A DNA stretch of 64,000 nucleotides from Escherichia coli. GTDB taxonomy: Bacteria; Pseudomonadota; Gammaproteobacteria; Enterobacterales; Enterobacteriaceae. Location: assembly GCF_003334255.1 (NCBI RefSeq), contig NZ_QOWU01000008.1; one strand, written 5' to 3'. Under the pieces are notes generated by a model. The model had not been told where the DNA came from. It worked only from the letters and a program-made list of their open reading frames with translations, and did not search any database. Positions 1 to 64,000 of this stretch are shown here, piece by piece (positions within the stretch are counted from its first letter, which is position 1; each line of letters starts with the position of its first letter). The position numbers and the translations under genes are program-made.

Positions 1-106
1 AGCGCGGTGGTCCCACCTGACCCCATGCCGAACTCAGAAGTGAAACGCCGTAGCGCCGATGGTAGTGTGGGGTCTCCCCATGCGAGAGTAGGGAACTGCC
101 AGGCAT
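1..106 (+). rRNA. rrfE: 5S ribosomal RNA, 3' portion (window starts inside the gene)
   Basis: Sequence matches the conserved enterobacterial 5S rRNA 3' region ending GGGAACTGCCAGGCAT and is followed by a hairpin/T-run terminator; operon identity (rrnE) is inferred from downstream gene order only. Confidence 0.85.
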
Positions 107-119
107 CAAATTAGAAAAA

Positions 120-146
120 CCCCGGTCCATAAGGCCGGGGTTTTTT
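120..146 (+). terminator. Rho-independent terminator of the rrn operon
   Basis: GC hairpin CCCCGGTCC..GGCCGGGG at 121-140 followed by T6 at 141-146. Confidence 0.8.
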
Positions 147-180
147 GCATATCAATTATTTGCATGATGAAGGGAATCTC

Positions 181-564
181 ATGTCAGTTCTGTATATCCA
201 AATTCGTCGTAATCAAATTACTGTTCGCGATCTTGAAAGCAAACGTGAAGTGTCAGGAGACGCTGCCTTCAGTAACCAGCGCCTGTTAATCGCCAATTTC
301 TTTGTTGCAGAAAAAGTTCTGCAAGATCTTGTTCTGCAACTCCACCCACGTTCAACCTGGCATTCTTTTTTGCCAGCAAAACGTATGGATATTGTTGTGA
401 GCGCGCTGGAAATGAATGAGGGCGGTTTGTCACAGGTTGAGGAACGCATTCTCCATGAAGTGGTCGCTGGGGCAACGTTAATGAAATATCGCCAGTTCCA
501 CATCCATGCGCAATCAGCGGTACTCAGTGATAGTGCGGTCATGGCAATGCTTAAGCAGAAATAA
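181..564 (+). CDS. yjaA: YjaA, small stress-response protein of unknown function
   Basis: ORF 145-564 (TTG at 145); trimmed to ATG at 181 (MSVLYIQ...) giving 127 aa as I recall for YjaA; start choice is uncertain. Confidence 0.7.
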   Translation: MSVLYIQIRRNQITVRDLESKREVSGDAAFSNQRLLIANFFVAEKVLQDLVLQLHPRSTWHSFLPAKRMDIVVSALEMNEGGLSQVEERILHEVVAGATLMKYRQFHIHAQSAVLSDSAVMAMLKQK

Positions 565-626
565 TCGTGTCACCATTGGTGGGTACTAAACCTGAAGTTC
601 AGCCCACCGGGATGAGAAAAAATCGC

Positions 627-1070
627 CTACGCCCCCACATACGCCAGATTCAGCAACGGATACGGTTTCCCCAAATCGTCCACCTCAGAGCGTCCCGTAA
701 CCTTAAAACCCACCTTCTTATAGAACCCAACCGCCTGCTCATTTTGCTCATTAACGTTGGTTGTCAGTTCCGGTGCCATCGAGAGCGCATGCTCCACCAG
801 CACCCGACCTACGCCGCAGCCGCGCACATCAGGATCGATAAACAGCGCATCCATATGCTGCCCACTTAGCAACATAAATCCAACCGGCTGATCCCGCTCA
901 TTAACCGCGACCCACAACGGCGCTTCCGGCAGGAAGGAACGAACTAGGTCCTCCAGCTCGGTCCGATACTCTGCTGATAGAAAATCGTGAGTGGCATCGA
1001 CAGAACGACACCAAATCGCAACGAGTTCCTCCCCTTCCTCATGCCGTGAGCGGCGAATACTAATAACCAT
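627..1070 (-). CDS. yjaB: GNAT-family N-acetyltransferase YjaB
   Basis: 147 aa ORF; recognised as YjaB from sequence memory and position between yjaA and metA. Confidence 0.8.
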   Translation of the reverse strand: MVISIRRSRHEEGEELVAIWCRSVDATHDFLSAEYRTELEDLVRSFLPEAPLWVAVNERDQPVGFMLLSGQHMDALFIDPDVRGCGVGRVLVEHALSMAPELTTNVNEQNEQAVGFYKKVGFKVTGRSEVDDLGKPYPLLNLAYVGA

Positions 1071-1182
1071 TTTCTCTCCTTTTAGTCATTCTTATATTCT
1101 AACGTAGTCTTTTCCTTGAAACTTTCTCACCTTCAACATGCAGGCTCGACATTGGCAAATTTTCTGGTTATCTTCAGCTATC

Positions 1183-1214
1183 TGGATGTCTAAACGTATA
1201 AGCGTATGTAGTGA
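1183..1214 (+). promoter_or_regulatory. Putative MetJ operator (tandem met-box-like octamers) upstream of metA
   Basis: GGATGTCT AAACGTAT AAGCGTAT resembles tandem AGACGTCT met boxes, 13-45 bp upstream of the metA ATG; pattern match only. Confidence 0.45.
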
Positions 1215-1226
1215 GGTAATCAGGTT

Positions 1227-2156
1227 ATGCCGATTCGTGTGCCGGACGAGCTACCCGCCGTCAATTTCTTGCGTGAAGAAAACGTCTTTGTGATGACAAC
1301 TTCTCGTGCGTCTGGTCAGGAAATTCGTCCACTTAAGGTTCTGATCCTTAACCTGATGCCGAAGAAGATTGAAACTGAAAATCAGTTTCTGCGCCTGCTT
1401 TCAAACTCACCTTTGCAGGTCGATATTCAGCTGTTGCGCATCGATTCCCGTGAATCGCGCAACACGCCCGCAGAGCATCTGAACAACTTCTACTGTAACT
1501 TTGAAGATATTCAGGATCAGAACTTTGACGGTTTGATTGTAACTGGTGCGCCGCTGGGCCTGGTGGAGTTTAATGATGTCGCTTACTGGCCGCAGATCAA
1601 ACAGGTGCTGGAGTGGTCGAAAGATCACGTCACCTCGACGCTGTTTGTCTGCTGGGCGGTACAGGCCGCGCTCAATATCCTCTACGGCATTCCTAAGCAA
1701 ACTCGCACCGACAAACTCTCTGGCGTTTACGAGCATCATATTCTCCATCCTCATGCGCTTCTGACGCGTGGCTTTGATGATTCATTCCTGGCACCGCATT
1801 CGCGCTATGCTGACTTTCCGGCAGCGTTGATTCGTGATTACACCGATCTGGAAATTCTGGCAGAGACGGAAGAAGGGGATGCATATCTGTTTGCCAGTAA
1901 AGATAAGCGCATTGCCTTTGTGACGGGCCATCCCGAATATGATGCGCAAACGCTGGCGCAGGAATTTTTCCGCGATGTGGAAGCCGGACTAGACCCGGAT
2001 GTACCGTATAACTATTTCCCGCACAATGATCCGCAAAATACACCGCGAGCGAGCTGGCGTAGTCACGGTAATTTACTGTTTACCAACTGGCTCAACTATT
2101 ACGTCTACCAGATCACGCCATACGATCTACGGCACATGAATCCAACGCTGGATTAA
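1227..2156 (+). CDS. metA: Homoserine O-succinyltransferase
   Basis: 309 aa ORF starting [36 protein letters not shown], recognised as MetA. Confidence 0.95.
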
Positions 2157-2200
2157 TCTTCTGTGATAGTCGATCGTTAAGCGATTCAGCACCTTACCTC

Positions 2201-2225
2201 AGGCACCTTCGGGTGCCTTTTTTAT
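2201..2225 (+). terminator. Rho-independent terminator after metA
   Basis: Hairpin AGGCACC-TTCG-GGTGCCT followed by a T-run. Confidence 0.7.
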
Positions 2226-2299
2226 TTCCGAAACGTACCTCAGCAGGTGAATAAATTTTATTCATATTGTTATCAACAAGTTATCAAGTATTTTTAATT

Positions 2300-2330
2300 A
2301 AAATGGAAATTGTTTTTGATTTTGCATTTT
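2300..2330 (+). promoter_or_regulatory. Putative IclR operator in the aceBAK promoter region
   Basis: AAATGGAAATTGTTTTTGATTTTGCATTTT resembles the IclR box (TGGAAAT...) about 100 bp upstream of aceB; pattern match only. Confidence 0.4.
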
Positions 2331-2424
2331 AAATGAGTAGTCTTAGTTGTGCTGAACGAAAAGAGCACAACGATCCTTCGTTCACAGTGGGGAAGTTTTC
2401 GGATCCATGACGAGGAGCTGCACG

Positions 2425-4026
2425 ATGACTGAACAGGCAACAACAACCGATGAACTGGCTTTCACAAGGCCGTATGGCGAGCAGGAGAAGCAAATTCTTA
2501 CTGCCGAAGCGGTAGAATTTCTGACTGAGCTGGTGACGCATTTTACGCCACAACGCAATAAACTTCTGGCAGCGCGCATTCAGCAGCAGCAAGATATTGA
2601 TAACGGAACGTTGCCTGATTTTATTTCGGAAACAGCTTCCATTCGCTATGCTGATTGGAAAATTCGCGGGATTCCTGCGGACTTAGAAGACCGCCGCGTA
2701 GAGATAACTGGCCCGGTAGAGCGCAAGATGGTGATCAACGCGCTCAACGCCAATGTGAAAGTCTTTATGGCCGATTTCGAAGATTCACTGGCACCAGACT
2801 GGAACAAAGTGATCGACGGGCAAATTAACCTGCGTGATGCGGTTAACGGCACCATCAGTTACACCAATGAAGCAGGCAAAATTTACCAGCTCAAGCCCAA
2901 TCCAGCGGTTTTGATTTGTCGGGTACGCGGTCTGCACTTGCCGGAAAAACATGTCACCTGGCGTGGTGAGGCAATCCCCGGCAGCCTGTTTGATTTTGCG
3001 CTCTATTTCTTCCACAACTATCAGGCACTGTTGGCAAAGGGCAGTGGTCCCTATTTCTATCTGCCGAAAACCCAGTCCTGGCAGGAAGCGGCCTGGTGGA
3101 GCGAAGTCTTCAGCTATGCAGAAGATCGCTTTAATCTGCCGCGCGGCACCATCAAGGCGACGTTGCTGATTGAAACGCTGCCCGCCGTGTTCCAGATGGA
3201 TGAAATCCTTCACGCGCTGCGTGACCATATTGTTGGTCTGAACTGCGGTCGTTGGGATTACATCTTCAGCTATATCAAAACGTTGAAAAACTATCCCGAT
3301 CGCGTCCTGCCAGACAGACAGGCAGTGACGATGGATAAACCATTCCTGAATGCTTACTCACGCCTGTTGATTAAAACCTGCCATAAACGCGGTGCTTTTG
3401 CGATGGGCGGCATGGCGGCGTTTATTCCGAGCAAAGATGAAGAGCACAATAACCAGGTGCTCAACAAAGTAAAAGCGGATAAATCGCTGGAAGCCAATAA
3501 CGGTCACGATGGCACATGGATCGCTCACCCAGGCCTTGCGGACACGGCAATGGCGGTATTCAACGACATTCTCGGCTCCCGTAAAAATCAGCTTGAAGTG
3601 ATGCGCGAACAAGACGCGCCGATTACTGCCGATCAGCTGCTGGCACCTTGTGATGGTGAACGCACCGAAGAAGGTATGCGCGCCAACATTCGCGTGGCTG
3701 TGCAGTACATCGAAGCGTGGATCTCTGGCAACGGCTGTGTGCCGATTTATGGCCTGATGGAAGATGCGGCGACGGCTGAAATTTCCCGTACCTCGATCTG
3801 GCAGTGGATCCATCATCAAAAAACGTTGAGCAATGGCAAACCGGTGACCAAAGCCTTGTTCCGCCAGATGCTGGGCGAAGAGATGAAAGTCATTGCCAGC
3901 GAACTGGGCGAAGAACGTTTCTCCCAGGGGCGTTTTGACGATGCCGCACGCTTGATGGAACAGATCACCACTTCCGATGAGTTAATTGATTTCCTGACCC
4001 TGCCAGGCTACCGCCTGTTAGCGTAA
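2425..4026 (+). CDS. aceB: Malate synthase A (glyoxylate shunt)
   Basis: ORF 2407-4026 trimmed to ATG at 2425 ([20 protein letters not shown]...), 533 aa; recognised as AceB. Confidence 0.95.
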
Positions 4027-4055
4027 ACCACCACATAACTATGGAGCATCTGCAC

Positions 4056-5360
4056 ATGAAAACCCGTACACAACAAATTGAAGAATTACAGAAAGAGTGG
4101 ACTCAACCGCGTTGGGAAGGCATTACTCGCCCATACAGTGCGGAAGATGTGGTGAAATTACGCGGTTCAGTCAATCCTGAATGCACGCTGGCGCAACTGG
4201 GCGCAGCGAAAATGTGGCGTCTGCTGCACGGTGAGTCGAAAAAAGGCTACATCAACAGCCTCGGCGCACTGACTGGCGGTCAGGCGCTGCAACAGGCGAA
4301 AGCGGGTATTGAAGCAGTCTATCTGTCGGGATGGCAGGTAGCGGCGGACGCTAACCTGGCGGCCAGCATGTATCCGGATCAGTCGCTCTATCCGGCAAAC
4401 TCGGTGCCAGCTGTGGTGGAGCGGATCAACAACACCTTCCGTCGTGCCGATCAGATCCAATGGTCCGCGGGCATTGAGCCGGGCGATCCGCGCTATGTCG
4501 ATTACTTCCTGCCGATCGTTGCCGATGCGGAAGCCGGTTTTGGCGGTGTCCTGAATGCCTTTGAACTGATGAAAGCGATGATTGAAGCCGGTGCAGCGGC
4601 AGTTCACTTCGAAGATCAGCTGGCGTCAGTGAAGAAATGCGGTCACATGGGCGGCAAAGTTTTAGTGCCAACTCAGGAAGCTATTCAGAAACTGGTCGCG
4701 GCGCGTCTGGCAGCTGACGTGACGGGCGTTCCAACCCTGCTGGTTGCCCGTACCGATGCTGATGCGGCGGATCTGATCACCTCCGATTGCGACCCGTATG
4801 ACAGCGAATTTATTACCGGCGAGCGTACCAGTGAAGGCTTCTTCCGTACTCATGCGGGCATTGAGCAAGCGATCAGCCGTGGCCTGGCGTATGCGCCATA
4901 TGCTGACCTGGTCTGGTGTGAAACCTCCACGCCGGATCTGGAACTGGCGCGTCGCTTTGCACAAGCTATCCACGCGAAATATCCGGGCAAACTGCTGGCT
5001 TATAACTGCTCGCCGTCGTTCAACTGGCAGAAAAACCTCGACGACAAAACTATTGCCAGCTTCCAGCAGCAGCTGTCGGATATGGGCTACAAGTTCCAGT
5101 TCATCACCCTGGCAGGTATCCACAGCATGTGGTTCAACATGTTTGACCTGGCAAACGCCTATGCCCAGGGCGAGGGTATGAAGCACTACGTTGAGAAAGT
5201 GCAGCAGCCGGAATTTGCCGCCGCGAAAGATGGCTATACCTTCGTATCTCACCAGCAGGAAGTGGGTACAGGTTACTTCGATAAAGTGACGACTATTATT
5301 CAGGGCGGCACGTCTTCAGTCACCGCGCTGACCGGCTCCACTGAAGAATCGCAGTTCTAA
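4056..5360 (+). CDS. aceA: Isocitrate lyase
   Basis: ORF 4041-5360 trimmed to ATG at 4056 ([22 protein letters not shown]...), 434 aa; recognised as AceA; 14 bp downstream of aceB stop. Confidence 0.95.
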
Positions 5361-5380
5361 GCAACAACAACCGTTGCTGA

Positions 5381-5618
5381 CTGTAGGCCGGATAAGGCGT
5401 TCACGCCGCATCCGGCAATCGGTGCACGATGCCTGATGCGACGCTTGCGCGTCTTATCATGCCTACAGCCGTTGCCGAACGTAGGCCGGATAAGGCATTT
5501 ACGCCGCATCCGGCAATCGGTGCACGATGCCTGATGCGACGCTTGCGCGTCTTATCATGCCTACAACCGTTGCCGAACGTAGGCTGGATAAGGCGTTTAC
5601 GCCGCATCCGGCAATTCT
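5381..5618. repeat. REP/BIME array: about 2.4 tandem copies of a 98-bp unit built from REP palindromes
   Basis: TAGGCCGGATAAGGCG..CGCCGCATCCGGCA recurs at 5384, 5482 and 5580; classic REP consensus in the aceA-aceK spacer. Confidence 0.85.
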
Positions 5619-5640
5619 CTGCTCCTGATGAGGGCGCTAA

Positions 5641-9532
<3,892 letters not shown>

Positions 9533-9848
9533 TTAAATATCTCATTGTTTATTGATGTCTTGAATTTTAACTATCAGAACAGTGAAAAAATTTAATATGA
9601 TTACAACTAAAGAAATATCATAAATCGCTCAATCTCATAATGCAGCCGTAAAAGTTTCGGTGGAATGAGATCTTGCGATTTTGTTAATAATTAAGTGGTT
9701 TGATGTTTAAAAATAATGCTGAGTTAATAAAAGTGTGTGAAGTGTATGACATTAAGTTATTTTGGCGTCAATGCGATTAACAGACACCCTTATTCTATTG
9801 CCACTCAGGTATGATGGGCAGAATATTGCCTCTGCCCGCCAGAAAAAG

Positions 9849-10673
9849 TCAGCGCATTCCACCGTACGCCAGCGTCACTTCCTTCGCCGCTTTAATCACC
9901 ATCGCGCCAAACTCGGTCACGCGGTCATCGGTAATACGTGAAATCGGTCCGGAAATAGAAATTGCGGCAAACGGTTCACGGTGCTCATCGAAAATACACG
10001 CTGCAAGGCAACGTAGCCCCAGTGCATGTTCCTCATCGTCAAATGAATAACCCCGTTTGCGCGTTTGGGCGAGATCTTCTTTTAAATGCACAGGAGACAC
10101 CAGCGTTGCGTGGGTATAGGCATGTAACCCTTTGCGGTGCAGCAGCTTCGTCACCTGTTCTTCGCTCAGTTGGGCTAAAAAGGCTTTACCCGCACCGGAA
10201 GCGTGCATCGGCAATTTACCGCCGATAGGCGCGGACATTCGCATCAGATGCGTACACTGTACCTGGTCGATAATAATCGCTTCGTGATCGCTTTGATCAA
10301 GCACCGCCATATTGACCGTTTCGCCAGACTCTTCCATTAGATTGCGCAGGATAGGGTGAACAATCGCTAACAAATTACGGCTCTGGAGAAAGCTGCTGCC
10401 GACCATAAAGGCATGTGCGCCGATTGCCCAATGTCCCAGTTCGCCAACCTGACGCACGAAACCCTGCTGTTGCATCGTGGTTAGCAGGCGGTGGGTCGTG
10501 GAATTGGGTAACCCGGCTTGTTGCGCCAGTTCCGTGAGTGCCACACTGCCATTGGATTCGGCAATCCACTCCAGTAATTTCAGGCCACGCGTTAAAGACT
10601 GAACCTGTCCAGTCGCTGGTGCGGTGGCAACGGCGGGTTTTCTGCCGCGTTTCGCGGGAATGGGTGCGACCAT
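9849..10673 (-). CDS. iclR: IclR transcriptional repressor of the glyoxylate shunt operon
   Basis: ORF 9849-10712 trimmed to ATG at 10673 (MVAPIPAKRGRKPAVATAPATGQVQ...), 274 aa. Confidence 0.9.
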   Translation of the reverse strand: MVAPIPAKRGRKPAVATAPATGQVQSLTRGLKLLEWIAESNGSVALTELAQQAGLPNSTTHRLLTTMQQQGFVRQVGELGHWAIGAHAFMVGSSFLQSRNLLAIVHPILRNLMEESGETVNMAVLDQSDHEAIIIDQVQCTHLMRMSAPIGGKLPMHASGAGKAFLAQLSEEQVTKLLHRKGLHAYTHATLVSPVHLKEDLAQTRKRGYSFDDEEHALGLRCLAACIFDEHREPFAAISISGPISRITDDRVTEFGAMVIKAAKEVTLAYGGMR

Positions 10674-10872
10674 GACAGTCTCCTTTTTCTGTATCGTGGA
10701 AATCATTTTCATTTTTATTGTTAGCTAATGCAATAGTTACTGAACTGATCCGATGAGTTAATGTTGAACAAATCTCATGTTGCGTGGTGGTCGCTTTTAC
10801 CACAGATGCGTTTATGCCAGTATGGTTTGTTGAATTTTTATTAAATCTGGGTTGAGCGTGTCGGGAGCAAGT

Positions 10873-13800
10873 GTGAGCAGCAAAGTGGAACAACTGCGTG
10901 CGCAGTTAAATGAACGTATTCTGGTGCTGGACGGCGGTATGGGCACCATGATCCAGAGTTATCGACTGAACGAAGCCGATTTTCGTGGTGAACGCTTTGC
11001 CGACTGGCCATGCGACCTCAAAGGCAACAACGACCTGCTGGTACTCAGTAAACCGGAAGTGATCGCCGCTATCCACAACGCCTACTTTGAAGCGGGCGCG
11101 GATATCATCGAAACCAACACCTTCAACTCCACGACCATTGCGATGGCGGATTACCAGATGGAATCCCTGTCGGCGGAAATCAACTTTGCGGCGGCGAAAC
11201 TGGCGCGAGCTTGTGCTGACGAGTGGACCGCGCGCACGCCAGAGAAACCGCGCTACGTTGCCGGTGTTCTCGGCCCGACCAACCGCACGGCGTCTATTTC
11301 TCCGGACGTCAACGATCCGGCATTTCGTAATATCACTTTTGACGGGCTGGTGGCGGCTTATCGAGAGTCCACCAAAGCGCTGGTGGAAGGTGGCGCGGAT
11401 CTGATCCTGATTGAAACCGTTTTCGACACCCTTAACGCCAAAGCGGCGGTATTTGCGGTGAAAACGGAGTTTGAAGCGCTGGGCGTTGAGCTGCCGATTA
11501 TGATCTCCGGCACCATCACCGACGCCTCCGGGCGCACGCTCTCCGGGCAGACCACCGAAGCATTTTACAACTCATTGCGCCACGCCGAAGCTCTGACCTT
11601 TGGCCTGAACTGTGCGCTGGGGCCCGATGAACTGCGCCAGTACGTGCAGGAGCTGTCACGGATTGCGGAATGCTACGTCACCGCGCACCCGAACGCCGGG
11701 CTACCCAACGCCTTTGGTGAGTACGATCTCGACGCCGACACGATGGCAAAACAGATACGTGAATGGGCGCAAGCGGGTTTTCTCAATATCGTCGGCGGCT
11801 GCTGTGGCACCACGCCACAACATATTGCAGCGATGAGTCGTGCAGTAGAAGGATTAGCGCCGCGCAAACTGCCGGAAATTCCCGTAGCCTGCCGTTTGTC
11901 CGGCCTGGAGCCGCTGAACATTGGCGAAGATAGCCTGTTTGTGAACGTGGGTGAACGCACCAACGTCACCGGTTCCGCTAAGTTCAAGCGCCTGATCAAA
12001 GAAGAGAAATACAGCGAGGCGCTGGATGTCGCGCGTCAACAGGTGGAAAACGGCGCGCAGATTATCGATATCAACATGGATGAAGGGATGCTCGATGCCG
12101 AAGCGGCGATGGTGCGTTTTCTCAATCTGATTGCCGGTGAACCGGATATCGCTCGCGTGCCGATTATGATCGACTCCTCAAAATGGGACGTCATTGAAAA
12201 AGGTCTGAAGTGTATCCAGGGCAAAGGCATTGTTAACTCTATCTCGATGAAAGAGGGCGTCGATGCCTTTATCCATCACGCGAAATTGTTGCGTCGCTAC
12301 GGTGCGGCAGTGGTGGTAATGGCCTTTGACGAACAGGGACAGGCCGATACTCGCGCACGGAAAATCGAGATTTGCCGTCGGGCGTACAAAATCCTCACCG
12401 AAGAGGTTGGCTTCCCGCCAGAAGATATCATCTTCGACCCAAACATCTTCGCGGTCGCAACTGGCATTGAAGAGCACAACAACTACGCGCAGGACTTTAT
12501 CGGCGCGTGTGAAGACATCAAACGCGAACTGCCGCACGCGCTGATTTCCGGCGGCGTATCTAACGTTTCTTTCTCGTTCCGTGGCAACGATCCGGTGCGC
12601 GAAGCCATTCACGCAGTGTTCCTCTACTACGCTATTCGCAATGGCATGGATATGGGGATCGTCAACGCCGGGCAACTGGCGATTTACGACGACCTACCCG
12701 CTGAACTGCGCGACGCGGTGGAAGATGTGATTCTTAATCGTCGCGACGATGGCACCGAGCGTTTACTGGAGCTTGCCGAGAAATATCGCGGCAGCAAAAC
12801 CGACGACACCGCCAACGCCCAGCAGGCGGAGTGGCGCTCGTGGGAAGTGAATAAACGTCTGGAATACTCGCTGGTCAAAGGCATTACCGAGTTTATCGAG
12901 CAGGATACCGAAGAAGCCCGCCAGCAGGCTACGCGCCCGATTGAAGTGATTGAAGGCCCGTTGATGGACGGCATGAATGTGGTCGGCGACCTGTTTGGCG
13001 AAGGGAAAATGTTCCTGCCACAGGTGGTCAAATCGGCGCGCGTCATGAAACAGGCGGTGGCCTACCTCGAACCGTTTATTGAAGCCAGCAAAGAGCAGGG
13101 CAAAACCAACGGCAAGATGGTGATCGCCACCGTGAAGGGCGACGTCCACGACATCGGTAAAAATATCGTTGGTGTGGTGCTGCAATGTAACAACTACGAA
13201 ATTGTCGATCTCGGCGTTATGGTGCCTGCGGAAAAAATTCTCCGTACCGCTAAAGAAGTGAATGCTGATCTGATTGGCCTTTCGGGGCTTATCACGCCGT
13301 CGCTGGACGAGATGGTTAACGTGGCGAAAGAGATGGAGCGTCAGGGCTTCACTATTCCGTTACTGATTGGCGGCGCGACGACCTCAAAAGCGCACACGGC
13401 GGTGAAAATCGAGCAGAACTACAGCGGCCCGACGGTGTATGTGCAGAATGCCTCGCGTACCGTTGGTGTGGTGGCGGCGCTGCTTTCCGATACCCAGCGT
13501 GATGATTTTGTCGCTCGTACCCGCAAGGAGTACGAAACCGTACGTATTCAGCACGGGCGCAAGAAACCGCGCACACCACCGGTCACGCTGGAAGCGGCGC
13601 GCGATAACGATTTCGCTTTTGACTGGCAGGCTTACACGCCGCCGGTGGCGCACCGTCTCGGCGTGCAGGAAGTCGAAGCCAGCATCGAAACGCTGCGTAA
13701 TTACATCGACTGGACACCGTTCTTTATGACCTGGTCGCTGGCCGGGAAGTATCCGCGCATTCTGGAAGATGAAGTGGTGGGCGTTGAGGCGCAGCGGCTG

Positions 13801-14556
13801 TTTAAAGACGCCAACGACATGCTGGATAAATTAAGCGCCGAGAAAACGCTGAATCCGCGTGGCGTGGTGGGCCTGTTCCCGGCAAACCGTGTGGGCGATG
13901 ACATTGAAATCTACCGTGACGAAACGCGTACCCATGTGATCAACGTCAGCCACCATCTGCGTCAACAGACCGAAAAAACAGGCTTCGCTAACTACTGTCT
14001 CGCTGACTTCGTTGCGCCGAAGCTTTCTGGTAAAGCAGATTACATCGGCGCATTTGCCGTGACTGGCGGGCTGGAAGAGGACGCACTGGCTGATGCCTTT
14101 GAAGCGCAGCACGATGATTACAACAAAATCATGGTGAAAGCGCTTGCCGACCGTTTAGCCGAAGCCTTTGCGGAGTATCTCCATGAGCGTGTGCGTAAAG
14201 TCTACTGGGGCTATGCGCCGAACGAGAACCTCAGCAACGAAGAGCTGATCCGCGAAAACTACCAGGGCATCCGTCCGGCACCGGGCTATCCGGCCTGCCC
14301 GGAACATACGGAAAAAGCCACCATCTGGGAGCTGCTGGAAGTGGAAAAACACACTGGCATGAAACTCACAGAATCTTTCGCCATGTGGCCCGGTGCATCG
14401 GTTTCGGGTTGGTACTTCAGCCACCCGGACAGCAAGTACTACGCTGTAGCACAAATTCAGCGCGATCAGGTTGAAGATTATGCCCGCCGTAAAGGTATGA
14501 GCGTTACCGAAGTTGAGCGCTGGCTGGCACCGAATCTGGGGTATGACGCGGACTGA
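10873..14556 (+). CDS. metH: Cobalamin-dependent methionine synthase
   Basis: ORF 10852-14556 trimmed to GTG at 10873 ([28 protein letters not shown]), 1227 aa; recognised as MetH. Confidence 0.95.
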
Positions 14557-14588
14557 TTCACAAATCTGTCACTTTTCCTTACAACAAA

Positions 14589-14620
14589 CAGGGCGCTCAA
14601 TGAGTGCCCTGTCTCTTTAT
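14589..14620 (+). terminator. Putative rho-independent terminator after metH
   Basis: Hairpin CAGGGCGCTCA-A-TGAGTGCCCTG followed by the T-rich stretch TCTCTTTATT. Confidence 0.6.
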
Positions 14621-14775
14621 TAATATGAAACACTTATACTGGAAACAGGCTGGAATAATCTTAGCCGGAAAAACGAATGTCAAAAGGCACAGTAAAGATG
14701 CCAGTCAGCGTGTTTCCGGTCCTTTGGTCATTCAATTGCTTCAGGAACATATAACGATAAGGAGAACCTGAACTC

Positions 14776-16407
14776 GTGTTAACGCTGCTTCACCTGCTTT
14801 CTGCCGTCGCCCTGCTGGTCTGGGGGACTCATATTGTTCGAACCGGCGTAATGCGCGTCTTCGGCGCGCGTTTGCGTACTGTCCTTAGCCGGAGCGTCGA
14901 AAAAAAGCCGCTCGCCTTTTGCGCGGGGATCGGCGTTACCGCACTGGTACAGAGCAGTAATGCCACCACCATGCTGGTGACCTCGTTTGTCGCTCAGGAT
15001 CTGGTAGCCCTCGCACCGGCTCTGGTCATTGTGCTGGGTGCAGATGTCGGGACGGCGCTAATGGCGCGTATTCTCACCTTCGACTTATCCTGGCTGTCAC
15101 CGTTACTTATTTTTATCGGCGTGATTTTTTTCCTCGGACGCAAACAGTCACGCGCCGGGCAACTGGGCCGCGTCGGTATTGGTCTTGGGCTGATTTTGCT
15201 AGCGCTGGAGTTGATTGTGCAGGCCGTAACGCCGATCACCCAGGCAAACGGCGTTCAGGTGATCTTTGCCTCGCTGACCGGCGATATTCTGCTGGATGCG
15301 CTGATTGGCGCGATGTTCGCCATTATCAGCTACTCCAGCCTTGCTGCTGTACTGCTGACCGCGACTCTGACCGCCGCAGGCATTATCTCCTTCCCCGTGG
15401 CGCTCTGTCTGGTGATTGGTGCTAACCTCGGTTCCGGTCTGCTGGCAATGCTCAACAACAGTGCCGCCAATGCCGCAGCCCGCCGTGTCGCGCTGGGTAG
15501 TCTGCTGTTTAAGCTGGTGGGTAGCCTGATTATCCTGCCGTTTGTCCATTTGCTGGCAGAGACAATGGGGAAGTTGTCATTGCCAAAAGCGGAACTGGTG
15601 ATCTATTTCCACGTCTTCTACAACCTTGTACGTTGCCTGGTCATGCTGCCATTTGTTGACCCGATGGCACGGTTTTGCAAAACGATTATTCGCGATGAAC
15701 CGGAACTGGATACCCAGCTACGGCCTAAACATCTGGATGTCAGCGCGCTGGATACGCCCACGCTTGCTCTGGCGAACGCCGCGCGCGAAACCCTGCGCAT
15801 TGGCGACGCCATGGAACAGATGATGGAAGGGTTGAATAAAGTGATGCACGGTGAGCCACGGCAGGAGAAAGAGCTGCGTAAGCTGGCAGATGATATCAAC
15901 GTTCTCTACACCGCCATTAAGCTGTATCTGGCGCGGATGCCAAAAGAAGAGCTGGCGGAGGAAGAGTCGCGCCGCTGGGCAGAGATCATCGAAATGTCGC
16001 TCAACCTTGAACAGGCCTCCGATATCGTCGAGCGCATGGGCAGCGAAATTGCTGACAAATCACTGGCAGCACGGCGGGCATTTTCGCTTGATGGGTTGAA
16101 GGAACTGGATGCGCTCTATGAGCAATTGCTCAGTAATTTAAAGCTGGCAATGTCGGTGTTCTTCTCTGGCGATGTCACCAGCGCTCGTCGTTTGCGTCGC
16201 AGCAAACATCGTTTTCGCATTCTTAATCGCCGCTATTCCCACGCCCACGTCGATCGCCTGCATCAGCAAAACGTGCAGAGCATTGAAACCAGTTCGCTAC
16301 ATTTAGGCTTACTGGGAGATATGCAGCGCCTGAACTCGCTGTTTTGTTCGGTGGCTTACAGTGTGCTGGAACAGCCGGATGAAGATGAAGGACGGGACGA
16401 GTATTAA
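14776..16407 (+). CDS. yjbB: Putative Na+/phosphate cotransporter family inner-membrane protein
   Basis: 543 aa ORF with GTG start; hydrophobic N-terminal half and soluble C-terminal region; recognised as YjbB. Confidence 0.85.
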   Translation: MLTLLHLLSAVALLVWGTHIVRTGVMRVFGARLRTVLSRSVEKKPLAFCAGIGVTALVQSSNATTMLVTSFVAQDLVALAPALVIVLGADVGTALMARILTFDLSWLSPLLIFIGVIFFLGRKQSRAGQLGRVGIGLGLILLALELIVQAVTPITQANGVQVIFASLTGDILLDALIGAMFAIISYSSLAAVLLTATLTAAGIISFPVALCLVIGANLGSGLLAMLNNSAANAAARRVALGSLLFKLVGSLIILPFVHLLAETMGKLSLPKAELVIYFHVFYNLVRCLVMLPFVDPMARFCKTIIRDEPELDTQLRPKHLDVSALDTPTLALANAARETLRIGDAMEQMMEGLNKVMHGEPRQEKELRKLADDINVLYTAIKLYLARMPKEELAEEESRRWAEIIEMSLNLEQASDIVERMGSEIADKSLAARRAFSLDGLKELDALYEQLLSNLKLAMSVFFSGDVTSARRLRRSKHRFRILNRRYSHAHVDRLHQQNVQSIETSSLHLGLLGDMQRLNSLFCSVAYSVLEQPDEDEGRDEY

Positions 16408-16417
16408 TATTGTGAAT

Positions 16418-16495
16418 CCTGTAGGCCTGATAAGACGCGTCAAGCGTCGCATCAGGCACTATGAACAAGATGCCGGATCATGCATCCGGCAATTC
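16418..16495. repeat. REP palindromic element(s) between yjbB and pepE
   Basis: CCTGTAGGCCTGATAAGACGCG..GCATCAGGC..GATGCCGGATCATGCATCCGGCA matches REP consensus. Confidence 0.75.
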
Positions 16496-16497
16496 AC

Positions 16498-17187
16498 TTA
16501 AAAACGGTGACCAGCTTCCAGCGGAACCGCTTCTTCACCAGCCTTAAACACATAAGTGGTGTTCGGGCCACCCAGCGTAGCGTGACCTTTACTCACTGTG
16601 ATCCAGTTACCTTCCGGTAGACCAATAATCGTCAGTTCTGGCGCGACGACCAGCAGTTCGCGAATACGCTGCTCACGGGTTTCACCTTTATGGCCTTCCG
16701 GCAGCGCGTTGGTGAAGTGCGGGTTGATTTGCAGCGGGAACAGATTTAGCGCATCGAAACCTTGCGGATCGACAATCGGCATATCGTTGGTGGTACGAAT
16801 AGTTGGGCAAGCAAGGTTAGCGCCTGCGCTCCAGCCAATATACAGAGCGCCACGTTTAACCACGTCAGTAATTGGTGCCAGCAGCCCGCGCTCGCGGCAC
16901 TGTTTCAGCAACTGGAAAGTATTCCCGCCGCCGACAATCACGATCTCAGCATTTTCAATCGCGGCAACGGGATCGACAACGCTATGAATACCGGTGACAG
17001 AAACACCCAGCGGAGCGAGAACCGCAGCCGTTTTCGCTGTGTAATCATCCCAGGTCTGCGTTACGCCAGCGAAAGGGATAAACACCGCTGAGCGGCGACC
17101 CTGCAACTGTTCAGCAATTAGCGGCAGTGCATGTTCCAGCCAGGCTTTACCCGGCAGCGTCGAGTTACTCAATAAAAGCAGTTCCAT
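16498..17187 (-). CDS. pepE: Peptidase E (alpha-aspartyl dipeptidase)
   Basis: 229 aa ORF starting [28 protein letters not shown], recognised as PepE. Confidence 0.9.
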
Positions 17188-17398
17188 TACTTCTCCGGTT
17201 AGTAAGAAATCACGGGAGGCATGCTACCACTGCGAATTTAACCACTTACTGACATGGCTCACGATGTCGCACATTGCTTCTGGAAAGTGATTTGAGCAGG
17301 TAACGAATTCAAGCCAATGGAAATAACAAATAGTTCGCTCATGACTATTTTTTATCAACCCAAAGGTACGGTATATTCCGTTTTTTACAGGAGAATTT

Positions 17399-18271
17399 AT
17401 GCTGCCCGACTCATCAGTCCGTTTAAATAAATACATCAGCGAAAGCGGAATTTGCTCACGCCGCGAAGCGGATCGCTATATCGAGCAAGGCAATGTGTTC
17501 CTTAATGGCAAGCGAGCCACCATTGGCGATCAGGTGAAACCCGGCGACGTTGTGAAAGTAAACGGTCAGTTGATTGAACCTCGGGAAGCCGAAGATTTGG
17601 TACTTATCGCCCTGAACAAGCCCGTTGGTATTGTAAGCACCACCGAAGATGGCGAGCGCGATAACATTGTCGATTTCGTTAACCACAGCAAACGCGTGTT
17701 CCCGATTGGCCGCCTGGATAAAGACTCCCAGGGGCTGATTTTCCTCACCAATCACGGCGATCTGGTGAATAAGATCCTGCGTGCTGGCAATGATCATGAG
17801 AAAGAGTATCTGGTGACGGTCGATAAACCGATTACCGAGGAGTTTATTCGCGGCATGAGTGCGGGGGTGCCAATCCTCGGGACAGTGACCAAAAAGTGCA
17901 AAGTTAAAAAAGAAGCGCCGTTTGTCTTCCGCATTACCCTGGTGCAGGGGCTGAACCGTCAGATCCGGCGCATGTGCGAGCATTTCGGCTATGAAGTGAA
18001 AAAGCTGGAACGCACGCGCATCATGAACGTTAGCTTAAGCGGCATTCCGCTGGGGGAATGGCGCAATTTAACCGACGATGAGTTAATCGACCTCTTTAAG
18101 CTCATTGAAAATTCCTCTTCCGAGGTAAAACCTAAAGCGAAGGCCAAACCGAAAACAGCGGGCATCAAACGTCCAGTCGTTAAGATGGAAAAAACGGCGG
18201 AAAAAGGCGGTCGCCCGGCGTCCAACGGTAAGCGTTTTACCTCGCCGGGGCGTAAAAAGAAGGGGCGCTGA
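17399..18271 (+). CDS. rluF: 23S rRNA pseudouridine synthase RluF
   Basis: 290 aa ORF; N-terminal S4-like region ([24 protein letters not shown]) then RluA/RsuA-like catalytic region, basic C-terminal tail. Confidence 0.9.
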
Positions 18272-18403
18272 TTAACGCCTCAGACTGATGAAAACGGCCC
18301 AAAAGTGCCCGGACAGTCCCCTCGCCCCTTCGGGAAAAGGGTTAGGGTGAGGGGAAAATTGTGTTCACACTGACGAGTGAAAATCTCAGGCGTTGATTGT
18401 GGA

Positions 18404-18676
18404 TTAGCGCCTGCCGCGCGTCGACGTATTTGCTGACCAGCTAAATGACGCTTCAGGATCCGGTTTATAAGCCTGCTTTTTCTTCAACTGGCGGGCTTTT
18501 TTCGCTTCAGCCTCACGCTCAACCATTAATTTATCGATGTAATCTTTCTTAATGCTGTTGGTTTCGGAGTTGGTCAATACGCGACCATGCGCAATCCGCG
18601 CCCGATCCAGCAGTGTTTTAAGTTCACGCTGCTCGCGTTCAGTCATCTCTTTTTGGGTAATACGGGGGAGTGCCAT
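18404..18676 (-). CDS. yjbD: Small highly charged protein YjbD (DUF3811-like)
   Basis: 90 aa ORF rich in K/E/R; recognised as YjbD. Confidence 0.8.
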   Translation of the reverse strand: MALPRITQKEMTEREQRELKTLLDRARIAHGRVLTNSETNSIKKDYIDKLMVEREAEAKKARQLKKKQAYKPDPEASFSWSANTSTRGRR

Positions 18677-18928
18677 GATGGTGCCCTCAGTGAGCCAGAG
18701 AGTTCAGTGTACGGGAATTCGTTTGCGAGCAGAACTGATAATATTCATTTTGCCTTCTCTTAACTATTTATCTCTTTCGATAATTAATTAGAGATGCAGA
18801 TAAAAAAATTAAAGGCAATTATTCTCCGATAAAGACGCTGGTTAACAGAGTACAGGCTCGTTTATTGATGAGCATAGTGACAAGAAAATCAATACGGCCC
18901 GAAATATAGCTTCCAGGCCATACAGTAT

Positions 18929-20278
18929 TTACTCAAACAAATTACTATGCAGTTTTTGCACCACCTGCTCGGCATCTTCGCCGGGCACCAGGAAGCACAG
19001 GTTATGGCTGGATGCGCCATAACAAATCATGCGAATGTTGAACGGTTCCAGTACGCCGAATACCTCTTTGCCAACGCCGCAGGCTTTTGACAGGTCATTG
19101 CCAATCAACGCGACCAGCGCCAGACCTTCTTCCACCTCCACCCGACACAGTGCGGAAAGCTCCATCAGCAGAGATTGCGTCAGCAACGTATCGCCAGTGG
19201 AGGTTGAACCGGTGGTATCAAGGGTTAATGCCACGCTCACTTCTGACGTGGTGATTAAGTCTACCGAAATATTATGCCGCGCGAGGATGCCGAAAACTTC
19301 CGCGAGGAAACCGCGAGAATGCAGCATATTCAGGCTGTGCAAAGTGAGCAGAGTCTGATTGCGACGAAGCGCCAGAGCGCGGAACAGCGGCGGATTTTCA
19401 GTTTTATTGCACACCAGCGTACCACCTGCGCGTGGGTCTTTGCTGGAGCCGACAAAGACCGGGATATCGCTGCGTACTGCGGGTAGCAACGTTGCCGGAT
19501 GCAGTACTTTTGCACCAAAAGTTGCCATCTCTGCCGCTTCGGCAAACGCGATTTCATCAATGCGTTTTGCTGCGGAAACTACGCGTGGATCGGTGGTGTA
19601 GATGCCCGGGACGTCGGTCCAGATATCAACACGAGATGCGTGTAAAGCCTCCGCCAGCAAGGCTGCCGTATAATCGCTGCCTCCACGGCCAAGCGTCGTT
19701 GTACGACCTTTATTTTCGCTACCGATAAATCCCTGGGTGATCACTAAGCCTTCATTGAGACGTGGGAGCAGCTGCAGCGCGGCCAGTTCCGCCAGCGCGG
19801 CTATATCTGGCTCTGCACGACCAAATCGGTCGTTGGTACGCATCACTTTACGTACATCAAACCACTGTGCCTGAACATCGCGTTCGCGCAGGATCTCAAC
19901 AAACAGCAGGGTCGACATCAGCTCGCCGTGGCTGACCAGCTCATCTGTCAGCGCCGGAGACGTTGCCAGCGCCGCCGCTTCTGCCAGAACAGTAATGTTC
20001 TCCAGCAGACGTTCAATCTCTTCACGGATAACGTTCGGGTAACGCAGACGTTCCAGAATGGCAAACTGGATGTTGCGGATAGCGTCGAGTTTTTCGAATC
20101 GCTCGCCAGGTTCCAGTCCTTCAGCTAAAGCGACCAGCAGATTAGTGATACCAGCAGAAGCCGAGAGGACAACTAAACGCACGTTGGCATCAGAAAGCAC
20201 AATATCAGCGCTGCGGTTCATGGCGTCAAAATCAGCTACGCTGGTACCGCCAAATTTGGAGACAACAATTTCAGACAT
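18929..20278 (-). CDS. lysC: Aspartokinase III (lysine-sensitive)
   Basis: 449 aa ORF starting MSEIVVSKFGGTSVADFDAMNRSADIVL, recognised as LysC. Confidence 0.95.
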   Translation of the reverse strand: MSEIVVSKFGGTSVADFDAMNRSADIVLSDANVRLVVLSASAGITNLLVALAEGLEPGERFEKLDAIRNIQFAILERLRYPNVIREEIERLLENITVLAEAAALATSPALTDELVSHGELMSTLLFVEILRERDVQAQWFDVRKVMRTNDRFGRAEPDIAALAELAALQLLPRLNEGLVITQGFIGSENKGRTTTLGRGGSDYTAALLAEALHASRVDIWTDVPGIYTTDPRVVSAAKRIDEIAFAEAAEMATFGAKVLHPATLLPAVRSDIPVFVGSSKDPRAGGTLVCNKTENPPLFRALALRRNQTLLTLHSLNMLHSRGFLAEVFGILARHNISVDLITTSEVSVALTLDTTGSTSTGDTLLTQSLLMELSALCRVEVEEGLALVALIGNDLSKACGVGKEVFGVLEPFNIRMICYGASSHNLCFLVPGEDAEQVVQKLHSNLFE

Positions 20279-20299
20279 AACTACCTCGTGTCAGGGGAT

Positions 20300-20520
20300 C
20301 CATTTTCAGCCTTGGCACAAGGGAAGAGCGGAAGACGGGTGGGCGCAGAGCGATACTTCGCTACTATTTTCACCCAGAAGTGCTCCACCACTTGCGAAAC
20401 GCCCGACTGCGAACGCTTCTGGTGACAACCCAGGGGATTCAGCCCCTGTAGCCGATGATGAACGTGGCCAGCCGTTCAATCACCTCGGCGATGCACCCCC
20501 TCAGGTGTTATCACAGGACT
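20300..20520 (-). promoter_or_regulatory. lysC 5' leader with lysine riboswitch (L-box); boundaries approximate
   Basis: About 320 bp GC-rich non-coding leader between lysC ATG (20278) and pgi promoter; E. coli lysC is known to carry a lysine riboswitch; structure not folded here. Confidence 0.55.
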
Positions 20521-20802
20521 GGCTCCTCCAACACCGTTACTTGGGCAACGCGCCTCTTCTGGCCTGCGCTAGCGCAGGTAGTACATTTATAAATAAAGGG
20601 TGAGCGGGGCGGTTGTCAACGATGGGGTCATGCGGATTTTTCATCCACTCCTGGCGGTCAGTAGTTCAGCTAATAAATGCTTCACTGCGCTAAGGGTTTA
20701 CACTCAACATTACGCTAACGGCACTAAAACCATCACATTTTTCTGTGACTGGCGCTACAATCTTCCAAAGTCACAATTCTCAAAATCAGAAGAGTATTGC
20801 TA

Positions 20803-22452
20803 ATGAAAAACATCAATCCAACGCAGACCGCTGCCTGGCAGGCACTACAGAAACACTTCGATGAAATGAAAGACGTTACGATCGCCGATCTTTTTGCTAA
20901 AGACGGCGATCGTTTTTCTAAGTTCTCCGCAACCTTCGACGATCAGATGCTGGTGGATTACTCCAAAAACCGCATCACTGAAGAGACGCTGGCGAAATTA
21001 CAGGATCTGGCGAAAGAGTGCGATCTGGCGGGCGCGATTAAGTCGATGTTCTCTGGCGAGAAGATCAACCGCACTGAAAACCGCGCCGTGCTGCACGTAG
21101 CGCTGCGTAACCGTAGCAATACCCCGATTTTGGTTGATGGCAAAGACGTAATGCCGGAAGTCAACGCGGTGCTGGAGAAGATGAAAACCTTCTCAGAAGC
21201 GATTATTTCCGGTGAGTGGAAAGGTTATACCGGCAAAGCAATCACTGACGTAGTGAACATCGGGATCGGCGGTTCTGACCTCGGCCCATACATGGTGACC
21301 GAAGCTCTGCGTCCGTACAAAAACCACCTGAACATGCACTTTGTTTCTAACGTCGATGGGACTCACATCGCGGAAGTGCTGAAAAAAGTAAACCCGGAAA
21401 CCACGCTGTTCCTGGTAGCATCTAAAACCTTCACCACTCAGGAAACTATGACCAACGCCCATAGCGCGCGTGACTGGTTCCTGAAAGCGGCAGGTGATGA
21501 AAAACACGTTGCAAAACACTTTGCGGCGCTTTCCACCAATGCCAAAGCCGTTGGCGAGTTTGGTATTGATACTGCCAACATGTTCGAGTTCTGGGACTGG
21601 GTTGGCGGCCGTTACTCTTTGTGGTCAGCGATTGGCCTGTCGATTGTTCTCTCCATCGGCTTTGATAACTTCGTTGAACTGCTTTCCGGCGCACACGCGA
21701 TGGACAAGCATTTCTCCACCACGCCTGCCGAGAAAAACCTGCCTGTACTGCTGGCGCTGATTGGCATCTGGTACAACAATTTCTTTGGTGCGGAAACTGA
21801 AGCGATTCTGCCGTATGACCAGTATATGCACCGTTTCGCGGCGTACTTCCAGCAGGGCAATATGGAGTCCAACGGTAAGTATGTTGACCGTAACGGTAAC
21901 GTTGTGGATTACCAGACTGGCCCGATTATCTGGGGTGAACCAGGCACTAACGGTCAGCACGCGTTCTACCAGCTGATCCACCAGGGAACCAAAATGGTAC
22001 CGTGCGATTTCATCGCTCCGGCTATCACCCATAACCCGCTCTCTGATCATCACCAGAAACTGCTGTCTAACTTCTTCGCCCAGACCGAAGCGCTGGCGTT
22101 TGGTAAATCCCGCGAAGTGGTTGAGCAGGAATATCGTGATCAGGGTAAAGATCCGGCAACGCTTGACTACGTGGTGCCGTTCAAAGTATTCGAAGGTAAC
22201 CGCCCGACCAACTCCATCCTGCTGCGTGAAATCACTCCGTTCAGCCTGGGTGCGTTGATTGCGCTGTATGAGCACAAAATCTTTACTCAGGGCGTGATCC
22301 TGAACATCTTCACCTTCGACCAGTGGGGCGTGGAACTGGGTAAACAGCTGGCGAACCGTATTCTGCCAGAGCTGAAAGATGATAAAGAAATCAGCAGCCA
22401 CGATAGCTCGACCAATGGTCTGATTAACCGCTATAAAGCGTGGCGCGGTTAA
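20803..22452 (+). CDS. pgi: Glucose-6-phosphate isomerase
   Basis: ORF 20797-22452 trimmed to ATG at 20803 ([25 protein letters not shown]), 549 aa. Confidence 0.95.
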
Positions 22453-22464
22453 TCATCGTCGATA

Positions 22465-22553
22465 TGTAGGCCGGATAAGGCGTTCACGCCGCATCCGGCA
22501 ACCGATGCCTGATGCGACGCGGTCGCGTCTTATCAGGCCTACAGGTCGATGCC
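22465..22553. repeat. REP palindromic elements downstream of pgi
   Basis: ATGTAGGCCGGATAAGGCGTTCACGCCGCATCCGGCA ... GCGTCTTATCAGGCCTACAGG. Confidence 0.8.
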
Positions 22554-22615
22554 GATATGTACATCGTATTCGGCAATTAATACATAGCACGATTGATTAA
22601 ATAACCTTAATAACA

Positions 22616-22642
22616 ATGCCGACGTTATGTCGGCATTTTTTT
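22616..22642 (+). terminator. Rho-independent terminator (pgi transcript)
   Basis: Hairpin ATGCCGAC-GTTA-GTCGGCAT followed by T7. Confidence 0.8.
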
Positions 22643-22950
22643 ATCAGATAAATCCCCTTGTCTGTGATTTAACGGAAATCATACCATGAGGTTAATCCTA
22701 AAATAGATTTTTAATCGTTGTTTATTTCGGAAAATACGCAGATTAATTGCTTTTGTTTTTATTTTAAGTTTATGATTTTTATTGTTATTTAAATATAAGT
22801 TGAAACTTATATTTGATATTCATTCCAATTATCCTAAAACGCCATCGCTAATTCCCCGCGCCGTAATTCGCATGCTTTAGTTGTGTATACTCGATCCCGC
22901 CCGAAATGTTTTTGGGTAAATCTCCATTCATTCAATGAAGGGAAATTGTT

Positions 22951-23193
22951 ATGAAAAAAGTTCTGTATGGCATTTTTGCCATATCTGCGCTTGCGGCGAC
23001 TTCTGCGTGGGCTGCACCTGTACAGGTGGGCGAAGCGGCAGGGTCGGCAGCAACGTCGGTTTCGGCGGGGAGTTCCTCCGCGACCAGCGTCAGCACCGTA
23101 AGCTCGGCGGTGGGTGTCGCGCTTGCGGCAACCGGTGGCGGTGATGGTTCTAATACCGGGACCACCACAACCACGACCACCAGTACCCAGTAA
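22951..23193 (+). CDS. yjbE: YjbE, small secreted low-complexity (Ser/Thr/Gly/Ala-rich) protein
   Basis: 80 aa ORF with signal-peptide-like N-terminus and poly-Thr C-terminus; recognised as first gene of yjbEFGH. Confidence 0.8.
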
Positions 23194-23306
23194 TAAAGTA
23201 TGTATCCCCAAAATAATTCGAGTCATTGCATCTGTGGCTAGAAGTATGAAGGGATTAACCATAACCACACTCCGGTGTGGTTATTCTGCCCCTCTGGAGA
23301 AGAGTC

Positions 23307-23945
23307 GTGAAGCGACCTGCACTCATTCTTATCTGCCTGTTATTACAGGCCTGTTCAGCCACGACTAAAGAGCTGGGCAATTCACTGTGGGACAGTCTGT
23401 TCGGCACGCCAGGCGTACAGCTGACGGATGATGATATTCAAAATATGCCCTACGCCAGCCAGTACATGCAGCTTAATGGCGGGCCGCAGTTATTTGTGGT
23501 GCTGGCCTTCGCTGAAGACGGACAACAAAAATGGGTCACTCAGGATCAGGCTACTCTCGTTACCCAACATGGCCGTCTGGTGAAGACTCTGCTCGGCGGC
23601 GACAACCTGATTGAAGTGAATAACCTTGCTGCCGACCCGCTGATTAAACCCGCACAAATCGTTGATGGCGCAAGCTGGACGCGCACGATGGGCTGGACCG
23701 AGTACCAGCAGGTACGCTACGCCACCGCACGCTCAGTCTTCAAATGGGATGGCACCGATACCGTCAAAGTCGGCAGCGATGAAACCCCGGTTCGCGTGCT
23801 GGACGAAGAAGTCTCCACCGACCAGGCGCGCTGGCATAACCGCTATTGGATCGACAGCGAAGGGCAAATTCGCCAGTCGGAACAGTATCTCGGCGCGGAT
23901 TATTTTCCGGTGAAAACCACTCTCATCAAGGCGGCAAAACAATGA
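23307..23945 (+). CDS. yjbF: YjbF, putative lipoprotein of the yjbEFGH exopolysaccharide locus
   Basis: ORF 23277-23945 trimmed to GTG at 23307 (MKRPALILICLLLQACSATTKE, lipobox LQAC); 212 aa. Confidence 0.8.
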   Translation: MKRPALILICLLLQACSATTKELGNSLWDSLFGTPGVQLTDDDIQNMPYASQYMQLNGGPQLFVVLAFAEDGQQKWVTQDQATLVTQHGRLVKTLLGGDNLIEVNNLAADPLIKPAQIVDGASWTRTMGWTEYQQVRYATARSVFKWDGTDTVKVGSDETPVRVLDEEVSTDQARWHNRYWIDSEGQIRQSEQYLGADYFPVKTTLIKAAKQ

Positions 23946-24679
23946 TTAAACAAACTATTGTCGCGTTGCTTTTGAGTGTGGGAGCGTCATCGGTCTTCGC
24001 GGCAGGAACCGTCAAGGTGTTCAGCAATGGCAGCAGTGAGGCCAAAACGCTAACGGGCGCAGAGCATTTAATCGATCTGGTAGGCCAACCGCGGCTGGCA
24101 AACAGCTGGTGGCCCGGTGCGGTGATTAGCGAAGAGCTGGCAACGGCGGCAGCATTGCGTCAGCAGCAGGCGTTGCTGACACGGCTGGCAGAACAGGGCG
24201 CAGATTCCAGCGCCGACGATGCCGCTGCGATTAACGCCTTACGCCAGCAAATTCAGGCGTTGAAAGTGACGGGCAGGCAAAAAATCAATCTTGATCCCGA
24301 TATCGTCCGCGTTGCCGAACGCGGTAACCCGCCGTTGCAGGGCAACTACACGCTGTGGGTCGGACCACCGCCGTCCACGGTCACGTTGTTCGGGCTTATC
24401 AGCCGTCCTGGCAAGCAGCCATTCACTCCAGGTCGCGACGTGGCGAGCTATCTCTCTGACCAGAGCCTGCTCAGCGGTGCGGATCGCAGCTACGCGTGGG
24501 TGGTTTACCCGGACGGACGCACGCAAAAAGCGCCGGTGGCTTACTGGAACAAGCGTCACGTAGAGCCGATGCCCGGCAGCATTATTTATGTTGGCCTCGC
24601 GGACTCCGTCTGGAGTGAGACGCCTGATGCCCTTAACGCCGACATTCTTCAGACTCTGACGCAGCGGATACCTCAATAA
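23942..24679 (+). CDS. yjbG: YjbG, periplasmic protein of the yjbEFGH locus
   Basis: ORF 23846-24679 trimmed to ATG at 23942 ([22 protein letters not shown], signal peptide); 245 aa; start overlaps yjbF stop (ATGA). Confidence 0.85.
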
Positions 24680-26775
24680 TGAAAAAAAGACATCTGCTTA
24701 GCTTACTGGCGCTGGGCATTAGCACAGCTTGCTACGGCGAAACATATCCTGCGCCCATTGGTCCGTCGCAGTCGGATTTCGGTGGCGTAGGATTATTACA
24801 AACGCCCACCGCGCGTATGGCACGGGAAGGGGAGTTGAGTCTGAACTATCGCGATAACGATCAGTACCGTTATTACTCAGCTTCAGTGCAACTCTTCCCG
24901 TGGCTGGAAACAACGCTGCGCTACACCGACGTGCGCACCCGGCAGTACAGCAGCGTCGAAGCGTTCTCTGGCGATCAAACGTATAAAGATAAAGCCTTCG
25001 ATCTCAAACTGCGTTTGTGGGAAGAGAGTTACTGGCTGCCGCAAGTGGCGGTTGGTGCGCGGGATATCGGCGGTACGGGGCTGTTTGATGCGGAATATCT
25101 TGTTGCCAGCAAAGCCTGGGGGCCGTTCGATTTTACGCTCGGCCTGGGCTGGGGATATTTGGGCACCAGCGGTAATGTGAAAAATCCGCTCTGTTCAGCC
25201 AGTGATAAATATTGCTATCGCGATAACAGCTACAAACAGGCGGGATCTATCGACGGTAGCCAGATGTTCCACGGTCCTGCCTCACTGTTTGGCGGCGTGG
25301 AATACCAGACGCCCTGGCAACCGCTGCGCCTGAAACTGGAGTATGAAGGCAATAATTATCAGCAGGATTTTGCCGGGAAGCTGGAGCAAAAAAGTAAGTT
25401 TAACGTCGGTGCGATTTATCGCGTTACCGATTGGGCCGACGTTAACCTTAGCTATGAACGTGGCAACACCTTTATGTTTGGCGTTACGTTGCGCACCAAC
25501 TTTAACGATCTGCGCCCGTCTTACAACGATAACGCCCGCCCGCAATATCAACCGCAGCCGCAGGATGCCATTTTGCAGTATTCGGTGGTGGCGAATCAGT
25601 TAACGCTGTTGAAATACAATGCCGGACTTGCCGATCCACAGATCCAGGCGAAAGGCGATACGCTGTATGTTACCGGCGAGCAGGTGAAATATCGTGATTC
25701 GCGCGAAGGGATCATCCGTGCGAATCGGATCGTGATGAACGATCTGCCGGATGGGATCAAAACGATCCGCATTACGGAAAATCGCCTTAACATGCCGCAG
25801 GTGACGACGGAAACCGATGTCGCCAGCCTGAAAAATCATCTCGCCGGAGAGCCGTTGGGCCACGAAACGACGCTGGCGCAAAAACGCGTCGAGCCAGTGG
25901 TTCCGCAGTCCACCGAGCAGGGCTGGTATATCGACAAATCACGCTTTGATTTCCATATCGATCCGGTGCTGAACCAGTCGGTCGGTGGCCCGGAAAACTT
26001 TTACATGTATCAGCTGGGCGTGATGGGAACGGCAGATTTGTGGCTGACGGACCATCTGCTGACCACCGGCAGCCTGTTTGCAAATCTTGCCAACAACTAC
26101 GACAAGTTTAACTACACTAATCCTCCGCAGGACTCGCACTTACCGCGCGTGCGTACCCATGTGCGCGAGTATGTGCAGAACGATGTCTATGTGAATAACC
26201 TGCAAGCCAACTACTTCCAGCATCTGGGCAACGGCTTCTACGGTCAGGTCTACGGTGGTTATCTCGAAACCATGTTTGGCGGTGCGGGGGCAGAAGTGTT
26301 GTATCGCCCGCTGGACAGCAACTGGGCGTTTGGTCTGGATGCCAACTACGTTAAACAGCGCGACTGGCGTAGTGCAAAAGATATGATGAAATTCACCGAC
26401 TACAGCGTGAAAACCGGACATCTGACCGCCTACTGGACGCCATCTTTCGCTCAGGATGTGTTAGTTAAAGCCAGCGTCGGGCAGTATCTGGCAGGGGATA
26501 AAGGCGGCACGCTGGAGATCGCCAAACGCTTTGATAGCGGCGTGGTGGTGGGTGGCTATGCCACGATCACTAATGTTTCGAAAGAGGAGTACGGCGAAGG
26601 GGACTTCACCAAAGGCGTGTATGTCTCGGTACCGTTGGATCTCTTCTCGTCTGGCCCGACACGCAGCCGTGCGGCGATTGGCTGGACGCCGCTGACGCGT
26701 GACGGTGGTCAGCAACTTGGGCGTAAGTTCCAGTTGTATGACATGACCAGCGACCGTAGCGTCAATTTCCGCTAA
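24679..26775 (+). CDS. yjbH: YjbH, putative outer-membrane beta-barrel lipoprotein of the yjbEFGH locus
   Basis: 698 aa ORF with signal/lipobox ([11 protein letters not shown]), ends in aromatic residue; ATG overlaps yjbG stop (TAATG). Confidence 0.9.
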
Positions 26776-26785
26776 GTCATGGGAA

Positions 26786-26816
26786 AGGTGCCAGTTTTCG
26801 CACTCACTGGCACCTT
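26786..26816. terminator. Putative bidirectional hairpin between yjbH (+) and yjbT (-)
   Basis: Inverted repeat AGGTGCCAGT..ACTGGCACCT in the 46 bp between convergent stops. Confidence 0.55.
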
Positions 26817-26821
26817 CATTC

Positions 26822-27100
26822 TTAATGGCCTGTCGAGCCATCAGGAACGCAGTTCACTCCCGGTTTGCGATCTGGTGTGTAAAGGCGAAAACATTCTGTC
26901 TTCCTGTCCGTCGATATCGGTTGCAGGTCTGGTTGCCTGAGCGACTGGGCCATCATTGGGCTGGAGACATTGCTTTGCGGTAGGTCGGCTTTATCAGCAG
27001 TACCGAGCGGACCAGCATAAGCAGGAAGAACAGAGACTGATAACATCAAAGCAGCAAAATAAGGCTTCATTTTTACCACCTTTATCAGGTTACGTTTCAT
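26822..27100 (-). CDS. yjbT: Small putative periplasmic protein YjbT
   Basis: 92 aa ORF with internal signal-peptide-like stretch (MKPYFAALMLSVSVLPAYA); true start may be the internal Met. Confidence 0.6.
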   Translation of the reverse strand: MKRNLIKVVKMKPYFAALMLSVSVLPAYAGPLGTADKADLPQSNVSSPMMAQSLRQPDLQPISTDRKTECFRLYTPDRKPGVNCVPDGSTGH

Positions 27101-27199
27101 TTGTTCCAGAGGAACATTGTCGATTTTTCGCGCATTGCTGGTGGCTGGGAATCACCTGAATGGGTGATTTTTGAATTACCGGCTTTGGTGCGGTTTGTC

Positions 27200-27240
27200 T
27201 TGCCGGATGCGCCGCCAGGCGCGGCTTATCCGGCCTACGG
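27200..27240. repeat. REP-like palindromic element
   Basis: GCCGGATGCGCCGCCAGGCGCGGCTTATCCGGCCTAC. Confidence 0.6.
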
Positions 27241-27369
27241 GTAGGTATATCCGGCTTTGGTGGAGGCGCGCTCCAAATCCAGGTTGAACAAAACATACAC
27301 AAAAAATATAGATCTCCGTCACATTTTTGCGTTATACAGGAAGCTCGCCACTGTGAAGGAGGTACTGCT

Positions 27370-27780
27370 ATGACGTCACTCTCTCGTCCGCGCGTGGAGT
27401 TTATCTCCACCATTTTGCAGACCGTACTCAATCTTGGCCTGCTGTGCCTCGGCCTGATTTTGGTTGTCTTCCTCGGCAAAGAAACGGTGCATCTGGCTGA
27501 TGTGCTGTTCGCGCCAGAACAAACCAGCAAATATGAGCTGGTAGAAGGACTGGTGGTTTACTTTCTCTATTTCGAATTTATCGCGCTGATTGTGAAGTAC
27601 TTTCAGTCCGGTTTTCACTTCCCGCTACGTTACTTTGTCTATATTGGGATCACCGCCATTGTGCGCTTGATCATCGTCGATCATAAATCGCCACTGGATG
27701 TGTTGATCTACTCGGCTGCGATCCTGTTACTGGTGATCACCCTGTGGCTGTGTAATTCGAAACGGCTGAAGCGGGAGTAA
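27370..27780 (+). CDS. psiE: Phosphate-starvation-inducible protein PsiE (inner membrane)
   Basis: 136 aa hydrophobic ORF starting [29 protein letters not shown], recognised as PsiE. Confidence 0.9.
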
Positions 27781-27785
27781 AAAGT

Positions 27786-27813
27786 CAGCACGCCGAAATG
27801 GCGCGGCGTGCTG
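27786..27813. terminator. Bidirectional hairpin terminator between psiE (+) and xylE (-)
   Basis: Perfect 10-bp stem CAGCACGCCG / CGGCGTGCTG with 8-nt loop in the 43 bp between convergent stops. Confidence 0.65.
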
Positions 27814-27823
27814 GACAGGAAGA

Positions 27824-29299
27824 TTACAGCGTAGCAGTTTGTTGTGTTTTCTTCGTTTCCGGTTCCCAGAGCGCTTCCAGCTCCTCAAGGGTTTTACCTT
27901 TGGTTTCCGGGACAAATTTCCACATAAACAGTGCTGCCAGAACGCCCATACAACCGTAAATCCAGTAGGAGAAACCGTTGTGGAAATGGGCCACCAGCCA
28001 GGAGTTTTTGTCCATCATCGGGAAGGTCCAGGAGACGAAGTAGTTCGCCAGCCACTGGGCCGCCACCGCGATTGCCAGCGCTTTACCACGAATAGCATTC
28101 GGGAAGATTTCCGACAGCAGTACCCAGCATACCGGACCCCAGGACATGGCAAAGGCGGCAACATAGAACAGCATCGACAGTAGCGCCACAATACCCGGTG
28201 CCTGAGTGTAAAACGCGGTACCGAGGCTAAACATACCGATTGCCATTCCGAGTGCGCCGATAATTTGCAGTGGCTTACGACCAAATTTATCCACCGTCAT
28301 AATTGCCAGAACGGTGAAGGTGAGGTTGATAACTCCGACAATAATGGTCTGCAACAGCGCGATATCCGTGCTGGCCCCCAGCGTTTTGAACACTTCCGGC
28401 GCGTAGTACAGCACCACATTGATGCCGACAAATTGCTGGAAGATGGAGAGCATTACGCCGATTACAATCACGCCCACGCCAAACATCAGCAGACGACCAC
28501 CGGTTTTGCGGCCATGATCCAGGGAGTGTTTAATTTCCTGTACTGCCTGAGTTGCAAGCGTGTTGCCCATAATTTTGCGCAGGATACCTTCCGCCTGTTC
28601 TTGCTTGCCGCGCGACATCAGCCAGCGAGGACTTTCTGGCACGGTATACAGCAGCATTAAGAACAGCAGTGCAGGGATACATTCCGAGGCAAACATATAA
28701 CGCCAGCCGTCAGTATTCAGCCAGCTGGCATCACCGGAACGGGCAATAAAATAGTTTACGCAGTAAACTAAAAGTTGCCCGAAAATAATCGCAAACTGGT
28801 TAAAAGAGACCAGTTTCCCGCGAATATGAGCTGGAGCCAGTTCCGCAATATACATTGGCGAGAGCATTGAGGCTAAACCAACGCCAATACCGCCAATAAT
28901 GCGATAAATAACAAATTCCGGGACATAACCTGCCAGATAAACAGGCACAGTGTTGTCCGGGTTTATAGAGGTAAAACCAAGTTCTGGCCAGGCAGAACCT
29001 ACACCAGAAATAAAAAACAGGACAGCAGCAATCTTAAGTGAATCACGACGACCGAAGCGGTTACTGCAATAACCACCGAGGGCACCGCCGATGATGCAAC
29101 CAATCAGAGCGCTGGCCACGCAAAACCCTAACAGGGAGTTGGCAGCGGATTCACTTAAGTTTTGTGGAGCAACAAAGACGGTATTGAGTGACTCAACAGT
29201 ACCGGAAATAACGGCGGTGTCGTAGCCAAATAATAAACCACCTAATGTAGCGACTAAGGTAATCGAAAATATATAACTGGAATTATACTGGGTATTCAT
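27824..29299 (-). CDS. xylE: D-xylose:H+ symporter (MFS sugar porter)
   Basis: 491 aa ORF with MFS sugar-transporter signatures (GRR..., PESPRWL); recognised as XylE. Confidence 0.95.
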   Translation of the reverse strand: MNTQYNSSYIFSITLVATLGGLLFGYDTAVISGTVESLNTVFVAPQNLSESAANSLLGFCVASALIGCIIGGALGGYCSNRFGRRDSLKIAAVLFFISGVGSAWPELGFTSINPDNTVPVYLAGYVPEFVIYRIIGGIGVGLASMLSPMYIAELAPAHIRGKLVSFNQFAIIFGQLLVYCVNYFIARSGDASWLNTDGWRYMFASECIPALLFLMLLYTVPESPRWLMSRGKQEQAEGILRKIMGNTLATQAVQEIKHSLDHGRKTGGRLLMFGVGVIVIGVMLSIFQQFVGINVVLYYAPEVFKTLGASTDIALLQTIIVGVINLTFTVLAIMTVDKFGRKPLQIIGALGMAIGMFSLGTAFYTQAPGIVALLSMLFYVAAFAMSWGPVCWVLLSEIFPNAIRGKALAIAVAAQWLANYFVSWTFPMMDKNSWLVAHFHNGFSYWIYGCMGVLAALFMWKFVPETKGKTLEELEALWEPETKKTQQTATL

Positions 29300-29572
29300 T
29301 CAGACCTGCCTTAGACCATTCTGATCTTTTATCAGTGCATTGATGTTGGAATTGTCAGGCAGTTAAGGCAATTATCATTTTTTACAATGCGTTTACGTAA
29401 TGTCTTTTCTGTGATCTTAATTGTGATAATTATCCAAAATTGATAAAAACAATACTATTGCCGTGACTCAGAGCACGAAAGAGAATTATCGTAAGTGGGA
29501 AAACAAATAACGTAAAAATAATAAGCTCTATGATGGAAATATTAACCGGCGAACGATTCAGATTGCAGACGA

Positions 29573-29600
29573 AAGAAAAAAAGGCGCTCCGTGGAGCGCC
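29573..29600 (-). terminator. Rho-independent terminator after malG
   Basis: On the minus strand, hairpin GGCGCTCC-ACGG-AGCGCC followed by a T-run (A-run 29573-29582 on plus). Confidence 0.8.
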
Positions 29601-29670
29601 GAATAACAGTCACAAGTTGGGATAACGTAAGTTGAGGGTGCAGCGGCATAACATTGGCAGAACAACATCT

Positions 29671-30561
29671 TTAACCTTTCACACCACCTGCCGTCAGGCC
29701 GTTGACCAGCCAGCGTTGAGCCAGCAAGAAGACGATGGTGATCGGTAATGCAGACATCACGGCAGCGGCGGCAAAGTCACCCCACAGGTAGTTTTGCGGG
29801 TTGAGGTATTGCTGCATCCCCACGGCCAGGGTGTAGCTGTTTACGTCACGCAGTAACAGCGACGCGACCGGAACTTCAGTAATGGCAGCGATAAACGACA
29901 GGATGAATACCACCGCCAGAATCGGTACTGACAGCGGCAACAGGACAAGGCGGAAGGCCTGCCACGGTGTCGCACCATCCAGCGCAGCAGCTTCTTCCAG
30001 CGAACTGTCGATGGTTTCGAAATAGCCTTTGATGGTCCAGACATGCAGCGCAATCCCACCCAGATACGCGAAAATTACGCCGCCGTGAGTATTCAGGCCA
30101 ATGAATGGAATGTACTCACCCAGACGATCAAACAACGCATACAACGCGACCAGTGAAAGTACTGCCGGGAACATCTGGAAAATCAGCATTCCTTTCAGCA
30201 GCGTCGCTTTGCCTGGAAAGCGCATACGGGCGAAAGCGTAGGCGCAGGTGGTGGAGAGCGCCACAATGCCAATCGCGGAAATCCCGGCGACCTTTACCGA
30301 GTTCCACAGCCACAGCAGTACCGGGAATGGCGGTGGCGTAATGCGACCATCAGCCTGTTCAACGCTAAAACCTAACGCCAGTTTCCAGTGATCCCAGGAG
30401 ATTTGCTCCGGGATCAGGCTGCCGGTCGCAAAGTTTCCCTGACGCAGCGAGATAGCGACGACCATCAGCAGCGGGAACATAATCGCTGCGATAAAAAGTA
30501 GCAGTAGCAGGTGAGTAATAAATAAACGAGCTTTTTGCGATTTCGGTTGGACCATTGCCAT
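29671..30561 (-). CDS. malG: Maltose/maltodextrin ABC transporter permease MalG
   Basis: 296 aa ORF, recognised as MalG. Confidence 0.95.
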
Positions 30562-30575
30562 TTTTGTTATCTCCC

Positions 30576-32120
30576 TTAATCAAACTTCATTCGCGTGGCT
30601 TTCAGGTTCACTATCGCCAGCGCACCCACCAGCAGGAAGATCAGCGTGGCAATTGCTGCCGCCAGACCGAAGTCCTGACCCCCGCCGCCTTCAAAAGCGA
30701 TGCGGTAGGTGTAGTTAACAAGCAGGTCGGTATAACCGGCTGGCGTGGTCGTGCCAAGACGATCCGGGCCGCCGTTGGTTAACAGTTGAATCAGCACGAA
30801 GTTGTTAAAGTTAAAGGCGAAGCTGGCGATCATCAGCGGCGTCAGCGGTTTAATCAGCAGCGGCAGCGTAATCTTAAAGAAGTTCTGGAACGGACCTGCG
30901 CCATCCATTGCTGAGGCTTCATACAAATCGTCCGGAATCGCTTTCAGCAAGCCCATGCAGAGGATCATCATGTACGGATAACCCAGCCAGGTATTGACGA
31001 TAATTAGCATCGTGCGGGCGGTGGTCGGATCGCTGAACCAGGCGGGCTTCACGCCAAACAGCGCGCTCAACATCATGTTGATTTCACCGAAGCTCTGGTT
31101 AAACAACCCTTTGAAAATCAAGATTGAAATGAACGATGGCACCGCGTAGGGCAGAATCAGCAGGACGCGATAGACCGCTTTGCCGCGCAACGCTTCCCAC
31201 TGCACCAGACACGCCAGAACCATGCCGACCGCCACCGTTAAAAAGACAGTGATCAGCGAGAACACCACGGTCCAGACGAAAATGGCGAGGAACGGTTTCT
31301 GAATGCCTTCGTCGGTAAAGACGCGGGTAAAGTTTTTCCAGCCGGTGGTCACGGTGTAACCGGGGCTTAGCTTTTCATCACCCCAGTTGCCGTCGGCGGT
31401 AATGGACTGGTAAAAGCCAATTTGGTTATTCGGACGATATTTCACGCCGCTCTGATTATTCGTCAACGTGCCGTCACCGTCGAGTGTGTAGAGCGGCTGC
31501 GTGCCAGAAAACTGGCGCAGGGAGCTCATCATCACTTTGTTGCCATCCGGCAGAATGGCGGTAATGTCACTCAGCGCCTGACGATTCTGGGTAATCACGC
31601 GCAGATTCGCGCGTTCGCCTTCGGGCTGGGCGGTCGTTTCTTTCAGTTGCAGTTTTTGCTCGCCGCCAAATTTAAAAGCGTCGGAGAGGTAATTTTTGCC
31701 GGTTTCGCCGTCGCTGAGCGCCAGTTGCCACTCATCGCCCGCCGGGTAAAGACCAAAGTTATAGGTTTTGCCTGCTTGCCAGGAGCGATCTAACAACACT
31801 TCCTGCGCACGTTCAAAAGTCAGCTGGTTAGTGCTGCTGTAGTTGGTGAAGGCAATGGCGATGGTGCAGACCAGAGGGAAGAGGACGAATAATCCCATTC
31901 CAGCCATTCCCGGGTAAACATAGCGCCAGGCGTAGGCTTTACGATTGGCGAAAATATACAGCCCCGCTGAACTCAATATCAGCGTGGTAATGGCGAACAG
32001 GTATTCCCCTTGTGCGTACATTAAAACAACAAGGTAACCCACCAGCAGGCCGAGCAGACCTAGCACTGACCATTTCAGCGCGTCGCTTTGCCACCAATGT
32101 TTCTTTTTAATGACATCCAT
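30576..32120 (-). CDS. malF: Maltose/maltodextrin ABC transporter permease MalF
   Basis: ORF 30576-32135 trimmed to ATG at 32120 ([23 protein letters not shown]), 514 aa. Confidence 0.95.
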
Positions 32121-32140
32121 GGGGTTCTTCCTCATTCCAG

Positions 32141-32262
32141 GACGGATAAGGCTTTCACGCCTTATCCGACAACAACTGCCTGATGCGACGCTGACGCGTC
32201 TTATCAGGCCTACATACGTTTCGGTTTTGTAGGCCGGACAAGGCGTTCACGCCGCATCCGGC
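32141..32262. repeat. REP/BIME palindromic elements in the malE-malF spacer
   Basis: GGACGGATAAGGCTTTCACGCCTTATCCGAC ... GTAGGCCGGACAAGGCGTTCACGCCGCATCCGGCA. Confidence 0.8.
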
Positions 32263-32273
32263 ATTTCACAGCA

Positions 32274-33828
<1,555 letters not shown>

Positions 33829-34944
33829 ATGGCGAGCGTACAGCTGCAAAATGTAACGAAAGCCTGGGGCGAGGTCGTGGTATCGAAAGATATCAATCTC
33901 GATATCCATGAAGGTGAATTCGTGGTGTTTGTCGGACCGTCTGGCTGCGGTAAATCGACTTTACTGCGCATGATTGCCGGGCTTGAGACGATCACCAGCG
34001 GCGACCTGTTCATCGGTGAGAAACGGATGAATGACACTCCGCCAGCAGAACGCGGCGTTGGTATGGTGTTTCAGTCTTACGCGCTCTATCCCCACCTGTC
34101 AGTAGCAGAAAACATGTCATTTGGCCTGAAACTGGCTGGCGCAAAAAAAGAGGTGATTAACCAACGCGTTAACCAGGTGGCGGAAGTGCTACAACTGGCG
34201 CATTTGCTGGATCGCAAACCGAAAGCGCTCTCCGGTGGTCAGCGTCAGCGTGTGGCGATTGGCCGTACGCTGGTGGCCGAGCCAAGCGTATTTTTGCTCG
34301 ATGAACCGCTCTCCAACCTCGATGCTGCACTGCGTGTGCAAATGCGTATCGAAATCTCCCGTCTGCATAAACGCCTGGGCCGCACAATGATTTACGTCAC
34401 CCACGATCAGGTCGAAGCGATGACGCTGGCCGACAAAATCGTGGTGCTGGACGCCGGTCGCGTGGCGCAGGTTGGGAAACCGCTGGAGCTGTACCACTAT
34501 CCGGCAGACCGTTTTGTCGCCGGATTTATCGGTTCGCCAAAGATGAACTTCCTGCCGGTAAAAGTGACCGCCACCGCAATCGATCAAGTGCAGGTGGAGC
34601 TGCCGATGCCAAATCGTCAGCAAGTCTGGCTGCCAGTTGAAAGCCGTGATGTCCAGGTTGGAGCCAATATGTCGCTGGGTATTCGCCCGGAACATCTACT
34701 GCCGAGTGATATCGCTGACGTCATCCTTGAGGGTGAAGTTCAGGTCGTCGAGCAACTCGGCAACGAAACTCAAATCCATATCCAGATCCCTTCCATTCGT
34801 CAAAACCTGGTGTACCGCCAGAACGACGTGGTGTTGGTAGAAGAAGGTGCCACATTCGCTATCGGCCTGCCGCCAGAGCGTTGCCATCTGTTCCGTGAGG
34901 ATGGCACTGCATGTCGTCGACTGCATAAGGAGCCGGGCGTTTAA
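33829..34944 (+). CDS. malK: Maltose ABC transporter ATP-binding subunit MalK
   Basis: ORF 33739-34944 trimmed to ATG at 33829 ([44 protein letters not shown]), 371 aa; Walker A and LSGGQ present. Confidence 0.95.
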
Positions 34945-34985
34945 GCACCCCACAAAACACACAAAGCCTGTCACAGGTGATGTGA

Positions 34986-36356
<1,371 letters not shown>

Positions 36357-36367
36357 TAGCAAAACCT

Positions 36368-36401
<34 letters not shown>

Positions 36402-36507
36402 AAAAACAGGTTGTCATTATCTGAAAGGGGCGAAAGCCCCTCTGATTATCGGGTTTAGCGCGCTATTGCCTGGCTACCGCTGAGCTCCAGATTTTGAGGT
36501 GAAAACA

Positions 36508-37428
36508 ATGAAAATGAATAAAAGTCTCATCGTCCTCTGTTTATCAGCAGGGTTACTGGCAAGCGCGCCTGGAATTAGCCTTGCCGATGTTAACTACGTA
36601 CCGCAAAACACCAGCGACGCGCCAGCCATTCCATCTGCTGCGCTGCAACAACTCACCTGGACACCGGTCGATCAATCTAAAACCCAGACCACCCAACTGG
36701 CGACCGGCGGCCAACAACTGAACGTTCCCGGCATCAGTGGTCCGGTTGCTGCGTACAGCGTCCCGGCAAACATTGGCGAACTGACCCTGACGCTGACCAG
36801 CGAAGTGAACAAACAAACCAGCGTTTTTGCGCCGAACGTGCTGATTCTTGATCAGAACATGACCCCATCAGCCTTCTTCCCCAGCAGTTATTTCACCTAC
36901 CAGGAACCAGGCGTGATGAGTGCAGATCGGCTGGAAGGCGTTATGCGCCTGACACCGGCGTTGGGGCAGCAAAAACTTTATGTTCTGGTCTTTACCACGG
37001 AAAAAGATCTCCAGCAGACGACCCAACTGCTCGACCCGGCTAAAGCCTATGCCAAGGGCGTCGGTAACTCGATCCCGGATATCCCCGATCCGGTTGCTCG
37101 TCATACCACCGATGGCTTACTGAAACTGAAAGTGAAAACGAACTCCAGCTCCAGCGTGTTGGTAGGACCTTTATTTGGTTCTTCCGCTCCAGCTCCGGTT
37201 ACGGTAGGTAACACGGCGGCACCAGCTGTGGCTGCACCCGCTCCGGCACCGGTGAAGAAAAGCGAGCCGATGCTCAACGACACGGAAAGTTATTTTAATA
37301 CCGCGATCAAAAACGCTGTCGCGAAAGGTGATGTTGATAAGGCGTTAAAACTGCTTGATGAAGCTGAACGCCTGGGATCGACATCTGCCCGTTCCACCTT
37401 TATCAGCAGTGTAAAAGGCAAGGGGTAA
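36508..37428 (+). CDS. malM: Periplasmic protein MalM of the maltose regulon
   Basis: ORF 36499-37428 trimmed to ATG at 36508 (MKMNKSLIVLCLSAGLLASAPGISLA), 306 aa. Confidence 0.9.
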   Translation: MKMNKSLIVLCLSAGLLASAPGISLADVNYVPQNTSDAPAIPSAALQQLTWTPVDQSKTQTTQLATGGQQLNVPGISGPVAAYSVPANIGELTLTLTSEVNKQTSVFAPNVLILDQNMTPSAFFPSSYFTYQEPGVMSADRLEGVMRLTPALGQQKLYVLVFTTEKDLQQTTQLLDPAKAYAKGVGNSIPDIPDPVARHTTDGLLKLKVKTNSSSSVLVGPLFGSSAPAPVTVGNTAAPAVAAPAPAPVKKSEPMLNDTESYFNTAIKNAVAKGDVDKALKLLDEAERLGSTSARSTFISSVKGKG

Positions 37429-37460
37429 TTACGCCCCACAGTGCTGATTTTGCAACAACT

Positions 37461-37487
37461 GGTGCGTCTCCTGGCGCACCTTTTTTT
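37461..37487 (+). terminator. Rho-independent terminator of malK-lamB-malM
   Basis: Hairpin GGTGCG-TCTCCTGG-CGCACC followed by T7. Confidence 0.85.
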
Positions 37488-37908
37488 ATGCTTCCTTCCT
37501 GGGATATGAGCGATTTTTTATAGTAACTCACTTCTTCTTCACTAAGAATATCCATTATCTCAATGCCTTATCAGAGATTCTTTTCCTTTCGCCGGTAGTG
37601 TCTGGACATTCAGGCTACTTTTCCAGGTTATTTTATTTCTGTTATGCAGAGGTTTTATGATAAGTCATATCCTAAATTCTGGCGGCAATAACTCTTTGAT
37701 GAAACATGATGTGGTGCAAGGAAATAATATAGTAGATCTTGATTTACTACGTAATTTAAATGGGGTGCCAGGTTTAAACAGAGATAACTTTATTTATATC
37801 AGCAATATTTTTTCAAATATAAAACAACGGAACGAAAAAATCATGCAATAAATATGTTTCGTGAAGTCTCAATCAGTAATGATACTATAAGTGTAAAATT
37901 CTACAGAA

Positions 37909-48622: not shown

Positions 48623-49660
48623 ATGCACGGTAATTCTGAAATGCAAAAAATCAACCAAACCAGCGCAATGCCTGAAAAAACTGACGTTCACTGGAGTGGT
48701 CGGTTTAGCGTTGCACCAATGCTCGACTGGACGGACAGACATTGCCGCTATTTCTTGCGTCTGCTTTCCCGCAATACGTTGCTGTATACCGAAATGGTGA
48801 CCACAGGGGCGATTATTCACGGTAAAGGTGATTATCTGGCGTACAGTGAAGAAGAACATCCGGTAGCGTTGCAACTGGGCGGTAGCGATCCGGCGGCGCT
48901 GGCGCAGTGTGCAAAGCTGGCAGAAGCGCGCGGATATGATGAGATCAACCTGAATGTCGGCTGCCCGTCTGACCGGGTGCAGAACGGCATGTTTGGTGCG
49001 TGTCTGATGGGTAATGCGCAGCTGGTTGCCGACTGCGTGAAAGCGATGCGCGATGTGGTGTCGATTCCGGTGACGGTGAAAACGCGTATTGGCATCGACG
49101 ACCAGGACAGCTATGAATTTCTCTGCGATTTCATCAATACCGTTTCCGGCAAAGGCGAGTGTGAGATGTTCATCATCCACGCACGTAAAGCCTGGCTTTC
49201 GGGGTTAAGCCCGAAAGAAAACCGTGAAATCCCGCCGCTCGATTATCCGCGTGTGTATCAACTGAAGCGTGACTTTCCGCATCTGACAATGTCGATTAAC
49301 GGTGGTATCAAGTCGCTGGAAGAGGCCAAAGCACACCTGCAACATATGGATGGCGTGATGGTCGGGCGCGAGGCGTATCAGAATCCGGGTATTCTGGCGG
49401 CGGTAGACCGGGAGATCTTTGGTTCCTCGGATACCGATGCCGATCCGGTGGCGGTAGTGCGCGCCATGTATCCGTACATTGAGCGTGAACTCAGCCAGGG
49501 GACGTATCTCGGCCATATTACCCGGCATATGTTGGGCTTGTTCCAGGGTATTCCTGGCGCGCGGCAGTGGCGGCGTTATTTAAGTGAAAATGCCCATAAA
49601 GCGGGTGCAGACATTAATGTGCTGGAACACGCGCTCAAACTGGTGGCGGATAAGCGTTAA
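48623..49660 (+). CDS. dusA: tRNA-dihydrouridine synthase A
   Basis: ORF 48617-49660; ATG at 48623 gives 345 aa, alternative ATG at 48668 ([23 protein letters not shown]) gives 330 aa; Dus TIM-barrel motifs present. Confidence 0.9.
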
Positions 49661-49742
49661 CTTTTCACCAAAAAGTAGTCAAATTCACCACGCCCTGCGC
49701 ACCGTCGCGGGGCGTTTTGCTGTTAAATCAATAGATTATTTT

Positions 49743-49759
49743 TGGCATGATTCTTGTAA
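49743..49759 (+). promoter_or_regulatory. Putative sigma54 (-24/-12) promoter of pspG
   Basis: TGGCAT-N5-TTGT about 35 bp upstream of the pspG ATG resembles TGGCAC-N5-TTGC; pspG is known to be PspF/sigma54-dependent. Confidence 0.5.
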
Positions 49760-49793
49760 TGCCAGCAAGAGATTTCATATTTGGGAGAGCATC

Positions 49794-50036
49794 ATGCTGG
49801 AACTACTTTTTGTGATTGGCTTTTTTGTCATGCTGATGGTCACCGGCGTTTCGTTGCTGGGCATTATCGCCGCGCTGGTTGTGGCGACGGCCATTATGTT
49901 CCTCGGCGGTATGCTGGCATTGATGATTAAGTTGCTGCCGTGGTTACTACTGGCGATTGCGGTGGTGTGGGTTATTAAGGCGATTAAAGCACCAAAAGTG
50001 CCGAAATATCAGCGTTATGACCGCTGGCGTTACTAA
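49794..50036 (+). CDS. pspG: Phage-shock protein G (small inner-membrane protein)
   Basis: ORF 49584-50036 trimmed to ATG at 49794 (MLELLFVIGFFVMLMVTGVSLLGIIAALVV), 80 aa, two hydrophobic helices. Confidence 0.85.
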   Translation: MLELLFVIGFFVMLMVTGVSLLGIIAALVVATAIMFLGGMLALMIKLLPWLLLAIAVVWVIKAIKAPKVPKYQRYDRWRY

Positions 50037-50172
50037 GGGATTGTGCGGATGATCACAACCTAAGGTTTTATCCTTAGAACAAAATAGGAATTGATAATCA
50101 AATCTGTCACTATTGCGCCTCTAACAGATTCATCGTGCTGTACCCTACATACAGCCGAACTATAAAAAGAAA

Positions 50173-50200
50173 GGGCTTCCCAGGTGGAAGCCCTATTTCT
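50173..50200. terminator. Bidirectional hairpin terminator between pspG (+) and qor (-)
   Basis: Stem GGGCTTCC / GGAAGCCC flanked by A-run upstream and T-run downstream. Confidence 0.7.
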
Positions 50201-50201
50201 T

Positions 50202-51185
50202 TTATGGAATCAGCAGGCTGGAACCTTGCGTCGCCCGGCTTTCCAGAATCTCATGCGCACGCTGCGCATCCTTCAGCGGATATTTCTGCTGCTCGGCGAC
50301 ATCGACCTTAATCACACCGCTGGCAATCAAAGAGAACAGTTCATTACTGGCCTCGGTTAATTCCTCCCGCGTGGTGATATAGCCTTGCAGGGAAGGGCGT
50401 GTCACATACAACGAGCCTTTTTGATTGAGAATGCCTAAGTTCACACCGGTAACCGCACCTGATGAGTTGCCAAAACTGACCATTAAGCCGCGGCGTTGCA
50501 GGCAATCCAGCGACCGTTCCCAGGTGTCTCTGCCCACGGAATCGTACACCACGCGCACTTTCTTACCGCCGGTGATCTCTTTTAACCGCTCGACCAGATC
50601 CTCTTCACGATAGTTAATAACCTGCCACGCGCCCGCTTTTAGCGCGCTTTGCGCTTTTTGCGCGGTTCCTACGGTGCCGATAAGTTTCGCGCCCAGGGCT
50701 TTTGCCCACTGGCAGGCAATTAAGCCAACGCCGCCAGCCGCTGCGTGGAACAGGAACTGTTCATCGGGTTTAATTTCATAGGTTTTGCGCAGCAGATAAT
50801 AAACCGTTAAGCCTTTCAGGAAGGATGCCGCAGCTTGCTCAAAAGAAATTGCCGCAGGCAGAATCGCCGCTTTATCCGCAATAATGTTATGCACAGAGCT
50901 GTAAGCGCCTAACGCCGACTGCGCATAGACTACACGATCGCCTGCCTTAATATGCTTTACACCACTGCCGACTTTACTCACGATGCCTGCTGCTTCGGTG
51001 CCTAATCCGCTGGGTAGCGATGGCGGCGGGTAAAGGCCGCTGCGGATATATGTGTCGATAAAATTGATGCCGATGGCTTTATTTTCGACCTGGATTTCAT
51101 TCTCCGCCGGATCGGCAGGAGTGAACTCTACGGCTTGAAGTACTTCCGGGCCACCGTGCTTGTGAAATTCAATTCGTGTTGCCAT
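50202..51185 (-). CDS. qor: NADPH:quinone oxidoreductase
   Basis: ORF 50202-51293 trimmed to ATG at 51185 (MATRIEFHKHGGPEVLQAVEF), 327 aa; MDR-family fold. Confidence 0.9.
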   Translation of the reverse strand: MATRIEFHKHGGPEVLQAVEFTPADPAENEIQVENKAIGINFIDTYIRSGLYPPPSLPSGLGTEAAGIVSKVGSGVKHIKAGDRVVYAQSALGAYSSVHNIIADKAAILPAAISFEQAAASFLKGLTVYYLLRKTYEIKPDEQFLFHAAAGGVGLIACQWAKALGAKLIGTVGTAQKAQSALKAGAWQVINYREEDLVERLKEITGGKKVRVVYDSVGRDTWERSLDCLQRRGLMVSFGNSSGAVTGVNLGILNQKGSLYVTRPSLQGYITTREELTEASNELFSLIASGVIKVDVAEQQKYPLKDAQRAHEILESRATQGSSLLIP

Positions 51186-51267
51186 GTGTCCTCCAGAACG
51201 TATCGTCAGGGTCTGCTTCATATGATAAAGTTTCGACCCATTCTTTATCTCGGTAACTCCATTCACT

Positions 51268-52683
51268 ATGGCAGGAAATAAACCCTTCAACAAACAGCAG
51301 GCTGAACCCCGCGAACGCGATCCACAAGTTGCCGGGCTGAAAGTGCCTCCGCACTCGATCGAAGCGGAGCAGTCGGTGTTGGGCGGTTTAATGCTAGATA
51401 ACGAACGCTGGGATGATGTAGCCGAGCGTGTGGTAGCAGACGATTTTTACACCCGCCCACACCGTCATATCTTTACTGAAATGGCGCGTTTGCAGGAAAG
51501 CGGTAGCCCTATCGATCTGATTACTCTTGCGGAATCGCTGGAACGCCAGGGGCAACTCGATAGCGTCGGTGGTTTTGCTTATCTGGCAGAGCTGTCAAAA
51601 AATACGCCAAGTGCGGCTAACATCAGTGCCTATGCGGACATCGTGCGTGAACGTGCCGTTGTCCGTGAGATGATCTCGGTTGCGAATGAGATTGCCGAAG
51701 CTGGTTTTGATCCGCAGGGGCGTACCAGCGAAGATCTGCTGGATCTGGCTGAATCCCGCGTCTTTAAAATTGCCGAAAGTCGTGCGAACAAAGACGAAGG
51801 GCCGAAGAACATCGCCGATGTGCTCGACGCAACCGTGGCGCGTATTGAGCAGTTGTTTCAGCAGCCACACGATGGCGTTACCGGGGTAAACACCGGTTAT
51901 GACGATCTCAACAAAAAAACCGCTGGCTTGCAGCCGTCGGATTTGATCATCGTCGCCGCGCGTCCGTCGATGGGTAAAACAACATTTGCGATGAACCTCG
52001 TCGAAAACGCGGCGATGTTGCAGGATAAACCGGTACTTATCTTCTCGCTGGAGATGCCATCAGAACAGATCATGATGCGTTCTCTGGCGTCGCTGTCGCG
52101 CGTTGACCAGACTAAAATCCGTACCGGGCAGCTCGATGACGAAGACTGGGCGCGCATTTCCGGCACCATGGGTATTTTGCTCGAAAAACGCAATATCTAT
52201 ATCGATGACTCCTCCGGCCTGACGCCAACGGAAGTGCGTTCCCGCGCACGCCGTATTGCCCGTGAACACGGCGGCATCGGGCTTATCATGATCGACTACC
52301 TGCAACTGATGCGCGTACCGGCGCTTTCCGATAACCGTACGCTGGAAATTGCAGAAATCTCTCGCTCGCTGAAAGCACTGGCGAAAGAACTGAACGTGCC
52401 GGTGGTGGCGCTGTCCCAGTTGAACCGTTCTCTGGAACAACGTGCCGACAAACGCCCGGTCAACTCCGACCTGCGTGAATCTGGCTCTATCGAGCAGGAT
52501 GCGGACTTGATCATGTTTATCTATCGTGATGAGGTGTATCACGAAAACAGTGATTTAAAAGGCATCGCGGAAATTATTATCGGTAAACAACGTAACGGCC
52601 CAATCGGGACGGTACGCCTGACCTTTAACGGTCAATGGTCGCGCTTCGACAACTATGCGGGGCCGCAGTACGACGACGAATAA
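51268..52683 (+). CDS. dnaB: Replicative DNA helicase DnaB
   Basis: 471 aa ORF with Walker A (ARPSMGKTTFAMNL), recognised as DnaB. Confidence 0.95.
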   Translation: MAGNKPFNKQQAEPRERDPQVAGLKVPPHSIEAEQSVLGGLMLDNERWDDVAERVVADDFYTRPHRHIFTEMARLQESGSPIDLITLAESLERQGQLDSVGGFAYLAELSKNTPSAANISAYADIVRERAVVREMISVANEIAEAGFDPQGRTSEDLLDLAESRVFKIAESRANKDEGPKNIADVLDATVARIEQLFQQPHDGVTGVNTGYDDLNKKTAGLQPSDLIIVAARPSMGKTTFAMNLVENAAMLQDKPVLIFSLEMPSEQIMMRSLASLSRVDQTKIRTGQLDDEDWARISGTMGILLEKRNIYIDDSSGLTPTEVRSRARRIAREHGGIGLIMIDYLQLMRVPALSDNRTLEIAEISRSLKALAKELNVPVVALSQLNRSLEQRADKRPVNSDLRESGSIEQDADLIMFIYRDEVYHENSDLKGIAEIIIGKQRNGPIGTVRLTFNGQWSRFDNYAGPQYDDE

Positions 52684-52735
52684 TAATTATTTTATGAATT
52701 AGGTAATTAAAGCAAACACTTATCAAGGAACACAA

Positions 52736-53815
52736 ATGCAAGCGGCAACTGTTGTGATTAACCGCCGCGCTCTGCGACACAACCTGCAACGTCTTCGTGA
52801 ACTGGCCCCTGCCAGTAAAATGGTTGCGGTGGTGAAAGCGAACGCTTATGGTCACGGTCTTCTTGAGACCGCGCGAACGCTCCCCGATGCTGACGCCTTT
52901 GGCGTAGCCCGTCTCGAAGAAGCTCTGCGACTGCGTGCGGGGGGAATCACCAAACCTGTACTGTTACTCGAAGGCTTTTTTGATGCCAGAGATCTGCCGA
53001 CGATTTCTGCGCAACATTTTCATACCGCCGTGCATAACGAAGAACAGCTGGCTGCGCTGGAAGAGGCTAGCCTGGACGAGCCGGTTACCGTCTGGATGAA
53101 ACTCGATACCGGTATGCACCGTCTGGGCGTAAGGCCGGAACAGGCTGAGGCGTTTTATCATCGCCTGACCCAGTGCAAAAACGTTCGTCAGCCGGTGAAT
53201 ATCGTCAGCCATTTTGCGCGCGCGGATGAACCAAAATGTGGCGCAACCGAGAAACAACTCGCTATCTTTAATACCTTTTGCGAAGGCAAACCTGGTCAAC
53301 GTTCCATTGCCGCGTCGGGTGGCATTCTGCTGTGGCCACAGTCGCATTTTGACTGGGTGCGCCCGGGCATCATTCTTTATGGCGTCTCGCCGCTGGAAGA
53401 TCGCTCCACCGGTGCCGATTTTGGCTGTCAGCCAGTGATGTCACTAACCTCCAGCCTGATTGCCGTGCGTGAGCATAAAGCCGGAGAGCCTGTTGGTTAT
53501 GGTGGAACCTGGGTAAGCGAACGTGATACCCGTCTTGGCGTAGTCGCGATGGGCTATGGCGATGGTTATCCGCGCGCCGCGCCGTCCGGTACGCCAGTGC
53601 TGGTGAACGGTCGCGAAGTACCGATTGTCGGGCGCGTGGCGATGGATATGATCTGCGTAGACTTAGGTCCACAGGCGCAGGACAAAGCCGGGGATCCGGT
53701 CATTTTATGGGGCGAAGGTTTGCCCGTAGAACGTATCGCTGAAATGACGAAAGTAAGCGCTTACGAACTTATTACGCGCCTGACTTCAAGGGTCGCGATG
53801 AAATACGTGGATTAA
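52736..53815 (+). CDS. alr: Alanine racemase (biosynthetic)
   Basis: 359 aa ORF with PLP-lysine motif ([10 protein letters not shown]), recognised as Alr. Confidence 0.95.
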
Positions 53816-53839
53816 TCGTTCTGTAATATTTGATTGTCT

Positions 53840-53872
53840 GTGCCGGATGCGGCGTGAATGCCTTATCCGGCC
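53840..53872. repeat. REP palindromic element after alr
   Basis: GTGCCGGATGCGGCGTGAATGCCTTATCCGGCC. Confidence 0.7.
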
Positions 53873-54067
53873 AATAAAATCCTAAAAATTCAATAAGTTG
53901 ATGTTCTTTCATGCTCTTATAAAGGTCGTGCCTCTGGCGGATGTACGTTTGTCATGAGTCTCACTCTGTTGCTAATTGCCGTTCGCTCCTGAACATCCAC
54001 TCGATCTTCGCCTTCTTCCGGTTTATTGTGTTTTAACCACCTGCCCGTAAACCTGGAGAACCATCGC

Positions 54068-55261
54068 GTGTTTCAAAAAGTTGACGCCTACGCTGGCGAC
54101 CCGATTCTTACGCTTATGGAGCGTTTTAAAGAAGACCCTCGCAGCGACAAAGTGAATTTAAGTATCGGTCTGTACTACAACGAAGACGGAATTATTCCAC
54201 AACTGCAAGCCGTGGCGGAGGCGGAAGCGCGCCTGAATGCGCAGCCTCATGGCGCTTCGCTTTATTTACCGATGGAAGGGCTTAACTGCTATCGCCATGC
54301 CATTGCGCCGCTGCTGTTTGGTGCGGACCATCCGGTACTGAAACAACAGCGCGTAGCAACCATTCAAACCCTTGGCGGCTCCGGGGCATTGAAAGTGGGC
54401 GCGGATTTCCTGAAACGCTACTTCCCGGAATCAGGCGTCTGGGTCAGCGATCCTACCTGGGAAAACCACGTAGCAATATTCGCCGGGGCTGGATTCGAAG
54501 TGAGTACTTACCCCTGGTATGACGAAGCGACTAACGGCGTGCGCTTTAATGACCTGTTGGCGACGCTGAAAACATTACCTGCCCGCAGTATTGTGTTGCT
54601 GCATCCATGTTGCCACAACCCAACGGGTGCCGATCTCACTAATGATCAGTGGGATGCGGTGATTGAAATTCTCAAAGCCCGCGAGCTTATTCCATTCCTC
54701 GATATTGCCTATCAAGGATTTGGTGCCGGTATGGAAGAGGATGCCTACGCTATTCGCGCCATTGCCAGCGCTGGATTACCCGCTCTGGTGAGCAATTCGT
54801 TCTCGAAAATTTTCTCCCTTTACGGCGAGCGCGTCGGCGGACTTTCTGTTATGTGTGAAGATGCCGAAGCCGCTGGCCGCGTACTGGGGCAATTGAAAGC
54901 AACAGTTCGCCGCAACTACTCCAGCCCGCCGAATTTTGGTGCGCAGGTGGTGGCTGCAGTGCTGAATGACGAGGCATTGAAAGCCAGCTGGCTGGCGGAA
55001 GTAGAAGAGATGCGTACTCGCATTCTGGCAATGCGTCAGGAATTGGTGAAGGTATTAAGCACAGAGATGCCAGAACGCAATTTCGATTATCTGCTTAATC
55101 AGCGCGGCATGTTCAGTTATACCGGTTTAAGTGCCGCTCAGGTTGACCGACTACGTGAAGAATTTGGTGTCTATCTCATCGCCAGCGGTCGCATGTGTGT
55201 CGCCGGGTTAAATACGGCAAATGTACAACGTGTGGCAAAGGCGTTTGCTGCGGTGATGTAA
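54068..55261 (+). CDS. tyrB: Aromatic-amino-acid aminotransferase
   Basis: ORF 54026-55261 trimmed to GTG at 54068 ([25 protein letters not shown]), 397 aa. Confidence 0.95.
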
Positions 55262-55270
55262 TGCAGGAAA

Positions 55271-55294
55271 GCAGGCTGGAGCTACCCAGCCTGC
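55271..55294 (+). terminator. Putative hairpin terminator after tyrB
   Basis: Stem GCAGGCTGG / CCAGCCTGC 10 bp after the stop; weak downstream U-run. Confidence 0.4.
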
Positions 55295-55762
55295 AGTGAA
55301 ATTAAACTGTCGTCGCTTTCACTCTTTCTTTATAGATGATTTTTTTGATGCCATCGTTCTACGTGAGAGATAATAAACGTTGTTAGTTCTTTTATTGTTA
55401 AGCTTATCCCAATTATCTGGAATTCCTTATCCTGTTTTTTTGGGTGGAGTAATAATTTCTGCACATCTAACCATTATTAAATTTAATAATAAGTATCGGG
55501 TTTGTTACGATAGAATATTTCTATATCCTCAAGAATATGCTTTGCCTTATTGCCTGTGACTTTCTGAGATTCAATTATAGTATCGTTAAATTCTAATGTT
55601 AAAGAGAACTCTTTTTTCCGCTTTGTGTAAGTTTAACCTTATATTGATTACCAATATCAAATAAAAAGGTCCTGTAATGAGAATAATCACCTTTAACCTC
55701 CTCGGCAAAACAGCAAAGCGTGCAAATATACATAAAGTCTTTCTTACCCCTGATTTTGTTAA

Positions 55763-55966
55763 CTAAATCAATAAATGCGTGAAAAACTTTACTTGCAATA
55801 GAACTTGATACTTCTTCTCCAGGTCTAAAAAATCTTTTGCAATTTTTAACTGTGTTTCTATGTATAAAAAGAAATCTTTGGCATAAGAGATATCTTTATT
55901 ATTTAGTGCATCTAGCTCAACAGGTAAAGATGTCGTTTTGTTGCTATTCACATATGATATATTCAT
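55763..55966 (-). CDS. yjbS: Small uncharacterised protein YjbS
   Basis: 80 aa ORF (55763-56005) in an AT-rich (by eye) spacer, trimmed to the internal Met (MNISYVNSNK, 67 aa); identification is tentative. Confidence 0.45.
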   Translation of the reverse strand: MNISYVNSNKTTSLPVELDALNNKDISYAKDFFLYIETQLKIAKDFLDLEKKYQVLLQVKFFTHLLI

Positions 55967-56088
55967 ATCATCATCTCCATCGCGAGTAATAAAATTAATC
56001 ACCATTGTAGGGTAGGGGGCTGGTCAATCAGAAATCATCTTTATAAACTTCGATTGTTTTTGTAATGCTGTATCATTAAGTTCATTAA

Positions 56089-57081
<993 letters not shown>

Positions 57082-57086
57082 CAGAG

Positions 57087-57123
57087 CGGGAGAGCGTGAT
57101 GCTCTCCCGAATGCTGTTTTTTT
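57087..57123 (+). terminator. Rho-independent terminator after aphA
   Basis: Hairpin CGGGAGAGC-GTGAT-GCTCTCCCG followed after a short spacer by T8. Confidence 0.6.
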
Positions 57124-57191
57124 AATCACACCTTTATCCTTTCGCTGTCTTGCTGCAAACTGATTAAGAGAGTTTTATCAAGGAGCAGCAC

Positions 57192-57608
57192 ATGTGGTAT
57201 CAAAAGACGCTCACGCTTAGCGCCAAATCTCGTGGGTTTCATCTGGTAACGGATGAAATTCTGAATCAGCTGGCTGATATGCCGCGCGTTAACATCGGCT
57301 TACTGCATCTGTTGCTGCAACATACCTCCGCCTCTCTGACACTTAATGAGAACTGCGATCCCACCGTACGCCACGACATGGAGCGTTTTTTCCTCCGCAC
57401 CGTTCCCGACAACGGAAATTATGAGCATGACTATGAGGGAGCAGACGATATGCCTTCTCATATCAAATCCTCAATGCTGGGAACATCGCTTGTATTGCCG
57501 GTGCATAAAGGGCGTATTCAGACCGGCACCTGGCAAGGCATTTGGCTGGGGGAACATCGCATCCACGGCGGATCGCGTCGCATCATCGCGACACTACAAG
57601 GGGAGTAA
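57192..57608 (+). CDS. yjbQ: YjbQ (UPF0047 family)
   Basis: 138 aa ORF starting [24 protein letters not shown], recognised as YjbQ. Confidence 0.9.
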
Positions 57609-57611
57609 AAA

Positions 57612-57968
57612 ATGACCATTTCGGAGTTGCTACAATATTGCATGGCAAAACCAGGCGCAGAACAGAGCGTGCATAATGACTGGAAAGCGACGCAGATCAA
57701 AGTGGAAGATGTACTGTTTGCGATGGTGAAAGAAGTAGAAAATCGCCCAGCTGTTTCGCTGAAAACCAGCCCGGAGCTGGCGGAGCTGCTACGTCAGCAG
57801 CACAGCGATGTGCGTCCAAGCCGCCATCTGAATAAAGCGCACTGGAGCACCGTGTATCTCGACGGTTCGCTGCCAGATTCGCAAATCTATTATCTGGTGG
57901 ATGCGTCTTATCAGCAGGCGGTGAATTTACTGCCGGAAGAAAAACGTAAATTGCTGGTGCAACTCTGA
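57612..57968 (+). CDS. yjbR: YjbR (small conserved protein, unknown function)
   Basis: 118 aa ORF starting 3 bp after the yjbQ stop (translational coupling). Confidence 0.9.
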   Translation: MTISELLQYCMAKPGAEQSVHNDWKATQIKVEDVLFAMVKEVENRPAVSLKTSPELAELLRQQHSDVRPSRHLNKAHWSTVYLDGSLPDSQIYYLVDASYQQAVNLLPEEKRKLLVQL

Positions 57969-57974
57969 AAGGAA

Positions 57975-57997
57975 AAGGCCGCTCAGAAAGCGGCCTT
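57975..57997. terminator. Hairpin terminator between convergent yjbR (+) and uvrA (-)
   Basis: Stem AAGGCCGC / GCGGCCTT with 6-nt loop; the U-run lies on the minus strand, so it mainly serves uvrA. Confidence 0.65.
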
Positions 57998-58002
57998 AAC
58001 GA

Positions 58003-60825
58003 TTACAGCATCGGCTTAAGGAAGCGTGCCGTGTGTGATGCTTCGCACTCCGCGACGGTTTCTGGCGTACCGGAGACGAGGATCTCGCCGCCACCACTGC
58101 CGCCTTCTGGTCCCAGGTCGACAATCCAGTCAGCGGTTTTGATCACGTCGAGATTGTGCTCAATCACCACAATGGTGTTGCCCTGATCGCGCAGTTTATG
58201 CAGTACGTCGAGCAGTTGCTGAATATCGGCGAAGTGCAGACCGGTGGTCGGCTCGTCGAGAATATACAGCGTCTGCCCGGTGCCGCGTTTTGACAGTTCA
58301 CGCGCCAGCTTCACGCGCTGGGCTTCACCGCCTGAAAGGGTGGTTGCGGACTGCCCCAGTCGAATGTACGTCAGGCCAACGTCCATCAACGTTTGCAGCT
58401 TACGCGCCAGTGCAGGTACGGCATCAAAGAACTCACGCGCCTCTTCGATGGTCATATCCAGCACTTCGTGGATGGTTTTGCCTTTGTACTTAATCTCCAG
58501 CGTTTCACGGTTATAGCGTTTACCTTTGCACTGGTCGCACGGCACGTAGATATCCGGCAGGAAGTGCATCTCCACTTTGATCACGCCATCGCCCTGACAG
58601 GCCTCGCAGCGTCCGCCACGAACGTTAAAGCTGAAACGTCCCGGCGTATAGCCGCGCGCACGGGATTCCGGTACGCCCGCAAACAGTTCGCGCACAGGCG
58701 TAAACACGCCGGTATAGGTCGCCGGGTTAGAACGTGGAGTACGACCAATTGGGCTTTGGTCGATATCGATCACTTTATCGAAATGCTCCAGCCCCTGAAT
58801 ATCGCGATACGGTGCTGGTTCGGCGATGGTCGCCCCATTCAACTGGCGTTGGGCAATCGGGAACAGTGTGTCGTTAATCAGCGTCGATTTACCGGAACCT
58901 GAAACCCCGGTGATGCAGGTAAACAGACCCACCGGCAGCGTCAGCGTCACGTCCTTCAGGTTGTTGCCGCGTGCGCCTGTCAGCTTCAGCACTTTTTCCG
59001 GATTCGCCGGAACGCGTTTCTTCGGCACTTCAATCTTGCGTTTGCCGCTCATGTACTGCCCGGTCAACGACTCCGGCACCGCCATAATCGCTTCCAGCGG
59101 ACCTTCTGCGACCACTTCACCGCCGTGAACACCTGCGCCCGGGCCAATGTCGATCACATGGTCAGCGGCGCGAATTGCGTCTTCGTCGTGCTCCACCACA
59201 ATCACGGTATTACCGAGATCGCGCAGATGGATAAGCGTACCCAACAGGCGCTCGTTATCACGCTGGTGCAGGCCGATAGACGGCTCGTCCAGCACGTACA
59301 TAACGCCAACCAGGCCCGCACCAATCTGGCTCGCCAGACGGATACGCTGTGCTTCACCGCCAGAAAGCGTTTCTGCCGAGCGGGAAAGCGTCAGGTAATT
59401 CAGGCCGACGTTAACGAGGAATTTCAGACGATCGCCGATCTCTTTAAGGATTTTTTCTGCAATCTTCGCCCGCTGACCTGCGAGTTTGAGATTGTTGAAG
59501 AATTCCATCGCATGACCAATGCTCATGTCGGAGATAGCAGGCAGCGGCGTATTCTCGACATACACGTGGCGCGCTTCCCGACGCAGACGCGTCCCTTCGC
59601 AGCTGGCGCACGGACGATTACTGATAAACTTGGCTAATTCTTCGCGTACCGCGCTGGATTCCGTCTCTTTATAGCGGCGCTCCATATTATGCAGCACGCC
59701 TTCGAACGGATGACGACGAATGGAGGTATCGCCACGATCGTTCATGTATTTGAATTCAATGTTTTCTTTGCCAGAACCGTACAACACCACTTTATGCACG
59801 TTCGCGCTCAGGCTGCCCCACGGCGCTTCGACGTCGAACTTATAGTGATCTGCCAGCGATTTCAGCATCTGGAAATAATAGAAGTTGCGGCGATCCCAGC
59901 CACGGATCGCACCACCAGCCAGCGACAGTTCCGGATTCTGGATCACTCGATCAGGATCGAAATATTGCTGTACGCCAAGGCCGTCGCAGGTCGGGCAGGC
60001 CCCCGCCGGGTTGTTAAACGAAAACAGTCGCGGCTCCAGTTCACGCATACTGTAGCCGCAAATTGGGCAGGCGAAGTTGGCGGAGAACAGCAGCTCTTCC
60101 GCTTTCGGGTCGTCCATATCCGCCACTACCGCGGTACCACCGGAAAGCTCCAGCGCGGTTTCAAATGACTCGGCAAGACGTTGGGTAAGATCGTCACGCA
60201 CCTTGAAGCGATCAACCACCACTTCAATGGTATGTTTCTTTTGCAGTTCCAGTTTTGGCGGATCGGAAAGATCGCAGACTTCGCCATCAATACGAGCACG
60301 GATGTAGCCCTGGCTTGCCAGGTTCTCCAGCGTTTTGGTGTGTTCGCCTTTGCGCTCTTTAATGATTGGCGCGAGTAGCATCAGACGCTTGCCTTCCGGC
60401 TGCGACAGCACGTTATCCACCATCTGGCTGACGGTTTGCGCCGCCAGCGGGACGTCGTGGTCCGGACAGCGCGGCTCGCCAACGCGGGCGAATAACAAAC
60501 GCAAATAGTCGTGGATTTCGGTGATTGTCCCCACCGTAGAACGCGGGTTATGAGACGTCGATTTCTGCTCAATTGAGATGGCAGGAGAAAGCCCCTCAAT
60601 ATGATCGACGTCCGGCTTTTCCATCAGTGACAGAAACTGCCGCGCGTAGGCGGAAAGGGATTCAACGTAACGGCGCTGCCCTTCGGCATATAAGGTGTCG
60701 AAAGCGAGCGAGGATTTGCCAGAACCCGAAAGCCCGGTCACGACAATGAGCTTGTCGCGGGGGATAACGAGGTTGATGTTTTTGAGATTATGGGTGCGGG
60801 CGCCCCGAACTTCGATCTTATCCAT
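58003..60825 (-). CDS. uvrA: Excinuclease ABC subunit A
   Basis: 940 aa ORF starting [53 protein letters not shown]; two ABC ATPase modules and zinc-finger cysteines. Confidence 0.95.
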
Positions 60826-60910
60826 TCACCTTTCCCGGATTAAACGCTTTTTTGCCCGGTGGCATGGTGCTACCGGCGATCACAAACGGTTAATTATGAC
60901 ACAAATTGAC

Positions 60911-60926
60911 CTGAATGAATATACAG
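60911..60926. promoter_or_regulatory. LexA operator (SOS box) shared by divergent uvrA and ssb promoters
   Basis: CTGAATGAATATACAG (complement CTGTATATTCATTCAG) matches CTGT-N8-ACAG, 85 bp upstream of uvrA and about 150 bp upstream of ssb. Confidence 0.85.
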
Positions 60927-61078
60927 TATTGGAATGCATTACCCGGAGTGTTGTGTAACAATGTCTGGCCAGGTTTGTTTCCCGGAACCGAGGTCACAAC
61001 ATAGTAAAAGCGCTATTGGTAATGGTACAATCGCGCGTTTACACTTATTCAGAACGATTTTTTTCAGGAGACACGAAC

Positions 61079-64000: not shown

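Follow-up and report, generated by a model that had tools for sequence, protein, structure and literature searches.

In operons such as those of malE-malF and hisJ-hisQ, where a strongly expressed gene precedes a weakly expressed one, intercistronic REPs protect the mRNA of the former from 3' exonucleases. REPs are imperfect palindromes some 35 nt long that have a conserved GTAG at the 5' foot, or CTAC in the inverted orientation, and a stem mismatch, and we used these properties to recognise the elements described below. In BIME-2 elements, y and z2 REPs are placed in inverse orientation and joined by a short linker; the tandem copies are well conserved within a locus, their number varies between strains, and the linkers differ in length and sequence. 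The insertion sequence IS1397 is specific for the palindromic units of BIMEs. The aceK sequence papers of 1988 reportedly already noted REPs at the aceA-aceK site.

The BIME-2 array REP325, on whose unit the Rfam naRNA4 model was built, increases the stability of the yjdM mRNA upstream of it, causes attenuation of transcription into yjdN and gives rise to a ladder of hairpin-ended RNAs (2026 preprint). Its Rho dependence was partial and seen only with the full 12-hairpin array, none being detectable with fragments of 2-4 hairpins (2026 preprint). For REP325, the same work saw neither nucleoid compaction nor a ternary complex of HU, RNA and cruciform nor long-range REP-REP contacts, and the role of a discrete 77-nt naRNA4 acting with HU in nucleoid compaction is disputed even for this type locus (2026 preprint). 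We have analysed the array between aceA and aceK in a 64,000-nt stretch of Escherichia coli DNA (the window). It is a BIME-2 of five REPs in alternating orientation, Y-Z2-Y-Z2-Y, and as such an ordinary element of a long-known kind, not a new element type.

Anatomy and origin of the array

The two ORFs on either side of the array were identified as aceA and aceK by 100% identical annotated matches in a megablast search of 5,426 complete E. coli genomes, and the gene arrangement in the K-12 reference is the same. In the K-12 annotation aceA is 1305 nt long, which corresponds to 4056-5360 of the window. The spacer between the aceA stop codon (5358-5360) and the aceK ATG (5641) is 280 bp long and mostly filled by the array, which is thus extragenic and located where an earlier note on this DNA had placed it. 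Downstream of aceK, a 728-aa ORF on the minus strand (7346-9532) is presumably arpA, a gene that is disrupted in B strains (BL21 paper). Coordinates are collected in Table 1.

Table 1. Features of the aceA-aceK region (positions in the window)
Feature	Position	Strand	Remarks
aceA (isocitrate lyase)	4041-5360	+	mechanical ORF; stop TAA 5358-5360
Left flank of array	5361-5382	+	5367-5382 homologous to inter-unit linker
Y REP no. 1	5383-5417	+	opens with GTAG; stem 5387-5393 with 5410-5416; -20.9 kcal/mol
Inner linker (13 nt)	5418-5430	+	ATCGGTGCACGAT; locus-specific
Z2 REP no. 1	5431-5466	+	inverted; ends CTAC; -14.8 kcal/mol
Inter-unit linker (14 nt)	5467-5480	+	AGCCGTTGCCGAAC
Y REP no. 2	5481-5515	+	-19.1 kcal/mol
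Z2 REP no. 2	5529-5564	+	identical in sequence to Z2 no. 1; -14.8 kcal/mol
Y REP no. 3 (last REP)	5579-5613	+	-18.7 kcal/mol
Rfam naRNA4 (RF02564) match 1	5386-5463	+	85.6 bits; gathering score 59.5
Rfam naRNA4 (RF02564) match 2	5484-5561	+	81.8 bits; gathering score 59.5
aceK translation-initiation region	5614-5640	+	weak Shine-Dalgarno GAGGG 5630-5634, 6 nt before ATG
aceK (isocitrate dehydrogenase kinase/phosphatase)	5641-7377	+	mechanical ORF
AceK-int small RNA region within aceK	5924-6008	+	terminator-like hairpin 5979-6000, then CTTTTTATCT

Tandem Repeats Finder (TRF) reported a repeat at 5367-5615 with a period of 98, 2.5 copies, 94% matches, 0% indels and a score of 449, and a direct-repeat search gave three in-register copies, at 5367, 5465 and 5563, with spacings of 98 and 98. 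Both the nearly perfect 98-bp tandem repeat claimed by the earlier note and the periodicity that it proposed to check were therefore present. In the whole 64-kb window only one other tandem repeat reached a score of 80, and its score was 95, which puts the array far beyond chance. That second repeat (47333-47404) is AT-rich, with a period of 30, 2.4 copies and 83% matches. The copy starts given earlier (5384, 5482 and 5580) fall within 1 nt of the GTAG feet of the Y REPs, but the repeat itself begins about 15 nt further upstream, at 5367, since the left flank shows homology to the linker between units. Between units 1 and 2 there are 6 differences in 98 positions, confined to the linker and the Y loop; the final 62 nt, from the end of the Y REP through the inner linker to Z2, show none. 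Over the 53 nt that it has in common with the others, the partial third unit shows 3 differences from unit 2 and 5 from unit 1.

The feet of the REPs are regularly placed, with GTAG at 5383, 5481 and 5579 and CTAC at 5463 and 5561, and the order of Y, 13-nt linker and Z2 found in the first unit is then repeated. The folded Y REPs have a stem of 7+4 bp interrupted by an internal AA/GC mismatch, and the stem of the Z2 REPs is bulged. As RNA of the transcribed strand, the predicted energies are -18.7 to -20.9 kcal/mol for Y and -14.8 kcal/mol for Z2 (z about -4), with a C-to-T change giving a G-U pair in the stem of the third Y REP; an adjacent Y+Z2 pair could alternatively form a single long hairpin of -47 kcal/mol. 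Folding of the entire spacer gave a z of -7.35, and a small hairpin of 6 bp is predicted directly 3' of the aceA stop codon. Both full units scored above the naRNA4 gathering threshold on the plus strand, and the array query matched a median of at least 36 places per genome, with matches in all 5,426 E. coli genomes. The anatomy, the folds and the naRNA4 matches thus bear out the earlier description of the spacer as a REP/BIME array.

Elsewhere in the window, two further BIME-2 units scored above the naRNA4 threshold (22469-22539 and 32140-32210, both plus strand), the former adjoined by an STnc430 match (22605-22754, minus strand). A lysine riboswitch (Rfam RF00168, 99.5 bits) was found at 20370-20566 on the minus strand, and a 5S rRNA gene truncated by the window edge is represented by its 3' part at 1-104 on the plus strand.

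Both units of the array carry the 13-nt inner linker and the Z2 variant TCATGCC, as against TCAGGCC in the two other BIME-2 units of the window, and E. coli alleles step by exactly 98 bp, from 182 to 280 to 378 bp. As the locus-specific linker and Z2 variant are common to both units, the copies derive from one another and not from separate insertions, and the local duplication proposed earlier is upheld. We suggest that the 98-bp Y+Z2 unit would have been tandemly duplicated in place, and that copy number may then drift by unequal recombination or slippage between near-identical units, possibly aided by the REP-associated transposase. The K-12 allele equals that of the window minus exactly one 98-bp unit, with the crossover between offsets 4 and 22 of units 2 and 3.

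Alleles in E. coli and spacers of other species

Spacer length was taken as the match span of flank-only queries (aceA 3' end joined to aceK 5' end) in two samples, each of 60 evenly spread rows, which together covered 118 distinct genomes. The 280-bp allele of the window, with five REPs, was the commonest, accounting for 58 rows and about half of the sampled strains. A 48-bp spacer without any REP was found in 16 rows (APEC 16-1068, UTI89), and the 182/183-bp class with Y-Z2-Y, to which K-12 and O157:H7 belong, in 11 and 12 rows, respectively. Ten rows had 124 bp, with a Y followed by a Z2/Y chimera (S1-KEN-05-A); spacers of 215 and 228 bp (7 and 2 rows), represented by NRG 857C and LSC52, carried Y-Z2-Y plus a chimera; three rows had 85 bp with a single Y (EC19), and one row had an IS insertion. 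BL21 has a 378-bp spacer with seven REPs. Alleles with 1, 3, 5 or 7 REPs thus occur alongside chimeric forms, and the comparison of strains suggested by the earlier note revealed that REP number varies from 0 to 7 within E. coli.

The outlier strain EC12 turned out to have the ordinary 215-bp allele. In this strain iclR is located directly 3' of aceK and the 728-aa ORF is missing. The annotated length of aceK is 1,725 nt in strains with 48-, 85-, 124- and 215-bp spacers and 1,737 nt in K-12, O157, LSC52 and BL21; since the start codon is common to both, the difference must lie at the 3' end.

An exact count with a junction-spanning query placed the REP-free 48-bp allele in 718 of 5,426 genomes (13.2%), including UTI89, S88, APEC O1, IHE3034, UM146, NU14 and the type strain DSM 30083. 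This allele keeps a hairpin of its own, with a predicted energy of -19 kcal/mol (APEC 16-1068, L006:301-348), and has a near-consensus Shine-Dalgarno sequence, TAAGGAG, where the BIME-type spacers have the weak GAGGG. It resembles the Phytobacter spacer, which has the same length and the same GTAAGGAGAGGCG before the ATG. The allele may be ancestral or imported; the likeness to Phytobacter is confined to the spacer, and the coding DNA on both sides is of the ordinary E. coli type. Over its first 300 nt, aceK matches that of NRG 857C, which has the 215-bp allele, without a difference, and the aceA tail carries ordinary, O157-like E. coli polymorphisms, with no Phytobacter-like tract seen in it. 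In IAI39 (L009:395-1743), the first Y REP carries a copy of IS1397 in its loop (GGCATT / IS / ATTTACGCC, with an ATT target duplication), which puts about 1.6 kb between aceA and aceK.

We surveyed other species with a degenerate AceK N-terminal pattern in a collection of genomes from 100,044 species, and obtained 120 loci, 111 of them with a measurable spacer. In most genera surveyed the aceA-aceK spacer is 48-110 bp long. Salmonella enterica subsp. arizonae and Citrobacter have spacers of 93-111 bp with REP-type palindromes of their own, and E. albertii NBRC 107761 has one of 542 bp with 11 alternating Y and Z2 REPs and a shorter inner linker, ATCAAC. For 103 other Enterobacterales spacers of 30-160 nt, the median folding z against shuffles was -2.8, and 67% were below -2. 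Taken with the hairpin of the REP-free allele, this cross-species folding indicates that a stable hairpin 3' of aceA is the common theme and that REPs are the Escherichia way of providing it. When stem substitutions were compared over 24 Y and 14 Z2 copies from all alleles, 97 of the 99 Y cells were paired on either strand, with equal G-U counts; the strand asymmetry seen for Z2 in this comparison is intrinsic to its consensus. One E. albertii Y copy has a compensatory C-G to U-A change in the stem.

RNA ends and aceK expression

No intrinsic terminator, that is, a GC-rich hairpin followed by a U run, was found in 5361-5640, and the array was ruled out as an intrinsic terminator since it contains no such hairpin and T-run. 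The nearest plus-strand sites of this kind lie within aceK, at 5925-5940 and 5979-6000. REP-mediated ribosome stalling reportedly occurs when the REP is no more than about 15 nt from the upstream stop codon. The first REP of the array is 22-26 nt from the end of aceA (stop ending at 5360; REP opening at 5383, stem at 5387), beyond that distance.

Published Term-seq data for MG1655 in LB at OD 2.0 place an RNA 3' end at 4218571(+), with 1,115 reads in the context ...CATCCGGCAAT-T (Adams et al. 2021, Supplementary file 1). This K-12 position corresponds to 5616 in the window, so that the RNA 3'-end mapping proposed by the earlier note yields an end 3 nt past the last REP. In the same sheet the AceK-int 3' end, at 4218963, has 56,453 reads; the authors ascribe this end to intrinsic termination (Adams et al. 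2021). The AceK-int end is about 50-fold stronger than the REP end and dominates the 3' ends mapped downstream of the array. The hairpin at 5979-6000 with its T-run coincides both with the annotated Hfq-dependent small RNA AceK-int (K-12 4218879-4218963) and with this strongest Term-seq end of the operon. Premature termination within aceK has been reported (BL21 transcriptome paper), and the AceK-int terminator probably explains much of it.

The bicyclomycin table of Adams et al. 2021 contains no Rho-termination regions with 42184xx or 42185xx coordinates, in an experiment where the operon was poorly expressed and power was low. An RNase III site listed as 'near aceK' (5'-UTR-type list) was set aside, as the supplement places it at K-12 4219637, some 1 kb into aceK and outside the array. 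Neither aceA nor aceK is dealt with in the 3'-UTR valve paper. The AceB:AceA:AceK product ratio is quoted second-hand in the BL21 transcriptome paper as 0.3:1:0.003. DESeq base means in the 2026 data set are 3,439 for aceA and 641 for aceK. With our own length normalisation, these base means correspond to a roughly 7-fold difference in mRNA, a rough figure from pooled samples. The protein ratio of about 1:0.003 far exceeds this mRNA ratio, and the share of the array in the step-down should therefore be small. Poor translation of aceK is said to take part in the aceBAK differential.

Function of the array and comparison with known systems

With moderate confidence, we favour the view that the array is a BIME-2, formed by duplication in place, that acts locally on aceBAK mRNA as a stabiliser and attenuator. 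Its hairpins would form a local 3'-UTR-like element within the operon mRNA. By stopping 3'-to-5' exonucleases they would protect the upstream aceB-aceA segment, and some read-through into aceK would be lost at them, making the array a weak attenuator or uncoupler. The K-12 RNA end 3 nt past the last REP and the REP325 analogue fit the stabiliser or partial-terminator role that the earlier note had suggested in guarded terms. Its further suggestion, that the array helps to set the step-down from aceA to aceK, holds only in part: a contribution is possible, but it is probably small, given that the AceK-int end dominates and that 13% of genomes are REP-free at this site. The array probably changes the aceA:aceK ratio only modestly, being at most a minor contributor, and most of the step-down would come from weak aceK translation from GAGGG together with the intrinsic terminator inside aceK.

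REP-free alleles and a wide range of copy numbers without visible constraint indicate that the array is dispensable. A neutral or selfish status is therefore a serious, though less probable, rival: the array would be a passenger of the REP-associated transposase and of recombination, with no selected role in aceBAK, and the hairpin 3' ends would be incidental. The spread from 0 to 7 REPs in E. coli and 11 in E. albertii is what one would expect of a passenger, as are the 13.2% of genomes without a REP at the site; the Z2/Y chimeric junctions and the IS1397 insertion indicate that the site tolerates rearrangement, and TnpA-REP is described in the literature as cleaving and recombining BIMEs in vitro. 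Against it, one or more stable hairpins are retained 3' of aceA in nearly all alleles and in most related species, the Term-seq data locate an RNA 3' end at the foot of the last REP, and a comparable BIME-2, REP325, measurably affects its neighbouring genes.

We think it very unlikely that the array acts mainly at the DNA level, as a gyrase-binding and cleavage site or a cruciform/HU nucleoid site that handles the supercoiling generated by aceBA transcription, with the RNA hairpins being secondary. REPs and BIME-2 have been reported to bind DNA gyrase, Pol I and IHF, gyrase also being described as cleaving BIME-2, and the units do match the 'nucleoid-associated' naRNA4 family, but the 2026 study found REP325 to be without any of the nucleoid activities described above, and no sequence feature sets this site apart from the dozens of other BIME-2 copies in each genome. 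Such a role is in any case compatible with one at the RNA level. Practically no weight can be given to the idea that the array encodes small proteins. Two ORFs of 78 and 68 aa (5429-5665, plus strand; 5401-5607, minus strand) do exist mechanically, but they consist nearly entirely of repeat DNA and their products would be arginine-rich read-throughs of palindromes. As 98 leaves a remainder of 2 on division by 3, successive units are read in different frames; the plus-strand ORF splits into pieces of 33 and 43 aa in K-12, and both ORFs are missing from the 48- and 85-bp alleles. On these grounds coding was rejected, in agreement with the earlier dismissal of both entries as artefacts of the repeat. 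Annotation pipelines should be aware that ORFs may be called inside REP arrays.

We also considered the rather unlikely possibility that the spacer is a lineage-specific non-coding dial for AceK dosage, in which 0, 1, 3, 5 or 7 REPs would grade read-through. If this were true, the replacement of GAGGG by TAAGGAG in the 48-bp allele would be expected to raise AceK. Such tuning of AceK dosage by alleles is the only route to higher importance for the array, which is already known in kind, the population detail being description and not discovery. The alleles are useful all the same as a natural series, in which REP number runs from 0 to 7, the REP-free member differs in its ribosome-binding site, and one member is disrupted by IS1397. 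The series sits before aceK, whose product is needed at about 1/300 of the level of its upstream neighbour, and could serve as a test bed for 'REPs as tunable dials'.

Compared with described BIME-2 elements, the aceA-aceK array has the same alternating Y and Z2 REPs, GTAG/CTAC ends, stem mismatch, short linkers and strain-variable number of tandem copies. Nothing essential differs, the local peculiarities being the inner linker ATCGGTGCACGAT and the Z2 variant TCATGCC. The insertion in the array of IAI39 fits the reported target specificity of IS1397, and the window is without such an insertion. Like malE-malF and hisJ-hisQ, the locus has REPs between a strong upstream and a weak downstream gene of one operon; it differs from them in that published work points to premature termination inside aceK and, reportedly, to poor translation as the source of most of the aceA-aceK differential. 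With REP325 the array shares the Y+Z2 unit, the tandem arrangement and the position between two co-transcribed genes, although it has 5 hairpins where REP325 has 12. By analogy, the aceA-aceK array is expected to behave as REP325 does, as a stabiliser of the upstream mRNA and a partial attenuator.

Follow-up and report, generated by a model that had tools for sequence, protein, structure and literature searches.

The lysC leader of Escherichia coli: a lysine riboswitch beside a separate pgi promoter, and related leaders without the aptamer

The window, by which is meant the whole stretch of 64,000 nt that was analysed, is Escherichia coli chromosome, and within it lysC and pgi are divergent neighbours separated by an intergenic region of 524 bp (20279-20802). 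A 681-nt query covering this region (20200-20880) was found in all of the 5426 complete E. coli genomes searched, with an identity of at least 95% in every one of them and of at least 99% in 5421. The two coding sequences were taken from the ORF list and from RefSeq, in the case of lysC from the annotation of the identical region.

18929-20278, minus strand: lysC coding sequence, lysine-sensitive aspartokinase III, 449 aa
20276-20278, minus strand: lysC AUG (G309 of the leader numbering is 20276)
20803-22452, plus strand: pgi coding sequence, ATG at 20803

In the published numbering of the lysC leader, the AUG occupies +307-309 and Rho-dependent stops fall at G309, G349, U354-357 and A364 (PMC10946432). 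Therefore, the transcription start site (TSS) of lysC was placed at 20584, which gives a leader of 306 nt, and with this assignment the base identities at G309, G349, U354-357 and A364 all match the window. With 58% G+C, the leader exceeds both the remaining spacer (43%) and the window as a whole (50%). The lysC promoter was missed by the promoter scan because its -10 hexamer (TTATTT) is weak; both promoter hexamers are kept across 56 enterobacterial spacers, and outside them the best-conserved element of the spacer is ATGAAAAATCCGCAT. A minus-strand match of the promoter scan at 20229-20201 was set aside, as it falls within the lysC coding sequence. The initial annotation had described a GC-rich non-coding stretch of about 320 nt before lysC; such a stretch is real, but only 306 nt of it are leader, as positions 20585-20600 belong to the promoter (-1 to -16, with the -10 hexamer included).

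20279-20584, minus strand: lysC 5' leader, 306 nt (+1 is 20584; the window coordinate equals 20585 minus the leader position)
20591-20619, minus strand: lysC promoter, with -35 TTGACA at 20614-20619, a 17-nt spacer and -10 TTATTT at 20591-20596
20630-20644, minus strand: conserved element ATGAAAAATCCGCAT, -60 to -46 of lysC, containing T-N11-A, at least 95% conserved
20732-20767, plus strand: pgi promoter, with -10 TACAAT at 20756-20761 and the TSS, an A, at 20767 (promoter scan and PMC2759082)

The start site of pgi, mapped by 5' RACE and by in vitro transcription with sigma70 and sigma38, is an A located 36 nt upstream of the ATG (PMC2759082). From TSS to TSS, the distance between lysC (20584) and pgi (20767) is 183 bp, in agreement with the earlier expectation that the pgi promoter would lie within about 200 bp of that of lysC. 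As the -35 hexamers are 112 bp apart, the lysC and pgi polymerases do not overlap. It had also been suggested that both genes may be regulated head-to-head, which would require a single bidirectional control region from which lysC and pgi were co-regulated. The divergent orientation and closeness of the promoters are in line with this proposal. In most of around 65 enterobacterial loci, 215-238 bp lie between the lysC TSS and the pgi ATG despite large differences in leader length; this near-constant spacing is the sole hint of a constraint linking both genes. However, conservation in the 56 spacers is arranged in two separate modules, one comprising the pgi 5' UTR and promoter (approximately 20725-20805) and the other the upstream element, -35 and -10 of lysC (20591-20644), with around 75 bp of poorly conserved DNA between them. 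No palindrome or operator shared between the two start sites was found by the repeat search or in the 56-spacer conservation, the former yielding only short two-copy matches in the intergenic region. The reported regulators are also different, with ArgP and lysine acting on lysC and a dual sigma70/sigma38 promoter driving pgi (PMC2759082), and no published regulator common to lysC and pgi was found. A shared control region is therefore very unlikely, and the joint regulation of lysC and pgi is unsupported.

A perfect palindrome, TCACA-N6-TGTGA (20733-20748), overlaps the -35 region of pgi. Relative to the CRP consensus, its half-sites are in inverse order, and conservation of the arms in Enterobacteriaceae is only partial.

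When the window was scanned with the Rfam covariance models, minus-strand positions 20566-20370 matched the Lysine family (RF00168) over the whole model (1-182 of 182) with 99.5 bits against a gathering threshold of 30, and with E-values of 3e-25 in the whole-window scan and 3.6e-27 in a local scan. This was the sole riboswitch match in the whole window at the gathering threshold, and a permissive scan of both strands of 20150-20900 detected no family besides Lysine. The match is on the sense strand of lysC, which follows immediately 3', and ends 91 nt upstream of its AUG; the same 197 nt are annotated as a riboswitch in RefSeq. The initial annotation had identified the element before lysC as an L-box lysine riboswitch, a reading that the lack of a minus-strand Lysine match in Rfam was to overturn; the clear, full-length minus-strand match found in that very interval, together with the RefSeq annotation, confirms it. 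The other Rfam matches in the window correspond to four copies of naRNA4, a REP-type repeat (5386-5463, 5484-5561, 22469-22539 and 32140-32210), to STnc430 downstream of pgi (22605-22754, minus strand) and to a 5'-truncated 5S rRNA (1-104).

20370-20566, minus strand: lysine riboswitch aptamer, helices P1-P5, +19 to +215 (RF00168)
20556-20562, minus strand: 5' strand of P1, CCAGAAG, +23 to +29 (Rfam alignment)
20374-20380, minus strand: 3' strand of P1, CUUCUGG, +205 to +211, common to the anti-P1 helix
20519-20523, minus strand: L2 loop GCCAG, +62 to +66, L2-L3 kissing interaction
20467-20471, minus strand: L3 loop CUGGC, +114 to +118, partner of L2
20563-20578, minus strand: 5'-proximal hairpin CCUGCGC-UA-GCGCAGG, +7 to +22 (folding)

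The consensus structure of the model was mapped on the E. coli sequence, where 47 of its 51 pairs are canonical. For comparison, 80 enterobacterial species-representative lysC loci were fetched and their 46 distinct aptamer-bearing leaders aligned. The core strings AGAGG-GC, CGCCGAGG, UGUCACC and GGAGC-CUUCUGG, putative junction and core nucleotides of the lysine pocket, agree with the consensus of the model and vary little or not at all among the 46 leaders. The OFF-state structure was paired in 86.4% of cells, compared to 38-46% when the 3' partners were slid by 1-3 columns. Pairs changed on both sides were detected in P2 (5 of 9), P2a (7 of 8) and P3 (8 of 11), P4 was 99.8% paired, and five pairs of P5 were invariant and paired, as were the six model pairs of P1 (100% paired). 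The L2-L3 kissing loop, the hallmark tertiary contact of the family, was paired in 81.9% of cells against 11-40% when slid; at its +62/+118 pair, 25 leaders have GC, 15 AU and 6 GU, and none is unpaired. In the 5'-proximal hairpin, both-sided changes affected four of six pairs, although only 70% of cells were paired, because some species carry other sequence there.

The 5' strand of P5 contains a second copy of the P1 5' strand, CCAGAAG (20416-20422, +163-169). Local pairing of this copy with the CUUCUGG of the P1 3' strand would be possible, and it is kept as CCAGAA(G/A) in the orthologues; it may be a folding decoy or an intermediate. In Escherichia albertii, Klebsiella, Raoultella and Kosakonia, the part of the leader that separates the start site from P1 is longer, by approximately 87 to over 300 nt (positions 1107-1213 of locus L007, and between the lysC promoter block and P1 in L023, L027, L031 and their relatives). 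These extra sequences share GAAAG.C...GGUAAU just 5' of P1, and no Rfam match was found in them.

Six-frame translation of the region gives ORFs of 181 aa (plus strand, 20058-20603), 57 aa (minus strand, 20306-20479), 45 aa (plus strand, 20288-20425 and 20455-20592) and 67 aa (plus strand, 20600-20803), which would be the grounds for considering that the interval codes for a protein or a leader peptide. Nevertheless, substitutions among the orthologues are paired compensatory changes in RNA helices, with no coding pattern, CDS annotation is absent from the interval in RefSeq, and the 67-aa ORF crosses the non-conserved centre of the spacer. The probability of a coding function is thus practically nil. 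By its full-length covariance-model match, its five helices, its L2-L3 kissing loop and its position upstream of a lysine biosynthesis gene, the lysC leader RNA is a lysine riboswitch of family RF00168; the binding of lysine rests on the literature, as direct binding of L-lysine by this RNA is described in work cited by PMC10946432.

Downstream of the aptamer, the following elements of the expression platform were located.

20371-20395, minus strand: 5' arm of the anti-P1 or antisequestering helix, +190 to +214 (full-length minimum free energy structure, MFE; helix described in PMC10946432)
20317-20341, minus strand: 3' arm of the anti-P1 helix, +244 to +268 (folding)
20319-20345, minus strand: C-rich tract, +240 to +266 (composition; published Rho-loading or rut region, PMC10946432)
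20332-20335, minus strand: RNase E Site1, +250-253, within the C-rich tract (PMC10946432)
20284-20322, minus strand: Shine-Dalgarno (SD)-sequestering hairpin, +263 to +301 (local folds), with the SD GAGG at 20284-20287 (+298-301)
20221-20236, minus strand: Rho-dependent stops within the lysC ORF, with G349 at 20236, U354-357 at 20228-20231 and A364 at 20221 (PMC10946432)

The exact base pairs of the anti-P1 and sequestering helices are those obtained by folding. In these folds, U209-G211 belong both to the anti-P1 helix and to the P1 3' strand, a small inner hairpin (+219-239) follows the aptamer, and CCUU(G) pairs with the GAGG of the SD in the sequestering hairpin. Nowhere in the leader is C so frequent and G so scarce as in the 3' arm of the anti-P1 helix, with 50% C and 17% G over +241-270. 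In transcripts ending at G309, the predicted unpaired fraction of the C-rich tract was 0.73 when the upstream partner was withheld (P1 formed) and 0.31 when it was free, in agreement with the published model in which the rut and the RNase E sites become exposed. By contrast, no clear difference in SD accessibility was found by folding between ON-like and OFF-like states of transcripts ending at +309, the SD being paired in both, and the results of ensemble folding shift with transcript length. As the SD switch was not reproduced by folding, the mechanism is taken from experiment. The MFE of the whole leader was only marginally better than that of shuffled sequences (z = -1.6), as expected for a fold that depends on tertiary contacts and on the ligand, and the covariance model and covariation were relied on in its place. 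In the RNA folding proposed at the outset as a check, constrained and truncated folds reproduced the anti-P1 helix and showed the C-rich tract masked, whereas a robust switch in the accessibility of the SD was not obtained.

Across the 46 leaders, the SD-sequestering hairpin was paired in 97.6% of cells and the anti-P1 helix in 87-99%, with one-sided changes only in the latter. No compensatory changes were found in P1, the anti-P1 helix or the SD-sequestering hairpin of these leaders, where the sequence itself is conserved, and the platform helices either vary by one-sided GC/GU changes or are invariant. As they are conserved without covariation, the comparative data are compatible with these helices, without being an independent proof of them.

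No minus-strand intrinsic terminator was detected in the lysC leader by the terminator scan. The one terminator-like site of the interval, a hairpin followed by a T-run, is on the plus strand (20349-20362). It mirrors the inner hairpin of the platform (+223-236), and its occurrence is probably incidental.

We are almost certain that the interval is the E. coli lysC leader with its lysine riboswitch, operating through the published mechanism of lysine, SD, RNase E and Rho, and that the pgi promoter is separate from it. The present analysis established the identity and fold of the aptamer with its covariation and kissing loop, the degree to which the platform helices are conserved, and the base composition of the C-rich tract. 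That the switch depends on lysine, blocks translation, and involves cleavage by RNase E and termination by Rho is taken from published experiments. According to this mechanism, the binding of lysine would stabilise P1 (+23-29 with +205-211), the helix that closes the five-helix aptamer (+19 to +215). In the absence of lysine, +190-214, a segment made up of the P1 3' strand and neighbouring bases, would pair with +244-268 to form the anti-P1 helix, which would bury the C-rich tract and RNase E Site1 and compete with the SD-sequestering hairpin (+263-301), and lysC would thus be transcribed, stable and translated. With lysine, the formation of P1 would exclude the anti-P1 helix, so that the SD would be sequestered; Rho, loading on the now single-stranded C-rich tract, would terminate both at the G309 pause and deeper within the ORF, and the leader would be cleaved by RNase E.

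The decisive experiments on this model, namely in-line probing, P1 mutants, reporters in rne-131 and rho-R66S backgrounds and in vitro Rho termination, are already published. In the literature cited, a lysine-dependent change on in-line probing of the +1 to +215 RNA and an effect of mutations that disrupt and then restore P1 are reported. Upon lysine binding, P1 is stabilised, the SD sequestered, and the RNase E sites and a rut near +240 are exposed (PMC10946432). G309 (20276) is both a pause and a point of termination by Rho and NusG, which reached 56% with lysine and 31% without it (PMC10946432). Repression by lysine of leader fusions relies on Rho, the assembly of RNase E and Site1; it is weaker in the rho-R66S background and, with the shortest fusion, also in rne-131, and the deletion of Site1 relieves early termination (PMC10946432). 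In addition, lysC has a Rho termination score of 6.1 by ChIP (PMC5499598), and 3'-end mapping included it among the 5' UTRs with Rho-dependent ends (bioRxiv 2020.07.18.207399).

The riboswitch is fixed within E. coli, with insertion sequences parting the aptamer from lysC in two strains. In EECO1006 (L002), an IS1 is located in the region of the P1 3' strand, at +203 to +213 (equivalent to 20372-20382), with this stretch duplicated, and parts the aptamer from the expression platform and lysC. In WB61 (L083), an ISEcp1 unit is accompanied by a 113-bp duplication of the leader (equivalent to 20286-20398); lysC keeps only leader positions +187 to +306 and lies downstream of the ISEcp1 transposase in the same orientation, and may be expressed independently of the riboswitch.

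Among the 80 enterobacterial loci, 78 had enough upstream sequence to be classified by nhmmer, and an aptamer was present in 46 and absent from 32. No Lysine match at the Rfam gathering threshold was found in any of the 29 aptamer-less loci scanned. The 32 aptamer-less loci of the sample are listed below.

Aptamer-less loci, approximately 80-170 nt upstream of the lysC ATG: L005, L006, L008, L010, L012-L020, L022, L035, L037, L045, L046, L049, L050, L052, L065-L067, L070, L071, L074, L076, L077, L079, L080 and L082

The aptamer-less loci have one conserved leader of about 78 nt in common. The promoter block is unchanged in it and is followed by a short 5' part, a stretch rich in pyrimidines and the hairpin that sequesters the SD, the last of these being kept in 15 of 15 such leaders. 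After the CCA-GG of this hairpin, all 31 scorable short leaders have UC[G/A]C, whereas all 45 scorable long ones have a CUGA-like sequence. An upstream ORF noticed in some short leaders was rejected, as its opening ATG is not conserved. In a neighbour-joining tree of lysC, the short form appears in at least eight separate branches: Citrobacter, Enterobacter/Lelliottia, Trabulsiella, Atlantibacter, Pluralibacter with Phytobacter massiliensis, Superficieibacter, a Buttiauxella MAG, and Escherichia sp. E1V33 with Escherichia whittamii. The last two are the Escherichia found among the aptamer-less species, and the tree splits this genus into a riboswitch clade and an aptamer-less clade. In E. whittamii (L006), compared with window positions 17429-22009, pgi and the far flank are 93-98% identical to those of E. 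coli, compared to 73-88% for the lysC coding sequence and 74% for the leader, the latter being 95% identical to that of Citrobacter werkmanii. Escherichia sp. E1V33 (L005) behaved likewise in this comparison, with 93-98% for the flanks, 73-88% for the lysC coding sequence and around 74% for the leader. As the flanks are close and lysC and its leader are distant, both of the latter constitute a deeply divergent allele within Escherichia.

A 6-nt direct repeat, CUGCGC, occurs at +8-13 (20572-20577) and +237-242 (20343-20348), 229 nt apart, and a deletion between its copies gives a leader of 77 nt, matching the length of the natural short leaders. This repeat would also allow recurrent deletion to the 77-nt product. 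Recurrent deletion as the only origin of the short leaders is disfavoured, because the loop signature splits short from long leaders regardless of genus. The pattern suggests a single old deletion allele that moved between lineages. As a tentative reading, which we hold to be somewhat less probable than its converse, the lysC riboswitch would be a dispensable and exchangeable cassette, removed once by an ancient excision of about 229 nt, and the short allele would have spread by presumed allelic replacement. Such an excision would have taken out the aptamer together with the 5' arm of the anti-P1 helix but spared the C-rich tract and the hairpin that sequesters the SD, and its product would be the short-leader allele of about 78 nt, with GG-UCGC in the hairpin loop in place of GG-CUGA. 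The aptamer-less species may have a second copy of lysC that bears a riboswitch. In one literature survey, the lysine riboswitch system is described as well conserved in Enterobacteriales and its loss is not discussed; aptamer loss may have been noted elsewhere in the literature.

The 32 aptamer-less species among the 78 classifiable ones also bear on whether the repression of lysC by lysine takes place mainly at the promoter, through ArgP, with little contribution from the long leader. A report citing Marbaniang and Gowrishankar (2011) indicates that ArgP activates lysC transcription and that lysine prevents this activation, and the almost invariant T-N11-A element at -60 to -46 of lysC, ATGAAAAATCCGCAT, is a candidate site for this LysR-type regulator. 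However, when the leader was fused to foreign promoters (lacUV5 or pBAD), a 2- to 8.5-fold repression by lysine was retained (PMC10946432), and the aptamer is fixed, with at least 95% identity, in 5426 of 5426 E. coli genomes. A mainly promoter-level repression is therefore unlikely. The ArgP and riboswitch layers are additive and not mutually exclusive, and the preferred explanation remains that of a lysine riboswitch acting in the leader.

The lysC lysine riboswitch is already known in detail, and its finding here is correct but ordinary. It illustrates that a long, structured leader rich in G+C can be recognised and correctly named from sequence alone, and it maps, at the level of coordinates, a model riboswitch in which control of translation is combined with control through Rho and RNase E. 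The aptamer-less leaders, a by-product of the comparison, could matter more than the element of the window itself. About 40% of the enterobacterial species sampled carry no aptamer upstream of the pgi-linked lysC, an absence that bears on proposals to target the lysine riboswitch with antibacterials in Enterobacter and Citrobacter, and these natural platform-only leaders offer a test of the sequestering hairpin and C-rich tract without the sensor.

With respect to known systems, the element is the same as the E. coli lysC riboswitch described previously (RF00168; Caron et al. 2012; Ghosh et al. 2024, PMC10946432). The bases published for G309, G349, U354-357, A364 and Site1 (+250-253) match the window, nothing detectably different was observed, and the window copy is the standard allele. 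The L-box riboswitch of Bacillus subtilis lysC is also an OFF switch responding to lysine, with an intrinsic terminator as its platform, and was reportedly described in 2003 by Sudarsan and co-workers and by Grundy and co-workers. Both riboswitches have in common the aptamer family, with its five-helix junction and L2-L3 kissing loop, the regulated gene and the OFF response to lysine, whereas the E. coli platform acts through SD sequestration, Rho and RNase E and not through an intrinsic terminator. The thiC and ribB riboswitches of E. coli resemble that of lysC in that the ligand exposes a C-rich Rho-loading tract and termination takes place at a pause near the start codon, although their ligands and aptamers are different. 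In lysC, the half-life of the G309 pause is reported to be independent of the ligand, unlike in thiC (PMC10946432).

Follow-up and report, generated by a model that had tools for sequence, protein, structure and literature searches.

The region described here is an allele of the already described Escherichia coli yjbEFGH operon. It lies in a window of 64,000 nucleotides (the whole stretch of DNA that was analyzed), and its gene order, pgi-yjbEFGH-yjbT-psiE, agrees with the annotation. The operon shares 99.9-100% DNA identity with yjbEFGH of E. coli K-12 (b4026-b4029; Ferrieres et al. 2007, Microbiology 153:1070); the gene order from pgi to psiE and the annotated starts are identical, with no differences. 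The genes, and the element that follows them, are these:

22951-23193, plus strand: yjbE, encoding a precursor of 80 aa that carries a Sec signal peptide
23307-23945, plus strand: yjbF, encoding a GfcB paralogue of 212 aa, an outer-membrane lipoprotein with lipobox LQAC (Cys16)
23942-24679, plus strand: yjbG, encoding a GfcC-family periplasmic protein of 245 aa; ATGA overlap with the end of yjbF
24679-26775, plus strand: yjbH, encoding an outer-membrane protein of 698 aa in which a periplasmic middle domain joins two predicted beta-barrels; TAATG overlap with the end of yjbG
26785-26816, no strand assigned: 11-bp hairpin between the convergent yjbH and yjbT

The operon and its products

All four proteins gave full-length Pfam matches, and the naming of the genes as a yjbEFGH envelope/exopolysaccharide module by an earlier, sequence-only reading is in keeping with annotation, Pfam, and the literature. 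Identity to E. coli is 100%, 5414 of 5426 complete E. coli genomes match the query over at least 80% of its length, and the synteny pgi-yjbEFGH(-psiE) is kept in 79 loci from many genera. Across these loci the neighbors of the operon are pgi and psiE, and its flanks are free of wza/wzb/wzc and of genes for a glycosyltransferase, flippase, or polymerase. Earlier publications already describe the genes as an operon under Rcs/RcsA control, paralogous to gfcABCD and with overlaps of 1-4 bp, and give YjbH/GfcD a two-barrel fold. Operon status and Rcs/RcsA dependence are given in those passages of PMC5461412 and PMC5651002 that cite Ferrieres 2007, and co-induction of all four genes is reported in PMC3599342 and PMC5105897.

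YjbE matches Pfam PF11106 over residues 1-79 of 79 (E = 5.5e-33), and its signal peptide is probably cut after AWA21. The mature protein would have 59 aa (T13 S12 A11 G9 V7) and end in T7-S-T-Q, so that the signal peptide, the low-complexity Ser/Thr/Gly/Ala composition, and the poly-Thr run near the end all stand as first described. The segment comprising the Thr run and the following ST is almost invariant in 78 orthologues (65 distinct sequences), in most of which the run is seven residues long. The lipoprotein assignment of YjbF is borne out by its lipobox; the protein matches PF11102 (E = 8.6e-64), is 39% identical to GfcB, and finds PDB 2IN5 (YmcC/GfcB) at E = 3e-43. YjbG was correctly read as periplasmic, given its membership of the GfcC family by Pfam (PF20616 and PF06251), its 42% identity to GfcC, and its match to PDB 3P42 (E = 2e-55).

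YjbH, 65% identical to GfcD, had been called a beta-barrel-like lipoprotein. The barrel part of that description holds, but the lipoprotein part probably does not: the residues before Cys18 are I-S-T-A, with Ser rather than Leu, Val, or Ile at position -3 (a poor lipobox), and experiments on GfcD showed cleavage by signal peptidase I and no acylation (PMC8592465). YjbH is thus probably a non-lipidated two-barrel outer-membrane protein. In its predicted fold the N-terminal barrel has 12 strands and is FapF/KdgM-like, the C-terminal barrel is PgaA/BcsC/PelB-like, and a periplasmic domain lies between them. A two-barrel family has been published (PMC8346858, PMC9603273); no solved two-barrel structure exists. 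The hairpin after yjbH is the probable end of the operon transcript. The interval 26765-26850 folds at -29.5 kcal/mol (z = -2.9), and the terminator scan missed the hairpin because its loop is 10 nt long and its U tract is weak.

The pgi-yjbE spacer and the control of yjbE

The spacer between pgi and yjbE is 498 bp long and holds the following elements:

22455-22560, no strand assigned: REP/BIME-type repeat downstream of pgi, functionally outside the yjbE leader
22605-22754, minus strand: match to RF02053 (STnc430, an enterobacterial sRNA candidate), opposite yjbE, in the AT-rich leader
22615-22637, plus strand: pgi intrinsic terminator found by the terminator scan, with stem AATGCCGAC/GTCGGCATT, then TTTTTTAT
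22640-22880, no strand assigned: very AT-rich, poorly conserved tract between box and promoter
22687-22700, plus strand: RcsAB-box-like site TGAGGTTAATCCTA, candidate RcsA-RcsB activation operator
22882-22891, plus strand: conserved block TGTGTATACT, holding the putative -10 TATACT (22886-22891)
22898-22950, plus strand: putative 5' UTR, highly conserved in the conservation profile, with Shine-Dalgarno AAGGGA at 22938-22943

The sequence-only reading had seen here an AT-rich leader of about 400 bp. An AT-rich tract is indeed present (GC 26.5-29% over 22600-22899, with about 240 bp very AT-rich), but the region is a composite of the REP element, the pgi terminator, the STnc430 match, and those 240 bp, and as a leader of yjbE the 400 bp do not hold, the probable 5' UTR being only about 50 nt. 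The REP element is GC-rich, contains the nested inverted repeats I1, I5, and I6, and matches Rfam naRNA4 (REP-derived) at 22469-22539, scoring 79.5 bits where 59.5 is the gathering score; the first ~140 bases of the query have many matching places per genome (median 33). The pgi terminator may be active in both directions, and its hairpin forms the 3' end of the minus-strand STnc430 match. In a 74-locus alignment the AT-rich tract shows low conservation except for short blocks.

Transcription of yjbE appears to start near 22898, some 50 nt upstream of the gene, from a conserved -10 with no good -35. The TGTGTATACT 10-mer is identical in 70 of 74 loci, where it stands 65-71 nt upstream of the ATG. 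The promoter scan made no call at the TATACT block because a good -35 is lacking, as expected for an activator-dependent promoter. The putative 5' UTR folds no better than shuffled sequence (z = -1.0), and we therefore claim no structure for it.

A conserved candidate RcsAB box was found at 22687-22700, the one match of TNRGRNNNNTCYNA in the spacer. All but one of 74 orthologous spacers (73) have a looser form, TSAGNTTWATCYKAAA, with 10 invariant positions, compared with 2% of shuffled windows, and the rcsA box TAAGGTTTATCCGA listed in PMC7913699 resembles the candidate. The E. coli site has four mismatches to the 14-nt RcsAB consensus, and RcsAB-like motifs show no enrichment over the window as a whole. 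The suggestion of heavy regulation made by the sequence-only reading agrees with the published Rcs control. In the mechanism that we propose, RcsA-RcsB would activate the yjbE promoter (the regulation being taken from the literature) from this box, about 200 bp upstream and across the AT-rich tract, with helical phasing preserved.

Since the candidate box lies inside an Rfam sRNA match, its conservation could stem from the sRNA instead: the block at 22687-22703 would then be the functional core of a minus-strand STnc430 rather than an RcsAB operator. The match covers the full model and scores 79 bits, the gathering score being 47. Of 11 other genera tested, 7 have it too, likewise above that score (64-164 bits) and with position and strand unchanged. 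The block coincides with the best-conserved single-stranded stretch of the model, and a minus-strand sigma-70-like site (ATAACA-16-TAAAAT, 22788-22761) stands at a fitting distance, with a putative start near 22754. Against this, the distance from the box to the conserved -10 block falls into classes of 185-187, 196-200, and 208-211 bp, about one helical turn (11-12 bp) apart, which is expected of a DNA operator and not of an sRNA. Moreover, the pattern of invariant positions, T.AG....TC..A, agrees with that of the published RcsB/RcsAB box, the K-12 annotation carries no sRNA at this site, and the two papers that mention STnc430 do not deal with this locus. We consider the sRNA a rather unlikely source of the conservation, and note that the two readings are not mutually exclusive.

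Gene junctions and expression of the operon

The genes had been described as a tightly coupled four-gene module. This applies to yjbF, yjbG, and yjbH, which overlap, but not to yjbE, which stands apart, 113 nt upstream and behind a strong hairpin. The elements of this gap are:

23197-23257, no strand assigned: ERIC-like short repeat, inserted after the yjbE stop codon and ahead of the hairpin
23261-23284, plus strand: intercistronic hairpin ATAACCACAC-TCCG-GTGTGGTTAT (folding, motif conservation)
23296-23299, plus strand: yjbF Shine-Dalgarno GGAG, for independent translation initiation at GTG 23307

Most loci (64 of 79) have a yjbE-yjbF spacer of 60-65 nt, and that of Escherichia is 113-114 nt long. 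The repeat, which resembles the ERIC consensus, is present in Escherichia and absent from most other genera, and one further locus has a full-length element with the same ends.

The spacer folds at -33 kcal/mol (z = -2.9). The stem of its 22-nt hairpin is invariant in 82 of 82 loci, including two Erwiniaceae (Pantoea and Paramixta), where the identical stem is followed by TTTTTT. In 80 Enterobacteriaceae loci, TAACCACAC-N4-GTGTGGTTA is found once per locus and always in this spacer, with loops that are all UNCG (TTCG 72, TGCG 3, TCCG 3, TACG 2); 5421 of 5426 E. coli genomes carry a single copy. Nine of the ten stem pairs never vary and no compensatory change was seen in 38 distinct sequences spanning two families, so that the argument for a structure comes only from the UNCG loop pattern and from analogy. 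In E. coli the sequence after the hairpin, TTCTGCCC, makes a poor U tract, and the hairpin received no call in the terminator scan.

We propose that this hairpin is a leaky terminator or a 3' stabilizer that sets yjbE above yjbFGH. With yjbE translated on its own, a hairpin that is C(UNCG)G-closed in Enterobacteriaceae would stop part of the transcripts or protect the yjbE 3' end, and the small Thr-rich protein would be made in excess over the machinery. Intercistronic stem-loops of this kind, such as the malE-malF REP, papB-papA, and Rhodobacter puf, likewise place a stable hairpin directly 3' of a gene needed in excess, with the upstream mRNA segment in reported excess. Unlike in those cases, the yjbE-yjbF stem sequence is invariant across two families without covariation. 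For yjbE, the passage of PMC8208086 that cites Ferrieres 2007 gives its mRNA as more abundant than that of yjbFGH.

The absence of compensatory changes could also mean that the palindrome is the DNA operator of a dimeric regulator or the site of a sequence-specific RNA-binding protein, since a hairpin kept for its structure alone should change in sequence over time, in the way seen for the pgi terminator. However, the Enterobacteriaceae loop keeps a non-palindromic, sense-strand T-N-C-G, the signature of a C(UNCG)G tetraloop, which would be meaningless for a symmetric operator. Unrelated but analogous hairpins occupy the same place in the gfc operon and in distant homologue operons, and the motif, single-copy in E. 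coli, reveals no regulon. We judge such a protein-binding site distinctly unlikely and retain the proposal of an expression-setting hairpin.

Beyond the hairpin, read-through RNA would carry yjbF with its own Shine-Dalgarno sequence and GTG start. This start is GTG in all but one locus, and GGAGAAGAGTC-GTG is conserved in most. The overlaps ATGA (23942-23945) and TAATG (24677-24681), noted in the sequence-only reading, are read directly from the sequence. In 79 Enterobacteriaceae loci the F/G junction is ATGA in 69, GTGA in 1, and TAATG in 7, and the G/H junction is TAATG in 53, with a 1- or 4-nt overlap in 17 more and a gap of 0-2 nt in 8. A frameshifted assembly (L043) accounts for the single exception at each junction, and another locus (L073) has an 11-nt F/G overlap. 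Starting inside the preceding stops, yjbG and yjbH would be translationally coupled and their products held at a fixed stoichiometry.

Independent transcription of the genes, with overlaps that merely reflect misannotation, is extremely unlikely, as overlaps conserved in 79 orthologous loci are not artefacts, the annotated starts yield proper signal peptides, the promoter scan found no plus-strand promoter-like sites inside the operon, and the four genes are co-induced members of a published operon. Nothing was found in its favor; the yjbF ORF, with its start at GTG 23307 as in RefSeq, does reach 30 nt further upstream to GTG 23277 inside the hairpin.

Kinship with gfcABCD and the nature of the cargo

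The comparison with gfcABCD-like operons is upheld by the paralogy of YjbF, YjbG, and YjbH with GfcB, GfcC, and GfcD. In both operons a gene for a small Thr-rich protein with a signal peptide is followed by genes for a lipoprotein, for a periplasmic member of the GfcC family, and for an outer-membrane protein with two barrels. The layout is the same as well: the A-B gap of gfcABCD is 106 nt long and contains a hairpin, and its B/C and C/D overlaps measure 4 nt and 1 nt. The two hairpins are unrelated in sequence. YjbE and GfcA share no BLASTP similarity; their GDG...TTTST(Q/R) ends look alike by eye only. The gfcE-etp-etk genes (wza-wzb-wzc-like) have no counterpart after yjbH, and yjbEFGH, unlike gfcABCD, is core genome and Rcs-controlled. 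The Gfc cargo is an O-antigen capsule, whereas the Yjb cargo is undefined. In more distant homologue operons, a small signal-peptide Thr-rich gene and a canonical terminator hairpin precede a yjbF-like gene at 45% YjbH identity (L087), and a small Thr-rich gene is found with a structured spacer at 49% (L086). The porins of synthase-dependent exopolysaccharides (PgaA, BcsC, PelB, AlgE) and the amyloid channel FapF share 8-13% sequence identity with YjbH, which differs from them in having two barrels in one chain and no linked synthase.

The sequence-only reading held the roles of the four proteins to be poorly defined. This remains fair for the polymer and for YjbE, but the GfcB and GfcC structures, the GfcB-GfcC-GfcD complex, and a two-barrel/lateral-gate model have been published (PMC8592465, PMC8346858, PMC9603273, PMC11494523), the first of these also treating the gene overlaps together with coupling. 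By Gfc homology, a heterodimer of the lipoprotein YjbF and the periplasmic YjbG would dock on YjbH, the complex having been shown for Gfc only.

YjbE could itself be the cargo, a Thr-rich polypeptide (possibly O-glycosylated or amyloid-like) exported or anchored via the FapF-like N-terminal barrel of YjbH while the C-terminal barrel handles glycan, so that a capsule layer would be anchored by protein. Such a role has been suggested for GfcA/GfcD (PMC8592465, PMC9603273). It fits a conservation far above expectation for a low-complexity protein, the presence of the small gene before the machinery even at 45-49% YjbH identity, and a hairpin suggesting that YjbE is needed in excess. Yet an AlphaFold2 fusion of YjbH, a linker, and mature YjbE gave YjbE a pLDDT of 22-26 and no confident docking, with only ~10 N-terminal YjbE residues reaching 58. 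GfcA is annotated as an inner-membrane protein and E. coli K-12 has no known general O-glycosylation system, both of which count against this rather unlikely reading.

Alternatively, the module may export no polymer of its own and instead modulate outer-membrane homeostasis and the way in which polymers from other pathways (colanic acid, lipid-linked glycans) are anchored or shed. The lack of flanking synthesis or wza/wzb/wzc genes in any of the 79 loci speaks for this, as do the altered colanic acid anchoring and sedimentation in yjbEFGH mutants (PMC8117528), the export of lipid-anchored chains in the lateral-gate model for GfcD/YjbH (PMC11494523), and the fact that the "Yjb EPS" was never structurally defined (PMC5461412). 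It is harder to reconcile with Salmonella, where a yjb deletion in a wza background removed residual uronic-acid-containing EPS, which the authors took to be a distinct polymer (PMC5461412). We hold modulation to be possible but doubtful.

Our preferred view remains that of an exported polysaccharide, possibly lipid-anchored, with YjbE as a partner, anchor, or co-cargo. In all, yjbEFGH is a core-genome paralogue of gfcABCD in the Enterobacteriaceae that probably encodes an envelope-stress-induced outer-membrane apparatus for the export and assembly of a surface polymer.

The yjbEFGH locus and its proteins

Positions 22453-27100 of the window match one complete E. coli chromosome at 100% identity and another at 99.9%, and 5414 of 5426 complete E. 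coli genomes cover at least 80% of this query. RefSeq gives the order pgi, yjbE, yjbF, yjbG, yjbH, yjbT (opposite strand), psiE, xylE both in a 99.9%-identical K-12-type strain and in MG1655; near-identical DNA at the pgi-psiE locus, with four annotated genes, identifies the module as E. coli yjbEFGH. For comparison we used 80 loci from Enterobacteriaceae, taking a single genome for each species; their YjbF identities are 64-98%. The pgi-yjbEFGH synteny is preserved in all of them, and psiE is usually next.

Genes and downstream features of the locus
to 22452: end of pgi
22951-23193, plus strand: yjbE
23307-23945, plus strand: yjbF, GTG start
23942-24679, plus strand: yjbG
24679-26775, plus strand: yjbH
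26785-26816: hairpin between convergent yjbH and yjbT, 11 bp, AAGGTGCCAGT/ACTGGCACCTT, 10-nt loop
26822-27100, minus strand: yjbT, 92 aa, signal peptide, annotated as PF17089 family
27101-27244, plus strand: 47-aa ORF, a hypothetical protein in one RefSeq record, overlapping a weak REP/naRNA4-like match at 27143-27235

The hairpin behind yjbH is likely a bidirectional terminator overlooked by the pattern scan. Among the 80 loci yjbT is confined to Escherichia, apart from one weak 51% match in Kluyvera georgiana, and it has the look of a lineage-specific gene that entered between yjbH and psiE. The 47-aa ORF, unannotated in MG1655, is probably a spurious call within the repeat. On the other side of the operon, a lysine riboswitch is annotated in the lysC leader near pgi at locus L001 (418-614), and Rfam detects the same element in four of the related loci (L048, L062, L077, and L081), which is ordinary and expected.

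The sequence-only reading described YjbE as a signal-peptide-bearing, low-complexity protein, and this is correct: the 80-aa precursor has a signal peptide and a 59-aa mature part made up nearly entirely of Thr, Ser, Ala, Gly, and Val, and the protein matches PF11106 over its full length. Its last 29 residues are nearly invariant, and the seven-Thr run is found in most orthologues, written in mixed codons; such conservation is striking for a low-complexity protein. YjbF matches PF11102 (YjbF/GfcB; E = 8.6e-64, model positions 2-188 of 189) and the GfcB structure PDB 2IN5 (E = 3e-43), and its lipobox, LQAC, can be read from the sequence. YjbG carries the N- and C-terminal GfcC domains PF20616 and PF06251 (E = 1e-49 and 1e-42) and matches the GfcC structure PDB 3P42 (E = 2e-55). 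YjbH is covered full-length by PF06082, and no relative was found for it among solved structures in the PDB. NCBIfam gave zero matches among the five proteins searched; models of the Pfam type are evidently the source of the RefSeq names.

An AlphaFold2 model of YjbH (63 sequences; pLDDT 88.6, pTM 0.84) has strand blocks at 52-274 and 423-669 on either side of an alpha/beta domain at 301-389; the predicted architecture is two beta-barrels with a periplasmic middle domain. The protein is annotated as a putative lipoprotein and was first taken for one, which its sequence does not bear out: the residues ahead of Cys18 are I-S-T-A, with Ser at position -3, and do not fit the lipobox [LVI][ASTVI][GAS]C. 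The cysteine is missing from the homologue in an operon with 49% YjbH identity (L086). GfcD is cut by signal peptidase I after Ala21 and is non-acylated, according to mass spectrometry and Edman sequencing (PMC8592465), and its cleavage site aligns with YjbH G20/E21.

A scan without profiles over 1.84 billion cluster representatives returned YjbH relatives in 2660 clusters at 50% identity. Many of these (P0123, P0125, P0127, and others) are 930-1400 aa long, with the YjbH part beginning at residue ~250-350. The extra ~250-350 N-terminal residues, of the size expected for such fusions, presumably make these proteins natural GfcC-GfcD fusions, which have been reported, for example, as Burkholderia OtnG (PMC8592465); as such they would support a physical YjbG-YjbH partnership.

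The proposed paralogy with gfcABCD holds: YjbF, YjbG, and YjbH are 39, 42, and 65% identical to K-12 GfcB, GfcC, and GfcD, the two junction overlaps are common to gfc, and yjbEFGH shows all the sequence-level defining features of a GfcABCD-like module that were tested. A small first gene for a Thr-rich, low-complexity protein with a signal peptide is found in yjbEFGH, in gfc, in two Erwiniaceae loci (L083 and L084), and in the operons with 49% and 45% YjbH identity (L086 and L087). BLASTP finds no similarity between YjbE and GfcA, so homology of the first genes is without sequence support; by eye only, their ends, GDG...TTTST(Q/R), are alike. A physical complex of lipoprotein, periplasmic protein, and barrel has been demonstrated solely for GfcB, GfcC, and GfcD, where GfcB binds GfcC with a KD near 100 nM and the pair docks on GfcD (PMC8592465). 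The group 4 capsule operon (gfcABCDE-etp-etk), in contrast, includes the wza, wzb, and wzc paralogues gfcE, etp, and etk in the unit. In the window yjbH is followed by the hairpin, convergent yjbT, and psiE, and genes of the gfcE/etp/etk type are absent from the 79 orthologous loci; because these paralogues are missing, yjbEFGH is not a group 4 capsule operon.

Gene junctions and the pgi-yjbE interval

Direct reading of the window confirms both overlaps, ATGA at 23942-23945 and TAATG at 24677-24681. Across 79 loci the yjbF/yjbG junction is ATGA in 69, GTGA in 1, and TAATG in 7, while yjbG and yjbH meet as TAATG in 53, overlap by 1 or 4 nt in 17 more, and lie 0-2 nt apart in 8. This retention shows that the overlaps are no annotation artefacts and marks them as a selected feature; the annotated starts also yield proper signal peptides. 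Overlaps of 1-4 bp and their reading as translational coupling have already been published (PMC8592465). The picture of four tightly coupled genes stands for yjbF, yjbG, and yjbH and fails for yjbE, which is separated by a 113-nt spacer from a yjbF with its own GGAG and GTG start.

The AT-rich leader reported ahead of the operon is AT-rich indeed (GC 26.5-29% over 22600-22899); it is not a single leader of ~400 bp, as the 498-bp pgi-yjbE interval is composite. An alignment of 74 orthologous intervals reveals three kinds of conserved block, labelled (a) to (c).

Features of the pgi-yjbE interval
22469-22539: REP element (Rfam naRNA4 match)
22605-22754, minus strand: full-length match to Rfam STnc430 (RF02053), 79 bits against a gathering score of 47
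22615-22637: pgi terminator (terminator scan)
22687-22703: block (a), candidate RcsAB-like box TGAGGTTAATCCTAAAA; box proper TGAGGTTAATCCTA at 22687-22700
22886-22891: TATACT, within block (b), TGTGTATACT, identical in 70 of 74 loci and 65-71 nt ahead of the ATG
~50 nt: block (c), the highly conserved 5' UTR, with AAGGGA 8 nt before the ATG
~240 bp of the interval: AT-rich DNA, poorly conserved in the 74-interval alignment

The operon depends on RcsA-RcsB according to PMC5461412 and PMC5651002, citing Ferrieres 2007; osmotic induction and negative RpoS control are also in the literature. The suggested search for RcsAB boxes, scored against the RcsAB box TaAGaatatTCctA or the RcsB box TN(G/A)GAN4TC(T/C)NA, yielded a conserved candidate at 22687-22700 and no strict consensus, with zero hits in the interval to the 14-nt RcsAB consensus at up to three mismatches. 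Of the 74 loci, 73 carry block (a) in the form TSAGNTTWATCYKAAA, in which ten positions never vary; among shuffled windows the figure is 2%. These positions coincide with the RcsB/RcsAB box listed in PMC7913699, and the likeness to the rcsA box listed there is close: like the rcsA box, TGAGGTTAATCCTA has a single mismatch to the RcsB box, a G in place of A at position 5. The degenerate motif is unenriched in the 64-kb window (11 occurrences against an expected 9.4), and the weight of the candidate comes solely from its conservation across loci.

Block (a) also lies inside the STnc430 match, and a small RNA on the minus strand is a competing explanation for its conservation. Of 11 other genera tested, 7 have the match in the corresponding position on the same strand, and its scores peak at 158-164 bits in Citrobacter koseri and Salmonella; no sRNA is annotated at 22605-22754 in K-12. 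The distances from block (a) to block (b) cluster at 185-187, 196-200, and 208-211 bp, one helical turn apart, and such spacing favours an operator in the DNA that serves the yjbE promoter. The sRNA and operator readings are mutually compatible. TATACT can be read as the putative -10 element of an activator-dependent promoter, since a good -35 is missing and the promoter scan is silent. Folding of the 5' UTR is no better than that of shuffled sequence.

Two further observations belong to this interval. The STnc430 match is antisense to the yjbE upstream region, and its ends are a promoter-like site at 22788-22761 and the shared pgi hairpin. A perfect 11-bp palindrome in the AT-rich tract, AAATATAAGTT-GA-AACTTATATTT (22791-22814), recalls paired half-sites of the RcsAB type; it was considered as a second box and dropped because it is unconserved in other genera.

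The yjbE-yjbF hairpin

The yjbE-yjbF spacer folds at -33 kcal/mol (z = -2.9) and contains a hairpin with an invariant stem.

23261-23284: hairpin ATAACCACAC-TCCG-GTGTGGTTAT, yjbE-yjbF spacer; counterparts at 3056-3079 and 3054-3077 of the Erwiniaceae loci L083 and L084
23197-23257: ERIC-like remnant of ~60 nt, in Escherichia, between the yjbE stop and the hairpin

The motif TAACCACAC-N4-GTGTGGTTA occurs once per locus and always in this spacer, in all 80 Enterobacteriaceae loci whose sequence includes it. Among 38 distinct aligned sequences, nine of the ten pairs never vary and compensatory changes number zero. In E. coli, 5421 of 5426 genomes have the element in one copy; no further E. coli copies were found, so it is not a repeat family, and two aligned E. 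coli variant alleles differ in the flanks and leave the hairpin unchanged. An identical stem is present in the Erwiniaceae Pantoea agglomerans and Paramixta manurensis, with loops GCCT and GTTC and six T after the stem. As far as the alignments can tell, invariance of the full stem exceeds what structure alone explains. The loops of the 80 loci (TTCG in 72, TGCG in 3, TCCG in 3, TACG in 2) are all U-N-C-G with C-G closure, the extra-stable tetraloop class, and this non-palindromic UNCG on the sense strand is the main argument for selection on RNA.

The spacer measures 60-65 nt in 64 of 79 loci and is longer wherever small repeats have been inserted. The Escherichia insert shares its ends with a full-length element that occupies this site in a Citrobacter locus (L031, about 5814-5940); ERIC is a putative label for both. 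Some Citrobacter and Enterobacter carry REP-like elements 3' of the hairpin. The spacer thus accepts inserts on either side of the hairpin, and the hairpin and the yjbF ribosome-binding site are never lost.

A canonical intrinsic terminator, with a G+C-rich stem and then at least 5 T in 8, is not what E. coli has: G-C pairs account for 4 of the 10 in the stem, the tail TTCTGCCC makes a poor U tract, and the site is not called by the terminator scan. The tail is TTTTG or TTTCG in most other genera and TTTTTT in Erwiniaceae. At the same position, gfcA-gfcB has a hairpin of unrelated sequence, CCCGGT...ACCGGG then CTTT, and where YjbH identity is 45%, a textbook terminator, GGCCAGC-CATT-GCTGGCC-TTTTTT, comes after the small Thr-rich gene. 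We propose that the yjbE-yjbF hairpin acts as a leaky terminator, as a protector of the 3' end, or as both, giving an excess of YjbE over its machinery. The fold-change tables of two transcriptome papers show co-induction of the genes and do not give the abundance of yjbE relative to yjbFGH (PMC3599342, PMC5105897).

The 5' arm of the hairpin, AACCACAC, resembles the poly-Thr codons ACA ACC ACG ACC at 23164-23184. Alternative pairing of the 3' arm with these codons (ACAACCAC versus AUAACCAC) was set aside because the ERIC-like insert lies between them in E. coli; it is without other support.

The most likely mechanism and what it would mean

The yjbEFGH system is already known; the sequence-only description of it is largely confirmed, and the interpretation is supported in part. 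PMC5461412 treats it as one operon with Rcs/RcsA activation and an exopolysaccharide phenotype. Operon status, Rcs control, gfcABCD paralogy, the two-barrel fold, and the Thr-rich protein as possible cargo are in print already. In the literature examined, which lies outside the primary papers Ferrieres 2007 and Ionescu and Belkin 2009, we found no description of the conserved RcsAB-like box with its phasing, the -10 block shared among loci, the STnc430 match within the yjbE upstream region, or the cross-family invariance of the hairpin and its UNCG loop; these four points may not be new.

Put together, activation at the candidate operator would drive transcription from the predicted start, the yjbE-yjbF hairpin would attenuate it, and the overlaps would couple translation of the three distal genes. 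YjbF, YjbG, and YjbH would then form a complex, and a glycan, possibly lipid-anchored, would be exported by way of the C-terminal barrel, following the model put forward for GfcD (PMC11494523). A bolder version, which we consider improbable though worth stating, makes the hairpin a dedicated RNA element, recognised by its sequence, that sets the dose of YjbE relative to the exporter, and YjbE a Thr-rich, possibly glycosylated polypeptide exported or anchored via a FapF-like YjbH barrel. In an AlphaFold2 model of a YjbH-linker-mature YjbE fusion (15 paired YjbH and YjbE sequences, from 14 loci plus GfcD with GfcA, and 39 unpaired homologues), YjbE takes no confident position: its pLDDT is 22-26, with its first ~10 residues at 58.

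For experiment, the analysis offers an exact candidate RcsAB operator with its phasing and a putative -10 element. Mutation of the hairpin element of about 22 nt should shift the YjbE-to-machinery ratio, and dosing by the hairpin could explain envelope stress from insertions between yjbE and yjbF. YjbE produced without its machinery may be toxic. The main points of interest are the unexplained invariant hairpin and the role of YjbE. Modules of the yjbEFGH/gfcABCD type belong to one of the largest outer-membrane protein families and are among the most strongly Rcs-induced genes; if the bolder version were true, yjbEFGH and gfcABCD would be protein-plus-glycan co-export systems, not plain polysaccharide porins.

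Follow-up and report, generated by a model that had tools for sequence, protein, structure and literature searches.

The precursor of the STa enterotoxin is a 72-aa protein in which a 19-aa Sec signal and a poorly conserved pro-region precede a short Cys-containing C-terminal peptide that is oxidized in the periplasm. The oxidation of periplasmic cysteines by DsbA is likewise established knowledge. YjbT of Escherichia coli, which we read as a precursor of 82 aa, appears similar in size (72 vs. 82 aa) and in its layout of signal, variable region, and Cys-containing C terminus; this likeness serves as a lead only. There is no sequence homology to STa, as a Pfam scan with YjbT returned only PF17089, YjbT would have one disulfide compared with the three in STa, and it is without a conserved processing site. 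Unlike STa, yjbT belongs to the chromosomal core of E. coli and is not carried on plasmids or phages. A second point of comparison is the generic class of small, soluble periplasmic proteins of the Enterobacteriaceae that are exported through Sec and processed by signal peptidase I. YjbT resembles these substrates in its basic n-region, hydrophobic core of ~14 residues, and A-x-A type site, and its cysteines are likewise positioned for a periplasmic disulfide. In contrast to these substrates, export of YjbT is predicted only, and the protein has no recognizable fold or domain beyond a short Cys loop.

The gene lies in a 64-kb stretch of E. coli chromosomal DNA of the K-12 type (hereafter, the window), where the gene order is yjbF-yjbG-yjbH (+), yjbT (-), psiE (+, 27370-27780), xylE (-), and malG (-). 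As annotated, the ORF occupies 26822-27100 on the minus strand and encodes 92 aa plus a stop codon. Both the frame and the name given to it in a first-pass annotation of this DNA were correct: the ORF is ATG-initiated, 92 aa long, and reads Met11 and then KPYFAALMLSVSVLPAYA as quoted there, and it corresponds to RefSeq CDS WP_001295279.1, UniProt YJBT_ECOLI, and Pfam PF17089 (YjbT), the last with a full-length match in hmmscan (query 1-92 vs. model 1-92 of 92; i-Evalue 1.5e-65). In agreement with this, the 751-nt yjbT region was 100% identical to that of K-12 MG1655, which carries the same CDS (b4620) between yjbH and psiE. Hence, the feature is an already known and annotated gene; it is genuinely protein-coding and monocistronic. 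The same annotation had placed yjbT among small secreted proteins that are often under-annotated, which does not apply here since RefSeq already carries the label "periplasmic protein", the UniRef name being YJBT_ECOLI, "Uncharacterized protein YjbT". It had also called both neighbors convergent, and this holds for yjbH (+, ending at 26775), which converges on yjbT, but not for psiE (+, starting at 27370), which is divergent. The literature on yjbT is close to nil: of 10 full-text matches, two concerned E. coli, and both mentioned the gene incidentally. For one text-mined link, "YjbT - inhibits E. coli" (PMC12746109), a lineage-marker artefact is the most plausible reading. What the present analysis adds to the known gene is a revised start codon, a conserved Cys-loop module, a cassette-like organization, and an upstream palindrome; these would not surprise a specialist and overturn no existing knowledge, and their value is modest and practical.

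RefSeq, UniProt, and Pfam each model YjbT as 92 residues from Met1, whereas family-wide comparison favored an 82-residue precursor that starts at Met11 (CDS including the stop codon, 26822-27070, minus strand). All eight homologs outside Escherichia, from Kluyvera, Pseudocitrobacter, Buttiauxella, and Shimwellia, begin at the residue equivalent to Met11, with N termini of the form MK/MT/MR-x-Y-F/W, and in an exhaustive HMM search profile position 11 aligned to residue 1 of the homologs. The Shine-Dalgarno (SD) sequence AAGGTGG (27076-27082, minus strand) stands 5 nt upstream of the Met11 ATG and is conserved across genera; in cross-genus DNA alignments, AAGGTGGT-AAAA-ATG was essentially invariant. 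The calculated duplex with the 16S rRNA 3' end amounted to -9.3 kcal/mol at Met11 vs. -3.3 kcal/mol at Met1. Translation of yjbT therefore most probably starts at Met11 (27070), served by this SD, and the ten codons upstream (MKRNLIKVVK; 27071-27100, minus strand), which are specific to Escherichia, are probably 5' UTR. In other genera the frame of this extension is not maintained. A 1-nt indel immediately before the SD breaks it in Kluyvera, and three loci (L014, L015, and L016) have in-frame stops ahead of the start codon, at a distance of 7 codons in Shimwellia, 8 in Pseudocitrobacter (L014), and 9 in Buttiauxella sp. At the Met1 position, no in-frame ATG was found outside Escherichia, only a GTG within the SD itself, and the sole upstream in-frame ATG in these genera lies 21 codons upstream in contig L017.

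Initiation mainly at Met1 (27100), yielding a 92-aa precursor with a long and highly basic n-region (MKRNLIKVVKMK), or the use of both starts, is in our view unlikely but credible. The Met1 ATG and the open frame following it are kept in five Escherichia species (E. coli, E. albertii, E. whittamii, and two further species), the 5' ends assembled from RNA-seq (27107-27122) are located upstream of Met1, and all three databases model the longer protein. Given the kept ATG and the upstream 5' ends, some initiation at Met1 is possible. However, no homolog outside Escherichia has the extension, the Kluyvera indel shifts the frame, and the Met1 ATG combines poor anti-SD pairing with a position abutting a conserved hairpin. 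Conservation of the ATG within Escherichia itself carries little weight, since conservation at the DNA level extends over the entire upstream block. We did not find yjbT in the searchable supplements of ribosome-profiling, N-terminomics, and transcription start site papers. Once the signal peptide is cleaved, the choice of start would make no difference to the mature protein. A start that is probably ten codons downstream of the annotated one nonetheless matters for fusions, tagging, and signal-peptide prediction.

From Met11, the precursor begins with a predicted Sec signal peptide of 19 codons, MKPYFAALMLSVSVLPAYA (27014-27070, minus strand), cleaved after AYA. Numbered from Met11, the n-region is MK, the h-region PYFAALMLSVSVLP, and the c-region AYA followed by G, with the small-x-small motif at residues 17 to 19. 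The best 11-residue Kyte-Doolittle mean of the h-region was 2.41, and the hydrophobic core extends over ~14 residues and is bounded by Pro. This arrangement corresponds to what is expected of a Sec/signal peptidase I substrate, namely a charged n-region, an h-region of ~7-15 residues, uncharged, small side chains at both -3 and -1, and a residue other than Pro at +1. The same layout of basic n-region, core, and small-x-small motif was found in all eight homologs, with Kyte-Doolittle values for the core of 2.0-2.7, or 1.3 in Pseudocitrobacter. The predicted cleavage motifs, AYA|G in E. coli and VYA|I, VFA|I, AHA|Q, AFS|Q, CYS|Q, CYA|Q, and SYA|S in the homologs, aligned to a common position to within two residues, with both Kluyvera sites displaced two residues further along. 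Consistent with the suggestion in the first-pass annotation that a signal-like segment begins at an internal Met, which the homolog starts, the conserved SD and ATG, and the broken upstream frame elsewhere now support, cleavage after AYA would release a product of 63 aa (6.8 kDa, pI ~6.8, 8 prolines) with the N terminus GPLGTADK, close to the roughly 60 aa proposed there. We infer from these sequence features that yjbT almost certainly encodes a small exported, periplasmic protein.

Since cleavage at AYA is a prediction made from the sequence, we also weighed whether the hydrophobic segment stays uncleaved and anchors YjbT in the inner membrane, or whether YjbT is a lipoprotein, as might be suggested by three homologs that carry a Cys close to where this segment ends. 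We judge both very improbable. The core is only ~14 residues long, bounded by Pro, and followed by the conserved small-x-small motif, which argues against a signal-anchor. The lipobox [LVI][ASTVI][GAS]C is absent; the first Cys of E. coli YjbT is residue 70, and the three homologs with a Cys at this place have Pro or Thr at -1. The Tat motif (S/T-R-R-x-F-L-K) is absent too, neither candidate N terminus containing RR. No record of YjbT was found in the proteomic, N-terminomic, and initiation-profiling literature searched.

Selection on the mature protein was concentrated at its C terminus. The last 25 codons (26825-26899, minus strand) encode a conserved module, TECFRLYTPDRKPGVNCVPDGSTGH, that contains two invariant cysteines, C70 and C84 in the 92-aa numbering. 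Comparing E. coli with a Kluyvera-like homolog (L004) across this module, 18.0 of 18.7 synonymous sites were changed, i.e., saturation, vs. 0 of 56.3 nonsynonymous sites; the comparison with Kluyvera georgiana (L012) gave 14 synonymous changes and 1 nonsynonymous change. The module consensus is T-x-C-[FY]-x8-P-G-[VIL]-N-C-[VI]-P-D, and the residues invariant across eight diverse members were M1, Y4, and T-x-C...P-G-x-N-C-x-P-D. A trailing GSTGH follows the module in some members only. Upstream of the module, a Pro/Ser/Gln-rich middle region of 38 codons (26900-27013, minus strand) evolves fast, with pN ~0.50 against the Kluyvera and Pseudocitrobacter homologs; about 50% of it is replaced between E. 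coli and the Kluyvera-like homolog. Thus, relative to the database description of the YjbT family, strong constraint is confined to the last 25 residues, and conservation acts at the protein level in the yjbT frame. Conservation among relatives was one of the checks proposed for this ORF in the first-pass annotation, and the frame is indeed kept in other genera under purifying selection.

These counts effectively refute a reading of the ORF as a nonfunctional or spurious young orphan frame, which we give next to no chance. Such a frame might be suspected from the narrow taxonomic range of YjbT (13-14 clusters among 1.8-5.8 billion proteins), the lack of any known domain or structure match, and the rare occurrence in E. 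coli and Shigella of frameshifted alleles, plus a single deletion allele. However, synonymous sites in the module are saturated across genera while its amino acids are unchanged, the layout of start, SD, and signal peptide is conserved, 99.8% of complete E. coli genomes carry an intact copy, and transcription was seen under all conditions tested.

AlphaFold2 gave no confident structure, including for the middle region, when run on the precursor with the eight-sequence family alignment (pLDDT 56), and for the 30-residue module alone it returned a pLDDT of 62 with no secondary structure; because these models are not confident, any loop or hairpin geometry of the module is conjecture. A profile search of the PDB gave no match at E<=10, NCBIfam and PADLOC gave no match to YjbT, and a profile built from the C-terminal 44 columns recovered only YjbT members, the module being found in no other family. 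The 38-residue, proline-rich middle stretch of the mature protein is probably disordered. As two invariant cysteines lie 14 residues apart in a protein predicted to be exported, a periplasmic disulfide closing a 15-residue loop is the natural reading.

Taken together, we assign a probability of roughly 0.75 to the following picture. An 82-aa precursor started at Met11 would be exported by Sec and cut by signal peptidase I after AYA, giving a soluble 63-aa periplasmic protein, in which C70 and C84 (92-aa numbering) would be oxidized by DsbA to form the 15-residue disulfide-closed loop. The conserved Cys loop would then be the functional, presumably partner-binding module, tethered to a disordered and freely evolving spacer. 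The experimentally relevant part of YjbT is narrowed to the 25-residue Cys-loop module.

The three-part layout of a 19-aa signal, a 38-aa region with pN ~0.5, and a 25-aa module with dN ~0 would also suit a pre-pro-peptide, in which the variable middle is a pro-segment and a released, disulfide-closed 25-mer serves as ligand, inhibitor, or signal, either within the periplasm or extracellularly. A semiconserved D-[RH]-[KRV] directly ahead of the module in six of eight members could be taken as a trace of processing. In the other two members, however, the corresponding residues are ELN or QYN, such that there is no conserved processing site, and no gene for a dedicated protease, exporter, or receptor was linked to yjbT in any context. 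Nor was there homology to peptide-toxin or bacteriocin families, be it in Pfam (PF17089 only), the PDB, NCBIfam, PADLOC, or with the module profile. We therefore regard release of the module as distinctly unlikely and favor a mature protein that retains its spacer.

In a published directional RNA-seq study (PMC3734233), b4620 formed a transcription unit of its own in each of the seven conditions, and its assembled 5' ends map to MG1655 4238085-4238100; Met11 and Met1 stand at 4238048 and 4238078 of MG1655 (U00096.2). Using an offset fixed by the intergenic coordinates in the same paper, these correspond to 27107-27122 in the window. At the other end of the gene, a perfect 11-bp inverted repeat (AAGGTGCCAGT / ACTGGCACCTT; 26785-26816) between the convergent stop codons of yjbH and yjbT is likely a terminator hairpin shared by the two genes. 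RNA folding of 73 nt running from the yjbT stop codon and spanning this hairpin gave -29.7 kcal/mol, a GC-rich hairpin followed the yjbT stop codon in 10 of 10 loci examined, and a compensatory G-C to A-T change was seen in the Kluyvera hairpin. A strict terminator scan of 26700-27450 called no terminator, missing this hairpin because its T-run is short, and a scan for consensus sigma-70 promoters across the same interval found none.

Two conserved elements mark the region upstream of the start codon. The first is a small hairpin, TGTTCC-TCT-GGAACA (27102-27116, minus strand), in the leader or promoter region next to the RNA-seq 5' ends, which occurs once in the window in the form TGTTCC-N3-GGAACA. 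GTTCC...GGAAC was kept in seven of nine aligned loci; the stem was in shifted register in L017 (GGTTC/GAACC) and L016 (TGTTC/GAACA) and unrecognizable in L015. Given its position, this hairpin is a possible 5'-terminal stem of the transcript. The second is a palindrome, AATCACC-N6-GGTGATT (27150-27169), ~100 nt upstream of the start codon and the only perfect copy in the window, whose left half, ATCACCC, was nearly invariant across genera and genomic contexts. A structured regulatory RNA was unsupported because the consensus fold of the leader showed covariation in only 2 of 13 pairs, its energy term coming mostly from invariant bases, and the z-score of the single-sequence fold was -1.4. With covariation this low, we favor interpreting the palindrome as a candidate operator, a site for protein binding that may overlap the -35 region. 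Readings of the upstream elements as sigma-E (GGAAC...TCTGA), sigma-54, sigma-32, CRP, FNR, or NtrC sites were each rejected by eye on spacing or half-site order, and no regulator or sigma-factor consensus among those considered fitted the palindrome or the hairpin. In Rfam, the yjbT upstream region gave only subthreshold matches to REP-derived naRNA4. A joint scenario, in which a released 25-mer acts on an envelope or host target and yjbT is controlled by a regulator at AATCACC-N6-GGTGATT, is distinctly unlikely.

About 110 nt of upstream DNA, which include the palindrome and the small hairpin, and the downstream hairpin accompany yjbT in differing genomic contexts; yjbT is hence a self-contained, monocistronic cassette that carries a promoter region and a terminator hairpin of its own, and its conserved palindrome offers a handle for tracing a yjbT regulator. 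YjbT homologs formed 13-14 clusters in a word-indexed search of 5.8 billion proteins and an exhaustive HMM search of 1.84 billion representatives. Besides E. coli and Shigella variants, these came from K. georgiana, Pseudocitrobacter, Buttiauxella izardii, Buttiauxella sp., Shimwellia pseudoproteus, and a few metagenomic contigs. The context psiE<>yjbT><yjbH was common to Escherichia, K. georgiana, Pseudocitrobacter, and contig L017, and yjbT was found among unrelated genes in B. izardii, Buttiauxella sp., Shimwellia, and contig L004, making four or more different contexts. No conserved partner gene was found across the contexts examined, and the adjacency of yjbT to the yjbEFGH polysaccharide operon is therefore probably not functional. 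In K. georgiana, an extra gene encoding a hexapeptide-repeat acetyltransferase sits between yjbT and yjbH (L012 3389-3844; L007 528-983).

Within E. coli, yjbT was present in 5,415 of 5,426 complete genomes. Phages gave no match to yjbT, and a plasmid location was discarded since the six "plasmid" matches were to records of 0.65-4.9 Mb, i.e., chromosomes or chromosome-sized replicons. We also discarded the idea that yjbT DNA is unusually conserved within Escherichia, its identity in E. albertii being 95.6% vs. 93.2% for psiE. Comparison with strain EC42405 delimited a presence/absence block among E. coli strains (26776-27283) comprising yjbT, the terminator, the upstream block, and a REP element. 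EC42405 (L003 1576-1697) has in its place a 36-nt hairpin sequence that separates the yjbH stop from the psiE promoter, which constitutes an empty-site allele. Another strain (GPEC1031, H22) retains only query positions 127-279 of yjbT, and rare frameshifted or degraded alleles in E. coli and Shigella flexneri (P0006, P0010-P0014) formed clusters of 1-4 members vs. 473 members for the intact form. Nearby genes vary as well: xylE (27824-29299 in the window) is absent from ST131 strain MB1159 (L002) and from EC42405 (L003), where malG directly follows psiE, and the annotation of MB1159 treats yjbH as a pseudogene that contains an internal stop.

The REP-type palindrome (GCCGGATGCGCCGC / GCGGCTTATCCGGC; 27202-27234, within 27176-27283) lies between the divergent promoters of yjbT and psiE, an unusual place for such an element, and Escherichia species as well as E. 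coli strains differ in how many copies they have and in how long the element is. On the strand facing the yjbT upstream region, RefSeq (PGAP) annotates a 47-aa, TTG-initiated "hypothetical protein", WP_000487766.1 (27101-27244, plus strand), that looks spurious because its ORF runs through the yjbT promoter block and the REP element. A forward-strand intergenic transcript of 61 nt, at 27117-27177 in the window, was reported from this interval (PMC3734233). Across the whole window, Rfam matches at the gathering threshold comprised a lysine riboswitch (20370-20566, minus strand), the sRNA STnc430 (22605-22754, minus strand), a 5S rRNA cut at the window start (1-104, plus strand), and four REP-derived naRNA4 matches (5386-5463, 5484-5561, 22469-22539, and 32140-32210).

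Follow-up and report, generated by a model that had tools for sequence, protein, structure and literature searches.

The element TGGCAT-N5-TTGT that precedes pspG in the stretch of Escherichia coli DNA analyzed here (64,000 nucleotides, referred to below as the window) is, with a probability that we put at around 0.97, the sigma54 (RpoN) promoter of the monocistronic pspG gene, the second transcription unit of the E. coli PspF regulon. pspG takes part in the envelope-stress response known as phage shock, and its promoter serves as a standard model template in studies of enhancer-dependent transcription. The promoter (PpspG) was reportedly described by Lloyd et al. in 2004 (J Biol Chem 279:55707); it is textbook knowledge and we have nothing new to claim for it. 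The sequence elements, their order, spacing and conservation, and the identity of the gene follow from the present analysis, while the binding of sigma54, the binding of PspF and the induction are taken from the literature.

The window derives from the E. coli chromosome and carries the gene run dusA-pspG-qorA-dnaB. Over 49500-50250 the sequence shows 100% identity to E. coli K-12 MG1655, and this region was matched in all 5426 of the 5426 complete E. coli genomes in the collection searched. The annotation in these genomes is uniform (5426/5426), reading dusA, pspG ('envelope stress response protein PspG') and qorA. In MG1655 the annotated order is zur, a frameshifted DUF2713 gene, dusA, pspG, qorA (on the opposite strand), dnaB and alr. 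The DUF2713 ORFs, yjbL/yjbM (window 47275-48260), are given as two genes in NC_000913.3 and as one frameshifted pseudogene in another MG1655 record. Compared over 50 kb, the whole window is 99.9% identical to MG1655, with 24 mismatches and two indels, and it thus stems from a close relative and not from MG1655 itself. The indels lie at 5465-5517 and 36369-36400; relative to MG1655 the window has around 98 bp extra near aceA/aceK and is without around 91 bp near lamB/malM, and both may be REP-type intergenic elements. The initial annotation had located pspG far from the main psp operon, in agreement with the coordinates of NC_000913.3, where pspA starts at 1,368,079 and pspG at 4,262,840.

The features that are relevant to the argument are the following:
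48623-49660, plus strand: dusA (tRNA dihydrouridine synthase A), the upstream gene, whose stop codon lies 4 nt ahead of the enhancer region
49664-49670, plus strand: extra PspF-type half-site TTCACCA, 20 bp upstream of its counterpart within the full enhancer
49676-49690, plus strand: probable PspF upstream activating sequence (UAS, enhancer) TAGTCAAATTCACCA, an imperfect 15-bp palindrome with its center around 86 nt before the predicted start
49690-49719, plus strand: dusA intrinsic terminator with a 10-bp G+C-rich stem and a 6-nt loop (49690-49715) ahead of a T run, separating the enhancer from the IHF site
49726-49738, plus strand: IHF site AATCAATAGATTA, which fits the consensus WATCAANNNNTTR perfectly and lies 18 bp before the GG
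49742-49758, plus strand: sigma54 promoter TTGGCATGATTCTTGTA (17-mer), with the -24 GG at 49744-45 and the -12 GT at 49756-57
49769, plus strand: predicted transcription start, which would give a 25-nt leader
49783-49789, plus strand: Shine-Dalgarno sequence GGGAGAG, a conserved block just upstream of the ATG
49794-50036, plus strand: pspG coding sequence for 80 aa, of which residues 1-62 are hydrophobic, with a basic C-terminal tail
50172-50194, found on both strands: bidirectional terminator hairpin between the convergent pspG and qorA

The promoter region reads ttttTGGCATgattcTTGTaatgcc (in a second excerpt, attatttttGGcatgattcttGTaatgcc). The initial annotation had described the element as having the -24/-12 spacing of a sigma54 promoter, with the GG intact and the GC replaced by GT, and this description is exact at 49743-49757: TGGCAT occupies 49743-49748, the spacer GATTC 49749-49753 and TTGT 49754-49757. 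Compared with the sigma54 consensus TGGCAC-N5-TTGCW, the sequence TGGCAT-N5-TTGTA has the exact spacing and the GG, and the C of the GC is changed to T; GG and GT stand in the canonical GG-N10-GC register, 12 nt from one another. From the end of the motif to the pspG ATG (49794) there are 36 nt. The start at 49769 was placed by the convention of the published ChIP-seq study, 19 bp beyond the center of the motif, which gives the 'distance 25' to pspG. The leader RNA showed no significant fold (z = 0.67).

The published data connect to precisely this element. TTGGCATGATTCTTGTA is the sigma54 ChIP-seq site OS40 of Bonocora et al. 2015 (PMC4591121), assigned to pspG with a fold-above-threshold of 15, with a predicted start 25 nt before the gene and flagged in EcoCyc as 'confirmed' experimentally; it is the sole high-stringency ChIP-seq site in the coordinate range of the window (PMC4591121). 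The locus is therefore the same as that of E. coli PpspG/OS40 and, considering the identity of 49500-50250 to MG1655 and of the 17-mer to the published motif, there is no difference between the two. In addition, reconstituted RpoN holoenzyme was found to bind the dusA>pspG spacer in vitro by gSELEX (PMC8743547), and the orthologous pspG promoter of Salmonella, TGGCATGATTTTTGTAAG, was 39-fold enriched in ChIP-chip; in Salmonella with a promiscuous activator the pspG transcript went up only 1.4-fold (PMC3844500). The enhancer dependence and phage-shock regulation that had been proposed from the sequence are likewise borne out by the literature. It is reported that PspF binds the UASs of pspA and pspG, with two UASs at the former and one at the latter, and that induction is around 20-fold for pspG and around 100-fold for pspA (PMC3709507). 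Overexpression of sigma54 raises pspG (log2 2.96), which the authors of that experiment attribute to PspF. Papers that cite Lloyd et al. 2004 state that transcription of pspG requires rpoN and an enhancer-binding ATPase. Moreover, deletion of the pspG promoter alters the dynamics of PspF and the basal expression of pspA (PMC3709507), and the pspG promoter serves in vitro as a sigma54 template activated by PspF1-275.

A scan for PspF and IHF sites upstream of the promoter, as suggested in the initial annotation, gave a probable PspF site and a match to the IHF consensus. The 15-mer TAGTCAAATTCACCA (49676-49690) has 2 mismatches to TRRTGWAATTCGCYA, a pattern that was made solely from the two UAS 15-mers of pspA. 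The latter were taken from the pspF-pspA intergenic region of MG1655, which contains two imperfect 15-bp palindromes 20 bp apart, TGATGAAATTCGCCA and TAGTGTAATTCGCTA (positions 1413-1427 and 1433-1447 of the extracted region). The pspG enhancer equals the second of these, TAGTGTAATTCGCTA, at 11 of 15 positions. The upstream TTCACCA (49664-49670) may act as a PspF half-site, and the same 20-bp spacing occurs at pspA, between TTCGCCA and TTCGCTA (1421 and 1441 of the MG1655 pspF-pspA region). One full 15-mer plus a half-site at pspG fits the published count of two UASs at pspA and one at pspG. The likeness between the two enhancers is modest: 17 of 27 positions agree in register and the ungapped score is equalled by around 3% of shuffles. 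Because the enhancer is palindromic, it was matched best in reverse orientation (20/28); the best ungapped forward match between the pspA and pspG upstream regions is GGCATGTTGCTGTTGATTC / GGCGTTTTGCTGTTAAATC (15/19), which is not the enhancer. The IHF site has its counterpart at pspA in AATCAAAAAGATA, 19 bp before the pspA GG and conserved in five genera, and the assistance of IHF to PspF is documented at pspA. The bases that PspF and IHF would contact at pspG, as well as the exact start site, are predictions that derive from the sequence.

Between the enhancer and the IHF site lies the intrinsic terminator of dusA, with the sequence ACGCCCTGCG-CACCGT-CGCGGGGCGT followed by a T run, and dusA transcripts thus cross the enhancer before terminating. 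Terminator and enhancer have one base in common (49690). In the alignment of 49 species (A1), 96.1% of the cells at the stem positions are paired and 8 of the 10 pairs show compensatory changes; the observed pairing was reached by 0 of 500 shuffles and no slid register came close. The hairpin downstream of pspG (50172-50194) has a 9-bp stem with T runs on either side and resembles a bidirectional terminator of pspG/qorA. An Rfam scan of 49500-50300 yielded sub-threshold matches only, namely ctRNA_p42d at the pspG/qorA terminator, with 21 bits against a threshold of 50.

To specify the conservation of this arrangement, a species-representative genome collection was scanned once with the PspG protein, which gave 80 loci that include Escherichia, Citrobacter, Salmonella, Enterobacter, Klebsiella, Raoultella, Kluyvera, Leclercia, Yersinia, Rahnella, Biostraticola and Brenneria. 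The gene context is highly conserved, with dusA upstream on the same strand in 79 of the 80, and 78 of the 80 have qorA downstream on the other strand. We found that in 79 of the 80 species the best match to a position weight matrix (PWM) of sigma54 sites within the 300 nt before pspG was the homologous element TGGCA[CT]G-N4-TTG. In 72 species 34-46 nt separate the end of the motif from the ATG, and in a few the leader is longer. The one exception is Citrobacter werkmanii NBRC 105721, in which a single change, TTGTCAT for TTGGCAT, breaks the -24 GG (TTGTCATGTTTCTTGTA). The altered element lies around 35-52 nt before pspG and the remaining cassette is intact; the change may be due to a sequencing error or may truly weaken the promoter.

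A column-wise footprint and the 49-species alignment A1 resolve the upstream region into discrete conserved blocks with variable sequence between them, the flanking spacer and leader positions being variable as well. From upstream to downstream the blocks are TTCAC[CT]A ... T.GTCAAATTCACCA (window 49664-49690), both arms of the hairpin (49690-49715, with a variable loop), TCAA....TTA (49728-49738), TGGCA.G....TTGTAA and the Shine-Dalgarno sequence GGGAGAG. The UAS 15-mer holds invariant columns in A1. At the IHF site the columns of TCAA and TTA are at least 90% conserved; the strict IHF consensus is found in 33 of 79 species, and the column-wise footprint is the better evidence. In 72 of 79 species the UAS is centered 61-62 bp ahead of the GG; in Yersinia and Rahnella this distance is 83 bp. 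This difference corresponds to about two helical turns, and the face of the helix that the enhancer presents to the promoter is therefore preserved.

Some leaders deviate in length. In Salmonella enterica subsp. arizonae and diarizonae and in Yersinia vastinensis, the pspG leader exceeds that of E. coli in length. Both Salmonella subspecies have 68-69 nt between motif and ATG, including a G+C-rich palindrome (CCCGGTAAGCGC...GCCGGG) that we take to be REP-like. In Y. vastinensis this stretch measures 190 nt, ends in ...CAGCTTGAAGTATGGTGGGG and presumably resembles an ERIC/IRU element.

The conservation is important, considering that the motif alone could be a chance match without promoter function, with pspG being expressed in another way. 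Matches to the loose pattern TGGCAY-N5-TTGY number 3 in the window, where 1.03 are expected, and at least 3 matches were seen in 7 of 100 shuffles. For the PWM scan that the initial annotation had proposed, the matrix was made from the 134 other high-stringency E. coli sigma54 ChIP-seq sites of Bonocora et al. 2015 (PMC4591121), with pspG left out. The pspG site ranked 1 among all positions on both strands, with 14.93 bits, above 64% of the real sites, but around 1.1 sites with at least this score are expected per 64 kb on both strands under a first-order Markov model, and the -12 C is missing. The accompanying motifs behave similarly, as the UAS pattern derived from pspA has 3 sites with at most 2 mismatches against 1.76 expected, and the IHF consensus 9 matches against 2.79 expected. 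Taken one by one, the three motifs are no rarer than expected by chance in 64 kb. The weight thus comes not from the sigma54 motif alone, which is not beyond chance, but from its position and orientation, the adjoining conserved UAS and IHF sites, and the retention of the element in front of pspG, amid variable flanks, in 79 of 80 species. A rough multiplication of per-base densities suggests that all three elements would fall within a span of 100 bp, correctly ordered and oriented, directly before a ribosome binding site and a gene in roughly 5 in a million windows. Together with the published ChIP-seq and gSELEX site, this leaves a chance match with a probability in the order of a percent; conservation and ChIP data refute it for practical purposes. 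It is slightly less far-fetched, though still very improbable, that sigma54 binds the site unproductively, as at many intragenic sites, and that transcription of pspG comes mostly from dusA read-through or from an unrecognized sigma70 promoter. Many sigma54 ChIP sites are indeed not productive promoters (PMC4591121), and dusA lies immediately upstream on the same strand, at a distance of 133 nt. However, read-through into pspG is disfavored by the strong covarying terminator that separates dusA from the promoter, a scan of the plus strand from 49400 to 50300 gave no sigma70-like match, and pspG responds to the level of sigma54 and to PspF according to the literature cited above.

The motif could also be coding sequence, if the real gene were the 150-aa ORF at 49584-50036, for which an open frame with a GTG start exists. 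The initial annotation had regarded this entry of the ORF list as an upstream extension through the promoter, and we found that it indeed runs in frame through the dusA stop, the terminator and the promoter, overlapping the 3' end of dusA in another frame. The indels in the upstream alignment are not multiples of three, and the conservation there is patchy and motif-like. The Shine-Dalgarno sequence precedes the ATG at 49794, and the 79 orthologs tested at the homologous start codon all begin with M-[LFR]-E-[LI] (the 80th, locus L051, was examined from residue 8). The short product scores 90.1 bits against the equivalog TIGR02975 (PspG; Pfam Phageshock_PspG), well above the cut-off of 53.7, with residues 2-64 aligned to positions 1-63 of the 64 of the model, so that the family begins at residue 2 of the 80-aa protein. 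The assignment of this ORF to pspG that had been made from the letters is thereby corroborated, in line with the RefSeq annotation. The 150-aa ORF was rejected as an artefactual extension, and the chance that it is the real gene is practically negligible.

The membrane topology of PspG is less clear-cut. The protein is uniformly hydrophobic from residue 1 to around 62 and has a basic tail. AlphaFold predicted helices at 2-16 and 21-65 when 30 homologs were supplied, and a single helix (2-65) when run without an alignment. The literature contains an in-silico prediction of two membrane helices that leaves both termini cytoplasmic; the hydropathy and the two AlphaFold runs are compatible with either two or three spans, and the earlier designation as a 'two-helix' protein is plausible as a model.

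Elsewhere in the window, other sequences resemble the sigma54 consensus. A near-perfect motif, CTGGCACATGACTTGCC (43224-43240, minus strand, 13.98 bits), is located inside plsB near the 5' end in the sense orientation, and coincides with a low-stringency sigma54 ChIP-seq peak (4254270) in the supplementary file of Bonocora et al. 2015 (PMC4591121). The second-best PWM score of the window (14.31 bits) belongs to CTGGCACCGAGTTTGCC, antisense inside aceA (4394-4410, minus strand). This site is absent from the high-stringency ChIP tables, and 'aceA' was not found in the supplements of Bonocora et al. 2015 that were searched.

The nearest relative of the pspG promoter is that of pspABCDE, the other PspF-dependent sigma54 promoter of E. 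coli. The two have in common the -24/-12 elements including a -12 GT (TTGGCACGCAAATTGTA at pspA, with the GT at 1526-1527 of the extracted MG1655 region), an IHF-type site 18-19 bp before the GG, and enhancer 15-mers of the type T-R-R-T-S-W-A-A-T-T-C-R-C-Y-A. They differ in that pspA has two full enhancer 15-mers 20 bp apart, which also repress the divergent pspF, whereas pspG has one full 15-mer plus a half-site, situated 13 bp closer to the promoter, and holds the dusA terminator within the loop. More generally, the arrangement is that of the IHF-assisted enhancer-dependent sigma54 promoters like glnAp2, nifH and hycA/hypA, with GG-N10-GC, an activator site around 80-130 bp upstream and an IHF bend in between; the difference from such generic sigma54 promoters is the GT at -12 of pspG.

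This deviation at -12 is rare in E. coli and common among the promoters that answer to PspF. GC is present at -12 in 125 of the 134 tabulated ChIP sites and a T in only 3 of these 134, namely pspA, ygeW and a site antisense near dcuD. Among the 80 pspG promoters the dinucleotide is GT in 74, GA in 4, GG in 1 and the consensus GC in only 1. The pspA promoters were checked in five genera, and that of Salmonella from the literature: TTGTATT is present in E. coli, Klebsiella, Pluralibacter, Leclercia and Cronobacter, and likewise in Salmonella (PMC3844500). The PspA homolog search returned only Enterobacteriaceae among the matches listed (at least 120). That the -12/-24 elements are common to pspA and pspG has already been remarked upon in the literature. 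The -12 C is reported to be 96% conserved among sigma54 promoters and important to restrain basal transcription (PMC4551910), and because of this role the T that is conserved in both PspF promoters may be functional.

Combined with the published work, the arrangement suggests the following as the most likely course of events. RNA polymerase-sigma54 would bind the -24 GG and -12 GT (49742-49758) and form a closed complex that is unable to open unaided. The AAA+ enhancer-binding protein PspF would occupy the palindrome around 86 bp upstream (49676-49690), perhaps with the aid of the half-site at 49664-49670, and IHF at 49726-49738 would bend the DNA such that PspF contacts the polymerase. Hydrolysis of ATP by PspF would then open the promoter, with transcription from near 49769. 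As long as the inner membrane is unstressed, PspF would be kept inactive by PspA, and membrane stress (secretins, loss of the proton-motive force) would free it, such that pspG is induced along with pspABCDE. The dusA terminator, located in the loop between enhancer and promoter, would shield pspG from dusA transcription.

On the present comparative data it seems rather doubtful that the -12 T and the terminator inside the loop represent selected design features and not drift. Speculatively, the T might serve to keep basal expression deliberately leaky or to give a particular response to PspF, and the placement of the terminator could couple the transcription of dusA to the occupancy by PspF. 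The case of pspG makes clear that a real sigma54 promoter can be recognized from the raw sequence despite a non-consensus -12 element. The part that is marginally new is comparative: the cassette of enhancer, terminator, IHF site and promoter, including the -12 T, is conserved across the Enterobacterales, with the enhancer in helical phase.

What the first reader, a model, noticed from the sequence alone, without database searches (positions are those of the whole stretch)
57192..57968. yjbQ-yjbR translationally coupled pair of unknown physiological role
Two conserved small proteins are separated by only 3 bp (stop TAA at 57606-57608, ATG at 57612) and terminate at a hairpin shared with convergent uvrA. 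Their genuine physiological role is unclear to me.
Basis: partly seen in the sequence, partly recalled or inferred. Interest (0 to 1): 0.3.

Follow-up and report, generated by a model that had tools for sequence, protein, structure and literature searches.

The report
E. coli yjbQ-yjbR two-gene operon
This is the already annotated E. coli gene pair yjbQ-yjbR; the two genes sit side by side only in E. coli and its close relatives, and what they do in the cell is still unknown.

Summary
yjbQ is 57192-57608 with stop TAA at 57606-57608. Three bases (AAA) follow, then yjbR at 57612-57968. A GC-rich hairpin (57975-57997) lies between yjbR and the end of convergent uvrA. The window is E. coli K-12-like, and all 5426 complete E. 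coli genomes carry the stretch with these annotations.

YjbQ is a clear UPF0047/TIGR00149 member. YjbR is identical to PDB 2FKI (PF04237).

- **Co-conservation is narrow.** Among 80 diverse genomes with a YjbQ homologue, a YjbR-family gene lies within 3 kb in 5 of 6 Enterobacterales and 0 of 74 others.
- **Other partners exist.** Pseudomonads carry sutA downstream of yjbQ instead.
- **The pair decouples.** One Enterobacterales genome has yjbQ alone, another has yjbR alone, and the E. coli paralogue ybdF sits elsewhere.
- **Coupling is plausible but not obligatory.** yjbR has its own Shine-Dalgarno sequence, no structure hides it, one genus has a 111-nt spacer, and published data show a processed yjbR mRNA on polysomes.
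- **The hairpin favours uvrA.** Its U-tract is on the uvrA strand only.
- **Structure search gives no function.** YjbQ matches only its own uncharacterised family. YjbR resembles DNA-binding MotA about as well as frataxin-like YdhG.

Verdict: real, ordinary and already known. It is a clade-specific operon, and the biochemistry remains unresolved.

The parts
57087..57109 (+). Intrinsic terminator hairpin of the upstream gene aphA, followed by a T-run. It marks the upstream limit of the yjbQR unit.
   Evidence: The terminator scan found 10 pairs, 7 of them GC.
57148..57161 (+). Conserved block TCTTGCTGCAAACT in the aphA-yjbQ spacer. It is a candidate promoter or operator element for yjbQR. This is an inference; no consensus sigma-70 promoter was found on this strand.
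   Evidence: The upstream regions of five genera were aligned. The invariant columns cluster here and at the Shine-Dalgarno sequence. The promoter scan found no plus-strand site in 56900-58200.
57180..57185 (+). Shine-Dalgarno sequence AAGGAG of yjbQ, 6 nt before the ATG.
   Evidence: Read from the sequence. GGAGCA is invariant in five genera.
57192..57608 (+). yjbQ, 138 aa, of the UPF0047/YjbQ family. Annotated as 'secondary thiamine-phosphate synthase enzyme'.
57596..57598 (+). ACA triplet 16 nt upstream of the yjbR AUG, inside yjbQ. It matches the published MazF cleavage position for yjbR.
   Evidence: Table 1 of PMC5001579 lists yjbR with a cleaved ACA 16 nt from the start. The position was read.
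57600..57605 (+). Shine-Dalgarno sequence GGGGAG of yjbR, embedded in the last two sense codons of yjbQ and 6 nt before the yjbR ATG.
   Evidence: Read from the sequence. The equivalent GGGGA(A/G) or GGAGA is kept in E. albertii, E. cloacae, Superficieibacter and Acerihabitans.
57609..57611 (+). 3-nt intercistronic spacer AAA. yjbQ and yjbR are in the same frame.
   Evidence: The 51-nt junction is identical in 4342 complete E. coli genomes and has one mismatch in 667.
57612..57968 (+). yjbR, 118 aa, of the MmcQ/YjbR family (PF04237, formerly DUF419). It has the 'double-wing' alpha/beta fold.
57975..57997 (.). GC-rich hairpin in the 34-nt gap between the yjbR stop and the uvrA stop. It is a canonical terminator for uvrA (U-tract on the minus strand). 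On the plus strand it has a stem only, preceded by an A-rich stretch.
   Evidence: It is kept in E. albertii but absent in Enterobacter cloacae, where the uvrA stop lies 3 nt after the yjbR stop.
58003..60825 (-). uvrA, the convergent neighbour. It gives context only and is not part of the operon.
   Evidence: ORF list and RefSeq annotation.

Best explanation
yjbQ-yjbR is a two-gene operon specific to Enterobacterales. It links an ancient, widely distributed enzyme-like protein to a newer small protein. The two are not an obligate functional pair.

**Shown.**
- The two genes are on the same strand and 3 nt apart.
- No terminator-like or promoter-like site lies between them.
- Each gene has a good Shine-Dalgarno sequence.
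- Both are under purifying selection.
- The order tyrB-(aphA)-yjbQ-yjbR-uvrA, with a 2-3 nt junction, is kept in Enterobacteriaceae, Mixta and the Sodalis/Acerihabitans group.

**Inferred.**
- Transcription starts in the 82-nt stretch between the aphA terminator and yjbQ. That stretch holds a conserved block but no consensus sigma-70 promoter. Published work reports regulation of the pair by GadE/GadX.
- Ribosomes finishing yjbQ can re-initiate at yjbR 3 nt on. yjbR can also be initiated independently from its own Shine-Dalgarno sequence.
- The transcript ends at, or is stabilised by, the hairpin that mainly terminates uvrA.
- YjbQ is most likely a trimeric, metal-dependent enzyme acting on a small phosphorylated metabolite. 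Its invariant residues are His44, Glu53, Asp62, His79, Glu82, Asp85, Asp86 and His90. Its thiamin-phosphate synthase and pdxB-bypass activities are promiscuous side reactions.
- YjbR is a small acidic alpha/beta 'double-wing' protein that binds a macromolecular or small ligand. DNA is the usual prediction and is untested.
- yjbR was probably placed between yjbQ and uvrA in an ancestor of Enterobacterales. yjbQ already lay near dnaB-alr, where it still sits in Vibrio and Alteromonadales.
For: **Anatomy.**

**Family membership.**

**Species-wide presence.**

**Purifying selection.**

**Conserved junction and synteny in Enterobacterales.**

**No YjbR-family ORF within 3 kb of yjbQ in 74 of 74 non-Enterobacterales loci.** I used phmmer, a three-sequence family HMM and the HxNKxHW motif.

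**Different downstream partners elsewhere.**
- sutA follows yjbQ in 12 Pseudomonas/Stutzerimonas loci and in L090. This agrees with bioRxiv 10.64898/2026.06.26.734693.
- yjbQ is convergent with alr in Vibrio and Pseudoalteromonas.

**Decoupling inside Enterobacterales.**
- L006 has yjbQ, then a LysR gene, then uvrA, without yjbR.
- L088 has tyrB, a terminator-like hairpin and yjbR, without yjbQ.

**E. coli paralogue.** ybdF lies at ybdK-ybdJ-ybdF-nfsB, with no yjbQ neighbour.

**YjbQ biochemistry.**
- Invariant His/Asp/Glu set.
- The trimer idea is supported indirectly by natural triple-tandem YjbQ proteins of 417-473 aa.
- Promiscuous activities come from the literature: PMC3010111 and PMC11551756.

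**Co-transcription, indirect evidence.** RNA spanning the yjbQ 3' end and yjbR is cut by MazF at an ACA inside yjbQ (PMC5001579). The two genes are treated together as GadE/GadX targets (PMC4918353).
Against: - No direct transcript map, Northern blot or coupling assay was available to me, so the operon and the coupling are inferred.
- No consensus promoter was found upstream of yjbQ, so read-through from aphA is not excluded.
- The tight 2-3 nt junction, kept across at least three Enterobacterales lineages, is more conservation than a purely accidental neighbour would need. It leaves room for a real functional link in this clade.
- The comparative sample is 80 loci, all at least 50% identical to E. 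coli YjbQ. It holds no archaea or Firmicutes and tests only adjacency within 3 kb. Genome-wide co-occurrence was not tested.
- Metal dependence and the trimer are not shown here for the E. coli protein.
Confidence: 0.62

Rival explanations
1. The two proteins form a true functional module in Enterobacterales. YjbR would act directly on or with YjbQ, for example as a metal or ligand chaperone or as a regulatory subunit. The tight junction would exist to keep their amounts matched.
For: - The order and the 2-3 nt spacing are conserved in 8 of 9 pair-bearing contexts across several families.
- Both genes are under purifying selection.
- YjbQ has an invariant His/Asp/Glu set suggestive of a metal site.
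- YjbR orthologues are acidic, with pI 4.8-6.1.
Against: - There is no adjacency in 74 of 74 other loci.
- yjbQ occurs alone in L006 and yjbR alone in L088.
- Enterobacter sp. Bisph1 has a 111-nt spacer.
- YjbQ homologues from organisms without the pair were reported to show the same thiamin-phosphate synthase activity (Morett 2008; my recollection of the paper, which I did not read here).
- No true fusion protein was seen. The one apparent fusion, P0123, is a frameshift artefact.
Confidence: 0.2
2. YjbR is a sequence-specific DNA-binding transcription factor. It would autoregulate yjbQR or control other genes, using the MotA-like 'double-wing' surface.
For: - The published prediction (Singarapu 2007, via PMC7641849; PMC3424535).
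- A conserved non-coding block upstream of yjbQ could be an operator.
- In Pseudomonas the gene in the same position, sutA, encodes a transcription regulator.
Against: - DNA binding has never been shown in any paper I could find.
- The orthologues are acidic.
- The conserved block is not a palindrome.
- The fold equally matches non-DNA-binding frataxin/YdhG and TfoX-N-like proteins.
Confidence: 0.12
3. The pair belongs functionally to the neighbouring DNA-repair and replication cluster (uvrA, ssb, dnaB). For example, YjbR could recognise damaged or modified DNA.
For: - yjbR-uvrA adjacency is kept in most Enterobacterales loci.
- The family name MmcQ comes from a mitomycin gene cluster (my own knowledge).
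- YjbR domains are fused to EVE modified-base readers and to nucleases in other bacteria (PMC7641849).
Against: - The orientation to uvrA is convergent, so they do not share a transcript.
- No LexA box with one mismatch or fewer lies upstream of yjbQ, whereas the uvrA-ssb spacer has one at 60911.
- In Mixta an alcohol dehydrogenase gene separates yjbR from uvrA.
- In L088 yjbR is not next to uvrA.
- Neither protein matched PADLOC defence models.
Confidence: 0.05

Closest known systems
E. coli K-12 yjbQ (b4056) and yjbR, as annotated in RefSeq
   Same: The sequence is 100% identical over 57000-58100 to MG1655 and many other strains. Gene boundaries and neighbours are the same: aphA upstream and uvrA convergent.
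   Different: Nothing differs. This is the same locus.
UPF0047 / YjbQ family (PF01894, TIGR00149); solved members 1VMJ, 1VE0, 1VPH, 2P6H, 2CU5, 2P6C and others
MmcQ/YjbR family (PF04237, DUF419); PDB 2FKI, 2A1V (DR2400), 2KFP/3H9X (PSPTO_3016); E. coli paralogue YbdF
   Same: Identical to 2FKI. It carries the family core motif P-x-x-H-L-N-K-x-H-W-x-T-V.
   Different: The YjbR orthologue group next to yjbQ is confined to Enterobacterales, with 355 close clusters and 12 around Sodalis/Acerihabitans. It scores far below the cutoff of the YbdF-type NCBIfam model: 43.8 bits against 183. YbdF is basic (pI 8.7) and YjbR is acidic (pI 6.1).
Pseudomonas yjbQ-sutA bicistronic unit
   Same: yjbQ comes first and a small (81-107 aa) transcription-associated protein gene follows on the same strand. 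Co-transcription there is shown by northern blot and RT-PCR (bioRxiv 10.64898/2026.06.26.734693).
   Different: The downstream gene is unrelated: SutA is an RNA-polymerase-binding protein, not PF04237. The spacer is about 100 nt and holds its own promoter, against 3 nt here.
T4 MotA C-terminal 'double-wing' domain, and frataxin-like YdhG/CyaY
   Different: There is no detectable sequence similarity. The two comparators do different things (DNA binding against iron handling), so the resemblance does not fix a function.

Membership tests
UPF0047 / YjbQ (PF01894, TIGR00149) | Full-length match to the family profiles above their thresholds | tested here: met
   PF01894 E 2.6e-36 over residues 19-134. 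TIGR00149 scores 180.3 bits against a cutoff of 67.75.
UPF0047 / YjbQ (PF01894, TIGR00149) | Conserved motif residues (HTS...NEN...D; H..EG.DDMP.H; G.WQ) | tested here: met
   In a 27-sequence alignment at 42-64% identity, H44, T45, E53, D62, H79, E82, G83, D85, D86 and H90 are invariant. W114 and Q115 are at least 90% conserved.
UPF0047 / YjbQ (PF01894, TIGR00149) | YjbQ-like fold as in the solved members | tested here: met
UPF0047 / YjbQ (PF01894, TIGR00149) | Homotrimer with the active site between subunits | not testable with these tools
   Support is indirect only: natural proteins with three tandem YjbQ domains exist. No multimer prediction tool was available.
UPF0047 / YjbQ (PF01894, TIGR00149) | Weak thiamin-phosphate synthase activity (the basis of the product name) | not testable with these tools
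   From the literature only: Morett 2008, as cited in PMC3010111 and PMC11551756.
MmcQ/YjbR (PF04237) | Profile match and core motif | tested here: met
   PF04237 E 2.9e-21. HLNKAHW is present and aligns to 2a1v and 2kfp.
MmcQ/YjbR (PF04237) | 'Double-wing' alpha/beta fold | tested here: met
MmcQ/YjbR (PF04237) | DNA binding (as in the product name) | not testable with these tools
   No experiment was found in the literature. The acidic pI and the equal similarity to frataxin-like proteins leave it open.
Translationally coupled bicistronic operon | Same strand, a gap of a few nucleotides or an overlap, and the downstream Shine-Dalgarno sequence inside the upstream ORF | tested here: met
   A 3-nt gap, with GGGGAG at 57600-57605.
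Translationally coupled bicistronic operon | No terminator or promoter between the genes | tested here: met
   There is no plus-strand terminator-like or promoter-like site within 57192-57968. This is a consensus scan only.
Translationally coupled bicistronic operon | Junction conserved in relatives | tested here: met
   Spacing is 2-3 nt in 8 of 9 pair-bearing contexts. The one exception has 111 nt.
Translationally coupled bicistronic operon | Translation of the downstream gene depends on translation of the upstream gene | tested here: inconclusive
   No structure masks the yjbR ribosome-binding site (z -0.13). A MazF-processed yjbR mRNA with a 16-nt leader is polysome-bound (PMC5001579). Both point to possible independent initiation. 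No direct assay exists.
Bidirectional intrinsic terminator shared by convergent genes | GC-rich hairpin flanked by an A-tract upstream and a U-tract downstream, so that both strands see a stem followed by Us | tested here: not met
   The stem is present and stable on both strands. The U-rich tail follows only on the uvrA strand; on the yjbR strand the tail is AACGAUUAC. The hairpin is absent in Enterobacter cloacae.

The most novel reading that the evidence does not exclude
In different gammaproteobacterial clades, yjbQ has repeatedly acquired a small downstream gene for a transcription-associated protein. That gene is sutA in pseudomonads and in L090, and yjbR in Enterobacterales. YjbR might therefore not be a classical DNA-binding protein. 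It could be a small acidic factor acting on the transcription machinery, or a frataxin/YdhG-like ligand or metal carrier, whose production is tied to the YjbQ enzyme. If so, the widespread 'DNA-binding protein' label would be wrong, and YjbQ would be linked to a stationary-phase or nutrient-limitation programme.
Probability: 0.07. Interest if true: 0.5.

Novelty: already known. Interest (0 to 1): 0.15.

Why it matters
The practical value is modest. The locus is a textbook-annotated part of the E. coli chromosome, and nothing about its anatomy is unusual.

Four points may help people working on these 'y-genes':
- Neighbourhood cannot be used as evidence that the YjbQ and YjbR families work together, because the pairing is confined to Enterobacterales.
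- The 'DNA-binding' product name of YjbR rests on fold resemblance alone. That resemblance is no stronger than the one to frataxin-like proteins.
- The YjbQ fold has no characterised structural relatives, so its native reaction will have to come from biochemistry, not from modelling.
- YjbQ is one of the more widespread protein families still lacking a native function. That is the only real open question here.

Tried and rejected
- **Fusion ('Rosetta stone') evidence.** One database cluster, P0123, carries both Pfam domains. Its sequence shows a frameshifted read-through of this same junction, so I rejected it as an artefact. P0008 (TetR_N + YjbQ, on a 1.1-kb contig) looks chimeric too.
- **Guilt by association.** I clustered all neighbours of yjbQ in 80 loci. 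The recurrent neighbours were only lineage synteny (dnaB-alr, amtB, sutA, pgi), with no cross-phylum partner.
- **Structure-based function prediction.** YjbQ matches only its own uncharacterised family. For YjbR the hits are ambiguous, and the model was mediocre because the alignment was shallow.
- **SOS link.** There is no LexA box upstream of yjbQ.
- **Known RNA elements.** Rfam gave no match in 55000-58200 at E up to 1.
- **Anti-phage defence link.** Neither protein matched PADLOC.
- **RNA structure hiding the yjbR ribosome-binding site.** None was found.
- **Reaching distant YjbR orthologues.** A protein search with the Acerihabitans sequence returned only 12 clusters, because of word-index sensitivity. 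The YjbR-side survey is therefore thin.
- **Literature searches.** 'yjbQR', UPF0047 and DUF419/MmcQ/PF04237 gave no functional study beyond those cited.
- **A wasted call.** My first guess at the ybdF coordinates in the MG1655 record was wrong and was corrected.

Full report
**1. Observation.**
The window around the finding is ordinary E. coli chromosome.
- The stretch 57000-58100 is 100% identical to MG1655 and many other strains. It is present in 5426 of 5426 complete E. coli genomes, annotated aphA, yjbQ, yjbR and uvrA.
yjbQ is 57192-57608 (138 aa, TAA at 57606-57608). AAA follows at 57609-57611. yjbR is 57612-57968 (118 aa).
- The two genes share a reading frame.
- AAGGAG precedes yjbQ by 6 nt. 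GGGGAG, formed by the last two sense codons of yjbQ, precedes the yjbR ATG by 6 nt.
- uvrA (58003-60825, minus strand) ends 34 nt after yjbR.
- A 10-bp GC-rich hairpin at 57975-57997 lies in that gap. It is stable on both strands: -17 kcal/mol (z -3.96) and -19.9 kcal/mol (z -3.57).
- Both ORFs evolve like proteins. Third-position changes dominate in comparisons with four other genera.

**2. What the proteins are.**
*YjbQ.*
- It matches PF01894 (E 2.6e-36) and the NCBIfam model TIGR00149 (180 bits against a cutoff of 68).
- Nine relatives have solved structures, all deposited as hypothetical proteins.
- An exhaustive profile scan found 4457 clusters at 50% identity.
- An alignment of 27 diverse members shows an invariant set: H44, T45, E53, D62, H79, E82, G83, D85, D86 and H90. 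I read this as a probable metal or catalytic site. That is an inference.
- Several relatives are single chains with three tandem YjbQ domains, for example P0241 at 473 aa. This fits the trimer I recall from the crystal structures, which I did not verify here.

*YjbR.*
- It matches PF04237 and is identical to the NMR structure 2FKI.
- The YjbR orthologues are acidic, with pI 4.8-6.1, while the E. coli paralogue YbdF is basic.
- The 'DNA-binding' product name therefore rests on a fold resemblance that is no stronger than the resemblance to iron-handling proteins.

**3. Literature.**
- YjbQ has a weak thiamin-phosphate synthase side activity. Overexpression rescues strains lacking thiE (Morett 2008, cited in PMC3010111 and PMC11551756).
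- Overexpressed yjbQ also rescues a pdxB deletion through an unidentified bypass. The authors list its function as unknown (PMC3010111).
- yjbQ and yjbR are reported together as GadE/GadX-regulated genes, and knockouts of both were reported as not directly related to glutamate-dependent acid resistance (PMC4918353).
- YjbR's 'double-wing' DNA-binding prediction comes from Singarapu 2007 (via PMC7641849 and PMC3424535).
- MazF cleaves an ACA 16 nt upstream of the yjbR start. That is 57596-57598, inside yjbQ. The processed mRNA is polysome-associated (PMC5001579).
- No paper gives a physiological role.

**4.
I used a diverse YjbQ alignment to fetch 80 loci from one-genome-per-species contigs. 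Six were Enterobacterales. The other 74 included Pseudomonas, Vibrio, Shewanella, Colwellia, Halomonas, Bacteroidota, Chloroflexota, Planctomycetota and Acidobacteriota. I searched all six-frame ORFs within 3 kb in three ways: phmmer with YjbR, a small family HMM built from YjbR, 2a1v and 2kfp, and the core motif.

*Main result.* A YjbR-family ORF was found in 5 of 6 Enterobacterales loci and 0 of 74 others.

*Contexts inside Enterobacterales.* Extra look-ups added Mixta, two Sodalis-group genomes and one unidentified relative.
- The block tyrB-(aphA)-yjbQ-yjbR-uvrA with a 2-3 nt junction is kept in E. coli, E. albertii, Enterobacter cloacae, Superficieibacter, Acerihabitans, Mixta and both Sodalis-group genomes.
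- Enterobacter sp. Bisph1 has a 111-nt spacer and a separate AAGGAG-GTG start.
- L006 has yjbQ and uvrA, but a LysR gene in place of yjbR.
- L088 has tyrB, a terminator-like hairpin and yjbR, with no yjbQ.

*Contexts outside Enterobacterales.*
- Twelve Pseudomonas/Stutzerimonas loci and one other gammaproteobacterium carry sutA directly downstream. A recent preprint shows yjbQ and sutA to be co-transcribed.
- In Vibrio and Pseudoalteromonas, yjbQ is convergent with alr.
- Clustering all neighbours revealed only lineage synteny and no cross-phylum partner.

*E. coli paralogue.* ybdF sits between ybdJ and nfsB.

*Conclusion.* yjbQ is the older resident of this chromosomal neighbourhood, and yjbR is an addition specific to Enterobacterales. 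At family level the two are not co-conserved neighbours.

**5. Co-transcription and coupling.**
- No terminator-like or promoter-like site lies on the plus strand within or between the genes. A 3-nt gap leaves no room for one.
- The MazF data imply RNA continuous across the junction.
- The geometry is what one expects for translational coupling. Three results show that coupling need not be obligatory: the junction RNA is unstructured (z -0.13), yjbR has a strong Shine-Dalgarno sequence of its own, and the processed yjbR mRNA is translated.
- Upstream, the scan found no consensus sigma-70 promoter. A 14-nt block at 57148-57161 and the Shine-Dalgarno sequence are the only conserved parts of the aphA-yjbQ spacer across five genera.
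- Downstream, the hairpin has a U-rich tail only on the uvrA strand. It is missing in Enterobacter cloacae, where the two stop codons are 3 nt apart. I therefore describe it as the uvrA terminator. At most it acts as a weak stop or a 3'-end stabiliser for yjbQR.

**6. Other checks.**
- There is no LexA box upstream of yjbQ. The expected box is present in the uvrA-ssb spacer.
- Rfam gave no match.
- PADLOC gave no match.
- An apparent YjbQ-YjbR fusion cluster is a frameshift artefact.

**7. Verdict.**
The feature is real and correctly described, and it is already known. The most likely reading (confidence about 0.6) is a clade-specific bicistronic operon. It joins a widespread enzyme-like protein of unknown native reaction to a small double-wing protein of unknown ligand, without an obligate functional bond.

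The main rival is a genuine YjbQ-YjbR module within Enterobacterales. The conserved tight junction keeps it alive, at about 0.2.

**Limits of this work.**
- The comparative sample is 80 loci of fairly close YjbQ relatives.
- Only adjacency was tested.
- The YjbR-side survey is thin.
- No transcript or interaction data could be generated.

Noticed in passing
P0241, P0243, P0244, P0247, P0258, P0263, P0290, P0316, P0341; P0346 has four stretches: These are proteins of 395-473 aa made of three tandem YjbQ domains, plus one of 565 aa with four. They look like covalent versions of the presumed YjbQ trimer. In P0241 the first repeat has lost part of the DDMP/H motif, which hints at asymmetric active sites.
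   Followed up: partly
window 57148-57161: The block TCTTGCTGCA(A/C)ACT is invariant or nearly so upstream of yjbQ in Escherichia, Enterobacter, Superficieibacter and Enterobacter sp. Bisph1. The rest of the spacer diverges. It could be a non-consensus promoter (possibly a stationary-phase type -10 such as CAAACT) or a regulator site. The consensus scan did not detect it.
   Followed up: partly
L007, L009, L014, L016, L020, L024, L028, L030, L032, L034, L036, L037 (about 3430-3850) and L090 3119-3364: In pseudomonads and one other gammaproteobacterium, the gene directly downstream of yjbQ is sutA, which encodes an RNA-polymerase-binding regulator. In two clades, then, a small transcription-associated gene has been attached behind yjbQ.
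   Followed up: partly
L088 1309-1662 and 1667-2206 (minus strand): In an unidentified enterobacterial contig, yjbR lacks yjbQ and is convergent with a PPOX-type FMN flavoprotein of the 'DR2398' family. The solved YjbR homologue 2A1V is Deinococcus DR2400, two locus tags away from DR2398. This may be a recurring YjbR-PPOX neighbourhood.
   Followed up: no
window 55350-56250: A stretch of about 900 bp at roughly 30% GC lies between tyrB and aphA, against about 50% in the flanks. It contains the small annotated ORF yjbS (minus strand, within the 55763-56005 ORF). It is compositionally foreign-looking. aphA and this stretch are absent from the Mixta and Sodalis-group versions of the locus, where tyrB is followed directly by yjbQ.
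   Followed up: partly
L001 about 3800-3860: In E. albertii a REP-like palindromic element (gcctgatgcgctacgcttatcaggcctgcg) has been inserted after the yjbR/uvrA hairpin. The convergent gap is therefore variable even within the genus.
   Followed up: no
window 57192-57968: yjbQ and yjbR are in the same reading frame, separated by TAA AAA. A single stop-codon change would give an in-frame YjbQ-Lys-YjbR fusion. No genuine example was seen among the database hits.
   Followed up: partly
window 57612-57965 against NCBIfam NF007603: The only NCBIfam hit for YjbR is the YbdF-type equivalog model, at 43.8 bits against a cutoff of 183. NCBIfam therefore returned no above-cutoff model for this orthologue group, and the RefSeq product name is a family-level one.
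   Followed up: no
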